A program made the position numbers and the translations under genes. Below the pieces are notes generated by a model. That model made no database searches. It had not been told where the DNA came from and saw nothing but the letters and a program-made list of their open reading frames with translations. From the NCBI GenBank assembly GCA_958422985.1, contig CATZPY010000001.1, positions 780-64,779 of the forward strand: 64,000 nt of DNA, written 5' to 3'. This DNA comes from an uncultured Clostridium sp. (GTDB taxonomy: Bacteria; Bacillota; Clostridia; TANB77; CAG-508). Below are positions 1-64,000 of the stretch, piece by piece; position 1 is the first letter of the stretch; the number at the start of each line of letters is the position of its first letter.

Positions 1-1740
1 TTAAGAGAAGTAGCAAAAGAATTAATAGAATTATATGCAAAAAGACAAAAATCTAGAGGATATGCATTTTCAAAAGATACTCCTTGGCAACAAGAATTTG
101 AAAACAGCTTTATTTACCAAGAAACAGATGATCAACTAAGATGTATAGAAGAAATTAAAAAAGATATGGAAATGCAAAAGCCAATGGATAGATTGTTATG
201 TGGTGACGTTGGCTATGGAAAAACAGAAGTAGCAATTAGAGCAGCTTTTAAAGCTATAATGGATCAAAAACAAGTGGCATATTTAGTTCCGACTACAGTA
301 CTTGCAGACCAACAATATAAAAGTTTTAAAGAAAGAATGGAAGAATTTCCTGTTAATGTGGAAGTACTAAATAGGTTTAAAACAAAAAAAGAACAACAAG
401 AAATTATTAAAAAATTAAAATTAGGTGAAATAGATATTGTTATAGGAACACATAGAATTCTAAGTAAAGATATAGAATTTAAAGATTTAGGCTTGCTAAT
501 AATAGATGAAGAACACAGATTTGGTGTTAAGGATAAAGAAAAGATTAAAGAATATAAAAATAGCATAGATGTATTAACAATGACAGCAACACCTATCCCA
601 AGAACTTTGCATATGTCAATAGTTGGGGTAAGAGATATGTCTATAATATATGAGCCCCCACAAAACAGAAAACCTGTTCAAACATATGTATTAGAATATG
701 ATGAAGAAGTAGTAAAGGAAGCAATAACTAAGGAATTAGAAAGAGGTGGTCAGGTATTTTATTTGTTTAATAATGTAGAAGGAATAGAAAGAAAAGCAAA
801 TGAAATATTAACTTTAGTGCCAGAAGCAAAAGTAAGTTTTGCACATGGAAAAATGTCTGGTAATGAACTAGAAACAATAATGTTAGATTTTATTAATGGA
901 GAAACGAATGTATTAGTATGTACTACAATTTTGGAATCTGGAATAGATATTCCAAATGCCAATACTATAATTGTAGAAAATGCAGATAGGTTAGGCTTGG
1001 CACAACTATATCAAATAAGAGGAAGAGTTGGAAGAAGCGGTACACAAGCGTATGCATATATTACATATAAAAGGGATAAACTATTATCAGAAGTTGCAGA
1101 TAAAAGATTAAAAGCAATGAAAGAATTTACAGAGTTTGGGTCTGGGTTTAAAATTGCAATGAGGGATTTAGAAATAAGAGGAGCAGGAAGTATGCTTGGA
1201 GAAATTCAGCATGGACATATGGAACAAGTTGGATATGATACTTATTGTAATTTACTAGATCAAGTTATTAAAGAAATGAAAGATATACCACAAGAAGAGG
1301 AAAAAGATTTCCAAATAGACTTAAATGTTTCAAGTTATATTCCAAAAGAATATATATCAGATTCAAGCCAAAAAATAAAAATCTACCAAGATATTGCTTT
1401 ATGTAGAAATGAAGATGATGTGCAAAATATAATAGATGAAATGATAGATATTTATGGAGAAATGCCAAAACAAGTAGAGAACTTATTAAATATTGCAAGA
1501 ATAAAATTTATTGCAAAAAAGCTATATATTTTGAAAATTCAACAAAAGGCAAATGGAGTAGTATTTTCTTTTGATGGGGAGAGATTTAATTTTGATATTG
1601 TAGATAAATTGCTTAAAGAATATAAAAATAAAATTAAATTTTCACCTGGCAAAGAACCATATATTACATATAAAATTGAAGAATTATCAGATGATAAAAT
1701 TTTAAAAGAAATACAAAAGTTTTTAGATTTTTTATCTTAA
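1..1740 (+). CDS. mfd: Transcription-repair coupling factor Mfd, C-terminal part (5' end lies outside the window)
   Basis: Frame 1 is open from base 1. SF2 helicase motifs GDVGYGKTEVA, DEEHRFG, TATPIPRT and QLYQIRGRVGRS are followed by a TRCF-type C-terminal domain. Confidence 0.93.
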   Translation, partial: LREVAKELIELYAKRQKSRGYAFSKDTPWQQEFENSFIYQETDDQLRCIEEIKKDMEMQKPMDRLLCGDVGYGKTEVAIRAAFKAIMDQKQVAYLVPTTVLADQQYKSFKERMEEFPVNVEVLNRFKTKKEQQEIIKKLKLGEIDIVIGTHRILSKDIEFKDLGLLIIDEEHRFGVKDKEKIKEYKNSIDVLTMTATPIPRTLHMSIVGVRDMSIIYEPPQNRKPVQTYVLEYDEEVVKEAITKELERGGQVFYLFNNVEGIERKANEILTLVPEAKVSFAHGKMSGNELETIMLDFINGETNVLVCTTILESGIDIPNANTIIVENADRLGLAQLYQIRGRVGRSGTQAYAYITYKRDKLLSEVADKRLKAMKEFTEFGSGFKIAMRDLEIRGAGSMLGEIQHGHMEQVGYDTYCNLLDQVIKEMKDIPQEEEKDFQIDLNVSSYIPKEYISDSSQKIKIYQDIALCRNEDDVQNIIDEMIDIYGEMPKQVENLLNIARIKFIAKKLYILKIQQKANGVVFSFDGERFNFDIVDKLLKEYKNKIKFSPGKEPYITYKIEELSDDKILKEIQKFLDFLS

Positions 1741-1805
1741 AAGATATATTTATAAAAAAATGCAAAAGCTATATATAAAATATTATATATAGCTGGGAGG
1801 GAAAT

Positions 1806-2594
1806 ATGCAAATTATAACTAGTAAGGATAATGAAAACATAAAAAATATAAAAAAACTAAAAGAAAGAAAATATAGAGATTTAAACAATGAATATATAAT
1901 TGAAGGAATAAAAATAATAAAGGAAGCAATTAATGAAAAAGCTAATATTAAAAAAATTATAGTATGTGAAGAGTGTTTAGCTAATAATTTGTTAGATGAT
2001 AAATTATTATACGAAATTGCCAAATATGACTGTATTTATGTTACTAAAAAGATTTTTGAAACAATAACAGATGTTTCTAACCCCCAAGGGATTTTAGCAA
2101 TAGTAGAAAAGAATAATAAAAGAGAAATAAATTATAAGGAAGATATTATTATTGCATTAGATGGTATACAAGACCCAGGAAATTTAGGAACAATTTTAAG
2201 AACAATAGATAGTGCAAATTTAACACAAATTATAGTTTCAAAAGATACAGTAGATGCATATAACCAAAAAGTTGTAAGATCTACTATGGGAGCAATATTT
2301 AGAATAAATATAGTAGAAGTAGAAAACTTAAAGGAAACATTAAAAAATATAAAAAAACATAAATATAAAATAATGTGTACAGATTTAAGTGCAAATAAAA
2401 ATATATATGAAGCAGATTATAATAAAAAAATATTGGTAATAGGAAATGAAGCAAATGGTGTAACACAAGAAGTATTAGAACTTGCAGATGAGAAAATAAT
2501 TATTCCAATGTTAGGAAAGACAGAGAGTTTAAATGCTTCTGTAGCAACAAGTATTATTGTTTATGAATATATAAGAAAAAAATTAGGATATTAA
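1806..2594 (+). CDS. TrmH/SpoU-family RNA 2'-O-methyltransferase
   Basis: 262 aa. The C-terminal SpoU methylase fold shows motifs GNEANGV and IPMLGKTESLNASVATSI. RBS GGGAGGG lies upstream. Confidence 0.85.
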   Translation: MQIITSKDNENIKNIKKLKERKYRDLNNEYIIEGIKIIKEAINEKANIKKIIVCEECLANNLLDDKLLYEIAKYDCIYVTKKIFETITDVSNPQGILAIVEKNNKREINYKEDIIIALDGIQDPGNLGTILRTIDSANLTQIIVSKDTVDAYNQKVVRSTMGAIFRINIVEVENLKETLKNIKKHKYKIMCTDLSANKNIYEADYNKKILVIGNEANGVTQEVLELADEKIIIPMLGKTESLNASVATSIIVYEYIRKKLGY

Positions 2595-2595
2595 A

Positions 2596-2637
2596 AAATA
2601 AATAACAGATGTATTGTACATCTGTTATTTATTTTTG
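2596..2637. terminator. Bidirectional intrinsic terminator between convergent genes
   Basis: Near-perfect hairpin aaataaataacagatgta/tacatctgttatttattt, flanked by an A-run and a T-run. Confidence 0.7.
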
Positions 2638-2663
2638 ATAATAGGAATTTACTTTATTAAAAG

Positions 2664-3200
2664 CTATTCTTCGTCATTTAAAGCTTTCATTATTTTTGGA
2701 TATATTTCAGTTGCATTTGCTTTCCAATTGTCTACAATATTTTTTGCGTGTTCACTAGAACCAGCAAGTGTTCTTATTTCAAATACAGTTTCACCATTTT
2801 CTGTTATTTTGCAAAATATTTTATATGACTTATTGCTTTGAGGTTGATATTCTGCAGAAACAGAAACTTCGTTTTCTATAATATTTAGTTCATTTTTAAA
2901 GTTTTTATCCACTTTTAATTTTAAAATACCTGGAATCATGTCACCTGTTAGTTTTAGTGCCTCAATTCCTTTAGGTGTTATTTTATACAATGTGCTTTCA
3001 TCTAATTTTGTAGAAGTTACATATTCGGCAGATATTAAATCTAATAAAAATTGTTGAAAATAAAAATAATTTATATCTGTTATTGTTAAAACCAATTTTA
3101 AAAATTCATCATTAGTAATAGGCTTATCTATTTTATATAGAATATATAAAATTAAAGCTTTTAATTCTGCCATTGTATCTTTGTCAGATGATAGTTTCAT
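2664..3200 (-). CDS. DUF4364-family protein (putative winged-helix regulator)
   Basis: 178 aa. The N-terminal pattern LILYILYKIDKPITNDEFLKLVL...NYFYFQQFLLDL matches my recollection of DUF4364. RBS GGAGTG lies upstream. Confidence 0.65.
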   Translation of the reverse strand: MKLSSDKDTMAELKALILYILYKIDKPITNDEFLKLVLTITDINYFYFQQFLLDLISAEYVTSTKLDESTLYKITPKGIEALKLTGDMIPGILKLKVDKNFKNELNIIENEVSVSAEYQPQSNKSYKIFCKITENGETVFEIRTLAGSSEHAKNIVDNWKANATEIYPKIMKALNDEE

Positions 3201-3338
3201 TTATGTTCACTCCTTGTGTAATATATGATAAAGAAATTATAACACTAAATGACAAAAAATACTATTATAATTTTATAATAAATGTTATAATTTTAGTATG
3301 GTGTAAAATTTTTATAATTATATAGAAAGAAGAGTGCA

Positions 3339-3887
3339 ATGAAAAATTATTATGAAATTCTAGAAGTAGACCAAAAAGCTTCAAAAGAAGTAATAGAAAA
3401 AGCATATAAAGTTCTAGCTAAAAAATATCATCCAGACTTGCAAGAAGAGAAAAATAAAAAAAGAGCAGAAGAGAAAATTAAAAATTTAAATGAAGCATAC
3501 GAAATATTATCAGATGTAAATAAAAAAGCGAAATATGATGAAAAGCTTAAAAAAATTAAAGAAGATGAAGAAAGAAAAAGAGTAGTTCAACATAATGATT
3601 ATATTAATAGCATAAAAGGAGTTTATACGAACCAATACAATACGTATAAAAAAGAACAAGAACTAAGTAAAGAAGCAAATAATATATTAAGAAAAGAATA
3701 TAAAAAAGAGTTAAGAAAATTAAAAATGAACACTTTTTTAAGAAAGTTAAAAGCTATAGTTATAGTATTAGGCGCAATAGTTATAATATGCTTTATAATT
3801 TATAAAATTCCTGCAACAAATAAATGGATTAGAAATATAGTTGAAAATAATATAATATTAAAATCTATAATAGATGCAATAAGTTAA
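3339..3887 (+). CDS. J-domain (DnaJ-like) protein with a C-terminal TM anchor
   Basis: N-terminal J domain YYEILEV...[12 protein letters not shown] with the HPD motif. A Lys/Glu-rich linker follows, then a hydrophobic helix [17 protein letters not shown]. Confidence 0.8.
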
Positions 3888-3917
3888 AAAATATGGGTAT
3901 AATATAATAAATAAAAT

Positions 3918-3947
3918 TTGACAAATACTTATTATTAATAGTATAAT
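3918..3947 (+). promoter_or_regulatory. Sigma-A-type promoter of ldh
   Basis: TTGACA (3918-3923), an 18-nt spacer, then TATAAT (3942-3947). This puts the transcription start after the ORF-track ATG at 3948. Confidence 0.5.
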
Positions 3948-3986
3948 ATGAGGCTGAAAATAGATAAAAACGAAAGGAAGATTGTT

Positions 3987-4937
3987 ATGGTTGATAAAAG
4001 AAAAATTGTACTAGTAGGAACAGGGTTTGTAGGAATGAGTATGGCTTATTCTTTATTAAATCAAGGCGGAATTAATGAACTTGTATTAGTAGATGTTTTA
4101 AAAGATAAAGCAGAGGGAGAAGCAATGGATTTAGCACATGGTATGCCTTGTGCTCCAAGTGATATGATAATAAAGTCTGGTGACTATGAAGAGTGCAAAG
4201 ACGCTAATATAGTTGTTATAACAGCAGGTTTAGCTCAAAAACCAGGACAAACAAGATTAGAACTTGCTGCTGCAAATGCCAAGATTATGAAACAAATAAC
4301 AGAAAGTGTTGTTGCAAGTGGATTTAAAGGAATATTCTTAGTTGCAAGTAATCCAGTAGATTTAATGACATATGTAGTGAAAGAGGTTTCAGGATTTGAT
4401 AGTTCTAAAGTAATAGGATCTGGAACAGTTTTAGATACAGCGAGATTACGTTATTTATTAGGTAAATATCTTAAAGTATCTAGTAAAAATGTACATGCTT
4501 ATATAATGGGAGAACATGGAGACTCATCATTTGTACCATGGAACCATGCAAATGTTGGATGCAAAAAGATAAAAGAAATAATGGAAGATAATAAACATCC
4601 AATTTCAGATTTAGAAAAAATATACACAGAAGTACAACAAGCTGCATATGAAATTATAAATAGAAAGAAAGCTACTTATTATGGTATAGGTTTAGGACTA
4701 ACAAAAATAATAAAAGCAATATTAAATGATCAAAACGAAATAATGACTGTTTCAACATATTTAAATGGCGAATATGGTCAAAAAGATTTATATATTGGTG
4801 TACCAACAATTATAAATAGAAAGGGTGCAAGAGAAATATTAGAACTACAACTAGAAGGAGAAGAAAAAGAAAGATTCGAAAGTAGTTGCAAAACATTAAT
4901 TTCTATGAAAGAAGAAATAGATAAAGTAATAAAATAA
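3987..4937 (+). CDS. ldh: L-lactate dehydrogenase
   Basis: Rossmann motif KIVLVGTGFVGMS, and GEHGDS containing the catalytic His. RBS AAAGGAAG sits before the ATG at 3987, which lies inside the longer track ORF (3948). Confidence 0.9.
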   Translation: MVDKRKIVLVGTGFVGMSMAYSLLNQGGINELVLVDVLKDKAEGEAMDLAHGMPCAPSDMIIKSGDYEECKDANIVVITAGLAQKPGQTRLELAAANAKIMKQITESVVASGFKGIFLVASNPVDLMTYVVKEVSGFDSSKVIGSGTVLDTARLRYLLGKYLKVSSKNVHAYIMGEHGDSSFVPWNHANVGCKKIKEIMEDNKHPISDLEKIYTEVQQAAYEIINRKKATYYGIGLGLTKIIKAILNDQNEIMTVSTYLNGEYGQKDLYIGVPTIINRKGAREILELQLEGEEKERFESSCKTLISMKEEIDKVIK

Positions 4938-4944
4938 TATTGTT

Positions 4945-4991
4945 ATAGACATAAATTTTTAAATATTTAGAAATTTATGTCTATATTTTTT
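4945..4991 (+). terminator. Intrinsic terminator after ldh
   Basis: 14-bp stem atagacataaattt/aaatttatgtctat followed by a T-run. Confidence 0.75.
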
Positions 4992-5061
4992 AGCAAAAAA
5001 TTATAAATAAATAGAAATAGTAAAATTATATTAAAAATTACAAAAATATTACAAATATGTA

Positions 5062-5090
5062 TTGACTTACGAGTGTAGGCATTGTATAAT
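5062..5090 (+). promoter_or_regulatory. Near-consensus sigma-A promoter of the ribosomal superoperon
   Basis: TTGACT (5062-5067), a 17-nt spacer, then TATAAT (5085-5090). Confidence 0.55.
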
Positions 5091-5420
5091 AATAAGGCAT
5101 GAGTTTAGCGTTGAAGTAGAATGTGGCTACAAGTTAGTGAAAACTAATTTGGAGGGAACTTCTATGGAGTATGTCTTGGCTTAGACCGGGCGGTAAGTTA
5201 AGTTAGCTGTATGAATAATTTAGATAAAGCTAGTTTATATAGTAACTATATAAACTAGATAAGTTTAGAGAAATTCTAAATATAGCTACAATATACATAA
5301 TGCACTTATCCCAAGATTATCATGCCTACTTGGGTTTTTATATTGGTATTTCACAAAACACCAGGGTGCGTTTAAACTTGCCTAGGTACATTTAAATATT
5401 TTAAGGAGGGAAATTATACT
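5091..5420 (+). promoter_or_regulatory. Long structured 5' leader of rpsJ
   Basis: About 330 nt separate the promoter from the rpsJ ATG. It contains a perfect 13-bp hairpin (5230-5258) and a terminator-like hairpin cccaag/cttggg plus T5 (5310-5339). Confidence 0.4.
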
Positions 5421-5750
5421 ATGGCAACAACAAATCAAATGGTAGGAAGCGAAAAAATAAGAATAAGGTTAAAAGCTTATGATCACGTTATTTTAGATCA
5501 GTCTGCTGAAAAAATAGTAGATACTGCTAAAAAAACAGGAGCAAAAGTTTCTGGACCAATTCCACTTCCAACACAAAAAGAAGTTGTAACAATCTTACGT
5601 TCTCCACACAAATACAAAGATTCAAGAGAACAATTTGAAATGAGAACACATAAGAGAGTTATAGATATTCTTTATCCAACACAAAAAACTGTTGATAACT
5701 TAATGAAGTTAGATTTACCAGCAGGTGTTGATATAGAAATAAAATTATAA
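5421..5750 (+). CDS. rpsJ: 30S ribosomal protein S10
   Basis: [11 protein letters not shown] and GPIPLPT motifs. RBS AAGGAGGG. First gene of the canonical S10 order. Confidence 0.95.
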
Positions 5751-5865
5751 AATAAAATAACGAAGCCAAGCTAGTTATAATGTAATTAGCCAATAGTTAA
5801 GTTAGTCGTAAACGCTTAAAGCAAAACGAATAACTTATACGGTGAAACGTATAGGAGGAAAGAAA

Positions 5866-6501
5866 ATGAAAAAAGGATTAATAGGAAAAAAAGTAGGAAT
5901 GACACAAATATTCGACGAAAAAGGAATGATCATTCCAGTAACAGTTATAGAAGCTGGTCCTTGTGTAGTATCACAAGTTAAAACAGTAGAAACTGACGGA
6001 TATAATGCAGTTCAATTAGGATTTGGAGAAGTTAAAGCACACAAAGTAAACAAACCAAAAGCTGGACACTTCGCAAAAGCTAATGTAGAAGCAAAAAAAC
6101 ATTTAAGAGAATTTAGATTAGAAGATGTTTCAAATGTAAAAGTTGGAGACGAAGTAAAAGCAGATACATTTGAACAAGGAGAAAAAATAGATGTTCAAGG
6201 AATTTCTAAAGGAAAAGGATTCCAAGGTGTTATAAAAAGACATGGACAACACAGAGGACCTATGGGACATGGTTCTATGTATCATAGAAGACCAGGTTCA
6301 ATGGGATCAACATCTACACCAGGTAGAGTTTTCAAAGGTAAAAAATTACCAGGACACATGGGTGTACAAAAAATAACTATCCAAAACTTAGAAATAATTA
6401 AAGTTGATATGGATAAAAACGTATTATTAGTAAAAGGAAGCGTTCCAGGACCAAAAGGAGCTATTCTAAAATTAAAATCAAGTGTAAAATCATGTAAATA
6501 G
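5866..6501 (+). CDS. rplC: 50S ribosomal protein L3
   Basis: [16 protein letters not shown]-terminus. The ATG at 5866 is preceded by RBS AGGAGGAAA. The track's GTG at 5842 would include that RBS. Confidence 0.93.
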
Positions 6502-6519
6502 GAAGGGAGGAAAAGTACA

Positions 6520-7143
6520 ATGCCTAAAATAGATGTATATAATATGGAAGGTAAAAAAGTTAGCGATGTAGAATTAAACGATAACGTATTTGGAATTGAA
6601 CCAAATGAAGCAATAGTACATAGTGTATTAGTTAACTATTTAGCTAACCAAAGACAAGGAACACAAAGTACAAAAACAAGATCAGAAGTATCTGGTGGTG
6701 GTAGAAAACCATGGAGACAAAAAGGAACAGGTAGAGCAAGACAAGGTTCTATAAGAGCACCACAATGGGTAAAAGGTGGAATTGCATTAGGACCAAAACC
6801 ACGCTCATACAAATATACTGTTAATAAGAAAGAAAGAAGATTAGCAATACGTTCAGTATTAAGTTCAAAAGTTTTAGAAAACAATCTAGTTGTTTTAGAC
6901 AAAGCTGAAATGAAAGAAATAAAAACACAAGCTATGGTTAAAACTTTAGAAAACTTAAAAGTAACAGGAAAAACATTAATTTTATTACCAGAAAAAAATG
7001 AAAACGTACAAAAATCAGCAAGAAACATAAAAAATGTTAAAACAACATTAGTAAATACAATAAATGTTTATGATTTATTAAAATACAACAATTTAGTTGT
7101 AACTCTAGATGCTGTTAAGAAATTAGAGGAGGTGTACGCATAA
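6520..7143 (+). CDS. rplD: 50S ribosomal protein L4
   Basis: [20 protein letters not shown] motif. Operon position fits. Confidence 0.95.
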
Positions 7144-7490
7144 TGAGACCAGAAGAAATAATAATTGCTCCAGTAATTACAGAAAAAAGTAATGATGGAT
7201 TAAACGAAGGAAAGTATACCTTTGAAGTAAACAGAAAAGCTACAAAAATAGATATTAAAAACGCTGTAGAAAAACTTTTTAATGTTAAAGTATTAAAAGT
7301 TAATACAATGAATGTAAATGGAAAACAAAAAAGAATGGGAAGATATGTTGGAAAAACATCTGACTGGAAAAAAGCTATTGTTACAATAGATACAAACCCA
7401 GAACAAAAAACATATTTAGCAAAAGGCGGAAAACAAACAAAAATATCTAAAAAATATAAAGATTCTATAGACGAATTTATGGGAGCTTAA
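7143..7490 (+). CDS. rplW: 50S ribosomal protein L23 (with a C-proximal insertion)
   Basis: [10 protein letters not shown]...KYTFEV motifs. TAATG overlap with rplD. 115 codons. Confidence 0.93.
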
Positions 7491-7690
7491 AAGTTACCTG
7501 TACGAAACGAAGTGAGTTACAGATAACTTTGTAATCGAAAGAAGAGAGATTACGTTCAGGTGAGCTTAAGTATAATAAAGCGAATCTGAAAATAATAAAT
7601 TAATTATCTGGAAAGTACCAGGAAAATAAAGAATATCTGTATGTAGAGCAGGAAAAAATCTACAAATAAAAACAAGAAAGGATAGTAAAA

Positions 7691-8518
7691 ATGGGAGTAA
7701 AGAGATTTAAAGCATATACACCATCAAGAAGAAATATGACAGTTTCTGCATTTGATGAAATAACAAAAAAGACACCAGAAAAATCTTTATTAGCAAAGAA
7801 AAATGAAAAAGCAGGAAGAAACTCATATGGAAGAATTACTGTTAGACATCAAGGTGGAGGAAACAGACAAAAATATAGAATAATAGATTTTAAACGTATA
7901 AAAGACGATATGACAGCAACAGTTATAGGAATCGAATACGATCCAAACAGAAGTGCAAATATAGCATTAATCCAATATGAAGATGGAACAAAAGCATATA
8001 TATTAGCACCTTTAGGATTAAAAGATGGAGACAAAGTAGTATCTGGAAATAAAGTAGATATTAAACCAGGTAACTGTATGCCAATTGATTCTATACCAGT
8101 TGGTACAATGATTCATAATATAGAATTAAATCCAGGACAAGGTGGAAAATTAGTAAGAAGTGCAGGTCAAGAAGCACAACTTATGGCTAAAGAAGGTAAA
8201 TATGCACACGTAAGACTTCCTTCAGGAGAAATGAGATTAATCTTAACAAGATGTAGAGCTACAATTGGAACAGTAGGAAATGCTGAACATGATACGATAA
8301 AAATTGGTAAAGCTGGAAGAAAAAGACACATGGGTTGGAGACCACAAGTTAGAGGATCTGTTATGAACCCAGTAGACCATCCACATGGTGGTGGTGAAGG
8401 TAGAGCACCAGTAGGACACGCAGGACCATTAACACCTTGGGGTAAACCAGCACTTGGATACAAGACAAGAAACAAGAAAAAGTTATCAAATAAATTCATA
8501 GTTAAGAGAAGAAAATAA
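7691..8518 (+). CDS. rplB: 50S ribosomal protein L2
   Basis: [13 protein letters not shown] and HPHGGGEGR motifs. Confidence 0.96.
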
Positions 8519-8540
8519 TCTTAAGAGGAGGGAAAAATAA

Positions 8541-8822
8541 ATGTCAAGATCAAGCAAAAAGAAACCTTATATACAAGAAAAACTTCTAAAGAGAATAGAA
8601 GAAATGAATGAGACAGGTAAAAAAGAAGTATTAAAAACATGGTCAAGAGCTTCTACAATATATCCTCAAATGGTTGGACATACAATAGCAGTTCATGATG
8701 GAAGAAAACATGTTCCTGTTTATTTAACAGAAGAGATGATAGGTCATAAATTAGGAGAATTCGCTCCTACAAGAACTTTTAAAGGTCATGCTGGAGATAA
8801 AAAATCTACAGTTAAGAAATAG
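8541..8822 (+). CDS. rpsS: 30S ribosomal protein S19
   Basis: [16 protein letters not shown] motif. RBS GAGGAGGG. Confidence 0.96.
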
Positions 8823-8844
8823 AAATTAACAAGGAGGGAAAAAA

Positions 8845-9198
8845 ATGCAAGAGGCAATTAATGAAGCAAGAGCACAATTAAAATTTGCTAGAATATCAGC
8901 TAGAAAAGTAAAAATAGTTGCAGATTTAGTAAGAGGTAAAAAAGTTGATGAAGCATTAGCTATAATGAAATTTACACCTAAAGCATCATCACCAATACTT
9001 GAAAAATTATTAAAATCAGCAATTGCTAATGCAGAAAATAATCATGATATGAGTCATGAAAAATTATATATATCTGAAATATATGCAAACCAAGGTCCAA
9101 CTCTAAAAAGAATTAGACCAGCTGCAAAAGGTTCAGCAGTAAGAATTAGAAAAAGAACAACACATATAACAATAGTATTAAGAGAATGTGAAGAATAA
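8845..9198 (+). CDS. rplV: 50S ribosomal protein L22
   Basis: [18 protein letters not shown] motif. RBS AAGGAGGG. Confidence 0.95.
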
Positions 9199-9217
9199 GA
9201 GAGGAGGAATTTTAGAA

Positions 9218-9877
9218 ATGGGACAAAAAGTTAATCCACATGGTGTAAGAGTTGGAGTAATCAAAAACTGGGATTCAAAATGGTATGCAGATTCTAAAAA
9301 CTTTGGTGATTACTTAGTAGAAGATTACAACATTCGTAAAGTATTAAAGAAAAAATTATATGCAAGTGGAATTTCTAAAATTGAAATAGAAAGAACAGCT
9401 AAATTTGTTAAAGTAAGCGTTTTCACAGCTAAACCAGGATTAGTTATAGGAAAAGGTGGAAATTTAGTTGAAACTTTAAAAGAAGAATTACAAAAAATGA
9501 TAGGTAAAACTGTTAACTTAAATATAGTTGAAGTTAAAAATGTAGATATGGATGCACAATTAGTTGCAGAAAATATTGCAGGACAATTAGAAAGAAGAAT
9601 TTCATTTAGAAGAGCTATGAAACAATGTATGCAAAAAACAATGAAAGCAGGAGCTCAAGGAATTAAAACAGCAGTATCAGGAAGATTAGGTGGAGCTGAT
9701 ATGGCTAGAACAGAATTCTATAAAGATGGTACTATACCACTTCAAACATTAAGAGCTGACATTGACTATGGTTTTGCAGAAGCAAATACAACATATGGAA
9801 AAGTTGGTGTAAAAGTTTGGATATATAAAGGAGAAGTTCTTCCAACTAAGAAAAACGTGGAAGGAGGAGAAGCGTAA
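9218..9877 (+). CDS. rpsC: 30S ribosomal protein S3
   Basis: [14 protein letters not shown]-terminus at the ATG 9218, preceded by GAGGAGG. The track start at 9188 overlaps rplV. Confidence 0.95.
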
Positions 9878-10320
9878 TGCCATTAATGCCAAAAAGAACA
9901 AAATATAGAAAACAACAAAAAGGTAGAAATAGAGGAAAAGCAACAAGAGGAACTAAAGTAACAAATGGAGAATACGGAATTCAAGCTTTAGAAGCTGGAT
10001 TAATAACAGGAAATCAAATAGAAGCAGCACGTATTGCTATGACACGTTATATTAAAAGAGGTGGAAAAGTTTGGATAAAAATATTCCCAGACAAACCAAT
10101 TACTAGTAAACCAGCCGGAACTCGTGGTGGTAAAGGTAAAGGTGCTGTAGAATATTATGTAGCTCCAGTAAAACCAGGAAGAATTATGTTCGAAATAGCT
10201 GGAGTTCCTGAAGCAACAGCAAGAGAAGCTTTAAGACTAGCTATGAATAAATTATCTGTAAAATGTAAATTCGTAGCAAAAGAATCTGAAGATAAGGTGG
10301 GTGATAGCAATGAAGATTAG
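9877..10320 (+). CDS. rplP: 50S ribosomal protein L16
   Basis: [14 protein letters not shown] motif. TAATG overlap with rpsC. RBS AAGGAGGAG. Confidence 0.95.
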
Positions 10321-10516
10321 TAAAATAAAAGAAATGTCTTCACCAGAACTAGAAAAAGAATTATCTGAATTAAAAACAGAATTATTTAAATTAAGATTTA
10401 GTTTAGCTACACATGGATTAGACAATCCAATGAGAATTAAAGAAGTAAGAAAAGACATAGCAAGAATAAACACAGTTTTAACTGAAAGAAAATTAGCTGA
10501 AAGCAAAAATGCTTAG
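10310..10516 (+). CDS. rpmC: 50S ribosomal protein L29
   Basis: [16 protein letters not shown] motif. ATG at 10310, downstream of AAGGTGGG. Confidence 0.92.
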
Positions 10517-10531
10517 AAAGGAGAAGTTCTA

Positions 10532-10795
10532 ATGGAAGAAAGAAATCTTCGTAAAGTTTTAATTGGAACAGTTGTATCTAACAAAATGGATAAAACAATC
10601 GTAGTTGCAGTTGAAACAAGTGAAAAACATAAAAAATATGGAAAATTCGTAAAGAAAACATATAAATTAAAAGCTCATGATGAAAATAATGACTGCCAAA
10701 TTGGAGATAAAGTAAAAGTAATGGAAACTAGACCACTTTCTAAAGATAAAAGATGGAGATTAGTTGAAATTTTAGAAAAAGCAGTTATAAAATAA
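10532..10795 (+). CDS. rpsQ: 30S ribosomal protein S17
   Basis: [19 protein letters not shown] motif. Confidence 0.95.
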
Positions 10796-10828
10796 CTTAT
10801 AATAGAAGAAAAGGAGGTACTAACTAAC

Positions 10829-11197
10829 ATGGTACAACAACAAACTATATTAAAAGTTGCTGATAACACTGGTGCAAGAGAAATTATGTGTATTAGATGT
10901 TTAGGTGGTTCATATAGAAAATATGCTAAAATAGGTGATGTTATAGTAGCTTCTGTAAAAACAGCTATACCTGGTGGAGCAGTTAAAAAAGGTGATGTTG
11001 TTAAAGCAGTAGTTGTAAGAACAAAAAAAGCTACAAAAAGAGCAGATGGATCATATGTAAGATTTGATGAAAATGCAGCAGTAATTATAAAAGAAGATGG
11101 TAATCCAAAAGGAACACGTATCTTTGGACCTGTTGCAAGAGAATTAAGAGATAAAAATTATATGAAAATTTTATCATTAGCTCCAGAAGTTCTTTAG
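10829..11197 (+). CDS. rplN: 50S ribosomal protein L14
   Basis: [17 protein letters not shown]-terminus. Confidence 0.96.
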
Positions 11198-11410
11198 TCT
11201 GTTAATTAAAAAATATTGAAGATATTTTTTAATGTTACAGACTAAAGATACAAAAATCATTTTATGATTTTTGTAAACATTAGAAAACATTAATATATAT
11301 CTTTAATGTTACAGACTAAAGATACAAAAATCACTTTGTGGTTTTTGTAAATATTAGAAAACATAAAATATTAATATATATCTTTTAATGTTACAAATTA
11401 AAAATGAAGA
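11196..11410 (+). repeat. AT-rich hairpin plus a 2.3-copy tandem repeat (units of 74 and 82 nt) in the rplN-rplX spacer
   Basis: Units begin with aatgttacagactaaagatacaaaaatca at 11231 and 11305, and a truncated third unit starts at 11387. Each full unit holds a 9-bp hairpin caaaaatca/tgatttttg. The hairpin at 11196-11243 spans the rplN stop codon. Confidence 0.85.
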
Positions 11411-11429
11411 AAAGGAGGAGAATCCTATA

Positions 11430-11738
11430 ATGAGAATAAAAAAAGGTGATACAGTTAAAGTTTTATCTGGAAACGATAAAGGTAAAACAGGAGAAGTATT
11501 AGAAGTAATTCCAAAAACAAATAAAATAATTGTTAAAGGAGTTAACATTAGAAAGAAACATGTAAAACCAAGAAGACAAGGTGAAGAAGGAGGAATTATA
11601 CCATCTGAATATCCAATACATAGTTGTAAAGTTGGTGTAGTTTGCCCAAAATGTGGAAAAGTAACAAGAATTGAATATAAAGTTCAAAAAGATAATAAAG
11701 TTCGTGTATGTAAAAAATGTAATGCAGAAATAAAATAA
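11430..11738 (+). CDS. rplX: 50S ribosomal protein L24 (CxxC...CxxC variant)
   Basis: MRIKKGDTVKVLSGNDKGKTGEVL (KOW) begins at the ATG 11430, after AAGGAGGAG. The track start at 11388 lies inside the repeat. Confidence 0.93.
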   Translation: MRIKKGDTVKVLSGNDKGKTGEVLEVIPKTNKIIVKGVNIRKKHVKPRRQGEEGGIIPSEYPIHSCKVGVVCPKCGKVTRIEYKVQKDNKVRVCKKCNAEIK

Positions 11739-11765
11739 GATTAAGAAAGGAGGATTTGTATCCTA

Positions 11766-12305
11766 ATGGAAAAATTAAGAGAACAATATGAAAAAGAAGT
11801 AATTCCAGCAATGATGAAAAAATTCAATTATAAATCAGTAATGGAAGTTCCAAGATTAGAAAAAGTTGTTATAAATATTGGTCTTGGAGATATTAAAGAT
11901 AATCCAAAATCATTAGATAATGCTATGAATGATTTATCTATAATTACAGGACAAAAACCAATAGTAACAAAAGCAAGAAAGTCAATCGCTGCTTTCAAAT
12001 TAAGAGAGGGAGTTAATGTTGGATGTAAAGTAACATTAAGAAGAGGAAAAATGTATGATTTTGTATACAAATTATTCAATGTTGCTATGCCAAGAATAAG
12101 AGACTTTAGAGGAATTTCAGCAAATTCTTTCGATGGAAGAGGAAATTTCTCAATGGGTGTAAAAGAACAATTAATATTCCCAGAAATAGAATATGATAAA
12201 GTAGATAAATTAAGAGGAATGGATATTATTTTTGTTACAACAGCAAAAACTGATGAAGAAGGAAAGGAATTATTAAAACTTCTAGGTATGCCATTCAAAA
12301 ATTAG
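11766..12305 (+). CDS. rplE: 50S ribosomal protein L5
   Basis: Conserved N-terminus, [16 protein letters not shown]. Confidence 0.95.
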
Positions 12306-12325
12306 TCCAAAGAAAGGAGATTAAT

Positions 12326-12511
12326 ATGGCTAAAAAATCTTTAAAAGTAAAACAACAAAGACCACAAAAATATGCTACTAGAGAATATAATAGATGTAAA
12401 ATATGTGGAAGACCACATGGATATATTAGAAAATATGGAATTTGCCGTGTTTGCTTTAGAAACTTAGCACATAAAGGAGAAATCCCAGGTGTTAAAAAGG
12501 CAAGCTGGTAG
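12326..12511 (+). CDS. rpsN: 30S ribosomal protein S14, short zinc-binding (type Z) form
   Basis: 61 aa with [22 protein letters not shown]. Confidence 0.95.
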
Positions 12512-12536
12512 AAGATAAAAAAGGAGGGAAACTTAA

Positions 12537-12935
12537 GTGAATACTACAGATCCAATAGCAGATATGTTAACAAGAATTAGAAATGCAAGTGCTGCAAAGC
12601 ATAAAACAGTTGATATTCCTGCTTCAAAAATGAAAAAATCAATAGCAGATATATTATATAATGAAGGATATATTAAATCTGTTGAAGAAATAGAAAATGA
12701 TAATCAAGGAATATTAAGAATAGCTTTAAAATATGATGAAAATGGAGCTAAAGTAATAGCTGGAATAAAAAGAATAAGTAAACCAGGATTAAGAGTATAT
12801 GCTTCTTCTGAAAAATTACCAAAAGTTTTAAATGGTTTAGGAATAGCATTAATTTCTACATCAAAAGGAATAAAAACAGATAGAGAAGCAAGAAAAGAAA
12901 ATCTTGGTGGAGAAGTTTTAGCATATATTTGGTAA
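12537..12935 (+). CDS. rpsH: 30S ribosomal protein S8
   Basis: [13 protein letters not shown] motif. GTG start after AAGGAGGG. Confidence 0.95.
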
Positions 12936-13036
12936 TTATTGAAATTGTTTTAAGGCTTAGCCTAATACAAATTCAGTATACAATGCAAAGAAAGAGCATT
13001 GTAATCTTATAAGAACAAGAAGGAGGGAAAACGTAA

Positions 13037-13576
13037 ATGTCAAGAATAGGAAATGCACCTGTTACAATACCAGAAGGTGTTGAAGTAAAATTAGATGGAA
13101 ATCATCTAACTGTAAAAGGTCCAAAAGGAACATTAGAAAGAGATATCCATAAAAATATAACAGTTACAATAGAAGATAATTTAGTTAAAGTAACAAGACC
13201 AGACGATGCAAACTTTAATAAAGGTTTACATGGTTTAACAAGAACTTTAATTAAAAACATGATAGAAGGAGTTAACAACGAATTTACAAGAAAATTACAA
13301 ATTAATGGTGTAGGTTATAGAGTACAAAAACAAGGAAATAACTTAAACTTAATTTTAGGTTATTCACATCCAGTAGTATTCGAAGCTCCAGAAGGAATCA
13401 CATTTGACGTTCCAGATGCAAATACTATAATTGTAAAAGGAATTGACAAAGAATTAGTAGGTCAAACAGCTGCTGTTATAAGAGCTAAAAGAGCACCAGA
13501 AGTTTATGGTGGAAAAGGTATTAAATACGATTATGAAGTTATTAGACGTAAAGAAGGTAAAGCTGGTAAAAAATAG
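13037..13576 (+). CDS. rplF: 50S ribosomal protein L6
   Basis: MSRIGNAPVTIPEGVEV N-terminus. Confidence 0.95.
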   Translation: MSRIGNAPVTIPEGVEVKLDGNHLTVKGPKGTLERDIHKNITVTIEDNLVKVTRPDDANFNKGLHGLTRTLIKNMIEGVNNEFTRKLQINGVGYRVQKQGNNLNLILGYSHPVVFEAPEGITFDVPDANTIIVKGIDKELVGQTAAVIRAKRAPEVYGGKGIKYDYEVIRRKEGKAGKK

Positions 13577-13605
13577 ACTTTAGTTTATAGAAAGGAGAGA
13601 GCAAA

Positions 13606-13965
13606 GTGATTACAAAAACAAACAGAAAAATGGAAAGAGCAAGAAGACATGCTCGTGTTCGTACAAAAATAAGTGGAACTGCTGAACGTCCAAGATTATG
13701 TGTATACAGAAGCAATACAAACTTATATGCACAAGTAATTGATGATGTTGCAGGAAATACATTAGTTTCAGCTTCTACATTAGATAAAGAAGTTAAAACT
13801 AAGTATGCAAATAAAGAAGCAGCAAAAGAAGTTGGAGCACTTATAGCAAAAAGAGCATTAGAAAAAAATATTAAAGATGTTGTTTTTGACAGAGGTGGAT
13901 ATATCTATCATGGAGTTGTTAAAGAATTAGCAGAAGCTGCAAGAAATGGTGGATTAAACTTCTAA
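13606..13965 (+). CDS. rplR: 50S ribosomal protein L18
   Basis: [24 protein letters not shown] motif. GTG start. Confidence 0.94.
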
Positions 13966-14036
13966 TATTTAGAATTAATGAGAAAACTTTTAAATATATA
14001 ATGTATATTCAAAAAGAAAAGGAGGAAAGAAAACCA

Positions 14037-14528
14037 ATGCAAGAAGAAAATGCAGTTGAATTAAAAGAGAAAGTTGTTGCAATAAATAGAGTTGCTAAAG
14101 TTGTTAAAGGTGGTAGAACTTTTAGATTTAGCGCTTTAGTAGTTGTTGGTGACGAAAACGGACACGTTGGTGTTGGAAATGGAAAGGCAGCAGAAGTACC
14201 TGATGCAATAAAAAAAGCAATAGATGATGCTAGAAAAAATTTAATAGAAGTACCAGTAGTTGGAACAACAATCCCTCACGAATTTATTGGAAAATTCGGA
14301 AGTGCAAGAGTAATGTTAAAACCAGCTGTAGAAGGTTCTGGAGTTATTGCAGGAGGAAGTGCAAGAGCTGTATTAGAATTAGCTGGATATAAAGATATAA
14401 AAACTAAAGTTCTTGGTACAAATAATCCAAGAAACGTTGTATACGCAACAATGAATGGATTAGAAAATATGAGAACAGTAGAACAAATTGCTAAAAAAAG
14501 AGGAAAAAAAGTTTCTGAGATATTATAA
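14037..14528 (+). CDS. rpsE: 30S ribosomal protein S5
   Basis: [24 protein letters not shown] motif. ATG at 14037 after AAGGAGGAAAG. The track start at 14001 is upstream of the RBS. Confidence 0.93.
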
Positions 14529-14565
14529 TAATATTATCAAATTTTAAGGAGGTGCAATTTAAGAA

Positions 14566-15000
14566 ATGCAATTAGGAGAATTACAACCATCAAGTGTTAA
14601 AACTACTAGAAAAAGATTAGGTCGTGGAATGGGTTCTGGTCTTGGTAAAACATCAGGAAAAGGACATAAAGGACAAAAAGCTAGATCTGGTGGAGGAGTA
14701 AGAAGAGGATTTGAAGGAGGTCAAACACCTTTATATAGAAGACTTCCAAAAAGAGGATTCAAAAACATTCATGCTAAAAACTATACAGAAGTAACTTTAA
14801 CAATGTTAAATAAGAGTGAAGCTACAGAAGTTACAGCAGAAAGCCTATTAGCAGAAGGAATTATCGGAAAAATAAATGATGGAATAGTAGTATTAGCTAC
14901 AGGAAAACTAGATAAAAAATTAACTGTTAAAGCAAAGAGATTTACAAAAGCAGCTGCTGAAAAAATAGAAGCAGCAGGAGGAAAGATTGAGGTGATTTAG
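14566..15000 (+). CDS. rplO: 50S ribosomal protein L15
   Basis: [26 protein letters not shown] motif. Only 37 nt follow rpsE, so there is no rpmD between them. Confidence 0.95.
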
Positions 15001-16329
15001 TTGTTTAAAACTATAAAGAATGCATTAAAGACACCTGAAGTAAGAAAAAGATTATTATATACATTAGTGTTAATTATAGTATTTAGATTAGGATGTTTTA
15101 TAACTGTTCCAGGTGTAGACTTGGTACAAATACAAAAAGCTATGGAATCATCTGGAAATGGTCTTACTGGCCTAATAGATATAATTTCTGGAGGAGCGTT
15201 TTCTAGATTTTCAATATTTGCAATGTCAGTAACACCATATATTACAGCTTCAATTGTTATACAATTATTAACAATGATAATACCTTCATTAGAAAGACTA
15301 GCTAAAGAAGGTGGAGAAGTTGGTAGACAAAAAGTAGATAAATATACAAAAGCACTTTCAATAGTACTTGCACTAGTAGAAGGAATAGGTTTATATTTAT
15401 CTTACCAATCACAAGGAATATTCGTAGATTCAGGAATATTATCAGGAGTATTGGTTGTAACAGGTCTTATGGCTGGTACAGCATTACTTATGTGGCTTGG
15501 TGAACAAATTACTAATAAAGGAATTGGAAATGGAGTTTCAATGATTATATTTATTGGTATAGTTTCAAGATTACCAAGTGCAATAAGCTCAATTTGGTCT
15601 TTAATAATGCCACAATCTGGATTTAGTACAACAGGATTATTAATGGCTTTAGCTATAGTAATAGGAGCTCTAATTTTAGTTACAGCGGTTGTATTTATAC
15701 AACAAGCAGAAAGAAGAATTCCTGTTCAATATGCTAAAAGAGTTGTTGGAAGAAAAATGATGGGAGCACAAAATACATATATACCACTAAAAATTGCTAT
15801 GGCTGGTGTTATGCCAATCATATTTGCTTCATCATTTATGACATTCCCAGCAATGATTATACAGATATTTGATCCAAGTATTGCAACACATCCAGGTTTC
15901 TGGAATGTAATATATAATTTTTCAATAGCTACTTCAAGTTCAAATGTAGCAATTGGATACACTATAGCAAACGCAATAGTTTACTTACTATTAATAGTAG
16001 GATTTACATTTTTCTATATATATGCAACATTTAACCCAGCAGAGGTTTCAGCAAATATTAAGAAAAATGGTGGATTTATACCAGGAATTAGAGCTGGAAA
16101 ACCAACTACAGAATATTTATCATCAGTATTAACAAAGTTAACTTTGTTTGGTGGTTTATTTTTAGCACTTATAGCTATACTTCCAATGTTTATGAGATTC
16201 TTACCAGAAGGATTAAATGTAGCATTTGGAGGAACATCTATACTTATTATAGTTGGTGTTGCATTAGAAACAGTTCAACAATTAGAATCACAATTAGTAA
16301 TGAAACATTATAAGGGATTCTTAGAATAA
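15001..16329 (+). CDS. secY: Preprotein translocase subunit SecY
   Basis: 442 aa and polytopic, in the canonical position after rplO. TTG start preceded by GAGGTGA. Confidence 0.95.
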   Translation: MFKTIKNALKTPEVRKRLLYTLVLIIVFRLGCFITVPGVDLVQIQKAMESSGNGLTGLIDIISGGAFSRFSIFAMSVTPYITASIVIQLLTMIIPSLERLAKEGGEVGRQKVDKYTKALSIVLALVEGIGLYLSYQSQGIFVDSGILSGVLVVTGLMAGTALLMWLGEQITNKGIGNGVSMIIFIGIVSRLPSAISSIWSLIMPQSGFSTTGLLMALAIVIGALILVTAVVFIQQAERRIPVQYAKRVVGRKMMGAQNTYIPLKIAMAGVMPIIFASSFMTFPAMIIQIFDPSIATHPGFWNVIYNFSIATSSSNVAIGYTIANAIVYLLLIVGFTFFYIYATFNPAEVSANIKKNGGFIPGIRAGKPTTEYLSSVLTKLTLFGGLFLALIAILPMFMRFLPEGLNVAFGGTSILIIVGVALETVQQLESQLVMKHYKGFLE

Positions 16330-16343
16330 AATTTATTGTATCA

Positions 16344-16377
16344 GGGTACGACTTAAAGATTGCATAAAGTCGTGCCC
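16344..16377 (+). other. GC-rich 11-bp hairpin after secY (possible attenuator or processing site)
   Basis: gggtacgactt/aagtcgtgccc with a 12-nt loop. No T-run follows. Confidence 0.45.
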
Positions 16378-16482
16378 ATGCAATTAATTATAATAACTTG
16401 TCAATTGTTATTTTTTAAATATATATTTGCAGTATATATTTAAAAAATAATATTTGCATAAGAAAAGATAGGAGTGAAAATA

Positions 16483-17148
16483 ATGAATATTGTTTTATTG
16501 GGTGGACCAGGTAGTGGAAAAGGAACAGTATCAAATTTATTAGAAAAAACACAAAACATAGGGCACATTGCAACAGGTGATATGTTTAGAGAAGAAATAA
16601 AAAATGAAACAGAATTAGGAAAAAAAGCACAAGAATATATGAATAAAGGAAATTTAGTACCAGATGAAATAACTATAAATATGTTAAAGGGAAAAGTTAA
16701 TGAATTAAAAAATGGTTCTGGTGTAGTATTCGATGGATTTCCAAGAAATAGAAAACAAGCAGAAGCATTAGGAGATATGTTAGAAGAGCAAAATGAAAAA
16801 GTAGATTTAGTGCTATTTTTAGATATACCAGATGAAGATATTATATATAGAACAGTAAAAAGAAGAATTTGTTCAAACAAAGAATGTGGAGCGATTTATA
16901 ATTTAGAATATAAGAAACCAAAAGTAGAAGATGTATGTGACATTTGTGGAAGTAAATTAATACAAAGAAAAGATGATAATGAAGAAACAATAACAGAAAG
17001 ATTAAAAGTATATCATGAACAGTCTAAAGAACTTATAGAATATTATGAAGAAAAAGGATTGTTATATAGAGTAAAATTACATGCTAATGTAAATATAACA
17101 GAAGAAATGGTATCAGAGTGGCTAAAAAATTATAATGAAAATAGATAA
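16483..17148 (+). CDS. adk: Adenylate kinase (zinc-lid form)
   Basis: MNIVLLGGPGSGKGT P-loop. The lid carries CSNKEC...CDIC. ATG at 16483 after AGGAGTG. Confidence 0.94.
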   Translation: MNIVLLGGPGSGKGTVSNLLEKTQNIGHIATGDMFREEIKNETELGKKAQEYMNKGNLVPDEITINMLKGKVNELKNGSGVVFDGFPRNRKQAEALGDMLEEQNEKVDLVLFLDIPDEDIIYRTVKRRICSNKECGAIYNLEYKKPKVEDVCDICGSKLIQRKDDNEETITERLKVYHEQSKELIEYYEEKGLLYRVKLHANVNITEEMVSEWLKNYNENR

Positions 17149-17161
17149 GGAAGTAATATAA

Positions 17162-17932
17162 ATGATATATATAAAATCTGCCAAAGAAATAGAAAAGATG
17201 CAAGAAGCTTGTAGAGTTGCTTTTCTTGCACAAAAAGCAGTAGAAGAAGCAATAAGACCAGGAATTACAACATATGAATTAGATAGAATTGCAGAAGAAA
17301 CAATGAGAAAAAATGGTGCGATTCCAGCAGAAAAAGGATATCCAAGTGGAGTAGATGGAATTCCAGATTTTCCAGCAAGTATTTGTAGTTCTGTAAATGA
17401 TGTTGTAATCCATGGAATTCCTTCAAAAAGAGAGATTTTAAAAGAAGGAGATATTGTAAGTGTAGACTTAGTTGCTTATAAAGATGGATTTAATGGAGAT
17501 TGTGCTAGAACATATGCAGTAGGAAAAATAGACAAAGCAAGCCAAAAATTAATAGATATTACAAAGCAAGCTTTTTTTGAAGGTATAAAATATGCCAAAA
17601 AAGGAAATAGATTGGGAGATGTTTCTCATGCTATAGGAGAATTTGTTGCTAAAAATGGTTTTTCAGTAGTAAGAGAATTCCAAGGACATGGAATTGGAAG
17701 AGAAATGCACGAAGATCCAGGCATACCAAACTATGGAAAAGCTGGAAGAGGACCTAGATTAGAGCCAGGCATGACATTAGCAATAGAACCTATGGTAATA
17801 GCAGGAAAACCAAACATATTAGAATTAGATGATGGTTGGGGAATTATAACAGAAGATGGAACAAGAGCTGCACATTACGAAAATACAATTTTAATTACAG
17901 AAAAAGAGCCAAAAATCTTGACTTTGCTGTAA
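17162..17932 (+). CDS. map: Type I methionine aminopeptidase
   Basis: Metal-ligand context is visible: VDLVAYKDGFNGD, HGIGREMHE, EPM, AHYENT. Confidence 0.94.
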   Translation: MIYIKSAKEIEKMQEACRVAFLAQKAVEEAIRPGITTYELDRIAEETMRKNGAIPAEKGYPSGVDGIPDFPASICSSVNDVVIHGIPSKREILKEGDIVSVDLVAYKDGFNGDCARTYAVGKIDKASQKLIDITKQAFFEGIKYAKKGNRLGDVSHAIGEFVAKNGFSVVREFQGHGIGREMHEDPGIPNYGKAGRGPRLEPGMTLAIEPMVIAGKPNILELDDGWGIITEDGTRAAHYENTILITEKEPKILTLL

Positions 17933-17999
17933 AAATATTGTATACTATATTAGCTATTTATAGTTAATTAATGTTTAAATTATTCAGGAGGGAATAAAT

Positions 18000-18218
18000 T
18001 TGGCAAAAGAAGATGTAATAGAAGTAGAGGGAGTTGTTGTAGAAACACTACCAAATACTAATTTTAAAGTAGAACTTGAAAATGGGCACCAAATATTAGC
18101 ACATATTTCAGGAAAGCTTAGAATGAACTATATAAAAATATTACCAGGTGATAAAGTAAAAGTAGAATTATCACCATATGATTTAAATAGAGGTAGAATA
18201 ACATGGAGAGCTAAATAA
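18000..18218 (+). CDS. infA: Translation initiation factor IF-1
   Basis: [20 protein letters not shown]-terminus. TTG start after AGGAGGG. Confidence 0.95.
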
Positions 18219-18234
18219 TCCTATTTATTAGGCT

Positions 18235-18299
18235 ATGAAGTGTGAAATGAGATGTGCATTATAATAAAATATAATAGTACATTTGATTTCACGCTTCAT
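18235..18299 (+). other. Long imperfect hairpin in the infA-rpmJ spacer
   Basis: 23-position stem (19 Watson-Crick pairs, 3 G-U, 1 mismatch), atgaagtgtgaaatgagatgtgc / gtacatttgatttcacgcttcat, with a 19-nt A/T loop. Confidence 0.7.
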
Positions 18300-18347
18300 A
18301 ATTGCTCAGCAAATGTATAAAATGAGTAATAACAGGAGGTGTATCAA

Positions 18348-18461
18348 ATGAAAGTTAGAGCATCAGTAAAACCTATATGCCCAAAGTGCAAGGTTATTAA
18401 AAGAAAAGGTGTTGTTAGAGTTATTTGTGAAAACCCTAAACACAAACAAAGACAAGGATAA
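18348..18461 (+). CDS. rpmJ: 50S ribosomal protein L36 (zinc-binding form); absent from the ORF track
   Basis: My own translation gives [49 protein letters not shown] lies 7 nt upstream. Canonical infA-rpmJ-rpsM position. Confidence 0.93.
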
Positions 18462-18487
18462 TTAAGTAAAACTTAAAAATAATTGTT

Positions 18488-18515
18488 TTTACAATTATTA
18501 ATCCTATGGTATAAG
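18488..18515 (+). promoter_or_regulatory. Possible internal promoter ahead of rpsM
   Basis: TTTACA, a 16-nt spacer, then TATAAG preceded by TGg (extended -10 type). Confidence 0.3.
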
Positions 18516-18616
18516 CACAAAAATGGTAGCGGCTGAAGAGAATGTCTCTTTATCAAATTTGTGTTCATATATAAATCTTAATACATAAAAAACAAAAAAT
18601 TTGGAGGTGCAATTTT

Positions 18617-18985
18617 ATGGCTCGTATATCAGGAATAGATTTACCAAGAGAAAAAAGAGTAGAAGTTGGATTAACATACATTTATGGAATTGGTCTTTCA
18701 ACATCACAAAAATTATTAAAAGAAGCAGAGGTAAATCCAGATACTAGAGTAAAAGATTTAACAGAAGAACAAGTACAAGCAATTAGAAAAGCAATTGACG
18801 CAAATCACCTACTATTAGAAGGAGATTTAAGAAGAGAAGTTGCATTAAACATTAAAAGACTTACAGAAATAGGATGTTATAGAGGATTAAGACATAGAAG
18901 AGGTCTTCCAGTAAGAGGACAAAGAACTAAAACTAATGCTCGTACAAGAAAAGGTCCTAGAAAATTAGTAAGCAAAAAGAAATAA
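18617..18985 (+). CDS. rpsM: 30S ribosomal protein S13
   Basis: [27 protein letters not shown]-terminus. Confidence 0.96.
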
Positions 18986-19029
18986 TTTTTAGGCTCGCAA
19001 GAGTATAAAAAAGGGAGGTAAGCTAGAAG

Positions 19030-19428
19030 ATGGCTAAAAATGTAACAAAAAAGACAGTAACTAGAAGAAGAGATAGAAAAAATATAGAAAAAGGTTCAGC
19101 TCACATTCACTCTAGTTTTAACAATACAATAGTTACAATTACAGACGTTAAAGGTAATGTTATATCTTGGGCAAGTGCTGGAGGTTTAGGATTTAAAGGT
19201 TCTAGAAAAAGTACACCATTTGCTGCAGGAGAAGTTGCAGAAACAGCAGCAAAAAAAGCTATGGAACATGGTTTAAAAACAGTTGATGTTTTTGTTAAAG
19301 GACCAGGTTCAGGTAGAGAAGCTGCAATAAGATCACTTCAAACAACAGGATTAGAAATAAGCAGCATCAAAGATGTAACACCAATACCACACAATGGTTG
19401 TAGACCACCAAAAAGAAGAAGAGTATAA
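19030..19428 (+). CDS. rpsK: 30S ribosomal protein S11
   Basis: [20 protein letters not shown] motif. Confidence 0.96.
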
Positions 19429-19469
19429 TTAAGAAATAATAAATTTGAAAGAAGAGGTGTAAAAGACAA

Positions 19470-20096
19470 ATGGCAAGATATAAAGATGAACAATGCCGTA
19501 TATGCCGCAGAGAAGGTCAAAAATTATTCTTAAAAGGTAGCAGATGTTATTCAGAAAAATGTAGTATCGCAAGAAGAAACTACGGACCAGGAGAACATGG
19601 TCAAAAAAGAAATAAACTTTCTGAATATGGTACACAATTAAGAGAAAAACAAAAAACAAAAATGTATTATGGAGTTGGAGAAAAACAATTCAGAAAATAC
19701 TTTAAAATGGCTTCAAATAAAAAAGGAATTACAGGTGAAGAATTATTAACAATATTAGAAAGCAGATTAGATAATGTTGTATACAGATTAGGATTTGCTT
19801 CTTCAAGAGCACAAGCTAGACAATTTGTAAATCATTCACAATTTGATGTAAATGGTAAAAAATGTGATATACCATCATACTTAGTAAAACCAGGAGATGT
19901 AATTTCTGTAAGAGAAATTAAGAAAGATAATGCTACAATTAAAGCTAATATAGAAGAAAATACAAGTAGACCTACTCCAGATTGGTTAGAAAGAGATTTT
20001 GACAATTTAACAGGTAAAGTAGTTAGATTAGCATCAAGAGCAGATATTGATTTACCAGTAGAAGAGCATTTAATAGTAGAACTTTACTCAAAATAA
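19470..20096 (+). CDS. rpsD: 30S ribosomal protein S4 (Cys4 form)
   Basis: [16 protein letters not shown]...CYSEKC N-terminus, followed by an S4 RNA-binding domain. Confidence 0.95.
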
Positions 20097-20167
20097 TAGG
20101 ACCCCATAACGAAGTGGTAAATATTTTAAAGGTTGCTATACCAATGCAACTCTATTAGGAGGTAAAT

Positions 20168-21112
20168 ATGATTGAATTTGAAAAGCCAGACATACAATGC
20201 TTGGAAGTTGATGAAAAAAGAAATTATTCTAAATTCGTTTGTGAACCATTAGAACGTGGATATGGTGTAACAATAGGTAATTCATTAAGAAGAATATTAC
20301 TTTCTTCTTTACCAGGAACAGCAATTACAAGTATTAAAATAGAAGGTGTTTTACATGAATTCTCTACAATTCCAAATGTAGTGGAAGACGTGCCAGAACT
20401 TATTGTTAACTTAAAAGATGTTCGTCTAAAAATGGATGGAAATGAAGAGAGAGTTATTAGAATTGATGCAAAAGAAGGAGAAGTTACAGCTGGAGACATA
20501 ATAACAGATGGTGTTGTAGAAGTTTTAAATAAAGACTTACATATTGCAACAGTTTCAGAAGGTGGACATTTAGTTATTGAAATGACAGTTAATACAGGAA
20601 GAGGATATAATACTGCAGAACAAAACAAAAAAGAAGGACAAGATATATCTGTACTTCCAATAGATTCAATTTATACACCAGTAAAAAAAGTAAACTATTC
20701 AGTAGAAAATACTAGAGTTGGACAAATGGTAGATTTTGATAAATTAGTAATAGAAGTATGGACAGATGGTAGTTTAAAACCATATGAAGCTCTTAGCTTA
20801 GCTGCTAAAGTTATGACTGGACATTTAGAATTGTTTATAGATTTATCAGAAGCTGCAAAAAATACTCAAGTAATGGTAGAAAAAGAAGAATCTAAGAAAG
20901 AAAAAGTATTAGAAATGACAATAGAAGACTTAGAACTTTCTGTTCGTTCATTTAACTGTCTAAAAAGAGCTGGTATTGTAACAGTAGAAGATTTAGTAAA
21001 TAAAACTCAGTCAGAAATGATGAAAGTAAGAAACTTAGGTAAAAAGTCATTAGATGAAGTAACTAACAAGTTACATTCATTAGGATTAGACTTTGCGCCA
21101 GATGATGATTAA
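20168..21112 (+). CDS. rpoA: DNA-directed RNA polymerase alpha subunit
   Basis: [20 protein letters not shown] motif. The C-terminal domain shows [16 protein letters not shown]. Confidence 0.96.
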
Positions 21113-21137
21113 AATAAATTAGAAAGGTGTGAAAGAA

Positions 21138-21671
21138 GTGGCAAAGAATAGAAAACTAGGAAAAACAACTGCACAAAGAAAAGCATTGCTAAGAACACAA
21201 GTAACTGATTTATTAGTAAATGAGAAAATAAATACAACTCTTGCTAGAGCTAAAGAAACTCAAGCTATAGTAAATAGTTTAATAGCTTTAGCTATAAAAG
21301 AAAAAGATAACTTCGAAATGGAAGAAAAGAAAATAGTAAGAGCTAAAAGAGATACTAATGGAAATAAAGTTACAGAACTAGTAAAAAGCAAAAACGGAAA
21401 AGAATATTTAAGAGTTGTTAAAGAAGAAGTAACAGAAAAAAGACAAAAAGATATGCCTTCAAGATTAAATGCTAGAAGAAAAATAATGAACACAGTTTGC
21501 AAAGTTAAAGATGCAGATGGAAGAAATATAGATATTCCGGCAAAATTATTTGGAGAACTAGCTGAAAGATTTTCTACAGCTGGAAAAGTTGGAGGATATA
21601 CAAGAATAATTAAAGTAGGACCTCGTAGAGGTGATGCTGCAGAAATGGCAATATTAGAATTATTAAAATAG
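21138..21671 (+). CDS. rplQ: 50S ribosomal protein L17 with an internal insertion of about 54 aa
   Basis: RKLGKTTAQRKALLR and GGYTRIIKVGPRRGDAAEMAILE motifs. GTG at 21138 is better spaced from AGAAAGG than the track start at 21129. Confidence 0.9.
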   Translation: MAKNRKLGKTTAQRKALLRTQVTDLLVNEKINTTLARAKETQAIVNSLIALAIKEKDNFEMEEKKIVRAKRDTNGNKVTELVKSKNGKEYLRVVKEEVTEKRQKDMPSRLNARRKIMNTVCKVKDADGRNIDIPAKLFGELAERFSTAGKVGGYTRIIKVGPRRGDAAEMAILELLK

Positions 21672-21681
21672 TTTAATATAA

Positions 21682-21731
21682 ATACACTTAAAATATTAAA
21701 AGATAATTTAATATTTTAAGTGTATTTTTTA
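21682..21731 (+). terminator. Intrinsic terminator ending the ribosomal superoperon
   Basis: 16-bp stem atacacttaaaatatt/aatattttaagtgtat plus a T-run. Confidence 0.8.
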
Positions 21732-21745
21732 TTTAAAAAATACAA

Positions 21746-21776
21746 CCAGGATTTTAAGAACAGTTCCCAAAGTCCG
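21746..21776 (+). repeat. R2 dispersed repeat, copy 1
   Basis: ccaGGATTTTAAGAACAGTTCCcaaagtccg. Shares its core with copies at 23445, 28979, 53943 (reverse complement) and 60331 (reverse complement). Confidence 0.6.
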
Positions 21777-21838
21777 ATTTTATTTTTTTGGGTTTAATTT
21801 AATAAAAAAAGAGAATAATTTATATATAGGAGATATAT

Positions 21839-22654
21839 ATGAATTTATTTTTGGAGATTATAAAATTAATAGTAGAGTTATTAATTATAATATTGGTTAG
21901 TAAAAACTTACTAGTTCCAATAATAAGAAAATTAGGAAAGAACTTAAAATTAAAACCACATACTATAGGAAATATCGCTGGAATAGCAACAAGCATTCCA
22001 GAGTTTTTAACAGTTACTTTTTCTGCAGTTAATGGAATGTTAGATACGGGAATATTTAATATACTTAGCTCGAATATAAGTAATACTATTCAGTATACTA
22101 TTTCTATACTTTTAAATAGAAATGTGAATTTATTAAAAAATCGACTTATAAAAATAAACATGATATTAGTACTATTAACTATAATAATACCAATAATAGT
22201 TTGGAAGTTGCAGATAGTGGATAATATAATACTAGTTCCAATATTTATAATATTGTTTTACATTTTTAATAAAATAAATATAATAAGTCATAAAGGAATA
22301 GAAAATGAAAAAGAAATAGAAGAAAAACAATTTAAAAATAAAAAAATATATGTATATGTTATATATATTCTTTTAATTGGTATTATATTGTATTTGGCAG
22401 GTAATCTATTAAGTAGTACATTACGAAATTTATGTTATATATTTAATATTTCCGAAGTAGTAATAGGAGTGGCACTTGGAGTAGCTACTAGTACACCAGA
22501 ATTTATTACTTTTATAGAAAGCCAAAGATTTCATAAAAATGCTAATAAAGAATTAGGAATAATAGAAGCAAGTAATAATTTGTTAGTTTCTAATACATTA
22601 AATTTATTTATAATTCAATCACTTTCTATAGTAATAATATATTTTTTGGAATAA
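21839..22654 (+). CDS. Short CaCA-family (Na+/Ca2+ exchanger-like) membrane protein
   Basis: Two alpha-repeat-like motifs, GNIAGIATSIPEFLT and GVALGVATSTPEFITF, in a polytopic 271-aa protein. Confidence 0.7.
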   Translation: MNLFLEIIKLIVELLIIILVSKNLLVPIIRKLGKNLKLKPHTIGNIAGIATSIPEFLTVTFSAVNGMLDTGIFNILSSNISNTIQYTISILLNRNVNLLKNRLIKINMILVLLTIIIPIIVWKLQIVDNIILVPIFIILFYIFNKINIISHKGIENEKEIEEKQFKNKKIYVYVIYILLIGIILYLAGNLLSSTLRNLCYIFNISEVVIGVALGVATSTPEFITFIESQRFHKNANKELGIIEASNNLLVSNTLNLFIIQSLSIVIIYFLE

Positions 22655-22704
22655 TTTAATAAATTTAGAATATACTTACTATAAGAATGATAGAGGTGAT
22701 AGAG

Positions 22705-22992
22705 ATGATTTATGAAGCATATGTAAAAGAAAGTAAAATTATTGATAAAACAGATGAAGAAAAAAGCTTAGACTTAGTAAAATCTTTAATTAAAACAAAA
22801 TACGAACTAGATTCAGCTTGCAAAAATTTTGAATTTGCAGAGGGAGAACTTGTGGATTATTATTCATACCAAATAAAAGCAAATCAAGCTAAAATTAATT
22901 ATTTATTAAAGAAAATAAAAAGGAGAGGTTTAATAATAGATAATATTCAGGAAAAGAGTATTAAAAATTTAACCAAGCAAGAAGCAATATAA
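22705..22992 (+). CDS. YaaL-like DUF2508 protein
   Basis: Small helical protein directly upstream of bofA, matching Bacillus yaaL-bofA synteny. ATG at 22705 after GAGGTGA. Confidence 0.6.
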   Translation: MIYEAYVKESKIIDKTDEEKSLDLVKSLIKTKYELDSACKNFEFAEGELVDYYSYQIKANQAKINYLLKKIKRRGLIIDNIQEKSIKNLTKQEAI

Positions 22993-23040
22993 TGTATATT
23001 TGTCCATATATAATCATAAATATTATTAGGAGTGATGTAT

Positions 23041-23304
23041 ATGGACTATAATAATATGCTGGTTTTATCTGCAACAATATGTTTTGCTTTTCTATTTGGA
23101 AGAATATTTGTAAGGCCAATTAAATTTATATTTAAAATAGTTTTAAATTCGATTTTAGGATGTTTGTTAATAACATTAATAAATTATATAGGATTAAATT
23201 TTAGTTTTCATATAGGAATCAATATTTGGACTTCAGCTTTAGTTGGAATTTTAGGAATACCTGGCGCAGTTTTGCTTATAATATTAAAAATATTTATAAT
23301 TTAG
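23041..23304 (+). CDS. bofA: Pro-sigma-K processing inhibitor BofA
   Basis: About 87 aa with two TM segments and the C-terminal GILGIPGAVLLIILK motif typical of BofA. Confidence 0.75.
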   Translation: MDYNNMLVLSATICFAFLFGRIFVRPIKFIFKIVLNSILGCLLITLINYIGLNFSFHIGINIWTSALVGILGIPGAVLLIILKIFII

Positions 23305-23318
23305 GACATGAATTTTTT

Positions 23319-23394
23319 ATAAAAAAGCGAACCTAAGATTTTCTAACAAATGTAAATTCTAAGAAAATCTTAGGTTCACTATAATTCTCTAGTA
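23319..23394 (-). repeat. R1 terminator-like dispersed repeat, copy A (inverted relative to B and C)
   Basis: The reverse complement aligns over about 75 nt with 34826-34902 and 60192-60260. 16-bp stem gaacctaagattttct/agaaaatcttaggttc around a conserved loop. Confidence 0.85.
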
Positions 23395-23440
23395 TAGAGA
23401 GTTCTCCTAGTAGGAGAACTTTGCTACTATATAAAAAAGA

Positions 23441-23480
23441 AAACCGGGATTTTAAGGAACGTTCTTAAATCCCGGTTTTG
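23441..23480 (-). terminator. glmS terminator, which is also R2 repeat copy 2
   Basis: aaaaccgggattttaag / cttaaatcccggtttt hairpin flanked by A and T runs, immediately 3' of the glmS stop. Confidence 0.8.
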
Positions 23481-23481
23481 T

Positions 23482-25305
23482 TTATTCAACTGTCACAGAT
23501 TTAGCTAAGTTTCTAGGTTTATCTACATCTAATCCTTTTTCTTTAGAAATATAGTAAGAAAGTAATTGTAATGGTATTATAGACAAGATAGGAGAAAGGC
23601 AAGTAGATGTTTCTGGGATGTTAATTACTTTAAAAAATTGAGATTCGTCAATTTTTTGATTAGTAATTACTAACGTTTTTGCTCCTCTTGTAATTACTTC
23701 TTGCATATTGCTAATAGTTTTTGGGGCTAGATTAGGATTTGTAATAATTCCTATTACTGTAACATTATTTTCTATTAAAGCTATAGGACCATGTTTTAAT
23801 TCGCCTGCTGCATAGCTTTCAGAATGAATATATGAAATTTCTTTTAATTTTAAAGATCCTTCTGAAGCTACATAATAATCTAATCCTCTACCTAAAAAGA
23901 ACATATCAGTTTCTTTATAAACTGTGTTTGCAAAATCCTTAACTTCAGCTACATTTTTTAAAGCTAATTCTGCTTTTTTTGGTAATTCTAAAAGTTCTTT
24001 TTTTATAGCATCAATTTCAGAAAGAGGAACTCTATCTAAAACTTCAGCAAAATATAATGCTAATATATTTAATAGCACAACTTGTGATGTATAAGCTTTT
24101 GTAGAAGCAACTGCAATTTCTGGACCAGCATGGGTATAAATACAATAATCTGATTCACGAGTAATAGAACTTCCAATAACATTTGCTACAGCGATAGTTT
24201 TCGCACCTTTATCTTTAGATAATTTTAATGCAGCAATAGTATCTGCTGTTTCACCAGATTGGCTTATAAAAATACATAGAGTATTTTTATCTATTAAAGG
24301 ATCTCTATACCTAAATTCTGAAGCAATATCAACCTCGGTAGGTATTTTGCATAATTTTTCAAAAGTAGCTTTTGTAGCAAGACCAGCATTCATTGCTGTA
24401 CCACATGCAACTATGTAAATTCTATTTATAGTTTCTAAAAAATCTTTTGAAACTTCGAAATCATTAAAAGAAATCTTATTTTCAGATAATTTTGACCCAA
24501 TTGTTTCTCTTATAGAATTTGGTTGTTCATAAATTTCTTTTAGCATAAAATCATCATAGCCATCTTTTTCAGCAGAAGCAGTATTCCATTCTATACTTTT
24601 AATTGGCTTTTCAATTTTGTTTAATTTATTATCATAAAAAACAATATTATTTCTAGATAATACTGCAAATTCACGATCATTTAAAAAATAAAAATCTTTT
24701 GTAAATGATAAAATAGCAGGGATATCTGAAGATATATAATTTTCATCTAAACCTTTACCTATAACTAAAGGACTATCCTGTCTTACAACAATCATATTGT
24801 CTGGATAAAATTTACATAATATTTCTAATGCAAAACTACCTTTTAAATCATCACAAGCAACTTTTACAGCTTTTAAGAAATCTTTTTCTTTTTTGTAATA
24901 AAAGTTAATTAAGTTAGGAATAACTTCTGTATCTGTGTCTGAAAAGAAAGTATAGTCATTTTCCTCTAAAAATTTTCTTAATTCATGATAATTTTCTATT
25001 ATTCCATTATGTACAACTGCAAAAATATTATCATTATCATAGTGAGGATGAGAATTAGTTGCAGATGGTTTTCCATGGGTAGCCCATCTAGTATGACCTA
25101 TACCAATTGTTCCTTCTAAATTATTAATTCCATCCATTGCTTCTAAATTTGCAATTCTACCTTTTTCTTTCATAATTTTTATGCCATTATTTTCAATAGT
25201 GGCAATACCTGCAGAGTCATAACCTCTGTATTCTAGTCTAAGTAAACCATTAATTAAAATTGGTTTAGCCTTTTGGGTTCCTATATAACCAATAATTCCA
25301 CACAT
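23482..25305 (-). CDS. glmS: Glutamine--fructose-6-phosphate aminotransferase
   Basis: MCGIIGY N-terminal nucleophile, two SIS domains, and a C-terminal KSVTVE. Confidence 0.97.
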   Translation of the reverse strand: MCGIIGYIGTQKAKPILINGLLRLEYRGYDSAGIATIENNGIKIMKEKGRIANLEAMDGINNLEGTIGIGHTRWATHGKPSATNSHPHYDNDNIFAVVHNGIIENYHELRKFLEENDYTFFSDTDTEVIPNLINFYYKKEKDFLKAVKVACDDLKGSFALEILCKFYPDNMIVVRQDSPLVIGKGLDENYISSDIPAILSFTKDFYFLNDREFAVLSRNNIVFYDNKLNKIEKPIKSIEWNTASAEKDGYDDFMLKEIYEQPNSIRETIGSKLSENKISFNDFEVSKDFLETINRIYIVACGTAMNAGLATKATFEKLCKIPTEVDIASEFRYRDPLIDKNTLCIFISQSGETADTIAALKLSKDKGAKTIAVANVIGSSITRESDYCIYTHAGPEIAVASTKAYTSQVVLLNILALYFAEVLDRVPLSEIDAIKKELLELPKKAELALKNVAEVKDFANTVYKETDMFFLGRGLDYYVASEGSLKLKEISYIHSESYAAGELKHGPIALIENNVTVIGIITNPNLAPKTISNMQEVITRGAKTLVITNQKIDESQFFKVINIPETSTCLSPILSIIPLQLLSYYISKEKGLDVDKPRNLAKSVTVE

Positions 25306-25329
25306 AATATATTGTACCTCCTATAAAAT

Positions 25330-25486
25330 TTGTCAAAAAGTAACAATATAGCTACACAATTAGATTTGTTCTACTATTACTAGTAGTCTTTGCTAATATT
25401 TATGGTAGTAGCATACCACAGAGTACCCGCCGAAAAATTCGATAACCTCTGACCTCGTCAACACAAAATGTGTCCTGGCGCTTTTT
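25330..25486 (-). ncRNA. glmS: glmS ribozyme (GlcN6P-dependent self-cleaving riboswitch)
   Basis: The minus strand reads AGCGCCAGGAC...UUGACGAGGUCAGAGGUUAUCGAAUUUUUCGGCGGGUACUCUG, matching the conserved core. It sits directly 5' of glmS. Confidence 0.9.
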
Positions 25487-25702
25487 TTATGTCATTTATA
25501 TAATATAAAATTGCCTCCTTCCATTTTAATTTATCTTGTAAACTTTTTGACTCACGATATTATATTACAATAAAATCAAGAAAGTATCAAGTCCTTAATA
25601 AAAATACTTTTCGCCTAAAAAGACTAATTAACTTAAAGGGCATATGAATTTTACTGAAAATATGTTATAATAAATCAACTAAAAACTTAGGAGGTTAAAA
25701 AG

Positions 25703-26170
25703 ATGAAGAAGACTAATGTATTCTTAAAAAAGATAGGGCGGAGGTATTGGTTAATTTCTAGAAATGGAATTGTAAGCTTTATTGGGAGAGTAGAGCTTTC
25801 GGAAGGATACAGTATAATCATTTCCGACAAAAAAGTACCAGGTTATAGCATTAAAATTTTAGAAGTAAATAAAAATAAATACAAAATTTTAATGGAGTTA
25901 TTAACAGTATTTCTTAGAAATGTTGAAAAATATCAATATGAAGGGAAATATATTGTATCTGCTAACTTAGATATGGACGATTATAATATAGAAATAAACT
26001 GTTCATGGGCAACTGGAAATCCAAAAGAAAAAGGAGCGAAGTTTAGAATAGAAATTGACTACTGTAACCCAAAAAACGTTTACAATTTAATATGCCATTA
26101 TATTGAGCTTGCAAAGAGAAGTCCAGAAACAGACGAAATTATGACTTATGATATAGACATGATGGGTTAA
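25703..26170 (+). CDS. Hypothetical protein (no recognisable motif)
   Basis: 155-aa ORF with RBS AGGAGG 8 nt upstream. Confidence 0.6.
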   Translation: MKKTNVFLKKIGRRYWLISRNGIVSFIGRVELSEGYSIIISDKKVPGYSIKILEVNKNKYKILMELLTVFLRNVEKYQYEGKYIVSANLDMDDYNIEINCSWATGNPKEKGAKFRIEIDYCNPKNVYNLICHYIELAKRSPETDEIMTYDIDMMG

Positions 26171-26285
26171 ATTACAAGATTATATTTCACTTAAACTAAA
26201 AGCTACAATAGATGGGGGCTTAAACTGGAAGTGGGGAAGGATTGCTATTCTTCCCCATAGTAAAATTTATAAGTGAGGGATAATA

Positions 26286-28082
26286 ATGCAAAATAAATTT
26301 AATATAGAAGAAGAAATAAAAAATTTACCACCTAAACCAGGTGTTTATATAATGCATGATAAAAACAATAATGTTATATATGTAGGAAAAGCAATTTCTT
26401 TAAAAAAGAGAGTAACCTCATATTTTAGAAAAACAAATAAAACTGAACGAATAAAGAAGATGGTGTCATTAGTAGATTATTTTGAATATATAGTTGTAAA
26501 TAATGAAGCAGAGGCACTCATTTTGGAATGTAATTTAATAAAGAAATACAGACCGAAATTTAACGTATTATTAAAAGATGATAAAACATACCCATATATC
26601 AAAATAGATGTAAAATCTGATTTTCCCAATGTTATTATAACAAGGAGATTGCTAAATGATGGGTCAAAGTATTTTGGACCATATGCCAATCCAGGAGCTG
26701 CTAAGGAAATGGTTGATTTTATAAAAAACAAATATAAAATTAGACAATGCAGGAGCTTTAAATCTACACAAAGACCATGTTTAAACTATCATATAAAAAA
26801 ATGCTTTGCACCATGTGTGGGATATATTTCTAAGGAAGAATATAAGAAGCAAATAGATGAAATAATAGATTTATTAGATGGTAAAACGAGTAAAGTACTT
26901 AAAGAATTAGAAATGCAAATTAAAGAGTCTGCAAGTAAGTTAGAATTTGAAAAGGCTGCATATTTAAGAGATAAAATGGTAGCAATAGAAAGAATTTCTG
27001 AAAAACAAAGAGTATCAAATATTTCTGAAAATAATATAGATGTTATTGGTATTGCAAAAAATGATTTAGAAGTTTGTATAGAAATATTTTTTGTAAGAGG
27101 AAGTAAAATGGTTGGAAGAGAATATTACTTTTTCCAAGACTTAATAGATATGTCAGATAATGAAATTTTGTCAGGATTTATTAAACAATATTATATGGAC
27201 AATCCAAATTTACCTAACAAGATTATGATGAGAAATGAACCAGAAGATAAAGAAACAATCGAAACATGGCTTTCTAATATTGCAAATAGAAAAGTAGAAA
27301 TAAAAACACCACAAAAAGGAGAAAAACTGCGTTTTGTCGAAATGGCTGAAAATAATGCAGAGATTACATTAAAAAATAAATTTGAGGATAAAAATAGTTT
27401 ATTACTAGAACTAAAAGATGTATTAAAAATGGATAAAATGCCAAGAAAAATAGAATGCTACGATATATCTAATATATCTGGAACAAATATTGTAGCTGGA
27501 ATGTGTGTAATGCAAAATGGCATAATTAAAAAGAATTTATCTAGAAGGTTTAAAATAAAAACGGTTTATGGTCAAGATGACCCAAGGTGTATGGAAGAAG
27601 TAATAGAAAGAAGACTTAAACATTCATTAAATGGTAATAGTACAGGTTTTGGTAACTTACCAGATGTAATATTTGTAGATGGTGGAATTACACAAATAAG
27701 AGCAGCAAAAAGAGTAATAAATAAGTTAAATGTAGATATAAAAATTTTTGGAATGGTAAAAAACGATAAACATAGAACTAGAGCATTAATGGATGAAAAT
27801 AGAAACGAAATAGAAATTTCGGAAGAATTATTAAATTTAATTACAAAATTTCAAGATACAGTTCATGATACTGCAATTTCATATCATAAAAAGTTACGTG
27901 AAAAAGAAATGACAGAATCTGCATTAGATAAGATTTCTGGAATAGGAGAGGCAAAAAGAAACTTATTATTAAAAAGATTTAAAACAGTTAGTAACATAAA
28001 AAAAGCATCAGAAGAAGAAATAATGACAGTTAAAGGCATAAACAAAGAATTAGCAATAAAAATAAAGCAGGAATTGCAATAA
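26286..28082 (+). CDS. uvrC: Excinuclease ABC subunit C
   Basis: GIY-YIG N-terminus (PGVYIMHDKNNNVIYVGKA), a UVR domain, an Endo-V-like domain and a C-terminal HhH. Confidence 0.96.
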   Translation: MQNKFNIEEEIKNLPPKPGVYIMHDKNNNVIYVGKAISLKKRVTSYFRKTNKTERIKKMVSLVDYFEYIVVNNEAEALILECNLIKKYRPKFNVLLKDDKTYPYIKIDVKSDFPNVIITRRLLNDGSKYFGPYANPGAAKEMVDFIKNKYKIRQCRSFKSTQRPCLNYHIKKCFAPCVGYISKEEYKKQIDEIIDLLDGKTSKVLKELEMQIKESASKLEFEKAAYLRDKMVAIERISEKQRVSNISENNIDVIGIAKNDLEVCIEIFFVRGSKMVGREYYFFQDLIDMSDNEILSGFIKQYYMDNPNLPNKIMMRNEPEDKETIETWLSNIANRKVEIKTPQKGEKLRFVEMAENNAEITLKNKFEDKNSLLLELKDVLKMDKMPRKIECYDISNISGTNIVAGMCVMQNGIIKKNLSRRFKIKTVYGQDDPRCMEEVIERRLKHSLNGNSTGFGNLPDVIFVDGGITQIRAAKRVINKLNVDIKIFGMVKNDKHRTRALMDENRNEIEISEELLNLITKFQDTVHDTAISYHKKLREKEMTESALDKISGIGEAKRNLLLKRFKTVSNIKKASEEEIMTVKGINKELAIKIKQELQ

Positions 28083-28159
28083 ATATGAGCTAAACATAGC
28101 AAATTTACGTAAAACATGTTATAATAGGAAAGATTAAAATGTTGAAAGGAGAAAAAATA

Positions 28160-28891
28160 ATGAAAGAGCGGTTAGGATTTTTTGAGGGAGGCAATCTTAT
28201 AATGAGGTCACCATGGTATGGAATAATAACAAAGGTGACGAAAGCTGAAGATGGAGCACTTGTTGCAGAACAGATATCTTATAAAGAATATCAAGATATA
28301 GCAGAACAGGTAGAAGGGAAAAAAGATACTAAAAGGAAAATATTAATAATATTTGGAATGATTATATTTTATTTTCTAATGATAAATATCTTTTACAAAA
28401 TAACAAAAGATATAAAAGTGATTGGAGCAATATTTATTTTTGTTATTTTAGGGAGCTATCCACTATTTGATATTCTAAATGACTTTACTTACGCTACTAT
28501 TAATAAAGAAAAAATGCAATATGCATATTTATTCAAAAAGCTAGAAGAATGTTATATTCAGAGAATAGAAATAAATGAGGAAAACCTAAAAAAACAAGGT
28601 GTAGTACAAGGAACATTTAGTATAGGCACAATAGTTTTTGCAATAGTAATGTCTATAGTTTGTATCTTAGTAAAAGATTTAAATCCAATTATACAATTAA
28701 TTATACCTATAATAACTGGATTTATAGTTGGAAGAATATTTGAAAATCCAAAAGTAAAAAAGATACTAATAAAGTTAAAAGCTTTCCTAGTGTATAGAAA
28801 GCCGACAGAAGAGCAAATTGACACTTTTTTGTTTGCGCACCAATATCTAAACCAGGAAGAAGAAAACGTAAGAAGAAACTATGAATTCTAA
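28160..28891 (+). CDS. Hypothetical polytopic membrane protein
   Basis: ATG at 28160 after AAAGGAGAAAA. About 4 hydrophobic segments. Confidence 0.6.
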   Translation: MKERLGFFEGGNLIMRSPWYGIITKVTKAEDGALVAEQISYKEYQDIAEQVEGKKDTKRKILIIFGMIIFYFLMINIFYKITKDIKVIGAIFIFVILGSYPLFDILNDFTYATINKEKMQYAYLFKKLEECYIQRIEINEENLKKQGVVQGTFSIGTIVFAIVMSIVCILVKDLNPIIQLIIPIITGFIVGRIFENPKVKKILIKLKAFLVYRKPTEEQIDTFLFAHQYLNQEEENVRRNYEF

Positions 28892-28926
28892 TTACACATT
28901 ATTTTTTTAAAGTAACAGTAAGAAAC

Positions 28927-28966
28927 CAAAAACAGCCATAAACTACATTAGTTAAGGCTGTTTTTT
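28927..28966 (+). terminator. Intrinsic terminator
   Basis: aaaaacagcc/ggctgtttttt stem with a 19-nt loop and a T-run. Confidence 0.6.
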
Positions 28967-28978
28967 GCTTTAATATAA

Positions 28979-29011
28979 TCGGAATTTTAAGGATCGTCTC
29001 CAACTCACCGG
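28979..29011 (+). repeat. R2 dispersed repeat, copy 3
   Basis: tcGGAATTTTAAGGATCGTCTCCaactcaccgg, abutting the 3' end of deoD. Confidence 0.55.
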
Positions 29012-29013
29012 CT

Positions 29014-29733
29014 TTATAATAAAATTCCAGATTCTAAGGCTAATTTTATCATTTTTGTTAAGCCTTGTTCACGTTCATCTGGAGTAGCTTGTTTGTTTAT
29101 GAATTGTGAATCTACAACTGTCATTAAGCAAGCAGCTTTTTTCTTTAATACTTTTGCATTATAAAATAATGCGAATGCTTCCATTTCCGCTGCAATAGGA
29201 TGTATGTCTTTTGGAATTCTATTAAAGAATTTTTTTGGATTTGTCATGTAAAAATCAACTGCATCTGTACAAACTGTGTTTCCTTCTACTATTTTTATAT
29301 TAGAAATATTTGAAACTTGTTTTATTACAGAATTAAGATTTTTGTCAGCAGAGATTGTATGACAATCTTCATTATTAAATGTAAGAGCATAGTTTCCTTC
29401 TGTATAAACATTGTCTGCTAAAACTACATCAAATAAATCTAATTCTTTAATATAGCCTCCGCAAGATCCTATTCTTATAATATTTTCTACATTGTAAAAT
29501 TTATATAATTCATATGAATAAATTCCAACACTTGGCATTCCCATACCATGTGCCATAACTGAAATTTCTTTACCCTTATATAAACCTGTATATGCAAGCA
29601 TATTTCTTACAGAATTAACTAATTTTGCATCTTCTAAAAAATTTTCTGCTATATATTTAGCACGAAGTGGATCTCCTGGCATAATAACTGTTTTTGCGAA
29701 AGCATTTGATTTTGCTTCATTATGTGGTGTCAT
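29014..29733 (-). CDS. deoD: Purine nucleoside phosphorylase, DeoD type
   Basis: MTPHNEAK...IMPGDPLRAKYIAE...GMGMPSVGIYSYEL. The ATG at 29733 is preceded by AGGAGG. Confidence 0.93.
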   Translation of the reverse strand: MTPHNEAKSNAFAKTVIMPGDPLRAKYIAENFLEDAKLVNSVRNMLAYTGLYKGKEISVMAHGMGMPSVGIYSYELYKFYNVENIIRIGSCGGYIKELDLFDVVLADNVYTEGNYALTFNNEDCHTISADKNLNSVIKQVSNISNIKIVEGNTVCTDAVDFYMTNPKKFFNRIPKDIHPIAAEMEAFALFYNAKVLKKKAACLMTVVDSQFINKQATPDEREQGLTKMIKLALESGILL

Positions 29734-29900
29734 ATTAAACCTCCTAAAAATTATAATTAACAATTATAGTATAACATAATATTAAAAATTTATAATATTG
29801 TGATATACAAATGTAATATAAAATTAATATTGTGGAAATATACAATTTAATGTAAAAAATGTATAATATTTGTAGAAAAAGCGTAAAGGAGAGAAGATTT

Positions 29901-30578
29901 ATGTGGACATGTTTATATTTAAGCCATATTGTAGTAATTATAATGATTATAATAGCTATATTAGGTATTGTGTATGGAATAAGCCAAAAAAAGATTAAAG
30001 TATATCAAGTTATTATAATATTCTTATTTTGTGTGATTTCGATGGCATTGGTTACTGGGGTAACATCAATGCAATATATAAATTCCGAAAATGATGAAAT
30101 ACGAAAATTAGAAGGCAATATAAAAACAAATTATTGGACATACGATGAAGAGGCAATGTCAAGAATTGAGACATCTTCATTAGAATATACGAAATTAGTA
30201 GATTTAGAAACAGGTAATTTGGTAGCTATTAAAGAAAAAGCTGTAGAAACAGGAAAAGAAATAGTAGATTTATCTAATAAAGAAAAAGCAGATGAAGTAT
30301 GTAAAGCAATTGACATTAAAGAAGAGTTAGAACTTTCAGACAATTACTTAGTTACTTTAAATTCTAAAGAATTTATAAAAGCTAACGAAAATATTTACTA
30401 TGTAACATATAATTATACTTATACAGATGAAAATCTAAAAGAAGAAGGAACAATATATTATATTGTAAATGAAGATAACCAAATGAAAACAATGGTTATG
30501 ACAAATATTAATAACGAAAGTAAAGAAGCAGAATTTGAAGAAAGAGTATTAGAAATTATAAATACAATGAAATTCTAA
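29901..30578 (+). CDS. Hypothetical membrane-anchored protein
   Basis: ATG at 29901 after AAGGAGAG. Two N-terminal TM helices, then an acidic soluble domain. Confidence 0.55.
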   Translation: MWTCLYLSHIVVIIMIIIAILGIVYGISQKKIKVYQVIIIFLFCVISMALVTGVTSMQYINSENDEIRKLEGNIKTNYWTYDEEAMSRIETSSLEYTKLVDLETGNLVAIKEKAVETGKEIVDLSNKEKADEVCKAIDIKEELELSDNYLVTLNSKEFIKANENIYYVTYNYTYTDENLKEEGTIYYIVNEDNQMKTMVMTNINNESKEAEFEERVLEIINTMKF

Positions 30579-30593
30579 AAGGAGGTATATTTC

Positions 30594-30983
30594 ATGGTAA
30601 TAGCACTAAATTTTATTTTTGATATTATAGTAGCAATTTTAGTATACGAATATTTTAAAAGAAATAAAGAAACAGAAGCATTTGCAGCTGCAGTTATTAT
30701 AAAAGTTGCATATTATTTATCATCAACAATAATTATGGGGCAATTTAATTTTATAGGACTAATAATATATACATTAGTAATGATTTGTGTAGCTAGATTA
30801 TACATAATAATTGCAAAAGAAATACACAAAAGAAAATTACACCCAGCATTATTTATAGTTATTGTAGCTTTAATAGGAACATTAATAATGTCTTTTATAG
30901 GTGAAATTTTATATACATTATTATTTAAACTAGTAACTTTATTTTCAGCTACATTACAATATTCATTAGATAAAATTTCGTAA
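30594..30983 (+). CDS. Hypothetical small polytopic membrane protein
   Basis: RBS AAGGAGG. 129 aa with about 4 TM helices. Closely follows the previous gene. Confidence 0.6.
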   Translation: MVIALNFIFDIIVAILVYEYFKRNKETEAFAAAVIIKVAYYLSSTIIMGQFNFIGLIIYTLVMICVARLYIIIAKEIHKRKLHPALFIVIVALIGTLIMSFIGEILYTLLFKLVTLFSATLQYSLDKIS

Positions 30984-31037
30984 ATACTTGAACAAGAAAA
31001 AATAGTATGATAGAATGAAGAAAATTAATTAAGATAT

Positions 31038-31092
31038 GAGAGATTAAAAAAAAACCGATTTTGGCGATTTTTTTAATCTCTCTTTTGTTTTT
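31038..31092 (+). promoter_or_regulatory. pyrG leader terminator/attenuator
   Basis: 15-bp stem gagagattaaaaaaa/tttttttaatctctc followed by ttttgttttt, about 20 nt before the pyrG RBS. A promoter-like TTGAAC...TGATAGAAT lies upstream (about 30988-31018). Confidence 0.65.
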
Positions 31093-31109
31093 GGAAAGGA
31101 GATAATAAT

Positions 31110-32729
31110 ATGAATACTAAGTATATTTTTGTAACAGGGGGAGTTGTTTCTGGTTTAGGAAAAGGAATAACAGCAGCTTCGTTAGGAAGACTATTAAAAA
31201 ATAGAGGGTATAAAGTAACAATACAGAAATTTGATCCATATTTAAATGTTGACCCAGGTACAATGAGCCCATATGAACATGGAGAAGTATTTGTTACAGA
31301 TGATGGAGCAGAAACAGATTTAGATTTAGGACACTATGAAAGATTTATAGATGAAAATTTAAGCAAAGATTCTAGTATAACAATGGGAAAAATATATTTA
31401 GAAGTGTTAGAAAAAGAAAGAGAAGGAGAATATTTGGGAAAGACAGTACAAGTAATACCACATGTTACAAATAAAATAAAGGAAAAAATATACAGTTTCG
31501 AAGATACGGATACAGATATAGTAATTACAGAAATAGGTGGAACAGTTGGAGATATAGAAGGTCTTTCAATAATAGAAGCGATTAGACAAGTTGGACTAGA
31601 AAAGAACCCTGAAGATGTATTATATATTCATGTAACTTTACTCCCATATATAACAGGGTCAAACGAAATAAAGTCAAAACCAACTCAACACTCTGTTAAA
31701 GAATTGCAATCATATGGGATAAAACCAAATATATTAGTTTGTAGAAGTGAAATAGATATTCCAGATTCTATAAGAGAAAAGTTAGCCTTATTCTGCAATG
31801 TAAGAAAAGAAAATGTTATAGAAAACAAAACTGTAAAATGTTTATATGAAGTACCACTTATGCTAGAAAGAGAAGGTCTAGGAAGGGCAGTATGTAATTT
31901 ATTAAGATTGGATAATTATGTTCCAAACAATACAGAGTGGCAAAAAATGATAGACAAAATAGAACATATAGATGGCAAAGATGTAAATGTAGCAATAGTT
32001 GGAAAGTATACAAAGCTAGAAGACTCATATATATCTGTAATAGAAAGTTTAACACACGCAGGATATGCAAATAATGTAAAAGTAAAAATAGATTTAATAG
32101 ATTCAGAAATGATAAATGAAGAAAATGTAGGGGATAAGTTAAAAAAATATAATGGAATAGTAGTACCAGGAGGATTTGGAAATAGAGGAATAGAAGGAAT
32201 GATTGCAACAATAAAATATGCAAGGGAAAATAATATTCCGTTTTTGGGTATATGCTTAGGAATGCAAATGACAGTAGTAGAATTTGCAAGAAATGTACTA
32301 AAACTAGATGATGTTAATTCTGAAGAATTTGAAGAAAATGCTAGAAATAAAGTTATACATATAATGGATGAACAAAAAGATATAACTAAAAAAGGTGGAA
32401 CAATGAGATTAGGTTCATATCCTTGTGTATTAAAAGAAAATACCAAAGTAAGAGAATTATATAGAAAAGAAAATATACTAGAAAGACATAGACACCGTTT
32501 TGAATATAATAATAAATATAAGGAAGAATTAGAAAAAGCAGGATTAATATGTTCTGGAGTTTCTCCAAATGGAAAATTAATAGAAATTGTAGAATATAAA
32601 AATCATCCATTTTTTGTTGGAGTACAATTTCATCCGGAATTAAAGTCAAGACCCAATAGACCTGCACCAGTATTTGTACGGACTAATAAAAGCAGTAAAA
32701 GAAAAATAAAAATAGTTCTAAAAATATAA
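31110..32729 (+). CDS. pyrG: CTP synthase
   Basis: [20 protein letters not shown]-terminus. GATase domain shows LGICLGMQ and FHPE. The last roughly 17 codons look out of frame (see findings). Confidence 0.95.
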
Positions 32730-32791
32730 ATATACTAATAAAATTAATAATGAAATCCAAAGTTAGGAGTAATGTGAATTTTATGTGAAAA

Positions 32792-32818
32792 TTAGCAAAC
32801 TGACTTGACAATTGCTAA
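32792..32818 (+). promoter_or_regulatory. Degenerate CIRCE-like inverted repeat overlapping the groES -35
   Basis: TTAGCAAAC-N9-AATTGCTAA. TTGACA at 32805-32810 lies inside the spacer. Confidence 0.4.
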
Positions 32819-32834
32819 TAAAAGGTATAAATTA

Positions 32835-32861
32835 TTAGCAGTCACAAACAAAGAGTGCTAA
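32835..32861 (+). promoter_or_regulatory. CIRCE operator (HrcA binding site)
   Basis: TTAGCAGTC-N9-GAGTGCTAA, against the consensus TTAGCACTC-N9-GAGTGCTAA. About 25 nt before groES. Confidence 0.88.
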
Positions 32862-32887
32862 TAATCATATATAGGAGGTAATGTGTA

Positions 32888-34902
<2,015 letters not shown>

Positions 34903-35007
34903 TATTAGGAAATTTGAACACGTTGAAAAACAAATAAAAATATGATATTATGTAAAGAGTAACTTGTAAACTTAACTAATGCTAGAATTTAGCAGAAAGG
35001 AAAAACT

Positions 35008-35724
35008 ATGAACAAGAAAACAAAAGAAATTATGCAAAGGGAACTTTTACAGGCAAAAGTGGACTCAGCAATTTATGAGGAACTGAAAGCTTCATGGCGA
35101 GAAGAGCAAAACAACTTTTTAGAATCTTTAAAAGATTGGAGAAGACCACAAGATAACCTAGAAACAAGTTCAGATATCATGGAACTTGTAGAGGGCTTAC
35201 CTATCCAACAATATTATACAGAAGTACCATTTAGAGATGAAAACAAAGATGATTATATCTCAACAGTCGCTAGTAGCGGTTGTGCTATTCTTATAGCAAA
35301 GTTCATTGAAAGATACTTTGCATTGGAAAAAGATATGCTAGTATCAGAACTAGCTAGAATGGCAGTGAAATATGGTTACCGAGGTTATAAGAAGGAAGCT
35401 GATGGTACTTGGAGAAAGATGGGTATGATGCACATCTGGTTTGACAAGTTCGTTCCAAGATTTTACAACTTAAAAAGTGCTAGACTTGAAAGTATTAAAG
35501 ATGTTGAAAAAGCACTTTTGGCAGGAGAATTACCAGTATTGCTGGTTAAGAATTCTGTATATAAAAATGACCCAGAGAATGCTGATTCACATTTTATTGT
35601 GGTGTTAGGATTTACCAAAGAAGGATATCAGTTGTATGATCCAGAAAAGGTAGAGGTTATCACCTATGAATTTGAAAAACTGCATCAGGCAATAAGAACT
35701 GGTTGGATAATTTCAAAAGAGTAA
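35008..35724 (+). CDS. Orphan cytoplasmic C39-like (papain-fold) cysteine peptidase
   Basis: Candidate Q/C/H/D residues: IQQYY, SSGCAILIAKF, DSHFIVVLGF, LYDP. No signal peptide or TM. Codon usage differs visibly from the neighbouring genes. Confidence 0.65.
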   Translation: MNKKTKEIMQRELLQAKVDSAIYEELKASWREEQNNFLESLKDWRRPQDNLETSSDIMELVEGLPIQQYYTEVPFRDENKDDYISTVASSGCAILIAKFIERYFALEKDMLVSELARMAVKYGYRGYKKEADGTWRKMGMMHIWFDKFVPRFYNLKSARLESIKDVEKALLAGELPVLLVKNSVYKNDPENADSHFIVVLGFTKEGYQLYDPEKVEVITYEFEKLHQAIRTGWIISKE

Positions 35725-35726
35725 GT

Positions 35727-35772
35727 AAAAAACAACTAGACTAGGAGAAATCTCCTAGTCTAGTTGTTTTGG
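35727..35772. terminator. Bidirectional terminator shared by the peptidase and the peptide genes
   Basis: About 18-bp perfect stem aacaactagactaggaga/tctcctagtctagttgtt, flanked by an A-run and a T-run. Confidence 0.85.
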
Positions 35773-35785
35773 GTTTATGTTTTAA

Positions 35786-35908
35786 CTAACAACATCCGTT
35801 TCTTCTATTTCCACCACAACAACAGAATATTAGTATTAATAATATTATCCAAGTGCAACAATCATCACCAAAACCAAAACCACATCCACAACCTCTATTT
35901 TCTGGCAT
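35786..35908 (-). CDS. Cys-rich tiny TM peptide P1 (40 aa); not in the ORF track
   Basis: My own translation: MPENRGCGCGFGFGDDCCTWIILLILIFCCCGGNRRNGCC. RBS AAAGGAGGG lies 6 nt before the ATG. Stop codon is TAG. Confidence 0.7.
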   Translation of the reverse strand: MPENRGCGCGFGFGDDCCTWIILLILIFCCCGGNRRNGCC

Positions 35909-35982
35909 ATAAATCCCTCCTTTCATATTCTTTTATTAAGAATATAAGTATGACTGCATAAAATCTTAATTACAGTATACAA

Positions 35983-36105
35983 TTAGCAACCACATGGGTC
36001 ACAAGGTGCGTCACATCCACATCCAGAGTTTCTACTATTTCCACATCCACAGAAAAGTATTAAGAAAAGAATGATGAACCATAATAAGTCATTATTACAA
36101 CACAT
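35983..36105 (-). CDS. Cys-rich tiny TM peptide P2 (40 aa); not in the ORF track
   Basis: My own translation: MCCNNDLLWFIILFLILFCGCGNSRNSGCGCDAPCDPCGC. RBS AAGGGAGG lies 8 nt before the ATG. Stop codon is TAA. Confidence 0.7.
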   Translation of the reverse strand: MCCNNDLLWFIILFLILFCGCGNSRNSGCGCDAPCDPCGC

Positions 36106-36250
36106 AAATATAACCTCCCTTTTCTTTTTTAAACCTAAGTTCTTTTTCTTAGTATGATATATCTTATTCGAAATATATCTATTGTGTTACTAAAAAAATA
36201 ATGATATAATTTTTGGCAATGGTAGTGTAATAGAAAAGGAGAAAATATAT

Positions 36251-38365
36251 ATGGGAAATATAGTTTTATTAGACGAATTAACAATAAATAAAATAGCAGC
36301 AGGTGAAGTTATAGAAAGACCAGCATCTGTAGTAAAAGAAATGGTAGAAAATTCAATAGATGCAGGAGCAACAGCTATAACAGTAGAAATAAAAAATGGT
36401 GGAATATCTTTTATAAGAATAACAGATAATGGTAAAGGTATTGCAAAAGACGATACAGAAATTGCATTCGAAAGACATGCAACGAGTAAAATAAGACAAG
36501 CTAGCGATATAGAGCTAATACACTCTATGGGGTTTAGAGGAGAAGCATTAGCAAGTATTTCGGCAGTAGCAAATGTAGAGTTAATAACAAAAACAGAAAA
36601 TGATGAAATCGGAACAAGAGTTGTTGTAGAAGCAGGAAAAATATTAGAACAAGAAGAAATTGGATGCAAAAAAGGAACATCTATAACAGTAAAAAATCTA
36701 TTTTTTAATACACCTGTAAGGTATAAATTCTTAAAGAAAGACTTTACAGAGTCAGGATATATAGAAGATGCAATAACAAGACTTGCATTAGTAAATCCTA
36801 ATATAGCATTTAAATTAATAAATACAGGAAAGGTTATAATACAAACTAATGGAAATGGAAATATACAAGATGTTATATATGGCATTTATGGCAAAAATGT
36901 TGCAGAAAATATATTAAATGTTGATTATACATATGAAGATATTCATATTACAGGGGTTATAGGAAAACCAGAAATAGCAAGGTCAAATAGATCAAATCAA
37001 TTATTTTTTGTAAATAAAAGATATGTAAAAGATAAAACTTTATCTGGAGCAATAGAAAAAGGATTTAAAGGACTGCTTACAATAGGTAAGTATGCATTTT
37101 CAATATTAAATATAGATATGGATCCTTCAAAAGTAGATGTAAATGTACATCCTGCAAAATTAGAAGTAAGATTTTCAGATGAACCTAAAATGTTTAAATC
37201 TGTATATCATGCTGTAAATGATACATTATTAAAAAATGATTTAATAAAAAATTCTGAAACAGAAGAGACAAATACAGGTGTAACAAGTTCAATATTTGGA
37301 AATAGAAGTAGTGTCGAAAAAGAAATTCAAAATAATAGATTTAATAGTTTGTTAGAATTACAAAGAAAAATAAAAGAAGATTTAGAAAAAACTAAAAAAG
37401 ATATAAATTATAATCCATTTAATAATAATGAAGTTATTAACGAAGATAAGAATGTAGAAGAGCCTAAATTTGGAGAGAATAATACACTAAATAATTCAGT
37501 AGAAACACAAGAAAATTCAGAAAAAATCGAAGCAGTAGAAGAAGTAAAAGAAGAACCAAAATTAGATATAAAAGAATTAGAAGAAGCTAGTAAAGAAATA
37601 GATAAACAAATAGAGAATTTAGCAAATGACAATATAAAAGAAAATCCAAAAAAAGAAAGTTTTGACGAAATGTACTTTAAAATTTTTGGAGCAAAGCCAC
37701 CAAAGGTAGAAGATGAAGAAGTACAAACAATTACAAAAGAAGATAACACAACCTTATTTGACAATGAAGAAGAAGATTACAAGTATAAAACACAATATAA
37801 ATTTATAGGAATTGTATTTAATACATATATAATTTTCGAAATGGATAATGAAATGTACATTATGGACCAACATGCAGCACATGAAAGAATTATGTACGAA
37901 AAAGTGAAAAAGAATTTTTATGCAGAAGAAGAAAAAGATTCTCAACTAATGATTTTACCAGACATAATAACTTTAACACATAAAGAAATGGATATTGCAA
38001 GAGAAAATATGGAATTATTTAAAAAAGCAGGATTTATTATAGAAGAATTTGGCGATAATACAATAAAAATTTCTGGAACACCAAGTATTTGTTTAGATTT
38101 AAACACAAGAGATTTATTTTTAGAAACACTGGATGAAATAAATTCTGTTGCAAGAACAGCAAAACAAGAAATAGAAAATAAATTTTTAGCAACAATAGCA
38201 TGTAAAGCTGCTGTAAAGGCACATATGGTTTTAGCAAAAGAAGAAGTAGAAAGTTTAATGGATGAACTATTAAAATTAACAAATCCATTTACTTGTCCAC
38301 ATGGTAGACCAACAGTTATAAAAATGTCTAAATACGAAATAGAAAGAAAATTTGAAAGAAAATAA
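36251..38365 (+). CDS. mutL: DNA mismatch repair protein MutL
   Basis: GHKL ATPase N-terminus ([28 protein letters not shown] type), a long acidic linker, and a C-terminal endonuclease region ending in CPHGRP. Confidence 0.96.
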   Translation: [704 protein letters not shown]

Positions 38366-38366
38366 G

Positions 38367-39323
38367 ATGGAGGAAAAAGTGGGAGAAGAAGTGTCAAAAA
38401 AAGATGTTATAGTAATAGGAGGACCAACAGCTTCTGGAAAAACAGGATTATCTATAGAACTTGCAAAAAAAGTAAATGGTCAAATAGTTTCTGCAGATTC
38501 TATGCAAATATATAAAGAAATGGATATAGGAACAGCAAAAGTTACAAAAGAAGAAATGCAAGGAATAAAACATTATATGATTGATATTATTTCTCCAAAT
38601 GAAAGATATTCTGTTGCAGAGTTTAAACTTAATGCAGAAAATGCAATAGAAGAAATTTTAAATAATGGTTATACACCAATAGTTGTTGGAGGAACTGGAT
38701 TATATATAAATAGTTTAATTTATAATATAAATTATCCACAATTAGAATTTGACAAAAAATATAGAGAATATTTGGAAGAACAAGTTGAAAATATTGGATT
38801 AGAAAAATTATATGAACAAGCCAAAAAAATAGATGAAGAAGCATGTTTAAAAATTAGTCCGAATGATCAAAAAAGAATATTAAGAATTTTAGAAATATAT
38901 AATCAAACAGGAAAAACAAAAACAGAATTAGAAAAGATTTCTAGACAAGAACCTCCAAAATATAATTACAAAGTATTTGCGATAGATTATGAAAGAAGCA
39001 AGTTATATGATAGGATAAACTATAGAGTAGAGAAAATGCTAAAAGAAGGCTTAATAGAAGAAGTTGAGAATATAAAAAATAAATATAAAGAATTTCCAAC
39101 AGCAATGCAAGGTTTAGGATATAAAGAAGTTGTAGATTACATAGAAAAAAGATGTTCATACGAAGAAATGGTAGAAAAAATTAAACAAGAAACCAGAAGA
39201 TATGCTAAAAGACAAGTTACATGGTTTAAAGGTATAAAAGAATTAACTTGGTTAGACGCAAAAGCACTAAATGATAAAAACATAGAACTTATCTTGGAGG
39301 AGATAAATTTGAAGAAAAGATAA
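38367..39323 (+). CDS. miaA: tRNA dimethylallyltransferase MiaA (start uncertain: ATG 38367, GTG 38379 or GTG 38391)
   Basis: IGGPTASGKT P-loop and SADSMQIYKEMDIGTAK motif. GGAGG at 38369-38373 favours the GTG at 38379. Confidence 0.92.
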   Translation: MEEKVGEEVSKKDVIVIGGPTASGKTGLSIELAKKVNGQIVSADSMQIYKEMDIGTAKVTKEEMQGIKHYMIDIISPNERYSVAEFKLNAENAIEEILNNGYTPIVVGGTGLYINSLIYNINYPQLEFDKKYREYLEEQVENIGLEKLYEQAKKIDEEACLKISPNDQKRILRILEIYNQTGKTKTELEKISRQEPPKYNYKVFAIDYERSKLYDRINYRVEKMLKEGLIEEVENIKNKYKEFPTAMQGLGYKEVVDYIEKRCSYEEMVEKIKQETRRYAKRQVTWFKGIKELTWLDAKALNDKNIELILEEINLKKR

Positions 39324-39538
39324 AAAATAGGAAGAAGAAAAATAAAATAAAAATAGTTTTAATAAGTATACTATTTATAGCAGTTATAATTTATGCAATA
39401 TATACAGCATGGCAACTATTTGCAAATCCAACAGATGTATTTTTAGTAGAACAAGGCTCAATTTCTGAAGAAATAAAAGCAGAAGGATATGTTATAAGAA
39501 ACGAAAAAAAGATACAAGGAAATAATTACAAAAATGGA

Positions 39539-40561
39539 ATGGTACAAATAAAAACAGAAAGAGAAAAGTGCGCAAAAGATGAGAATGTCTTTAGATATTA
39601 TTCCAAAGGAGAAGAGGAACTTGTAAACAAAATACATGAGTTAGATGAAAAAATTGACGAGGCACAAAAAAATAGTAAAGCAATGGTATACCCTGGCGAT
39701 ATAAAATTATTGGAAAAAGAAATAGAATTAAGATTATTAGAAATTTCCAAAAACAATAATATACAAAAAATTACCGAATATAAAAGAGAAATAGAAAACT
39801 ATATTAAGAAGAAAACAAATATTATAGGAGAAAATAGTGAAGCAGGGTCATATTTAAATAATTTAATACAGGAGAGAAAAAAATATGAGAGCCAGTTAAA
39901 CTCTGGTAGTGAATATATAAAAGCACCAATGAGTGGAGTAGTATCATATAAAGTAGACGATTTAGAAGAAGTGCTAACACCAAATGACTTTAGTAGTTAT
40001 AATAGATCATTTTTTGAAAACTTGAATTTAAAAACAGGACAAACAATAGCAACAAATACAGAATGTGGTAAAATAGTAAACAATTATGAATGTTTTATTG
40101 CTACTATAATAAAAAAGAACCAGTTACATGATATAAAACAAGGAAGCAAGTTAGATTTACGTCTGTCTAATGGAGATGAAATTCCAGGACGAGTAGAATA
40201 TATTATGGAACAAACCAATGATGATGTTTTAGTAGTATTTAAAATTAATAAAGATGTAGAGAAGTTAATTGGAAGTAGAAAAATTTCTTTCGATATTATA
40301 TTTTGGCAATATTCGGGCTATAAAGTACCTAATACAGCGATTATAAAAGAGAACGATTTATCATATGTTGTTAGAAATAGAGCGGGATATTTAAATAAAG
40401 TTTTAATAAAAGTAAAAAAAGAAAATGATACATATTCTATAATAGATAATTATACTTCGGATGAATTAAAAGAAATGGGGTATAATCCTTCAGAATTAAA
40501 CGTTAGCACTAAAATAAATATGTATGATGAAATTCAAGCAATAGCAAATAGGAAAAAATAA
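39539..40561 (+). CDS. HlyD-like (membrane-fusion / barrel-sandwich) protein; the true N-terminus is probably upstream
   Basis: Coiled-coil segment plus a beta-barrel region. The same frame is open from 39278 and encodes a TM helix (VLISILFIAVIIYAIYTAWQLF), but has no in-frame ATG, GTG or TTG. Confidence 0.7.
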   Translation: MVQIKTEREKCAKDENVFRYYSKGEEELVNKIHELDEKIDEAQKNSKAMVYPGDIKLLEKEIELRLLEISKNNNIQKITEYKREIENYIKKKTNIIGENSEAGSYLNNLIQERKKYESQLNSGSEYIKAPMSGVVSYKVDDLEEVLTPNDFSSYNRSFFENLNLKTGQTIATNTECGKIVNNYECFIATIIKKNQLHDIKQGSKLDLRLSNGDEIPGRVEYIMEQTNDDVLVVFKINKDVEKLIGSRKISFDIIFWQYSGYKVPNTAIIKENDLSYVVRNRAGYLNKVLIKVKKENDTYSIIDNYTSDELKEMGYNPSELNVSTKINMYDEIQAIANRKK

Positions 40562-40691
40562 CAATATTACAGTAGTATTACAAAAATGTTAAAAAGAAAT
40601 TACAAAAATAAAAAACTATTGACAATAATAAAAAAAAGTTAGATACTATATGCAAATACCAACAAAGGAGAAATATTAGGAGGTTTTTTTA

Positions 40692-41198
40692 ATGGCAGGA
40701 GCTATAATGAACAAAGTATGGGACTTATTTGGAATGGATACAGAAAGAGAAGCAGAAGAAATAGATGAAAAAACATATGATAACAATGAATATGATACAT
40801 ATGATGGGTATGATGAAGAAGAAAATGATGATATAGAAGATAGAAGAATATTTGGTAAAAAAAGTAAAGAGAAAGTGGTATCTATGCCACAAACTCAACA
40901 AATAAAAATGGTAATTTCACAACCTACAACATTTGACCAATCAGAAGAAATATGTGAATTCCTTAAAGAAAAGAAATCAGTAATTGTAAATTTAGAATAT
41001 GTAAATAAAGATGTAGCAAGAAGAATAGTAGATTTTATTAGTGGAGGAGTTTTTGCACTAGACGGACACATACAAAAAGTTTCTAATTCAATCTTCTTAA
41101 TAGCACCTTATAATTACGAAATTACAAATGAAATGGCAAGAGAAGAAATTTCAAACAAATTATCTGTATCTTGGCTTAAAAATACTACAAAAAATTAA
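40692..41198 (+). CDS. sepF: Cell division protein SepF
   Basis: An acidic linker, then a DUF552 core (VVSMPQ...VIVNLEYVNKDVARRIVDFISGGVFALDGHIQKV). Confidence 0.88.
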   Translation: MAGAIMNKVWDLFGMDTEREAEEIDEKTYDNNEYDTYDGYDEEENDDIEDRRIFGKKSKEKVVSMPQTQQIKMVISQPTTFDQSEEICEFLKEKKSVIVNLEYVNKDVARRIVDFISGGVFALDGHIQKVSNSIFLIAPYNYEITNEMAREEISNKLSVSWLKNTTKN

Positions 41199-41278
41199 TT
41201 TTGAATAATTTAATATAAGCACGTAAATCGTGCTTATATTAAGGTTGGAATAATATAAAGTAAAAGGAGGCATGTGGC

Positions 41279-41740
41279 ATGCTTACACCATTAGATATAG
41301 AAAACAAGAAATTCTCAAAACAAATGGTTAATGGCTACAGTGTAGAAGAAGTTGACGATTTCTTAGACGAATTAACAAAAGATTATGGAAAAGCGTATAA
41401 AGAGAGTACAGAAGCTAAAAAAACAATAGATGAATTAACACAAAGTTTAGCACATTATAAAAATATAGAAGAAACACTACAAAGTACTTTGGTTATGGCA
41501 CAATCAACAGCTGAGGAAGTAAAAAATGTTGCAAGACAACAAGCTGAACAAATAATAAAAGATGCCAAAGGAAATGCACAAAAAGAAGCAGATGGTTTAT
41601 CACAAGAAATAAACCTAAAGAAAAAAGAATTAGATGATATTAAAAAACAATTTGATGTATATAAAGCTAAGATGGAAGCTTTATTAATATCACAATTAGA
41701 ACTTTTAAAAGATATAAATAAAGATGAAGATAATTTATAA
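41279..41740 (+). CDS. divIVA: DivIVA-family cell division protein
   Basis: MLTPLDIENKKFSKQMVNGYSVEEVDDFLD N-terminal lipid-binding domain plus a coiled coil. Confidence 0.92.
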   Translation: MLTPLDIENKKFSKQMVNGYSVEEVDDFLDELTKDYGKAYKESTEAKKTIDELTQSLAHYKNIEETLQSTLVMAQSTAEEVKNVARQQAEQIIKDAKGNAQKEADGLSQEINLKKKELDDIKKQFDVYKAKMEALLISQLELLKDINKDEDNL

Positions 41741-41747
41741 AATTAAC

Positions 41748-41782
41748 AAAAGACAAGTTTTGTTTTGCAAAATTTGTCTTTT
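41748..41782 (+). terminator. Intrinsic terminator after divIVA
   Basis: aaaagacaagttttg/caaaatttgtctttt stem (14 of 15 positions paired). Confidence 0.7.
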
Positions 41783-41882
41783 GCTGTCTTTATTACAGAA
41801 CTGTTAAATATATGTTACATTTATATTAATAATATTGACATATCTTTAATATTTAATAAAATATATGGTGTGAAGAGGTATT

Positions 41883-42437
41883 ATGAGGATTATAGGTGGA
41901 TTAGCAAGGGGAACAAAATTATATACATTAGAAGGAATAAATACTAGACCTACATTAGATAGAGTAAGAGAGTCTTTATTTAATATAATACAAAATAATA
42001 TAAAAGATTCGGTACTATTAGACTTGTTTTCAGGTAGTGGAGCAATTGGCTTAGAAAGCATAAGTAGAGGGGCAAGAAAAGCTGTATTATGCGATAAAAG
42101 CAAACAAGCAATACAAATAATAAGTAAGAATGTAGAAAAATTAAGAGTAAAAGAAAATGTAGAAGTGTTATGTATAGATTATGAAAAATATTTAAATAGT
42201 ACAAAAGAACAATTTGATTATATATATATAGACCCACCATATAATACAAATTACATAAGTAGTAGTATACAAATAATAAATGATAGAAATTTATTAACAG
42301 AAAATGGCATAGTGATAGCAGAGACAGATGAAAAAAAGAGAATAGAAGAAGAGATTAGCAAATTGAACATAAGTATAAATATTTATGATACTAGAAAATA
42401 TGGTAGAGCATGGTTAATATTTATGCGAAAGGAGTAA
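41883..42437 (+). CDS. rsmD: 16S rRNA (guanine966-N2)-methyltransferase RsmD
   Basis: MRIIGG...RPTLDRVRESLFNI...LDLFSGSGAIGLE...IYIDPPY. Confidence 0.9.
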   Translation: MRIIGGLARGTKLYTLEGINTRPTLDRVRESLFNIIQNNIKDSVLLDLFSGSGAIGLESISRGARKAVLCDKSKQAIQIISKNVEKLRVKENVEVLCIDYEKYLNSTKEQFDYIYIDPPYNTNYISSSIQIINDRNLLTENGIVIAETDEKKRIEEEISKLNISINIYDTRKYGRAWLIFMRKE

Positions 42438-42441
42438 GCGA

Positions 42442-42879
42442 ATGGAGATTTTCACATTATTAGAAACCCTAGAAGAAATATTAGATCAAAGTAAAAAAAT
42501 TCCATTTACAGATAAAGCAGTTATTGATAAGGAAGCTATATTAGAAATTATAAAAGAAATAAGACTAAAACTTCCAGACGAATTAAAACAAGCAAAATGG
42601 GTAAAAGAAGAAAGGCAAAGAATATTAACTGAAGCTCAAAAAGAAGCAAACGATATAGTAAAAGAAGCAGAAACAAGAATTATTTCTATGATAGATGAGC
42701 ACGAGATTACTAAAAAAGCATATGAACAAAAAGCACAAATTATAGAAACTGCAAATGAAATGTCAAGAGAAATATCACAAGGAACAAAAGAATATGCAGA
42801 TAATGTCTTAGGAAGTATTCAAGTTGCATTAGAAGATGCACTAAAAGTTATACAAAATAATAGAAAAGAATTAAAATAA
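42442..42879 (+). CDS. Hypothetical coiled-coil protein
   Basis: 145-aa helical, Glu/Lys-rich ORF after RBS AAGGAG. Confidence 0.6.
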   Translation: MEIFTLLETLEEILDQSKKIPFTDKAVIDKEAILEIIKEIRLKLPDELKQAKWVKEERQRILTEAQKEANDIVKEAETRIISMIDEHEITKKAYEQKAQIIETANEMSREISQGTKEYADNVLGSIQVALEDALKVIQNNRKELK

Positions 42880-43041
42880 TTGGAAGTCAGAGGTCGGTAC
42901 TTATTTTACTAATGAATACAGACATCTGGCTTTTTTGCATAGTAAGAAATAGGGTGAATGATAAGTTTTACATGAAGTGTTAATGTGAGATAAAAAAGTT
43001 TGCATTCACCTTTTGCGATAATAATAATTGGAGGGAATATA

Positions 43042-45456
43042 ATGGCAAAAGCAAAAAGAGCAAAAACTACAAGAAAGACATCAGGTAGTAGGGCTAATAC
43101 AAGAACTAGAAAAAAGAAAAATAATATAGATAAAAATTTATTAGTAGTTATTATGATAATAGTAAGTTTATTACTAGCTGTTTTAATATATACACAATCA
43201 GGTTGGATGGGAGAACATTTAAGCCCAATGCTTGGCGGAATAATGGGTTGGATAAAATATATAATACCAGTTGGAACATTATTTATTGCTATTAAAATAG
43301 CAACAGATGATAAAGAATATTTAAGCAAAAAAATGATAAATTATGTAATATTTTTAGTATGTATTGCATCAGTAATGATAATTGTAGAAATAAATAAAGG
43401 AAACTTATCTATGGCAATGCCTTCATCTGCATTTTTAGAAGAAGCATATGAATTAGGTAGAAACAATATTGCAGGTGGAGTTATAGGCGCAATAATTGCT
43501 TTGCCAGTATGCAAATTATTAGGAACAATTGGTGGAATTATTTTATTAGTAGGTATTGCAATAATAACATTAATAAATTTATTCGAAATAAAACCAGCAG
43601 AATTAATAGGTCTTTTCTTTGAAAGAATGAGAGAAAGAAGAGAATATGAAGAGGAAGAAGATGAGGAAGAAGAATACGAAGAAGAAGTAAAAAGTAATAA
43701 GAAAAGTGTATTAGTAGAAAAGAAAAAAGAGAAAGTAAAAAATAAGAAGAAAAATAAAGAAGAAAGCATAAAAGAAGAAATACCAATAGAAGAGCAAATT
43801 ACAATAAACTTAAACGAAACAGAGCCTAAAAAGAAAAAATTACTTCATGGTCAAGAAGACATAGATGTAAAAGAAAACAAACCAAATCAAATAGAAGCAA
43901 ATTTATTTAAACAAGAACAAGAAAAGAAAGAAGAAAAAACAAAAGAAGTATTAGTATTAGAACATGGTTTAACAGAAGAAGAAGAAAATTACGAATTCCC
44001 ACCAATAGAATTACTTAGCGAAGGTACAGCTAGGGTATTTAAGGGTGGTAAAAAAGCATTAACAGATACTGCTGCTAAATTACAAAAAACTTTATATAGT
44101 TTTGGAGTATCTGCAAAAGTAGAAAATGTTTCTGTAGGACCTGCTATAACTAGATACGAAGTTAAGCCAGCAGAAGGTGTAAGAGTAAATAAAATAGCAA
44201 ATCTTGCAGATGATATTGCACTTAGCTTAGCAGCAGAAAGCATAAGAATAGAAGCACCAATACCAGGAAAACAAGCAGTAGGAATAGAAATTCCAAATAA
44301 AGAAAACGAAGTAGTACATTTAAGAGATATTATAGAAACAGAAGAATTTGTAAATAATAAGTCAAAATTAGCATTAGCACTAGGAAAAAATGTTGGAGGA
44401 GAAGTTGTAATTGCTGATGTAGCAAAAATGCCACACGTATTAATTGCAGGGAGTACAGGTTCTGGAAAGAGTGTTTGTATAAATACATTAATTACAAGTA
44501 TATTATATAAAGCAAAACCAAACGAAGTAAAACTATTAATGGTAGACCCAAAAGTGGTTGAATTATCTGTATATAATGGAATACCACATTTATTAATACC
44601 AGTAGTAACAGACCCTAAAAAAGCAGCAGGAGCACTTGCGTGGGCTGTACAAGAAATGGTAAACAGATATAGTCTTTTTGCCAATAAAGGTGTAAGAGAT
44701 ATAAAAGGATATAATTCTGCAATAGAAAAAGAAGGTGGAACAGGTAAATTACCACAGATAGTAATTATAATAGATGAGCTTGCAGATTTAATGATGGTAG
44801 CTGCAAAAGATGTAGAAGATGCAATATGTAGATTAGCACAAATGGCAAGAGCTGCAGGAATGCATTTGGTAATAGCAACACAAAGACCATCTGTAGATGT
44901 AATTACAGGTATAATAAAAGCGAATATACCTTCAAGAATAGCATTTGCTGTATCTTCACAAGTAGATTCTAGAACAATATTAGATGCAGTAGGTGCAGAA
45001 AAATTATTAGGAAAAGGAGATATGCTATTTTACCCATCTGGTGCTTCAAAACCAACTAGGGTGCAAGGTTCGTTTGTATCAGATAGTGAAGTAGAAAAAA
45101 TAGTAGACTTCTTGAAGTTTAATGGTGGAGAAGCTAAATATAATGAAGATATTATAGAAAGTATTGAAAAAGCAAATAGTTCAGATCAAGAATTGGATAA
45201 AATCGAAGAGGAAGACGATACAGATCCACTATTAATGGAAGCAATAGATACAGTAGTAGAAACAGGACAAGCCTCTACATCTTTTATACAGAGAAGATTT
45301 AAAGTAGGTTATGCAAGAGCAGGAAGAATAATAGACCAAATGGAAGAAAGAGGAATTATTTCTGGATACCAAGGAAGTAAGCCAAGAGAAGTTTTAATAA
45401 CAAAAGAAAGATTAGATGAGTTAAAAATGGGAACTACTCCAGATGAAAATATATAG
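43042..45456 (+). CDS. ftsK: DNA translocase FtsK/SpoIIIE
   Basis: N-terminal TM helices, an acidic/basic linker, the motor domain (GSTGSGKSV, DELADLM) and a gamma winged helix. ATG at 43042 after GGAGGG. Confidence 0.95.
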   Translation: MAKAKRAKTTRKTSGSRANTRTRKKKNNIDKNLLVVIMIIVSLLLAVLIYTQSGWMGEHLSPMLGGIMGWIKYIIPVGTLFIAIKIATDDKEYLSKKMINYVIFLVCIASVMIIVEINKGNLSMAMPSSAFLEEAYELGRNNIAGGVIGAIIALPVCKLLGTIGGIILLVGIAIITLINLFEIKPAELIGLFFERMRERREYEEEEDEEEEYEEEVKSNKKSVLVEKKKEKVKNKKKNKEESIKEEIPIEEQITINLNETEPKKKKLLHGQEDIDVKENKPNQIEANLFKQEQEKKEEKTKEVLVLEHGLTEEEENYEFPPIELLSEGTARVFKGGKKALTDTAAKLQKTLYSFGVSAKVENVSVGPAITRYEVKPAEGVRVNKIANLADDIALSLAAESIRIEAPIPGKQAVGIEIPNKENEVVHLRDIIETEEFVNNKSKLALALGKNVGGEVVIADVAKMPHVLIAGSTGSGKSVCINTLITSILYKAKPNEVKLLMVDPKVVELSVYNGIPHLLIPVVTDPKKAAGALAWAVQEMVNRYSLFANKGVRDIKGYNSAIEKEGGTGKLPQIVIIIDELADLMMVAAKDVEDAICRLAQMARAAGMHLVIATQRPSVDVITGIIKANIPSRIAFAVSSQVDSRTILDAVGAEKLLGKGDMLFYPSGASKPTRVQGSFVSDSEVEKIVDFLKFNGGEAKYNEDIIESIEKANSSDQELDKIEEEDDTDPLLMEAIDTVVETGQASTSFIQRRFKVGYARAGRIIDQMEERGIISGYQGSKPREVLITKERLDELKMGTTPDENI

Positions 45457-45470
45457 GAAGGGTGGAAAAA

Positions 45471-47003
45471 ATGGCAAAAGAAAAAATTTTTTCTAAGCTA
45501 AAAGATAAAGATTACAATAATTTATTAGAACAAATTTTAGAGAAAAAAGATTTTTCTAGTACAGGTAAAAATTTAATATTAAGTGTTTTATATAAAATGG
45601 AAACAAACTATAATGACTATAAAATGGTTAAAAGAGATGTTTTAGGCAAAGACGAAGTTCTAAATAACTTTATAAATATTGTTAAAGAAAATTGCAAAAA
45701 TTTAATTATAGTAAAACCAGAAAGTATTAGAAGTGATATATTAAATAATGCGAACTCTAAATATATTGCAAATGTAGAAAGAAAAGAGTTAGAAGTTTTT
45801 CAAAATGAAAAATATGTAATGGAAGGATTATATAGTTTATATACTAACAAACATATATTAAGTGAAAAATATGGAATCTTAAAAGATGCAATTACAGAAA
45901 TTTTTATAAATGGAAACTCTAGCAATAATGTAGAATTGCTAAGAGACTTTAATGGATTTGCATGGTATATATCTTCAAATGAATTTGAAGATATATACTC
46001 TAATTTAATATTCCAGAATATTAGAATAATAGCAGGAAATGAGTTATTAGAAGAATGGTTACACAATAAAGATGATAAAAAAGATTATTTAAAAAAACTA
46101 AAACAAGAATTAAATAGAAGATATGAAAAGGACTTTGCAGAGAAATTATTTAATCAAATAATTGTAACAATATTAAAGATATATATAGAAAGAAACCCAA
46201 AAAGAATTAATGAACTAGAATATAATGAAGAAAAAGCAACTAAAAGCAATATAGAACAAATAACAAAAGAAAAGAAAGAAATATTAAGAAGAGTAGAATA
46301 TTTAGATAAATGTATAAATGATTCCGAAGAATTAAAAAAAGAATTATTAAATAATAATATAACTAGAAATGAAACTGAATTAAAGAAATATTTAATGGAA
46401 GAAAGAGAAAAATGTATAAAACAAATAATGGAATACAATAAAAAGTTAGATCCTAGACAACTTATAAAGCAAATAAAAAATAATAAAGTTAACAATGTTA
46501 ATATGTTTAATTATAAAGATGTTTTAGAAAATAGTGAAACAGCGCTAGGAGAAATAATAAAATTACAAAAGATGTTTTTAAAAGGGTATAAAATATTAGC
46601 AGAAAAATTGAGTGGCAAAAAAGAAGTATTAGAATTATTATATGAATTTAGATATTATAATTTAATTCCGATATCAAAAGAAGAATTATTAAAAGATAAT
46701 GATGAATTAAAAGCAGATATAGAAAGTGTACAAGAATTTTTAATACAAAAAGCCATGAATGAAAAGCTTATAAATGCGGTTAATTCTAATGAATATATAA
46801 ATAATGAAATATTAAAAAATATTTTTTCACTAAAAATAATTAAATTAGAAAATGCAGAAGTAAATTTAAGAATTACACAAACAGGAATAAGAGCAAATTA
46901 TTTAGATGGTGATGTTGAAGAAAAGTCAAAAGATATACCTATTTCAAATAGCATAGGTAAATTTAAGGTAAAGGAAAAGAAAAAAATAAAAATATTTTCA
47001 TAG
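45471..47003 (+). CDS. Hypothetical Lys/Glu/Asn-rich coiled-coil protein
   Basis: About 510-aa ORF tightly packed between ftsK and the beta-CASP gene. ATG at 45471 after AGGAAGGG (the track start is GTG 45462). Confidence 0.6.
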   Translation: MAKEKIFSKLKDKDYNNLLEQILEKKDFSSTGKNLILSVLYKMETNYNDYKMVKRDVLGKDEVLNNFINIVKENCKNLIIVKPESIRSDILNNANSKYIANVERKELEVFQNEKYVMEGLYSLYTNKHILSEKYGILKDAITEIFINGNSSNNVELLRDFNGFAWYISSNEFEDIYSNLIFQNIRIIAGNELLEEWLHNKDDKKDYLKKLKQELNRRYEKDFAEKLFNQIIVTILKIYIERNPKRINELEYNEEKATKSNIEQITKEKKEILRRVEYLDKCINDSEELKKELLNNNITRNETELKKYLMEEREKCIKQIMEYNKKLDPRQLIKQIKNNKVNNVNMFNYKDVLENSETALGEIIKLQKMFLKGYKILAEKLSGKKEVLELLYEFRYYNLIPISKEELLKDNDELKADIESVQEFLIQKAMNEKLINAVNSNEYINNEILKNIFSLKIIKLENAEVNLRITQTGIRANYLDGDVEEKSKDIPISNSIGKFKVKEKKKIKIFS

Positions 47004-47014
47004 GGAGGTAAATA

Positions 47015-48670
47015 ATGAAAATAACTTTTTTAGGAGCTACAAAAACTGTAACTGGTTCAAATTTTTTAGTAGAAGGAGCAGGAAAAAAATTTTTAGTAGA
47101 TTGTGGATTGTATCAAGGTAAAGCTACAGAAGAGTTAGAAAATGAAGAACCATTTGAATTTGACATAAATAGTATAGACTTCATGCTATTAACACATGCA
47201 CACATAGATCATTCAGGAAGAATTCCTAAATTGTATAAAGAAGGGTATAGAAAAGATATTATTGCAACAAAGGCTACATGCGATTTATGTTCTATTATGT
47301 TACCAGATAGTGGACACATACAAGAAATGGAAATGAGCTGGACAAACAGAAAAAGAATTAGAAAAGGAGAAACTGAATTAGAGCCACTTTATACAGCAGA
47401 AGAGGCAGCAAGATCTTTAGAATTATTTAAGCCTGTAAGCTATGACGAAATAATAGAAATTGATGAAAATATACATGTAAGATTTAATGATGCAGGACAT
47501 ATGCTAGGTTCTTCTACAATAGAAGTTTGGGTAAGAGAAAACGATAAAGAAGAGAAGATAGTATTTTCTGGAGATTTGGGAAACAATGACATACCACTAT
47601 TGAGTGAGCCAACAATGATAGAAGATACAGATTATTTAGTTATGGAATCAACATATGGTAGTAGACTACATATGAGAAATGATGATAAAGCAGAAATGTT
47701 TTTAAATATAGTTTCAGAGACCTTAGAACAAGGTGGAACAGTTGTTATTCCTTCATTTGCAGTAGGTAGAACACAAGAAATTTTATTCGAAATAAATAAA
47801 TTAAAAGATAAAAAAGATGATGAAGCATTTAGAAAAAAATATGAAGAACTAATGAGAGTGCCAGTATATGTAGACAGTCCACTTGCAATATCTGCAACAG
47901 AAGTTTTTGAAGATAATATGAACTTATTTGATGATGAAACTAAAGAATATATGCAAAAAGGGAATAATCCATTAGAATTTCCAGGATTGCAATTTACAAG
48001 AACTGTAGAGGAATCAAAAGCATTAAATGAAAGCAACGAATCTTGTATTATTATTTCTGCAAGTGGAATGTGTGATGTTGGAAGAATAAAACATCATTTA
48101 AAACATAATATATGGAATCCAAATAATACAATTTTATTTGTAGGTTACCAAGCACCTGGAACATTAGGTTATAGTATAGTAAATGGAGCTAAGAAAATAA
48201 AACTATTTGGAGAAGAAGTTGCAGTAAATGCAAGAATAGAATATATAGAAGGATATTCTGGACATGCAGACCAAGAAGGATTATTAAACTTTATATATTC
48301 ATTTTTAAGAAAACCAAAACACATATTTTTACTACATGGGGAGCCAGAAGGACAAGAAGTATTAAAAAATAAAATAATAGAAACAACAAATTTACCGGTT
48401 TCTATTCCAAATTTTGGAGAAACATACGAACTTACAGATACAGATGTAAGATTAGTAGGAAGGCATAGAAGAACAGAAAAAGAAGATAATAAATTTACAA
48501 AACTTGCTATTATAGATAGATTAAATTTATTAAAAGAAAAAATAGATGATATGGAAGACATAGTAAATTATGGACTATCAGATAGTAATATAGAAAATAG
48601 CCAAATAGACAATTTAAATGAAAAGATTAGAGAATTACAAAAACAAATTAATAGAATTGTAAATAAATAA
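47015..48670 (+). CDS. MBL-fold beta-CASP hydrolase (RNA-metabolising family)
   Basis: HAHIDHSG (HxHxDH), a beta-CASP region and a C-terminal H motif (GYSGHAD). It also has a coiled-coil tail. Confidence 0.85.
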   Translation: MKITFLGATKTVTGSNFLVEGAGKKFLVDCGLYQGKATEELENEEPFEFDINSIDFMLLTHAHIDHSGRIPKLYKEGYRKDIIATKATCDLCSIMLPDSGHIQEMEMSWTNRKRIRKGETELEPLYTAEEAARSLELFKPVSYDEIIEIDENIHVRFNDAGHMLGSSTIEVWVRENDKEEKIVFSGDLGNNDIPLLSEPTMIEDTDYLVMESTYGSRLHMRNDDKAEMFLNIVSETLEQGGTVVIPSFAVGRTQEILFEINKLKDKKDDEAFRKKYEELMRVPVYVDSPLAISATEVFEDNMNLFDDETKEYMQKGNNPLEFPGLQFTRTVEESKALNESNESCIIISASGMCDVGRIKHHLKHNIWNPNNTILFVGYQAPGTLGYSIVNGAKKIKLFGEEVAVNARIEYIEGYSGHADQEGLLNFIYSFLRKPKHIFLLHGEPEGQEVLKNKIIETTNLPVSIPNFGETYELTDTDVRLVGRHRRTEKEDNKFTKLAIIDRLNLLKEKIDDMEDIVNYGLSDSNIENSQIDNLNEKIRELQKQINRIVNK

Positions 48671-48682
48671 AGGAGAATACAA

Positions 48683-50638
48683 ATGAAAAGAAAATATCTA
48701 AATGATGCTATTATTGGAAATAGAAAAATGATTGCAAGTGTATCTAGTAAAGGAGAACTTTTACGATTATCATATCCTACAGCAGACTATAGACAATTTA
48801 TAGATTACTACGAAATGGGAGTAAAAGTAAATGATTCTATGCTTATTAAACTTCATGATGATATAAACAATACATATAACCAATACTATTCTACAGATAC
48901 AAATGTTTTAAATACAGAAATAGAAAATACATACTTTAAACTTAATATGAAACAAGAAGATTTTGTTCCAATGAAAAAAGATGTATTAATAAGAAGATAC
49001 ACATTTACTAATTATAACAAGATAGATTTAGAAGTAAAATTTTTAATAAATTCTAAATTATTTTCTAATTTAAACAATATGGTAGGTGTTAGAATATGTG
49101 ATAATGCAATGATACAATATAGTCACGATTTTGCAATGACAACATTTTCTAATATGCCAATATATAGTTACCAATTAAACAATGTAGAAGCTAATATTTC
49201 TTCAGGAGTAATAAATGATAAAGATTATATAGCAATGTCTAACCAATCAGCAATAGCATATGATTTAGGAATATTAAAACCAGGAGAAACAAAAGAATTT
49301 AATATATATATATATATTAATAAAAATTACAAAGTAGATGTATTAGATGATTTAATTAAAGAAATAGACAAAATAAAAGAATATGATACTTTAAAGTTAA
49401 TTACAGATACTAAAAACTATTGGAGAAGATATGTAAAGAAACATGAAACAATTAAAGTAAAATATGATGATGAATTATATAATGCTAAAATACAAAAAAT
49501 TTTAAGAAGAACAATTTTATTATTCCCACTATTAGTTAATGAAGAAACAGGTGGAATAATTGCAGCATTAGAAGTAGATGAGGAAAAAGATTTGTGTGGA
49601 AGATATGCATATTGCTGGCCAAGAGATGCTGTTACAATTTCGCAAGCATTAGATATGGTTGGTATGTATAAAGATGCAGATAATTTTTATAATGTTTTCT
49701 TGCGCAAAACACAAAGTCAAAATGGAATGTGGGAACAACGTTTTTATACAGATGGAAGGCTAGCACCATGCTGGGGATACCAAATAGACGAAACAGCAAG
49801 TGTAATAGCAGGGTTATACCAACATTTTAAAATTAAAGAATTTAGACTAAAAGAAAGAGATATAGACTTTTTAAAAGATAATTTAATTATGTGTGAAAAT
49901 GCAATAGAATTTTTGAAAAATTATATAGATAATCTTTTAAATGATAAAGAAATGGAAGAAAATTTACAAACTAAATACAGTTATTTAGATAGAAGCCAAA
50001 TATATAAACATGTAAGTTATGATTTATGGGAAATGAATGAAGGTATACATTTATATTCTTTATCTGCAATATATGCAGCTTTTGATGCTATGGGAAAAAT
50101 ATATGCAGAATTACAAAAAAGTAGTAAAAAATTTAAGATTCCGAAAGAATCTGAAAAATTAGAAGAATATAAAGAAATAATAAAAAAATATATTTTAGAA
50201 AACTTGTATGATGAAAAGCAAAATATTTTAAAAAGAAATACAAAAGATAGCAATATGGACATAAGTATAATGGGAGCAGTTACACCATTTAGAGTATTTG
50301 AACCAAATGATAAAATAATTCAAAATACAGTACAAAAAATTAATTTAACATTAAGAACATATACTGGTGGATATTTAAGGTTTGAAAATGATGGGTATAT
50401 TGGAGGTAATAACCCATGGGTAATATCTACAATGTGGATGTACATATATTATAGGTTAATTGGAGCCAAAGCAAATGCTGAGGAATGTTTAAAATTTGTA
50501 ATAGATACAGCAACACCTTTAGGCTTACTTGCAGAACAAGTAGATAATGAAGAAATGAAGTCTAAATGGGTAATTGGACTAGGATGGTCACATGCTATGT
50601 TTATATTAGCACTAGGATTAGAAGAATTAATGAAATAA
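48683..50638 (+). CDS. Glycoside hydrolase family 15 (glucoamylase/glucodextranase-like), cytoplasmic
   Basis: YCWPRDA and DLWEMNEG motifs typical of the GH15 (alpha/alpha)6 catalytic domain. No signal peptide. Confidence 0.8.
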   Translation: MKRKYLNDAIIGNRKMIASVSSKGELLRLSYPTADYRQFIDYYEMGVKVNDSMLIKLHDDINNTYNQYYSTDTNVLNTEIENTYFKLNMKQEDFVPMKKDVLIRRYTFTNYNKIDLEVKFLINSKLFSNLNNMVGVRICDNAMIQYSHDFAMTTFSNMPIYSYQLNNVEANISSGVINDKDYIAMSNQSAIAYDLGILKPGETKEFNIYIYINKNYKVDVLDDLIKEIDKIKEYDTLKLITDTKNYWRRYVKKHETIKVKYDDELYNAKIQKILRRTILLFPLLVNEETGGIIAALEVDEEKDLCGRYAYCWPRDAVTISQALDMVGMYKDADNFYNVFLRKTQSQNGMWEQRFYTDGRLAPCWGYQIDETASVIAGLYQHFKIKEFRLKERDIDFLKDNLIMCENAIEFLKNYIDNLLNDKEMEENLQTKYSYLDRSQIYKHVSYDLWEMNEGIHLYSLSAIYAAFDAMGKIYAELQKSSKKFKIPKESEKLEEYKEIIKKYILENLYDEKQNILKRNTKDSNMDISIMGAVTPFRVFEPNDKIIQNTVQKINLTLRTYTGGYLRFENDGYIGGNNPWVISTMWMYIYYRLIGAKANAEECLKFVIDTATPLGLLAEQVDNEEMKSKWVIGLGWSHAMFILALGLEELMK

Positions 50639-50659
50639 AAACTTAGAAAAAGGAGCAAT

Positions 50660-52018
50660 ATGAAAGCAAAAACAGTTTTTGTGTGTAACGAATGTGGATA
50701 TGAATCTGCTAAATGGCTAGGAAAATGCCCAGCATGTAATTCATGGAATACATTTTTTGAAGAAAAAATATCTACAAAAGTAGAAAATGGAAAAAAGGCT
50801 AAAAAGATTCAAGAAGGACCAAAGCCATTAAATAGTTACGTTGGGCAAGATGCCCAAAGAACTTCTACAGGATATAAGGAATTAGATACAGTTTTAGGCG
50901 GAGGATTAGTAAAAGGTTCTCTAGTTTTAGTAGGAGGAGAGCCAGGAATAGGGAAATCTACTTTAATTTTGCAATTATGTGACAAAATTAAAGGAGAAGG
51001 AAAGGTTTTATATGTTTCTGGGGAAGAATCTGCAGAGCAAATAAAATTAAGAGCAGATAGACTAAATATAAAAAATGATGATATTTTGTTTTTAGGTGAG
51101 ACAGATATAGATATTATAGACCAAAATATAGAAGAATTAGAACCAAAACTAGTAATAATAGATTCTATGCAAACTATGTATTCAGAAGAAATTAGTTCTG
51201 CGCCAGGAAGTGTAAGCCAGGTAAGAGAAATAACAAGTAGAGTAATGAAAAGTTGCAAATCTAGAAAAATTACAACTATAATTATTGGTCATGTAACAAA
51301 AGATGGTAACATAGCAGGACCAAGAGTTTTAGAGCATATGGTAGACACTGTACTATACATAGAAGGAGAAAGATATTTTTCTTACAGAATGGTAAGGGGA
51401 GTTAAGAACAGATTTGGTTCTACAAACGAAATTGGAATGTTCGAAATGCAAGAAAAAGGAATGGTAGAAATAACTAATCCATCATCAATATTAATTTCGG
51501 AAAGAGAAGACAACCCTTCTGGTTCGGTTGTTGTTGCAACAGTTGAAGGAACAAGGCCTTTATTAGTAGAATTGCAGGCTTTGGTAACGCAAAGTGTATT
51601 TGGTATTCCTAGAAGAACTGCAAATGGAATAGATTACAATAGATTAACATTATTAGTTGCAGTAATGGAAAAGAAAGCAGGGTTTATGCTAGGAAATCAA
51701 GATGTTTATCTAAATGTAGTAGGTGGCTTAAAAGTGAATGAACCAGCTTTAGATTTGGGGATAGTTTTAGCAACTGCTTCAAGTTTTAAAAACATAAGTA
51801 TTCCTAAAGGAATAATCGCTTTAGGAGAAGTTGGATTAACAGGTGAAGTTAGAACAATTAACATGATGGAAAAAAGGCTTAAAGAGGCAGAAAGATTAGG
51901 ATTTAAAAAATGTATAATACCAGAAAATAACAAAAAACTATTGAAAGAATCATATAAATTGGATATAATTGGTGTGAAAAATATTAACGAAGCCATGAAA
52001 GAAATTGGATTAAGATAG
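50660..52018 (+). CDS. radA: DNA repair protein RadA/Sms
   Basis: CNECGYESAKWLGKCPACNSW zinc finger, GEPGIGKST Walker A, KNRFG, and a Lon-like C-terminal domain. Confidence 0.96.
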   Translation: MKAKTVFVCNECGYESAKWLGKCPACNSWNTFFEEKISTKVENGKKAKKIQEGPKPLNSYVGQDAQRTSTGYKELDTVLGGGLVKGSLVLVGGEPGIGKSTLILQLCDKIKGEGKVLYVSGEESAEQIKLRADRLNIKNDDILFLGETDIDIIDQNIEELEPKLVIIDSMQTMYSEEISSAPGSVSQVREITSRVMKSCKSRKITTIIIGHVTKDGNIAGPRVLEHMVDTVLYIEGERYFSYRMVRGVKNRFGSTNEIGMFEMQEKGMVEITNPSSILISEREDNPSGSVVVATVEGTRPLLVELQALVTQSVFGIPRRTANGIDYNRLTLLVAVMEKKAGFMLGNQDVYLNVVGGLKVNEPALDLGIVLATASSFKNISIPKGIIALGEVGLTGEVRTINMMEKRLKEAERLGFKKCIIPENNKKLLKESYKLDIIGVKNINEAMKEIGLR

Positions 52019-52053
52019 TTAATAAGTTGGTTAGTAGAAAGGGTTGATTACAA

Positions 52054-53130
52054 GTGAGAATCAGCAAAAAAGATGAAGTTACAGACATACTAAAGCTAAT
52101 TTCACCTGGAACACCAATAAGAGAAGGACTAGATAATATTTTAAAAGCAAAGACAGGAGCGTTATTAGTATTTTCAGATTCTAAAGAAGTTTTAGACTTA
52201 GTAGATGGAGGATTTTTTATAGACGAAGAATATACATCTTCTAAACTTTATGAACTGGCCAAAATGGATGGTGCTATAGTATTAAGTACAGACCTAAAGA
52301 AAATTTTATATGCAAATGCACAGCTAATACCATCACCAGAAATTACTACTAAAGAAACAGGTACTCGTCATAGAACTGCAGAAAGAACAGCTAAACAAAC
52401 AGGAGCATTAGTAATAAGTATTTCGCAAAGAAGAAATATAATAACAGTATTTAAAGGCAATTTAAGGTATACCATACAAGATTCATCAACAATATTAAAC
52501 AGAACAAACCAAGCATTACAAACATTAGAAAAATATAAGAAAGTATTTGATAGTAAGTTAAATGTTTTAAATGAATATGAATTTAACGATATTGTTACTT
52601 TAGATAATGTAGTAAGTGCAATACAAAGAGCAGAAATGGTTATGAAAATTGTAGACGAAGTGCAAAGAGGAATTTCTGAATTAGGACAAGATGGTAGGCT
52701 TATAAGTATGCAATTAGAAGAATTAGTAGGTGGATTAGAAAGAGAAGAGCTTTTAATAATAAAAGATTATCTATGTAGAGAAACAAACAAAACAGAAGAT
52801 GAAGCATTAGAAGAAATAATTAAATTGCCATATGAAGATCTTTTAAAAACCTCTTCAATAGCGAAAACATTAGGATATGATAACTTTGACAATTATGATG
52901 AAGTTGGAGTTTATACAAGAGGATATAGAATATTAAGTAAAATTCCTAGGGTGCCTAATAATATAGTAGAAAATTTAGTAAAATCTTTTGACTCTTTCCA
53001 ACATATTTTAGATGCAGATATTCCAGAACTTGATGAGGTAGAAGGAATAGGTGAAGTAAGAGCCAAGACAATAAAACAATCTTTAAAAAGAATGCAAGAG
53101 CAATTTATTTTTGACAATGCTTTAATTTAA
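52054..53130 (+). CDS. disA: DNA integrity scanning protein DisA (diadenylate cyclase)
   Basis: DAC domain (DGAIVL, TRHRTAER) plus a C-terminal HhH. Canonical radA-disA order. Confidence 0.94.
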   Translation: MRISKKDEVTDILKLISPGTPIREGLDNILKAKTGALLVFSDSKEVLDLVDGGFFIDEEYTSSKLYELAKMDGAIVLSTDLKKILYANAQLIPSPEITTKETGTRHRTAERTAKQTGALVISISQRRNIITVFKGNLRYTIQDSSTILNRTNQALQTLEKYKKVFDSKLNVLNEYEFNDIVTLDNVVSAIQRAEMVMKIVDEVQRGISELGQDGRLISMQLEELVGGLEREELLIIKDYLCRETNKTEDEALEEIIKLPYEDLLKTSSIAKTLGYDNFDNYDEVGVYTRGYRILSKIPRVPNNIVENLVKSFDSFQHILDADIPELDEVEGIGEVRAKTIKQSLKRMQEQFIFDNALI

Positions 53131-53145
53131 TTAGGAGGATAACGA

Positions 53146-53913
53146 ATGAAAACAAAGAAAATAATTATGATTATAGCAATTATATTAATAGTTGTATTAA
53201 CAGGTTTTGTAGGGTATACAATATACCAAAAAGTAACATTTAAAAGACAAAATCCAATAGTTACAATGGAAATAGAAGGAATTGGAACAATGAAGTTAGA
53301 GTTATATCCAGACCAAGCGCCAAATACAGTAGCCAATTTTATAACTTTAGCTAATAGAGGATTTTATGATGGTTTAACATTTCACAGAATAGTAAAAGAC
53401 TTTATGGTACAAGGTGGGGATAAAGACGGAACAGGTTCAGGCTCACCAACATTATCTGCAATAGAAGATGGTGCTTCAGAAACAGAAAACTATGCAATAA
53501 AAGGAGAATTCGTACAAAACGGATTTAATAAAAATACTATAAGACATGAAAAAGGTGTAATATCAATGGCAAGATCAGACTATAGCCAAATGGGGCTATA
53601 TGAAGAAGGATATAACTCAGCGGGATCACAATTTTTTATAATGACAGGTGACAATGCAACGTTAAATGGATATTACGCAGCATTTGGAAAAGTTATAGAA
53701 GGAATGGAAGTATTAGATAAATTAAATGAAACAGAAGTAACAACAGCAGACGAAAAAGAAGGAGCGGAAGCAAGTAAACCAGTTAATGCACCAGTAATAA
53801 AAAGTGTAAGAGTAGACACTTTTGGTGTAGATTATGGAAAGCCAAAGACAGTAAAACCATTTGACTATAATTCATATTTACAACAAATGTATAGCGGAAT
53901 GAGTGGTATGTAG
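53146..53913 (+). CDS. Membrane-anchored cyclophilin-type peptidyl-prolyl isomerase
   Basis: N-terminal TM helix, then FHRIVKDFMVQGGD and GSQFFI motifs. Confidence 0.9.
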   Translation: MKTKKIIMIIAIILIVVLTGFVGYTIYQKVTFKRQNPIVTMEIEGIGTMKLELYPDQAPNTVANFITLANRGFYDGLTFHRIVKDFMVQGGDKDGTGSGSPTLSAIEDGASETENYAIKGEFVQNGFNKNTIRHEKGVISMARSDYSQMGLYEEGYNSAGSQFFIMTGDNATLNGYYAAFGKVIEGMEVLDKLNETEVTTADEKEGAEASKPVNAPVIKSVRVDTFGVDYGKPKTVKPFDYNSYLQQMYSGMSGM

Positions 53914-53929
53914 GAAACGAACTTAAGAG

Positions 53930-53966
53930 AATCTCCGAGAGCGGAGAACGGTCCTTAAAATCCAGA
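53930..53966 (-). repeat. R2 dispersed repeat, copy 4
   Basis: The reverse complement reads ctGGATTTTAAGGACCGTTCTCCgctctcGGAGA, with an internal tctcc/ggaga hairpin. Confidence 0.6.
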
Positions 53967-53971
53967 TTAAT

Positions 53972-53998
53972 AAAAAAGCACATTACTGTGCTTTTTTT
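53972..53998 (+). terminator. Intrinsic terminator after the cyclophilin gene
   Basis: aaaaaagcac attact gtgcttttttt. Confidence 0.75.
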
Positions 53999-54060
53999 AT
54001 GTATTAGGAACAAAATAAGTATAGTATACATATAATATTATATAAGAGAGGTAATGCTAT

Positions 54061-55206
54061 ATGAGTACAATATATTTTGATCATGCAGCGACTACTGCAG
54101 TTGCACCAGAAGTAAAAAAAGAAATGGATCCATATTTTTGTGAAAACTATGGGAATGCATCTTCATTATATGAACTAGGTTATAAATCTAAAGAGGCAAT
54201 AAATATAGCAAGAGGGAATGTAGCAAGAGTAATAAAAGCTAATCCAAAAGAAATATATTTTACCTCTTGTGGAAGTGAAAGTGATAATTTAGCAATAAAA
54301 GGAGTAGCAAGAGCTAATAGAAGAAGAGGAAACCACATAATTACAAGTAAAATAGAACATCCAGCAGTTTTAAATACCTGTAGGCAATTAGAAAGAGAAG
54401 GTTTTATAGTAACATATTTAAATGTTGATAGAAATGGAAAAATAGACATAAATGAACTAAAAAGAAGTATTAATAATAGAACTATTTTAGTGTCTATAAT
54501 GTTTGCTAATAATGAAGTTGGAACTATAGAACCTATAAAAGAAATTGCAAATATTGTTCATAATTACAATGCGATATTTCATACAGATGCAGTTCAAGCA
54601 ATTGGAAATGTAGAAATAGATGTTAAAGATATGGGGATAGATTTATTGTCAATGTCTGCTCATAAGTTCTACGGGCCAAAAGGGGTAGGTGCTTTATATG
54701 TAAAAGACGGTATAAATTTTGTACCTTTGCAAAATGGTGGACATCAAGAAAATGATAAAAGAGCAGGAACTGAAAATGTAGCAGGTATTGTTGGGCTTGG
54801 TAAAGCTATAGAAATTGCTAATTACCAGATGCAAGATAGAAACCAAAAAATACTAGAATTAAGAAATTATTTTATAGATGAAATAAAAAACAAAATTCCA
54901 TATATAAAAATAAATGGTGATTTAGAAAATAGATTACCAGGAAATATAAATATTTCATTTTTATATACTAAAGGAAAAGATATTGTAAAATTACTTGCAA
55001 AATATGATATATGTACTTCGAGTGGTTCTGCTTGTAGTAGTGGACTTCCACAGCCATCACATGTATTGCTTGCAATGGGGCTAAATGAAGACATTGCAAA
55101 TAGTGCAGTAAGAATAACTTTAGGCAAAGAAAATACAAAAGAGGAAATAGATTATACAATAAGTATATTAAAAAGAATTGTAGAAAATCTTAGAACAGAA
55201 GTATAA
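54061..55206 (+). CDS. Cysteine desulfurase (NifS/IscS-like, class V aminotransferase)
   Basis: SAHKFYGPKG (PLP lysine) and SSGSACSS (catalytic Cys loop). Confidence 0.92.
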   Translation: MSTIYFDHAATTAVAPEVKKEMDPYFCENYGNASSLYELGYKSKEAINIARGNVARVIKANPKEIYFTSCGSESDNLAIKGVARANRRRGNHIITSKIEHPAVLNTCRQLEREGFIVTYLNVDRNGKIDINELKRSINNRTILVSIMFANNEVGTIEPIKEIANIVHNYNAIFHTDAVQAIGNVEIDVKDMGIDLLSMSAHKFYGPKGVGALYVKDGINFVPLQNGGHQENDKRAGTENVAGIVGLGKAIEIANYQMQDRNQKILELRNYFIDEIKNKIPYIKINGDLENRLPGNINISFLYTKGKDIVKLLAKYDICTSSGSACSSGLPQPSHVLLAMGLNEDIANSAVRITLGKENTKEEIDYTISILKRIVENLRTEV

Positions 55207-55252
55207 AAGAAGGATTTCTTAAAAGATACATTCTTAAGTAATTTAAAGTGTG

Positions 55253-55291
55253 AAAAAAAGGTACAAATTTAATTTGTACCTTTTTGTTTTT
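55253..55291. terminator. Bidirectional terminator between the desulfurase and SPFH genes
   Basis: aaaaaaaggtacaaatt/aatttgtaccttttt. Confidence 0.75.
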
Positions 55292-55328
55292 GAATTCCTC
55301 CAACTAGGTTGGGGAAGGTTATTACATT

Positions 55329-56270
55329 TTAGTTATCTTTTAATTTTTTATCTACAATTTTTTTCTCACCATCTTTTATAACTTCTGTAGCAGCACCTAA
55401 ACCACTTAATGCTGCAGTTGCTTCGAAAGGAATAAATACTTTATTAGCATCACCTTTAGCAACTTCTTCAAGAGCTTCTAAAGATTTAATTTGAATAAGT
55501 TTTTCGTCTGGGTCAGCTTTTTTAATTGCTTCGTAAACCATTCTTACTTCTTCAGCTTTAGCTTCAGCTACTTTTCTAATTGCTTCGGCTTCACCGGCAG
55601 CTCTTCTTATTTGAGCTTCTTTGTCTGCTTCAGCTTCTAGTATAGCAGCAGCTTTCTTACCTTCAGCAAGTGTAATAGCAGATTGTCTTTCACCTTCAGA
55701 TTGCAGAATTAAAGCTCTTTTATTTCTTTCTGCATTCATTTGTTTTTCCATTGCATCCCTAATATCATCTGGTGGGTTAATATCTTTAATTTCTACTCTG
55801 TCAATTTTACAACCCCATTTATCTGTTGCGTCATCTAAGATAGATCTTAATTTTTGATTTATTAAATCTCTAGAACTAAATGTTTCGTCTAAAGACATTT
55901 TACCTACGATATCACGAATTGTAGTGATTGCTAAATATTCAATACCTTTCTTTAAAGATTGAATTTCGTAAACAGCTTTTGCAGGGTCTGTTATTTGATA
56001 GAATACAACAGTATCTATTGTAATTGTAACGTTATCTTGTGTGATAACTCCTTGTGGTGGGATATCCATAGTTTGTTGTTTTAAACTAACAACACTACGA
56101 ACATGGTCTACAAAAGGGAATATTACTGTAAGACCAGCATCTGCAACTTTATGAAATTTACCTAATCTTTCAATTATATAAACCTCAGATTGCTTAACTA
56201 CTTTAATTGATTTATAAGCGATTATAGCAACAAAAACTATTAAAACTAATAAAAATATAATTCCTCCCAT
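55329..56270 (-). CDS. SPFH/band-7 (stomatin-like) protein
   Basis: N-terminal TM helix, an SPFH domain, and an Ala/Glu-rich coiled coil. Confidence 0.9.
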   Translation of the reverse strand: MGGIIFLLVLIVFVAIIAYKSIKVVKQSEVYIIERLGKFHKVADAGLTVIFPFVDHVRSVVSLKQQTMDIPPQGVITQDNVTITIDTVVFYQITDPAKAVYEIQSLKKGIEYLAITTIRDIVGKMSLDETFSSRDLINQKLRSILDDATDKWGCKIDRVEIKDINPPDDIRDAMEKQMNAERNKRALILQSEGERQSAITLAEGKKAAAILEAEADKEAQIRRAAGEAEAIRKVAEAKAEEVRMVYEAIKKADPDEKLIQIKSLEALEEVAKGDANKVFIPFEATAALSGLGAATEVIKDGEKKIVDKKLKDN

Positions 56271-56284
56271 TTTTGATTCTCCTT

Positions 56285-56743
56285 CTATTTATTTTCTATT
56301 TTATTAGATGGTAATTTATAATTACTTGCAACGCAAGCTTTTACACCATCTATACCAATAATTTCTACTTTAGAACCTTTTGGAATAGTTAAATTTGGGT
56401 CCATTGTTTTAGCAGACCAAATTTCTCCATCTACACTAATTTGACCTGTAGAATTTAATAAAGAAATTTCTTCTGTTACAAGTGCCATTTTTCCAATAAT
56501 TGCGTTAGAATTTGTTATAGTATTATTACTTTTTACATATTTAGTAAGCAAAGGTCTTGTAAAAATAAGTAATAATATAGAAATTACTACAAATACTAAA
56601 ACTTGAATAAATAAATTAGTTGTAATAAAACTAACCAGCATAGCTATAACTGCTGCTATTGCAAACCATAATAGTAAAAAACCAGATGTTAATATTTCAC
56701 CTACAAATAGCACGCCAGCTATTATTAACCAAACTAGCCACAT
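56285..56743 (-). CDS. NfeD-family membrane protein
   Basis: Three or four TM helices plus a C-terminal OB-like domain. The classical NfeD-SPFH operon pair. ATG at 56743 after AAAGGAGGAG. Confidence 0.85.
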   Translation of the reverse strand: MWLVWLIIAGVLFVGEILTSGFLLLWFAIAAVIAMLVSFITTNLFIQVLVFVVISILLLIFTRPLLTKYVKSNNTITNSNAIIGKMALVTEEISLLNSTGQISVDGEIWSAKTMDPNLTIPKGSKVEIIGIDGVKACVASNYKLPSNKIENK

Positions 56744-56909
56744 AAAGACTCCTCCTTTGCACAATTCATTAAAATTATACCATAAATACCCATAAAAGTA
56801 AAGAAAAACAAAATATTTATGTTAAGTATTAATATTTTTAAAAATTTTATTCACTAATTTATTATTTTATGATAATATAAGAAGGAATTTTATAATAAGG
56901 AGATTACAA

Positions 56910-58604
56910 ATGGCAAAAAGAATGAAAGAAAAAAACGAAAGAAATAAAGGAAAAATAGTATTAAATATAATTATTGCATTAATATTTCTTGCGATAGTAG
57001 GTGGAGTATTTTACTTTTCTCCCAATTATATAAAAGAAGATTATGAAGGAAAAACTAAAATATTAATAAACAATAATAATGTTACATTAAAAATGAAGAA
57101 TGATGTATATATAGATGAAAACAATAATGTATTTATGTCTATATCAGATATAAAAAATTATTTTGACAAATATATAGAGTATGACAAAGAAGATGGCGAT
57201 ATTGTAACAACATCAGAAATAAATATAGCTAAATTAAGTACAGAGAATAAAACAATTACAATAAATGGAAAAGAGGAAGAACTTAATTCATCTGCTATAA
57301 AAAAAGGAGAAACAATTTATTTACCATTTTCAGAAATAAGTCAAAAGGTTTATGATGTAAATTTAGAATACATAAAAGACACAAACACAATTATTATAGA
57401 TTCATTAGATAGAAAGCAAGAAACAGCAACTGTGAATAAAAATACAAAAATTAAATATAAACCACAAATTTTTTCTAGAACTTTGGATAAAATTAAAGAA
57501 AATGAAAAAGTAGTATTTATAGAAGAAAAAGAAGATTGGGCCAAAGTTAGAACTATAGATGGAATAATAGGATATATAAAAAAAGATAAACTAAATGATT
57601 TAGAAGTTGTACGAGAAGAAAAAAATTACATAAATAAAGTAGATGGAAAAATTAACTTAGTTTGGGATTACTATTCAGAATATGCTAATGCTCCAAATAG
57701 AAGAGACGAAAAAATGGCTGGAGTAAATGTTGTATCACCAGCATTCTTTTCTATTATGAAAGGAAGTAATGGAGAAATAAATGACAATGCAAAAGAAGAA
57801 GGAAAAGAATATATAAAATGGGCACATAATAATAAATATCAAATTTGGGCAATGTTTTCTAACAATTCATTAAAAGATACTACTTCACAAATATTAAATG
57901 ATTACGAAAAAAGAGAGAACATGATAGAAAACTTAATAGTTTTAGTAGAAAAATATGATATAGACGGTGTAAATGTAGACTTCGAAAATATGAATGAATC
58001 AGATAAAGATGTATATTCAAAATTTTTAATAGAATTAGCTCCAAGATTAAAGAAAATGGGGAAAACACTATCTGTAGATGTAACAGCTCCAGATGGCTCT
58101 GCAACATGGTCTTTATGTTTTGACAGAGATGTAATTGCAGATGTTTCAGATTATGTAATATTTATGGCTTATGACCAATATGGTACAGGTTCTGGTAAAG
58201 CAGGTACAACAGCAGGATATAATTGGGTGGAAGCAAATATTAAGAAATTTTTAGGACAAGAAGATGTACCACCAGAAAAAATAGTACTAGGAATACCATT
58301 ATATATGAGAACATGGGAAGAAAAACGAGATGGTACATTTGTTCCAAATGTAGTAAACATGAACGATTTATTTGATGTTCTTCCAGAAAATCAAGTAGCA
58401 ACATGGGATGAAGATTTAAAACAATACTATGTAGAATACGAGAAAAAAGGTAAAAAATATAAAATGTGGATAGAAAATGAAAAATCCATAGGAGAAAAAA
58501 TAAATTTAGCTAAAAAATATAATTTAGCTGGAATAGCTTTTTGGGAAAAAGATAGAGAGCCAAATAATGAATTTTGGACATTTGTAAAAGAAGAGCTAAA
58601 TTAG
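56910..58604 (+). CDS. GH18 glycosyl hydrolase with TM anchor, stalk and SH3b-like domains (YaaH/YdhD-like)
   Basis: The DGVNVDFE catalytic motif (DxxDxDxE), plus an SH3b-like segment WAKVRTIDGIIGYIKKDKL. Confidence 0.85.
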   Translation: MAKRMKEKNERNKGKIVLNIIIALIFLAIVGGVFYFSPNYIKEDYEGKTKILINNNNVTLKMKNDVYIDENNNVFMSISDIKNYFDKYIEYDKEDGDIVTTSEINIAKLSTENKTITINGKEEELNSSAIKKGETIYLPFSEISQKVYDVNLEYIKDTNTIIIDSLDRKQETATVNKNTKIKYKPQIFSRTLDKIKENEKVVFIEEKEDWAKVRTIDGIIGYIKKDKLNDLEVVREEKNYINKVDGKINLVWDYYSEYANAPNRRDEKMAGVNVVSPAFFSIMKGSNGEINDNAKEEGKEYIKWAHNNKYQIWAMFSNNSLKDTTSQILNDYEKRENMIENLIVLVEKYDIDGVNVDFENMNESDKDVYSKFLIELAPRLKKMGKTLSVDVTAPDGSATWSLCFDRDVIADVSDYVIFMAYDQYGTGSGKAGTTAGYNWVEANIKKFLGQEDVPPEKIVLGIPLYMRTWEEKRDGTFVPNVVNMNDLFDVLPENQVATWDEDLKQYYVEYEKKGKKYKMWIENEKSIGEKINLAKKYNLAGIAFWEKDREPNNEFWTFVKEELN

Positions 58605-58705
58605 TAATTAATAATTTATTAGCCCAATAGCATTTTTTAAATGAAAAATTAAATTAACAAGTAATATAAAATCACTTTATTCATATAAATGAGTAAGGTG
58701 ATTTT

Positions 58706-59545
58706 ATGGTTGGATATATAAAAACAAGAAATGAAAAGAATATAATTAAAAAAATACTAAATAAAATAGAAATAGATGAATATGAAAATGGAAAGAAATA
58801 TACGATTCCTAAATTTAATAAAAAATTATTGGAAAAGCTTAAAGAAGATAATATAAAAAATATTGTAGTTGCTAAAAAAGATAAGGAAAATATAGAATTT
58901 TTAAATAATATATATTCAAATAACATGAATATAATAGATGGAAGAAAATTATTTAAACACTTAATTCCAGAAATAATAGAATATCTATCGAAGGTATGTA
59001 AAATCAACATAAAGGATATGCAAATAACAATACTTGCAAATGATTATTCACAAGTCAATATATTTTATATAAATGAATTAATTACAGAAGTAAAAAGCGT
59101 AAATATTGTTACAAATAATATTAATAGGTTTAAACAATTTGCAGATAAGTTATATAATAAAGAAGCTATAGTAGTTCCTGTAATGAACAATAAAAATAAA
59201 AGTTTATTAAATAAAAAAATAATATTAAATATAGATTTTTCAGAAGAACAATTAAGAAAATATAAGATGAATAGAAAAGCTATTGTAATAAATATAGAAA
59301 ACAATATAAAAAGCTTTAACAGAACTTTTACAGGAATAAATATAAATAACTATAAACTTATTTCTAAAAAAGAAGAAAGTGAATTTGAAGAAAATGAAAT
59401 TTATGAATCATATATTATAATGCATAAAATACAAGATATAAGGAAAATAATAATTAAAAAAAATTTACAAATAGAAAGTTTTATAGGAAACAGAGGAAAA
59501 ATAGATATTAGTGAATATGACTTAAACACTAAAAGTAAAATATAA
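58706..59545 (+). CDS. Hypothetical Asn/Lys/Ile-rich protein
   Basis: 279-aa ORF with a weak RBS (AAGGTG). No motif recognised. Confidence 0.5.
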   Translation: MVGYIKTRNEKNIIKKILNKIEIDEYENGKKYTIPKFNKKLLEKLKEDNIKNIVVAKKDKENIEFLNNIYSNNMNIIDGRKLFKHLIPEIIEYLSKVCKINIKDMQITILANDYSQVNIFYINELITEVKSVNIVTNNINRFKQFADKLYNKEAIVVPVMNNKNKSLLNKKIILNIDFSEEQLRKYKMNRKAIVINIENNIKSFNRTFTGININNYKLISKKEESEFEENEIYESYIIMHKIQDIRKIIIKKNLQIESFIGNRGKIDISEYDLNTKSKI

Positions 59546-59668
59546 TTTGTAAAATTAACATTAATTGTGTTGATGAATATAAATAAAAAAATAAGAAACA
59601 ATACTTGACAAAAGGTAAATATTGGCTTAATATAATGCAGTAATAAATTATTCAGGAGGGATGACAGA

Positions 59669-60154
59669 ATGGGAGATAACAACAAGGAAATTCTACTAAC
59701 AGAAGAAGGATATAAAAAAATGGAAGCTGAACTAGAAAAGCTAAAAACAGAAACTAGATCAGAAATAGCAGAAAGAATAAAAGTAGCTTTAGGTTTTGGA
59801 GATCTTTCAGAAAATTCAGAATATGATGAAGCAAAAAATGCACAAGCGGCAAATGAAGATAAAATAGCAGAATTAGAAGCAAAATTAAGATTTGCAAAAA
59901 TTATAGATGATTCAGAAATAGATACAAAAAAAGTACAAATAGGAAATACTGTAAAAGTTCTAGATATGGAATTTGACGAAGAAGTTGAATATACAATAGT
60001 TGGAACAACAGAGGCAGATATTACACAAAACAAAATATCTAATGAATCTCCTATAGGTTCAGCTTTATTAGGAGCAAAGAAAAACGAAATAGTAGAAGTT
60101 CAAGTACCAGCTGGTATAAGCAAATATAAGGTACTATCTATAACAAAAGTATAA
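59669..60154 (+). CDS. greA: Transcription elongation factor GreA
   Basis: [17 protein letters not shown]...[13 protein letters not shown]. Confidence 0.95.
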
Positions 60155-60191
60155 TAAAAAATTTTAATACAAAGCGAAATTTTAGTATTAA

Positions 60192-60260
60192 AGAATTATT
60201 GCATACATAAGATTTTCTTAAAATTTAAATTTGGTAGAAAATCCTAGTATGCTTTTTTTC
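60192..60260 (+). repeat. R1 terminator-like dispersed repeat, copy C (greA terminator)
   Basis: agaattattgcatacataagattttcttaaaatttaaatttggtagaaaatcctagtatgcttttttt. Confidence 0.85.
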
Positions 60261-60330
60261 TGCACAAAAGAATTATTATGTGCATTAGAATTTTTATTAA
60301 TTTGAAAAGCTAAGACGTGCTTTTTTGTAT

Positions 60331-60360
60331 CGTGATTTTTAGGACTGTCCCAAAATCCCG
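60331..60360 (-). repeat. R2 dispersed repeat, copy 5 (most diverged)
   Basis: The reverse complement reads cgGGATTTTGGGACAGTCCTaaaaatcacg. Confidence 0.45.
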
Positions 60361-60464
60361 ATATTATATTGAAAAAAGTGTAATAATTATGGTAAAATAT
60401 ATCCTAAATGAAGCATATTTTTTTACATTCCAACATATAAATATAATAAAGGGGTGTATATAAT

Positions 60465-60626
60465 ATGGAATATGCAAAAGATGAAATTTTTACTATAGAA
60501 TACAATAATAAGAAGAAAAGAAATAATAATAATATTTTAGGGTTATTATTTTCTATATGTGGAATATTTTGTATAGCTAATATAATAGCTATATATAATT
60601 TTTTTAAAATAGTATCAAATATGTAA
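60465..60626 (+). CDS. Possible 53-aa small membrane protein; not in the ORF track
   Basis: My own translation: MEYAKDEIFTIEYNNKKKRNNNNILGLLFSICGIFCIANIIAIYNFFKIVSNM. RBS AAAGGGG lies upstream. It ends 13 nt before the methyltransferase gene. Confidence 0.4.
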   Translation: MEYAKDEIFTIEYNNKKKRNNNNILGLLFSICGIFCIANIIAIYNFFKIVSNM

Positions 60627-60639
60627 TTGGAGATGGAAT

Positions 60640-61506
60640 ATGAAAATAGCAAATAATTGGAAAGACTATGAAATATTAGACATGGCAAATGGAGAAAAAT
60701 TAGAAAGATGGGGAGATATATATTTAGTAAGACCAGACCCACAAATAATATGGAAAGAAAAAAATTTTAAGAATAAATGGAATAATGTACATGGAATATA
60801 TAGCAGAAGTAACACCGGTGGTGGCAATTGGAAATTCCAAAAGAAAGTTCCACAAAACTGGCAAATAAAATATAAAAATTTAACATTCAATATAAAGCCA
60901 ATGGGATTTAAACATACAGGACTTTTTCCTGAACAAGCAGTTAACTGGGATTGGATGATTAATAAGATACAAAGCTGTAAAAGAGATATAAAAGTATTAA
61001 ATTTATTTGCATATACAGGAGGAGCAACTGTAGCATGCCTTTCTGCAGGAGCGTCTGTATGTCATGTAGATAGTTCTAAAGGAATGGTAGCGTGGTCAAA
61101 AGAAAATGTTAATTCATCTGGATTAAAAGAAAGACCAGTTCGTTATATAGTTGATGATGTAGAAAAATTTGTAAATAGAGAAATAAGAAGAGGCAATAAA
61201 TATGATGCAATTATTATGGATCCACCTTCATATGGTAGAGGAACAAAAGGAGAAGTATGGAGATTTGAAGAAGATATTGCAGATTTAGTTAAATTATGTA
61301 CTAAAGTATTGTCGGACAAGCCTTTATTTTTCTTAATAAATTCTTATACTACTGGTATTTCTGCAAAAGTATTAGAAAACATATTAAGAATAAATATAAA
61401 AAATAATGGAAGTTTTGAAGCTGGTGAAATAGGATTGCCTATGACAAATTCTAAACTTGTACTTCCTTGTGGAATATATGGTAGATGGGAGGAAAATAAT
61501 GCTTAA
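60640..61506 (+). CDS. Class I SAM-dependent (RlmI/RlmK-like) methyltransferase
   Basis: VLNLFAYTGGATV (motif I) and IIMDPPSYG (motif IV). Confidence 0.85.
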   Translation: MKIANNWKDYEILDMANGEKLERWGDIYLVRPDPQIIWKEKNFKNKWNNVHGIYSRSNTGGGNWKFQKKVPQNWQIKYKNLTFNIKPMGFKHTGLFPEQAVNWDWMINKIQSCKRDIKVLNLFAYTGGATVACLSAGASVCHVDSSKGMVAWSKENVNSSGLKERPVRYIVDDVEKFVNREIRRGNKYDAIIMDPPSYGRGTKGEVWRFEEDIADLVKLCTKVLSDKPLFFLINSYTTGISAKVLENILRINIKNNGSFEAGEIGLPMTNSKLVLPCGIYGRWEENNA

Positions 61507-62179
61507 TGTATTATATGAAGATAATCACATTATTGTCGTAGTTAAAGAACCTGGAATTCCATCACAGGAAGACAAAACTAAAGATGAAGATATGCTTACT
61601 ATTATAAAAAAGTATTTAAAAGACAAATATAATAAGCCAGGAAATGTTTATTTAGGACTAGTTCATAGGTTAGATAGAAATGTTGGAGGAGTTATGGTAT
61701 TTGCTAAAACTTCTAAAGCGGCTTCTAGATTAAGTGAACAGATTAGAAATAAACAAGTTAAGAAAAAATATATTGCTGTAATAAAAGGAAAAATGGAGCA
61801 ACCTAAAGGAGAAATGAAAGATTACTTAAAAAAGGATGAAAAAAATAATAAATCTTTTGTTTCAAATGAAAATAGAAAAAATGCTAAGTTAGCAGAACTA
61901 GAGTATGAAACTTTAAAATATGATGAAAAAATAAATATGAGTTTAGTAAAAATTAATTTAAAAACAGGAAGACATCATCAAATAAGAGTACAGTTTTCTA
62001 GTAGAGGTCATAGTTTATGCGGGGATACTAAATATGGAACAAGAAGTAGGAGTAAGCAGTTAGCCTTATGGTCATATAAATTAAGTTTTTATCATCCTGT
62101 AACAAAAGAAAAGTTGCAATTTAAATATTTGCCTAATTGTAATGGAGTATGGGATATATTAAAAGATATACATATATAG
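61499..62179 (+). CDS. RluA-family pseudouridine synthase
   Basis: LVHRLDRNVGGVMVFAKT (catalytic Asp) and GRHHQIRVQ. ATG at 61499 after GGGAGG, overlapping the upstream stop. Confidence 0.9.
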   Translation: MLNVLYEDNHIIVVVKEPGIPSQEDKTKDEDMLTIIKKYLKDKYNKPGNVYLGLVHRLDRNVGGVMVFAKTSKAASRLSEQIRNKQVKKKYIAVIKGKMEQPKGEMKDYLKKDEKNNKSFVSNENRKNAKLAELEYETLKYDEKINMSLVKINLKTGRHHQIRVQFSSRGHSLCGDTKYGTRSRSKQLALWSYKLSFYHPVTKEKLQFKYLPNCNGVWDILKDIHI

Positions 62180-62180
62180 T

Positions 62181-62212
62181 AAAAAAGTTCAATTTATAAT
62201 TGAACTTTTTTA
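62181..62212 (+). terminator. Intrinsic terminator
   Basis: aaaaaagttcaatt/aattgaactttttt. Confidence 0.75.
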
Positions 62213-62395
62213 TATATTTCAATAAAGAACAATAAAGTTAAACTATAGTTCTATTGGCGAAATATGGTTTTATATATGTAAAAAATAATAACAATTATTC
62301 ACAAGCAAAACATATCATTTCACCAAACAAATGAACAAAAATAATAAAAAGAGATTATAATAAAGACAGATCAACGAAAGAAATGAGGGATAAAT

Positions 62396-63001
62396 GTGAT
62401 ACAAACAATTTGTGATTCATTAGCACGTAAGATAACAGAATCTGTTAATGGATATGATGAAAGTAGAATAGAAGAAATTAGCTTTGGTCTACAATTACTA
62501 ATTGGTGAAATACCTAAGTTTTTTATTACATTTATTTTAGCATGGCTACTTAATATAATTGATTTAACCATAATTTCTTTTATGATAATTTTACCATACA
62601 GAATGTTTTCTGGAGGATTTCATTTAAATACACATTTAGGATGTATTATAGCAACAAACACAATGTATATTGGAAGTGCATATTTAGCTAAAATATTATA
62701 TTTTAGTGATAGTGTTAAATTTATTATGATAGCTATTACTTTTATATTTAGTTTTGCAATGATTTATAAATATGCACCTGCAGATACAGAAAATGTTCCA
62801 GTATTACAAAAGAAAGAGAGAAGAAAACGAAAGATATGGTCATTTATAATTGCAGGTACTGAGCTTGCAATTGCAGTAATTACACCGTATAGAGTAATTT
62901 CTAATATGATAATTATAGGAATTTTAATTCAAACATTAACAATAACTAAATTAGCATATAGAATTACAAAAAATAAGTATGGTTATGAAGTGTATGGATA
63001 G
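62396..63001 (+). CDS. agrB: AgrB-family accessory gene regulator (AgrD-processing membrane peptidase)
   Basis: 201 aa and polytopic. MFSGGFHLNTHLGC contains the conserved His...Cys. It is followed directly by an agrD-like ORF. Confidence 0.85.
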   Translation: MIQTICDSLARKITESVNGYDESRIEEISFGLQLLIGEIPKFFITFILAWLLNIIDLTIISFMIILPYRMFSGGFHLNTHLGCIIATNTMYIGSAYLAKILYFSDSVKFIMIAITFIFSFAMIYKYAPADTENVPVLQKKERRKRKIWSFIIAGTELAIAVITPYRVISNMIIIGILIQTLTITKLAYRITKNKYGYEVYG

Positions 63002-63049
63002 TAACCGAGGACTTAGCCTCGTACTATATAAAGAAAATAAAGGGGGAAG

Positions 63050-63175
63050 ATGGAAATGTTAAAAATGTTAGCAAAATTAGCAGAAAAGTATGCAAAATCA
63101 TCTAACACAGCATGTTTTGTTTTAGGAATATTACATCAACCAAAAATGCCTGCTAATATGATAAGAAAAGACTAA
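63050..63175 (+). CDS. agrD: AgrD-like autoinducing-peptide precursor (41 aa); not in the ORF track
   Basis: My own translation: MEMLKMLAKLAEKYAKSSNTACFVLGILHQPKMPANMIRKD. It has an amphipathic N-terminus, a single Cys and an HQPxxP tail. RBS AGGGGGAAG. Confidence 0.75.
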   Translation: MEMLKMLAKLAEKYAKSSNTACFVLGILHQPKMPANMIRKD

Positions 63176-63210
63176 AAACAATCAACATCCAAATTAAACA
63201 ACAAAAAAAT

Positions 63211-63240
63211 AAAAAATAAAGTATTATTACTTTATTTTTT
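63211..63240. terminator. AT-only bidirectional terminator-like hairpin
   Basis: aaaataaagta/tactttatttt flanked by A and T runs, between agrD and the convergent kinase. Confidence 0.45.
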
Positions 63241-63247
63241 ATTTGTT

Positions 63248-64000
63248 TTAAATTTTTAGTAAACTTGGTTTTGGTAAGTATATTTCTAATTGTTGTTTAA
63301 ATAATTCATCGTCTTTACTTGTAAACATTGCAAGATTATCATGTTTGTTTAATATTTTATTTACCTTCCAGAGTCCAAGTCCTGTATTATTTGGTTTTGT
63401 GGAATATGATTTTTCAAAAATTTTAAATGTATCTATATCTTTTTCATTATATGTATTTTCTACAATTACAAGTTGTCTATTTCTCCTGTAATCCATTAAA
63501 AAGCGTACATTTATATATTTTTTATTACATTCTTGTGCAGCTTCTATGCTATTATCTAATAATATTCCTAATATTCTAGTAAATTCGTAGGTATCTATAT
63601 GAAGAGAATTTAAATCTATAAAAACTCCAAGTTCAAATTGAATATTGTTTAAATTTGCTTTATTATATTTATCAGCTAAAATTGCATATATAGATGGATT
63701 ATTAATAATTTCTGGGTTAATAGCAGATAAATTATTAAGATTTTTACATTCATTAAATAATGACTTATAATATTTTGATAAACCTTCCATATCATTGGCA
63801 GTTATATATCCGCCCAATACCATTCATAATATTGTGAAAATCATGCTTGAATGCACGAATATTATCATACATTATTTTTAAGGTATTATTATATAGCGTA
63901 AGATTTTTTATATCTCTATTTGCAACTTCTAACTGTTTTGTTTTTATAATATTAAATATGCTAACAAAGAAATAAGCCAATAAACACATAATACTTAGTA
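63248..64000 (-). pseudogene. AgrC-like (HPK10, GHKL) sensor histidine kinase, split over two frames; N-terminus outside the window
   Basis: The H-box RAFKHDFHNIM is in the ORF 63792-63989, which stays open to the window edge. The ATPase domain (NTGLGLWKV) is in the ORF 63248-63823. The two frames overlap by about 30 nt. Confidence 0.7.

Follow-up and report, generated by a model that had tools for sequence, protein, structure and literature searches.

A conserved operon of two cysteine-rich micro-proteins in uncultured gut Clostridia, its predicted sigma-K-type promoter and a candidate role in the spore envelope

Two very short cysteine-rich reading frames are located beside mutL in an uncultured Clostridium sp., and they raise the question of whether they are genes, when they would be expressed, and what proteins of this size could do. 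The window analysed here is the whole stretch of 64,000 nucleotides that contains them. An earlier note, made from the sequence alone, had described two minus-strand genes of 40 codons with nine cysteines each, preceded by a near-consensus ribosome-binding site 6-8 nt before each ATG, and had offered several candidate functions. Here we describe the locus, its conservation in related Clostridia, its promoter, and the role that we consider best suited to these observations.

Layout of the peptide genes

Reading of the minus strand between 35500 and 36500, together with the ORF listing, confirmed both frames, named P2 and P1 in the order of their transcription, and strong Shine-Dalgarno sequences were present at the predicted distances. 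The features of the locus are the following:

36160..36191, minus strand: predicted sigma-K-type promoter of the P2-P1 operon, with the -35 element AGTAACAC at 36191-36184, a 15-nt spacer, and the -10 element AATAAGATA at 36168-36160
36114..36121, minus strand: Shine-Dalgarno sequence of P2, AAGGGAGG, 8 nt 5′ of the P2 ATG, read from the sequence
35983..36105, minus strand: P2 gene, 40 codons, product of 40 aa with 9 Cys, MCCNNDLLWFIILFLILFCGCGNSRNSGCGCDAPCDPCGC, from ORF reading
35909..35982, minus strand: P2-P1 intergenic spacer, 74 nt, without a promoter of its own according to the sigma-K PWM
35915..35923, minus strand: Shine-Dalgarno sequence of P1, AAAGGAGGG, 6 nt 5′ of the P1 ATG, read from the sequence
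35786..35908, minus strand: P1 gene, 40 codons, product of 40 aa with 9 Cys, MPENRGCGCGFGFGDDCCTWIILLILIFCCCGGNRRNGCC, from ORF reading
35729..35770, both strands: bidirectional intrinsic terminator hairpin with a 19-bp stem, followed on the minus strand by a T-run
35008..35724, plus strand: ORF of 238 aa, convergent with the peptide operon, with weak similarity to Peptidase_C39_2 (E 1.5e-4, under the Pfam cut-off)

The listed version of P1 has 46 aa and begins at an ATG that lies within the Shine-Dalgarno sequence; MPENR is the start that is conserved. The 5-nt core of the Shine-Dalgarno sequence was found 5′ of P2 in all of the 62 species that possess it, and 5′ of P1 in ninety-nine out of 115 species. 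The antisense ORF at 35764-35961, which the earlier note regarded as spurious, is present in the window with 65 aa and a TTG start. No relatives of conserved length were found for its product, its counterpart in a sister species differs in length, and the ORF is a by-product of the low-complexity coding strand.

P2 possesses one hydrophobic helix (residues 5-19) followed by a Cys-rich C-terminal tail; the single hydrophobic helix of P1 (residues 16-31) lies between two flanks rich in Cys and Gly. AF2 models of the window peptides, with a low to modest confidence (pLDDT about 60), gave a single helix of 15-16 residues for each, with disordered tails. This agrees with the single hydrophobic segment per peptide described before, and both helices are short for a bilayer.

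A P2-type ORF is located 31-87 nt upstream of the P1-type ORF, on the same strand, in 62 of the 115 species. The spacer between them has an internal sigma-K PWM score at background (median 4.75 bits, 4.5 bits in the window), and an internal promoter between P2 and P1 is therefore unsupported. Since the two genes share a strand, both carry a strong Shine-Dalgarno sequence, no promoter signal lies between them and a terminator follows P1, we read P2-P1 as a bicistronic operon. The terminator hairpin starts 15 nt past the P1 stop and serves the operon as well as the convergent ORF at 35008-35724; a hairpin with a T-run was detected 3′ of P1 in at least 65 of 112 loci.

Five further species (L028, L037, L068, L080, and L114) encode a P2 of only 21 aa, which ends directly past the hydrophobic core (MRNCCNSEILWFIILFLLLFR, followed by the stop), and the P1 partner of these species has a longer GGNGFGGGCGGCC tail. 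The 21-aa form is either a tail-less functional version of P2 or a decaying gene.

The operon is divergent from mutL-miaA in seventy-nine out of the 110 loci with enough upstream sequence, with a median distance of 355 bp and a MutL identity of 64-100 %, and groES-groEL is often located on the opposite side of the cassette. The position between groEL and mutL given in the earlier note thus holds on the mutL side, where the peptide genes adjoin mutL and the arrangement is conserved. However, on the other side of the window locus the 238-aa ORF separates groEL from the peptide genes.

This ORF bears on the possibility, listed in the earlier note as a modified peptide, that P1 and P2 are precursors of RiPPs or bacteriocins, with for example thioether- or thiazole-containing products made from their Cys-rich parts. 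Cys-rich peptides of ~40 aa in tandem occur at some RiPP loci, and the weakly Peptidase_C39_2-like ORF adjoins the genes in the window's clade. Nevertheless, the ORF was found only in close relatives of the window and its Pfam score is below the threshold, and it was rejected as a processing partner on these grounds. The neighbours of the cassette are mutL-miaA, groESL or variable genes, with no conserved gene for a maturase, a transporter or immunity among them. The most conserved part of the peptides is the hydrophobic helix, which does not correspond to an arrangement of leader and core, and NCBIfam yielded no match to SCIFF or other models of Cys-rich RiPP precursors. We consider a RiPP precursor highly improbable.

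Conservation and family relationships

The search for P1 in other genomes used one genome per species and a back-translated MPENRxCGCG motif, and at least 119 genomes were matched. Among the matches listed, an intact P1-type ORF of 37-47 codons with the same build was present in 116 out of 119 genomes, corresponding to at least 116 species and far more than expected by chance; the remaining three were chance matches in unrelated phyla. All genuine matches listed are MAGs of uncultured gut or rumen Clostridia, including Clostridium sp. CAG:492 and Candidatus Scatovivens, and the carriers of the cassette include two closed chromosomes of 1.57 and 1.70 Mb (OZ007016.1, OZ006978.1). CAG-492 is a genus in the uncultured, reduced-genome order TANB77 (PMC11680825).

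Codon alignments gave a dN/dS of 0.09 for P1 (115 species) and 0.13 for P2 (62 species), at a dS of about 1.3, which is saturated. The invariant Cys, Leu, Ile, and Phe columns contain mixed synonymous codons across species, and the P2 core LWFIILFLLLFC is invariant despite synonymous changes. The low ratios and the mixed codons in invariant columns indicate that selection acts on the protein. P1 and P2 are real coding genes under strong purifying selection, and conservation in related Clostridia, a point raised in the earlier note, holds for the frames as well as for the invariant Cys columns. Conservation peaks in the hydrophobic core, and the number and spacing of the tail Cys vary freely between species, with 7-12 Cys per peptide in this lineage (median of 10 in P1 and 9 in P2).

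The exact sequences of P1 and P2 are absent from a collection of 15 billion proteins, in which P1 has 33 clusters of relatives and P2 has 7 close ones, none of them named. In contigs of sister species (L001-L005, 6207-6329) the P2 ortholog is annotated, and an intact P1 ortholog located 80 nt downstream is uncalled. Gene calling often misses genes of the P1 and P2 type, and the two genes were rightly described as unannotated.

Comparison of the P1 and P2 profiles with hhalign gave a probability of 96.5 % over the helix and its edges, and the hybrid proteins P0084 and P0140 combine the N- and C-terminus of the P1 type with a core of the P2 type. On the basis of both results P1 and P2 are distant paralogs, as had been claimed for them. 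P2 is a member of an older and wider family and not a local duplicate. The P2 profile matched 436 proteins at E<=1, including ~40-aa proteins of Petroclostridium, Pseudobacteroides, and other Clostridia with the near-invariant core (D/S)(E/T)ILWFIILFLLLF, which can also be written as (D/E)ILWFIILFLLLF; an alternative core type is DDC-WIIILILLI-CCCC. The Petroclostridium locus harbours three tandem members, with both core types. Outside the lineage of the window the flanks are rich in Gly, Tyr, and Phe (GGFLGGIF..., ...GGYGYG) and contain only 0-3 Cys. The P1 profile, searched against 1.84 billion representatives, retrieved 82 proteins (cluster representatives), which grade into Cys-poor forms. 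P1, P2, and wider relatives matched no family in Pfam or NCBIfam; by their profile matches, the two peptides belong to a wider, uncurated superfamily of ~40-aa proteins in Clostridia.

Single proteins with two tandem units were also found, namely P0200 (78 aa), P0236 (73 aa), and P0227, in which a P1-type flank, a helix, and a Cys tail are repeated. This suggests that P1-type units work in pairs.

The earlier note had compared the peptides with the YjcZ or tiny_TM_bacill proteins. As regards the build, the resemblance stands. Similar to the window peptides, members of the YjcZ family of Bacilli have fewer than 50 aa and one hydrophobic helix, with a flank rich in Gly and aromatic residues in front of it, and a genome often encodes several paralogs. 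The YjcZ proteins are linked to sporulation, as is predicted for P1 and P2. P1 and P2 show the YjcZ-type build with 37-47 aa, a single helix of 15-16 residues in the AF2 models and Gly-rich flanks, and their relatives outside the lineage carry flanks of the GGYGYG type. However, membership is not supported, since P1, P2, and 12 wider relatives gave no match to TIGR01732 (tiny_TM_bacill) in NCBIfam or to PF09680 (YjcZ_2) in Pfam even at E<=10. Test sequences written in the YjcZ style, used as positive control, reached 45-53 bits (1e-12 to 1e-14) against cut-offs of about 21. The present superfamily differs from YjcZ in its conserved core, in its occurrence in Clostridia instead of Bacilli, and, in this lineage, in its 7-12 Cys. 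Literature searches on YjcZ, CD1063.1, cysteine-rich small spore proteins, and sporulation proteins of small size brought up no paper in which this family is described.

The cysteine content could also point to thiol-rich buffers of metals or redox state, which would be anchored in the membrane and, similar to metallothioneins, bind Cu, Zn or Cd or buffer oxidants, with or without a connection to sporulation. About 25 % of the residues are Cys, arranged in CxC, CC, and CCCC clusters. ArsR-family HTH_5 regulators adjoin the family member in two of the six relative contexts outside TANB77 (L129, 4536-5781; L132, 4001-6926); genes for Csp and DsbD are also present in one of these two contexts, and a gene for a heavy-metal P-type ATPase in the other. 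In the protein P0181 a P1-type peptide is fused by read-through to a CsoR-like repressor. Nevertheless, the hydrophobic core is the conserved part and not the tail Cys, whose number and spacing are free to vary, and relatives with the same core and promoter hold only 0-2 Cys. No metal genes were found in the other four outside contexts, a CsoR-like gene is nearby in none of the 115 species loci, and Pfam and NCBIfam gave no metallothionein match. Moreover, the predicted promoter is of the sigma-K type and not of a metal-regulated sigma-A type. A link to metal regulators as a feature of the family was rejected, because ArsR occurs in only two of the six outside contexts and the P0181 fusion has no counterpart in the 115 loci. 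The metallothionein-like reading of the P2 tail, put forward in the earlier note, is not supported: CDAPCDPCGC is specific to the window's clade, the tail is variable, and relatives outside have Gly or Tyr in place of Cys. A metal or redox buffer is accordingly regarded by us as quite unlikely.

Promoter and sporulation context

A conserved module, TGTAACAC-N14/15-(C/A)ATAnTATATA-nCATAC, precedes the cassette in 109 of the 115 species, at a distance of ~80 nt from its first ATG, and the same module is present in front of the Petroclostridium family genes. In its short form the operon promoter reads GTAACA-N15-(C/A)ATAnTAT. Mapped sigma-K promoters of C. difficile, such as those of cotA, cotE, CD1067, and feoA, are mostly GTAACA-N15/16-(C/A)ATAnTAT (Table S6, PMC7438776), and C. 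difficile sigma-E promoters have GTnATA at -35. The cassette promoter also agrees with the pattern of the sigma-K regulon, that is a -35 element AC/GTAACA, a spacer of 15-17 nt, and a -10 element CATAnnnTA.

With a sigma-K PWM made from 25 mapped promoters of C. difficile, a distant species and not the host itself, the cassettes reached a median of 14.1 bits, compared with 16.2 bits for true sigma-K promoters and 4.4 bits for controls, and 64 out of 110 cassettes scored above the 99th percentile of the controls. PWMs made likewise for the other sporulation sigma factors gave medians of 4.8 bits for sigma-E, with none of the 110 cassettes above the control 99th percentile, and 5.7 bits for sigma-F/G, with one of the 110 above it. 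Both assignments were rejected, since both models remain at background. The site in the window itself has 11.1 bits, which is below the family median and between the control 95th and 99th percentiles. A sigma-K-type promoter with 14.9-19.7 bits was detected before five out of six distant family members (Petroclostridium and four other contexts). By these scores, the putative cassette promoter matches mapped C. difficile sigma-K promoters and not those of sigma-E or sigma-F/G. The P2-P1 operon would thus be expected to depend on sigma-K in vivo and, given this promoter type, to be active in the mother cell at a late stage of endospore formation. The full 44-nt module, scanned over 0.9 Mb of related DNA, occurs at the cassette only and pointed to no partner genes or co-regulated genes.

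The genome context includes further sporulation genes. The window encodes BofA at 23032-23304 on the plus strand (PF07441, E 8e-22), preceded by a DUF2508/YaaL-like ORF at 22687-22992. Because BofA regulates the processing of pro-sigma-K, its gene would mark endospore formation in this reduced-genome organism. A gene for an S55 peptidase of the SpoIVB type adjoins a family member in a related locus (L139). Among the functions listed in the earlier note, a spore-associated one is therefore favoured by the sigma-K-type promoter and the BofA gene.

The best sigma-K-like site of the whole window is located elsewhere, at 54006-54037 on the plus strand (21.1 bits, AGGAACAA-15-CATATAATA), 24 nt before the ORF at 54061-55206, whose product is a cysteine-desulfurase-type aminotransferase of class V (PF00266, E 3e-90). 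This gene may be expressed late in sporulation. At 12.5 bits or more, the window scan gave 11 further sites, which are at noise level. The window also encodes a protein of 564 aa (56910-58604, plus strand) with Cu_amine_oxidN1, SH3_3, and GH18 domains; enzymes of the spore coat and cortex can contain GH18 domains, an example being the chitinase part of C. difficile CotE. An agr-like quorum-sensing locus is present at 62396-63823, with AgrB at 62396-63001 on the plus strand and a fragment of a GHKL sensor kinase at 63248-63823 on the minus strand, and the gap at 63001-63248 may contain a small gene for an AgrD-type peptide.

Late expression in the mother cell would also suit a membrane-active peptide, proposed in the earlier note as a toxin. 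Such holin-like or type I toxin-like peptides would permeabilise the mother-cell membrane for the release of the spore. P1 and P2 are small, single-helix, and very hydrophobic, and the predicted timing fits a programmed lysis of the mother cell. Type I toxins are usually patchy and multi-copy. P1 and P2, however, occur in more than 100 species as single copies in a syntenic position, with strong purifying selection (dN/dS of 0.09-0.13), and they lack the charged C-terminus typical of holins. An Rfam search of the locus returned only noise, on the terminator hairpin, and matched none of the known families of antitoxin RNA; the antisense ORF lacks conservation. Low-complexity tails of Cys or of Gly and Tyr are likewise not a feature of known toxins. 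The claim of a membrane-active toxin is thus unsupported, and a lytic or toxic function seems to us very unlikely.

Proposed role in the spore envelope

For the P2-P1 operon we favour, with somewhat better than even confidence, a sigma-K-dependent, late mother-cell operon that encodes two tiny spore-envelope peptides with cross-linkable Cys tails. According to this proposal, the operon would be transcribed from the sigma-K-type promoter in the mother cell during late endospore formation, and each product of ~40 residues would consist of a short, very hydrophobic helix between unstructured tails with a high content of Cys, Gly, and Asn. Through its helix the peptide would be inserted either into the outer forespore membrane, which faces the mother cell, or into a hydrophobic layer of the coat. 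The Cys-rich tails would form cross-links, as disulfides or metal thiolates, with one another and with proteins of the coat or exosporium, and the paralogs P1 and P2 would probably act together. We infer membrane insertion, location, and a cross-linking, structural function from the build of the peptides and from current knowledge of coat proteins under sigma-K control. The role of P1 and P2 would most likely be structural, in the spore envelope. In C. difficile, sigma-K-controlled proteins of unknown function in the spore proteome have been regarded as probable coat proteins (PMC3789822). Cys and Tyr both serve cross-linking in spore coats; the tails of the present family are Cys-rich in this lineage and Gly/Tyr-rich elsewhere.

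Several known systems resemble the proposed one in part. The Cys-rich, sigma-K-dependent proteins of the coat and exosporium, such as CdeC and CdeM of C. difficile and CotY, CotZ, and ExsY of Bacillus, share with P1 and P2 the richness in Cys and the presumed cross-linking through Cys, and they are late mother-cell proteins with sigma-K-type promoters, as predicted for P1 and P2. CD1067, which is probably cdeC, has a sigma-K promoter of the GTAACA type. However, these proteins are soluble, have about 150-400 aa, and possess no hydrophobic helix, in contrast to peptides of 40 aa that consist mostly of a membrane-type helix, and no similarity in sequence was apparent. The role of the cysteine-rich exosporium proteins has been described (PMC6101409).

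SpoVM and CmpA, which participate in coat assembly in B. subtilis, are similar to P1 and P2 as very small mother-cell proteins. SpoVM is located on the outer forespore membrane, where it serves as a tether for the coat (reviewed in PMC10730256), and a function of this kind is proposed here. Nevertheless, SpoVM has an amphipathic surface helix of 26 aa, is under sigma-E control, and contains no Cys, whereas the helix of P1 and P2 is hydrophobic throughout, their tails are rich in Cys, and their predicted promoter is of the sigma-K type.

A more far-reaching form of this proposal takes in the whole superfamily. The family may comprise sigma-K-dependent spore-envelope micro-proteins throughout the Clostridia, in which Gly/Tyr flanks were replaced by Cys flanks in the gut lineage that contains TANB77. 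In this lineage P2 and P1 would then assemble into a redox-sensitive, heteromeric tether that links the coat to the outer forespore membrane and is locked by disulfides when the spore leaves the anoxic gut. We regard this extended form as rather unlikely in its entirety. If true, the never-cultured carriers are spore formers, which bears on their transmission and cultivation. The switch from Gly/Tyr-rich to Cys-rich flanks around a near-invariant core would represent a natural experiment on the cross-linking of the spore envelope.

The locus adds a conserved, unnamed family of micro-proteins whose members are annotated as "hypothetical protein" at best, and provides it with a testable regulatory assignment, namely to sigma-K and the late mother cell. 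CAG-492, of the order TANB77, represents a clade for which a link to the response to immunotherapy has been described (PMC11680825). BofA, SpoIVB, and the conserved sigma-K-type operon represent evidence, at the level of sequence, that uncultured gut Clostridia with reduced genomes keep sporulation genes. Therefore, methods based on spore selection could help to bring these bacteria into culture and to understand their spread between hosts.
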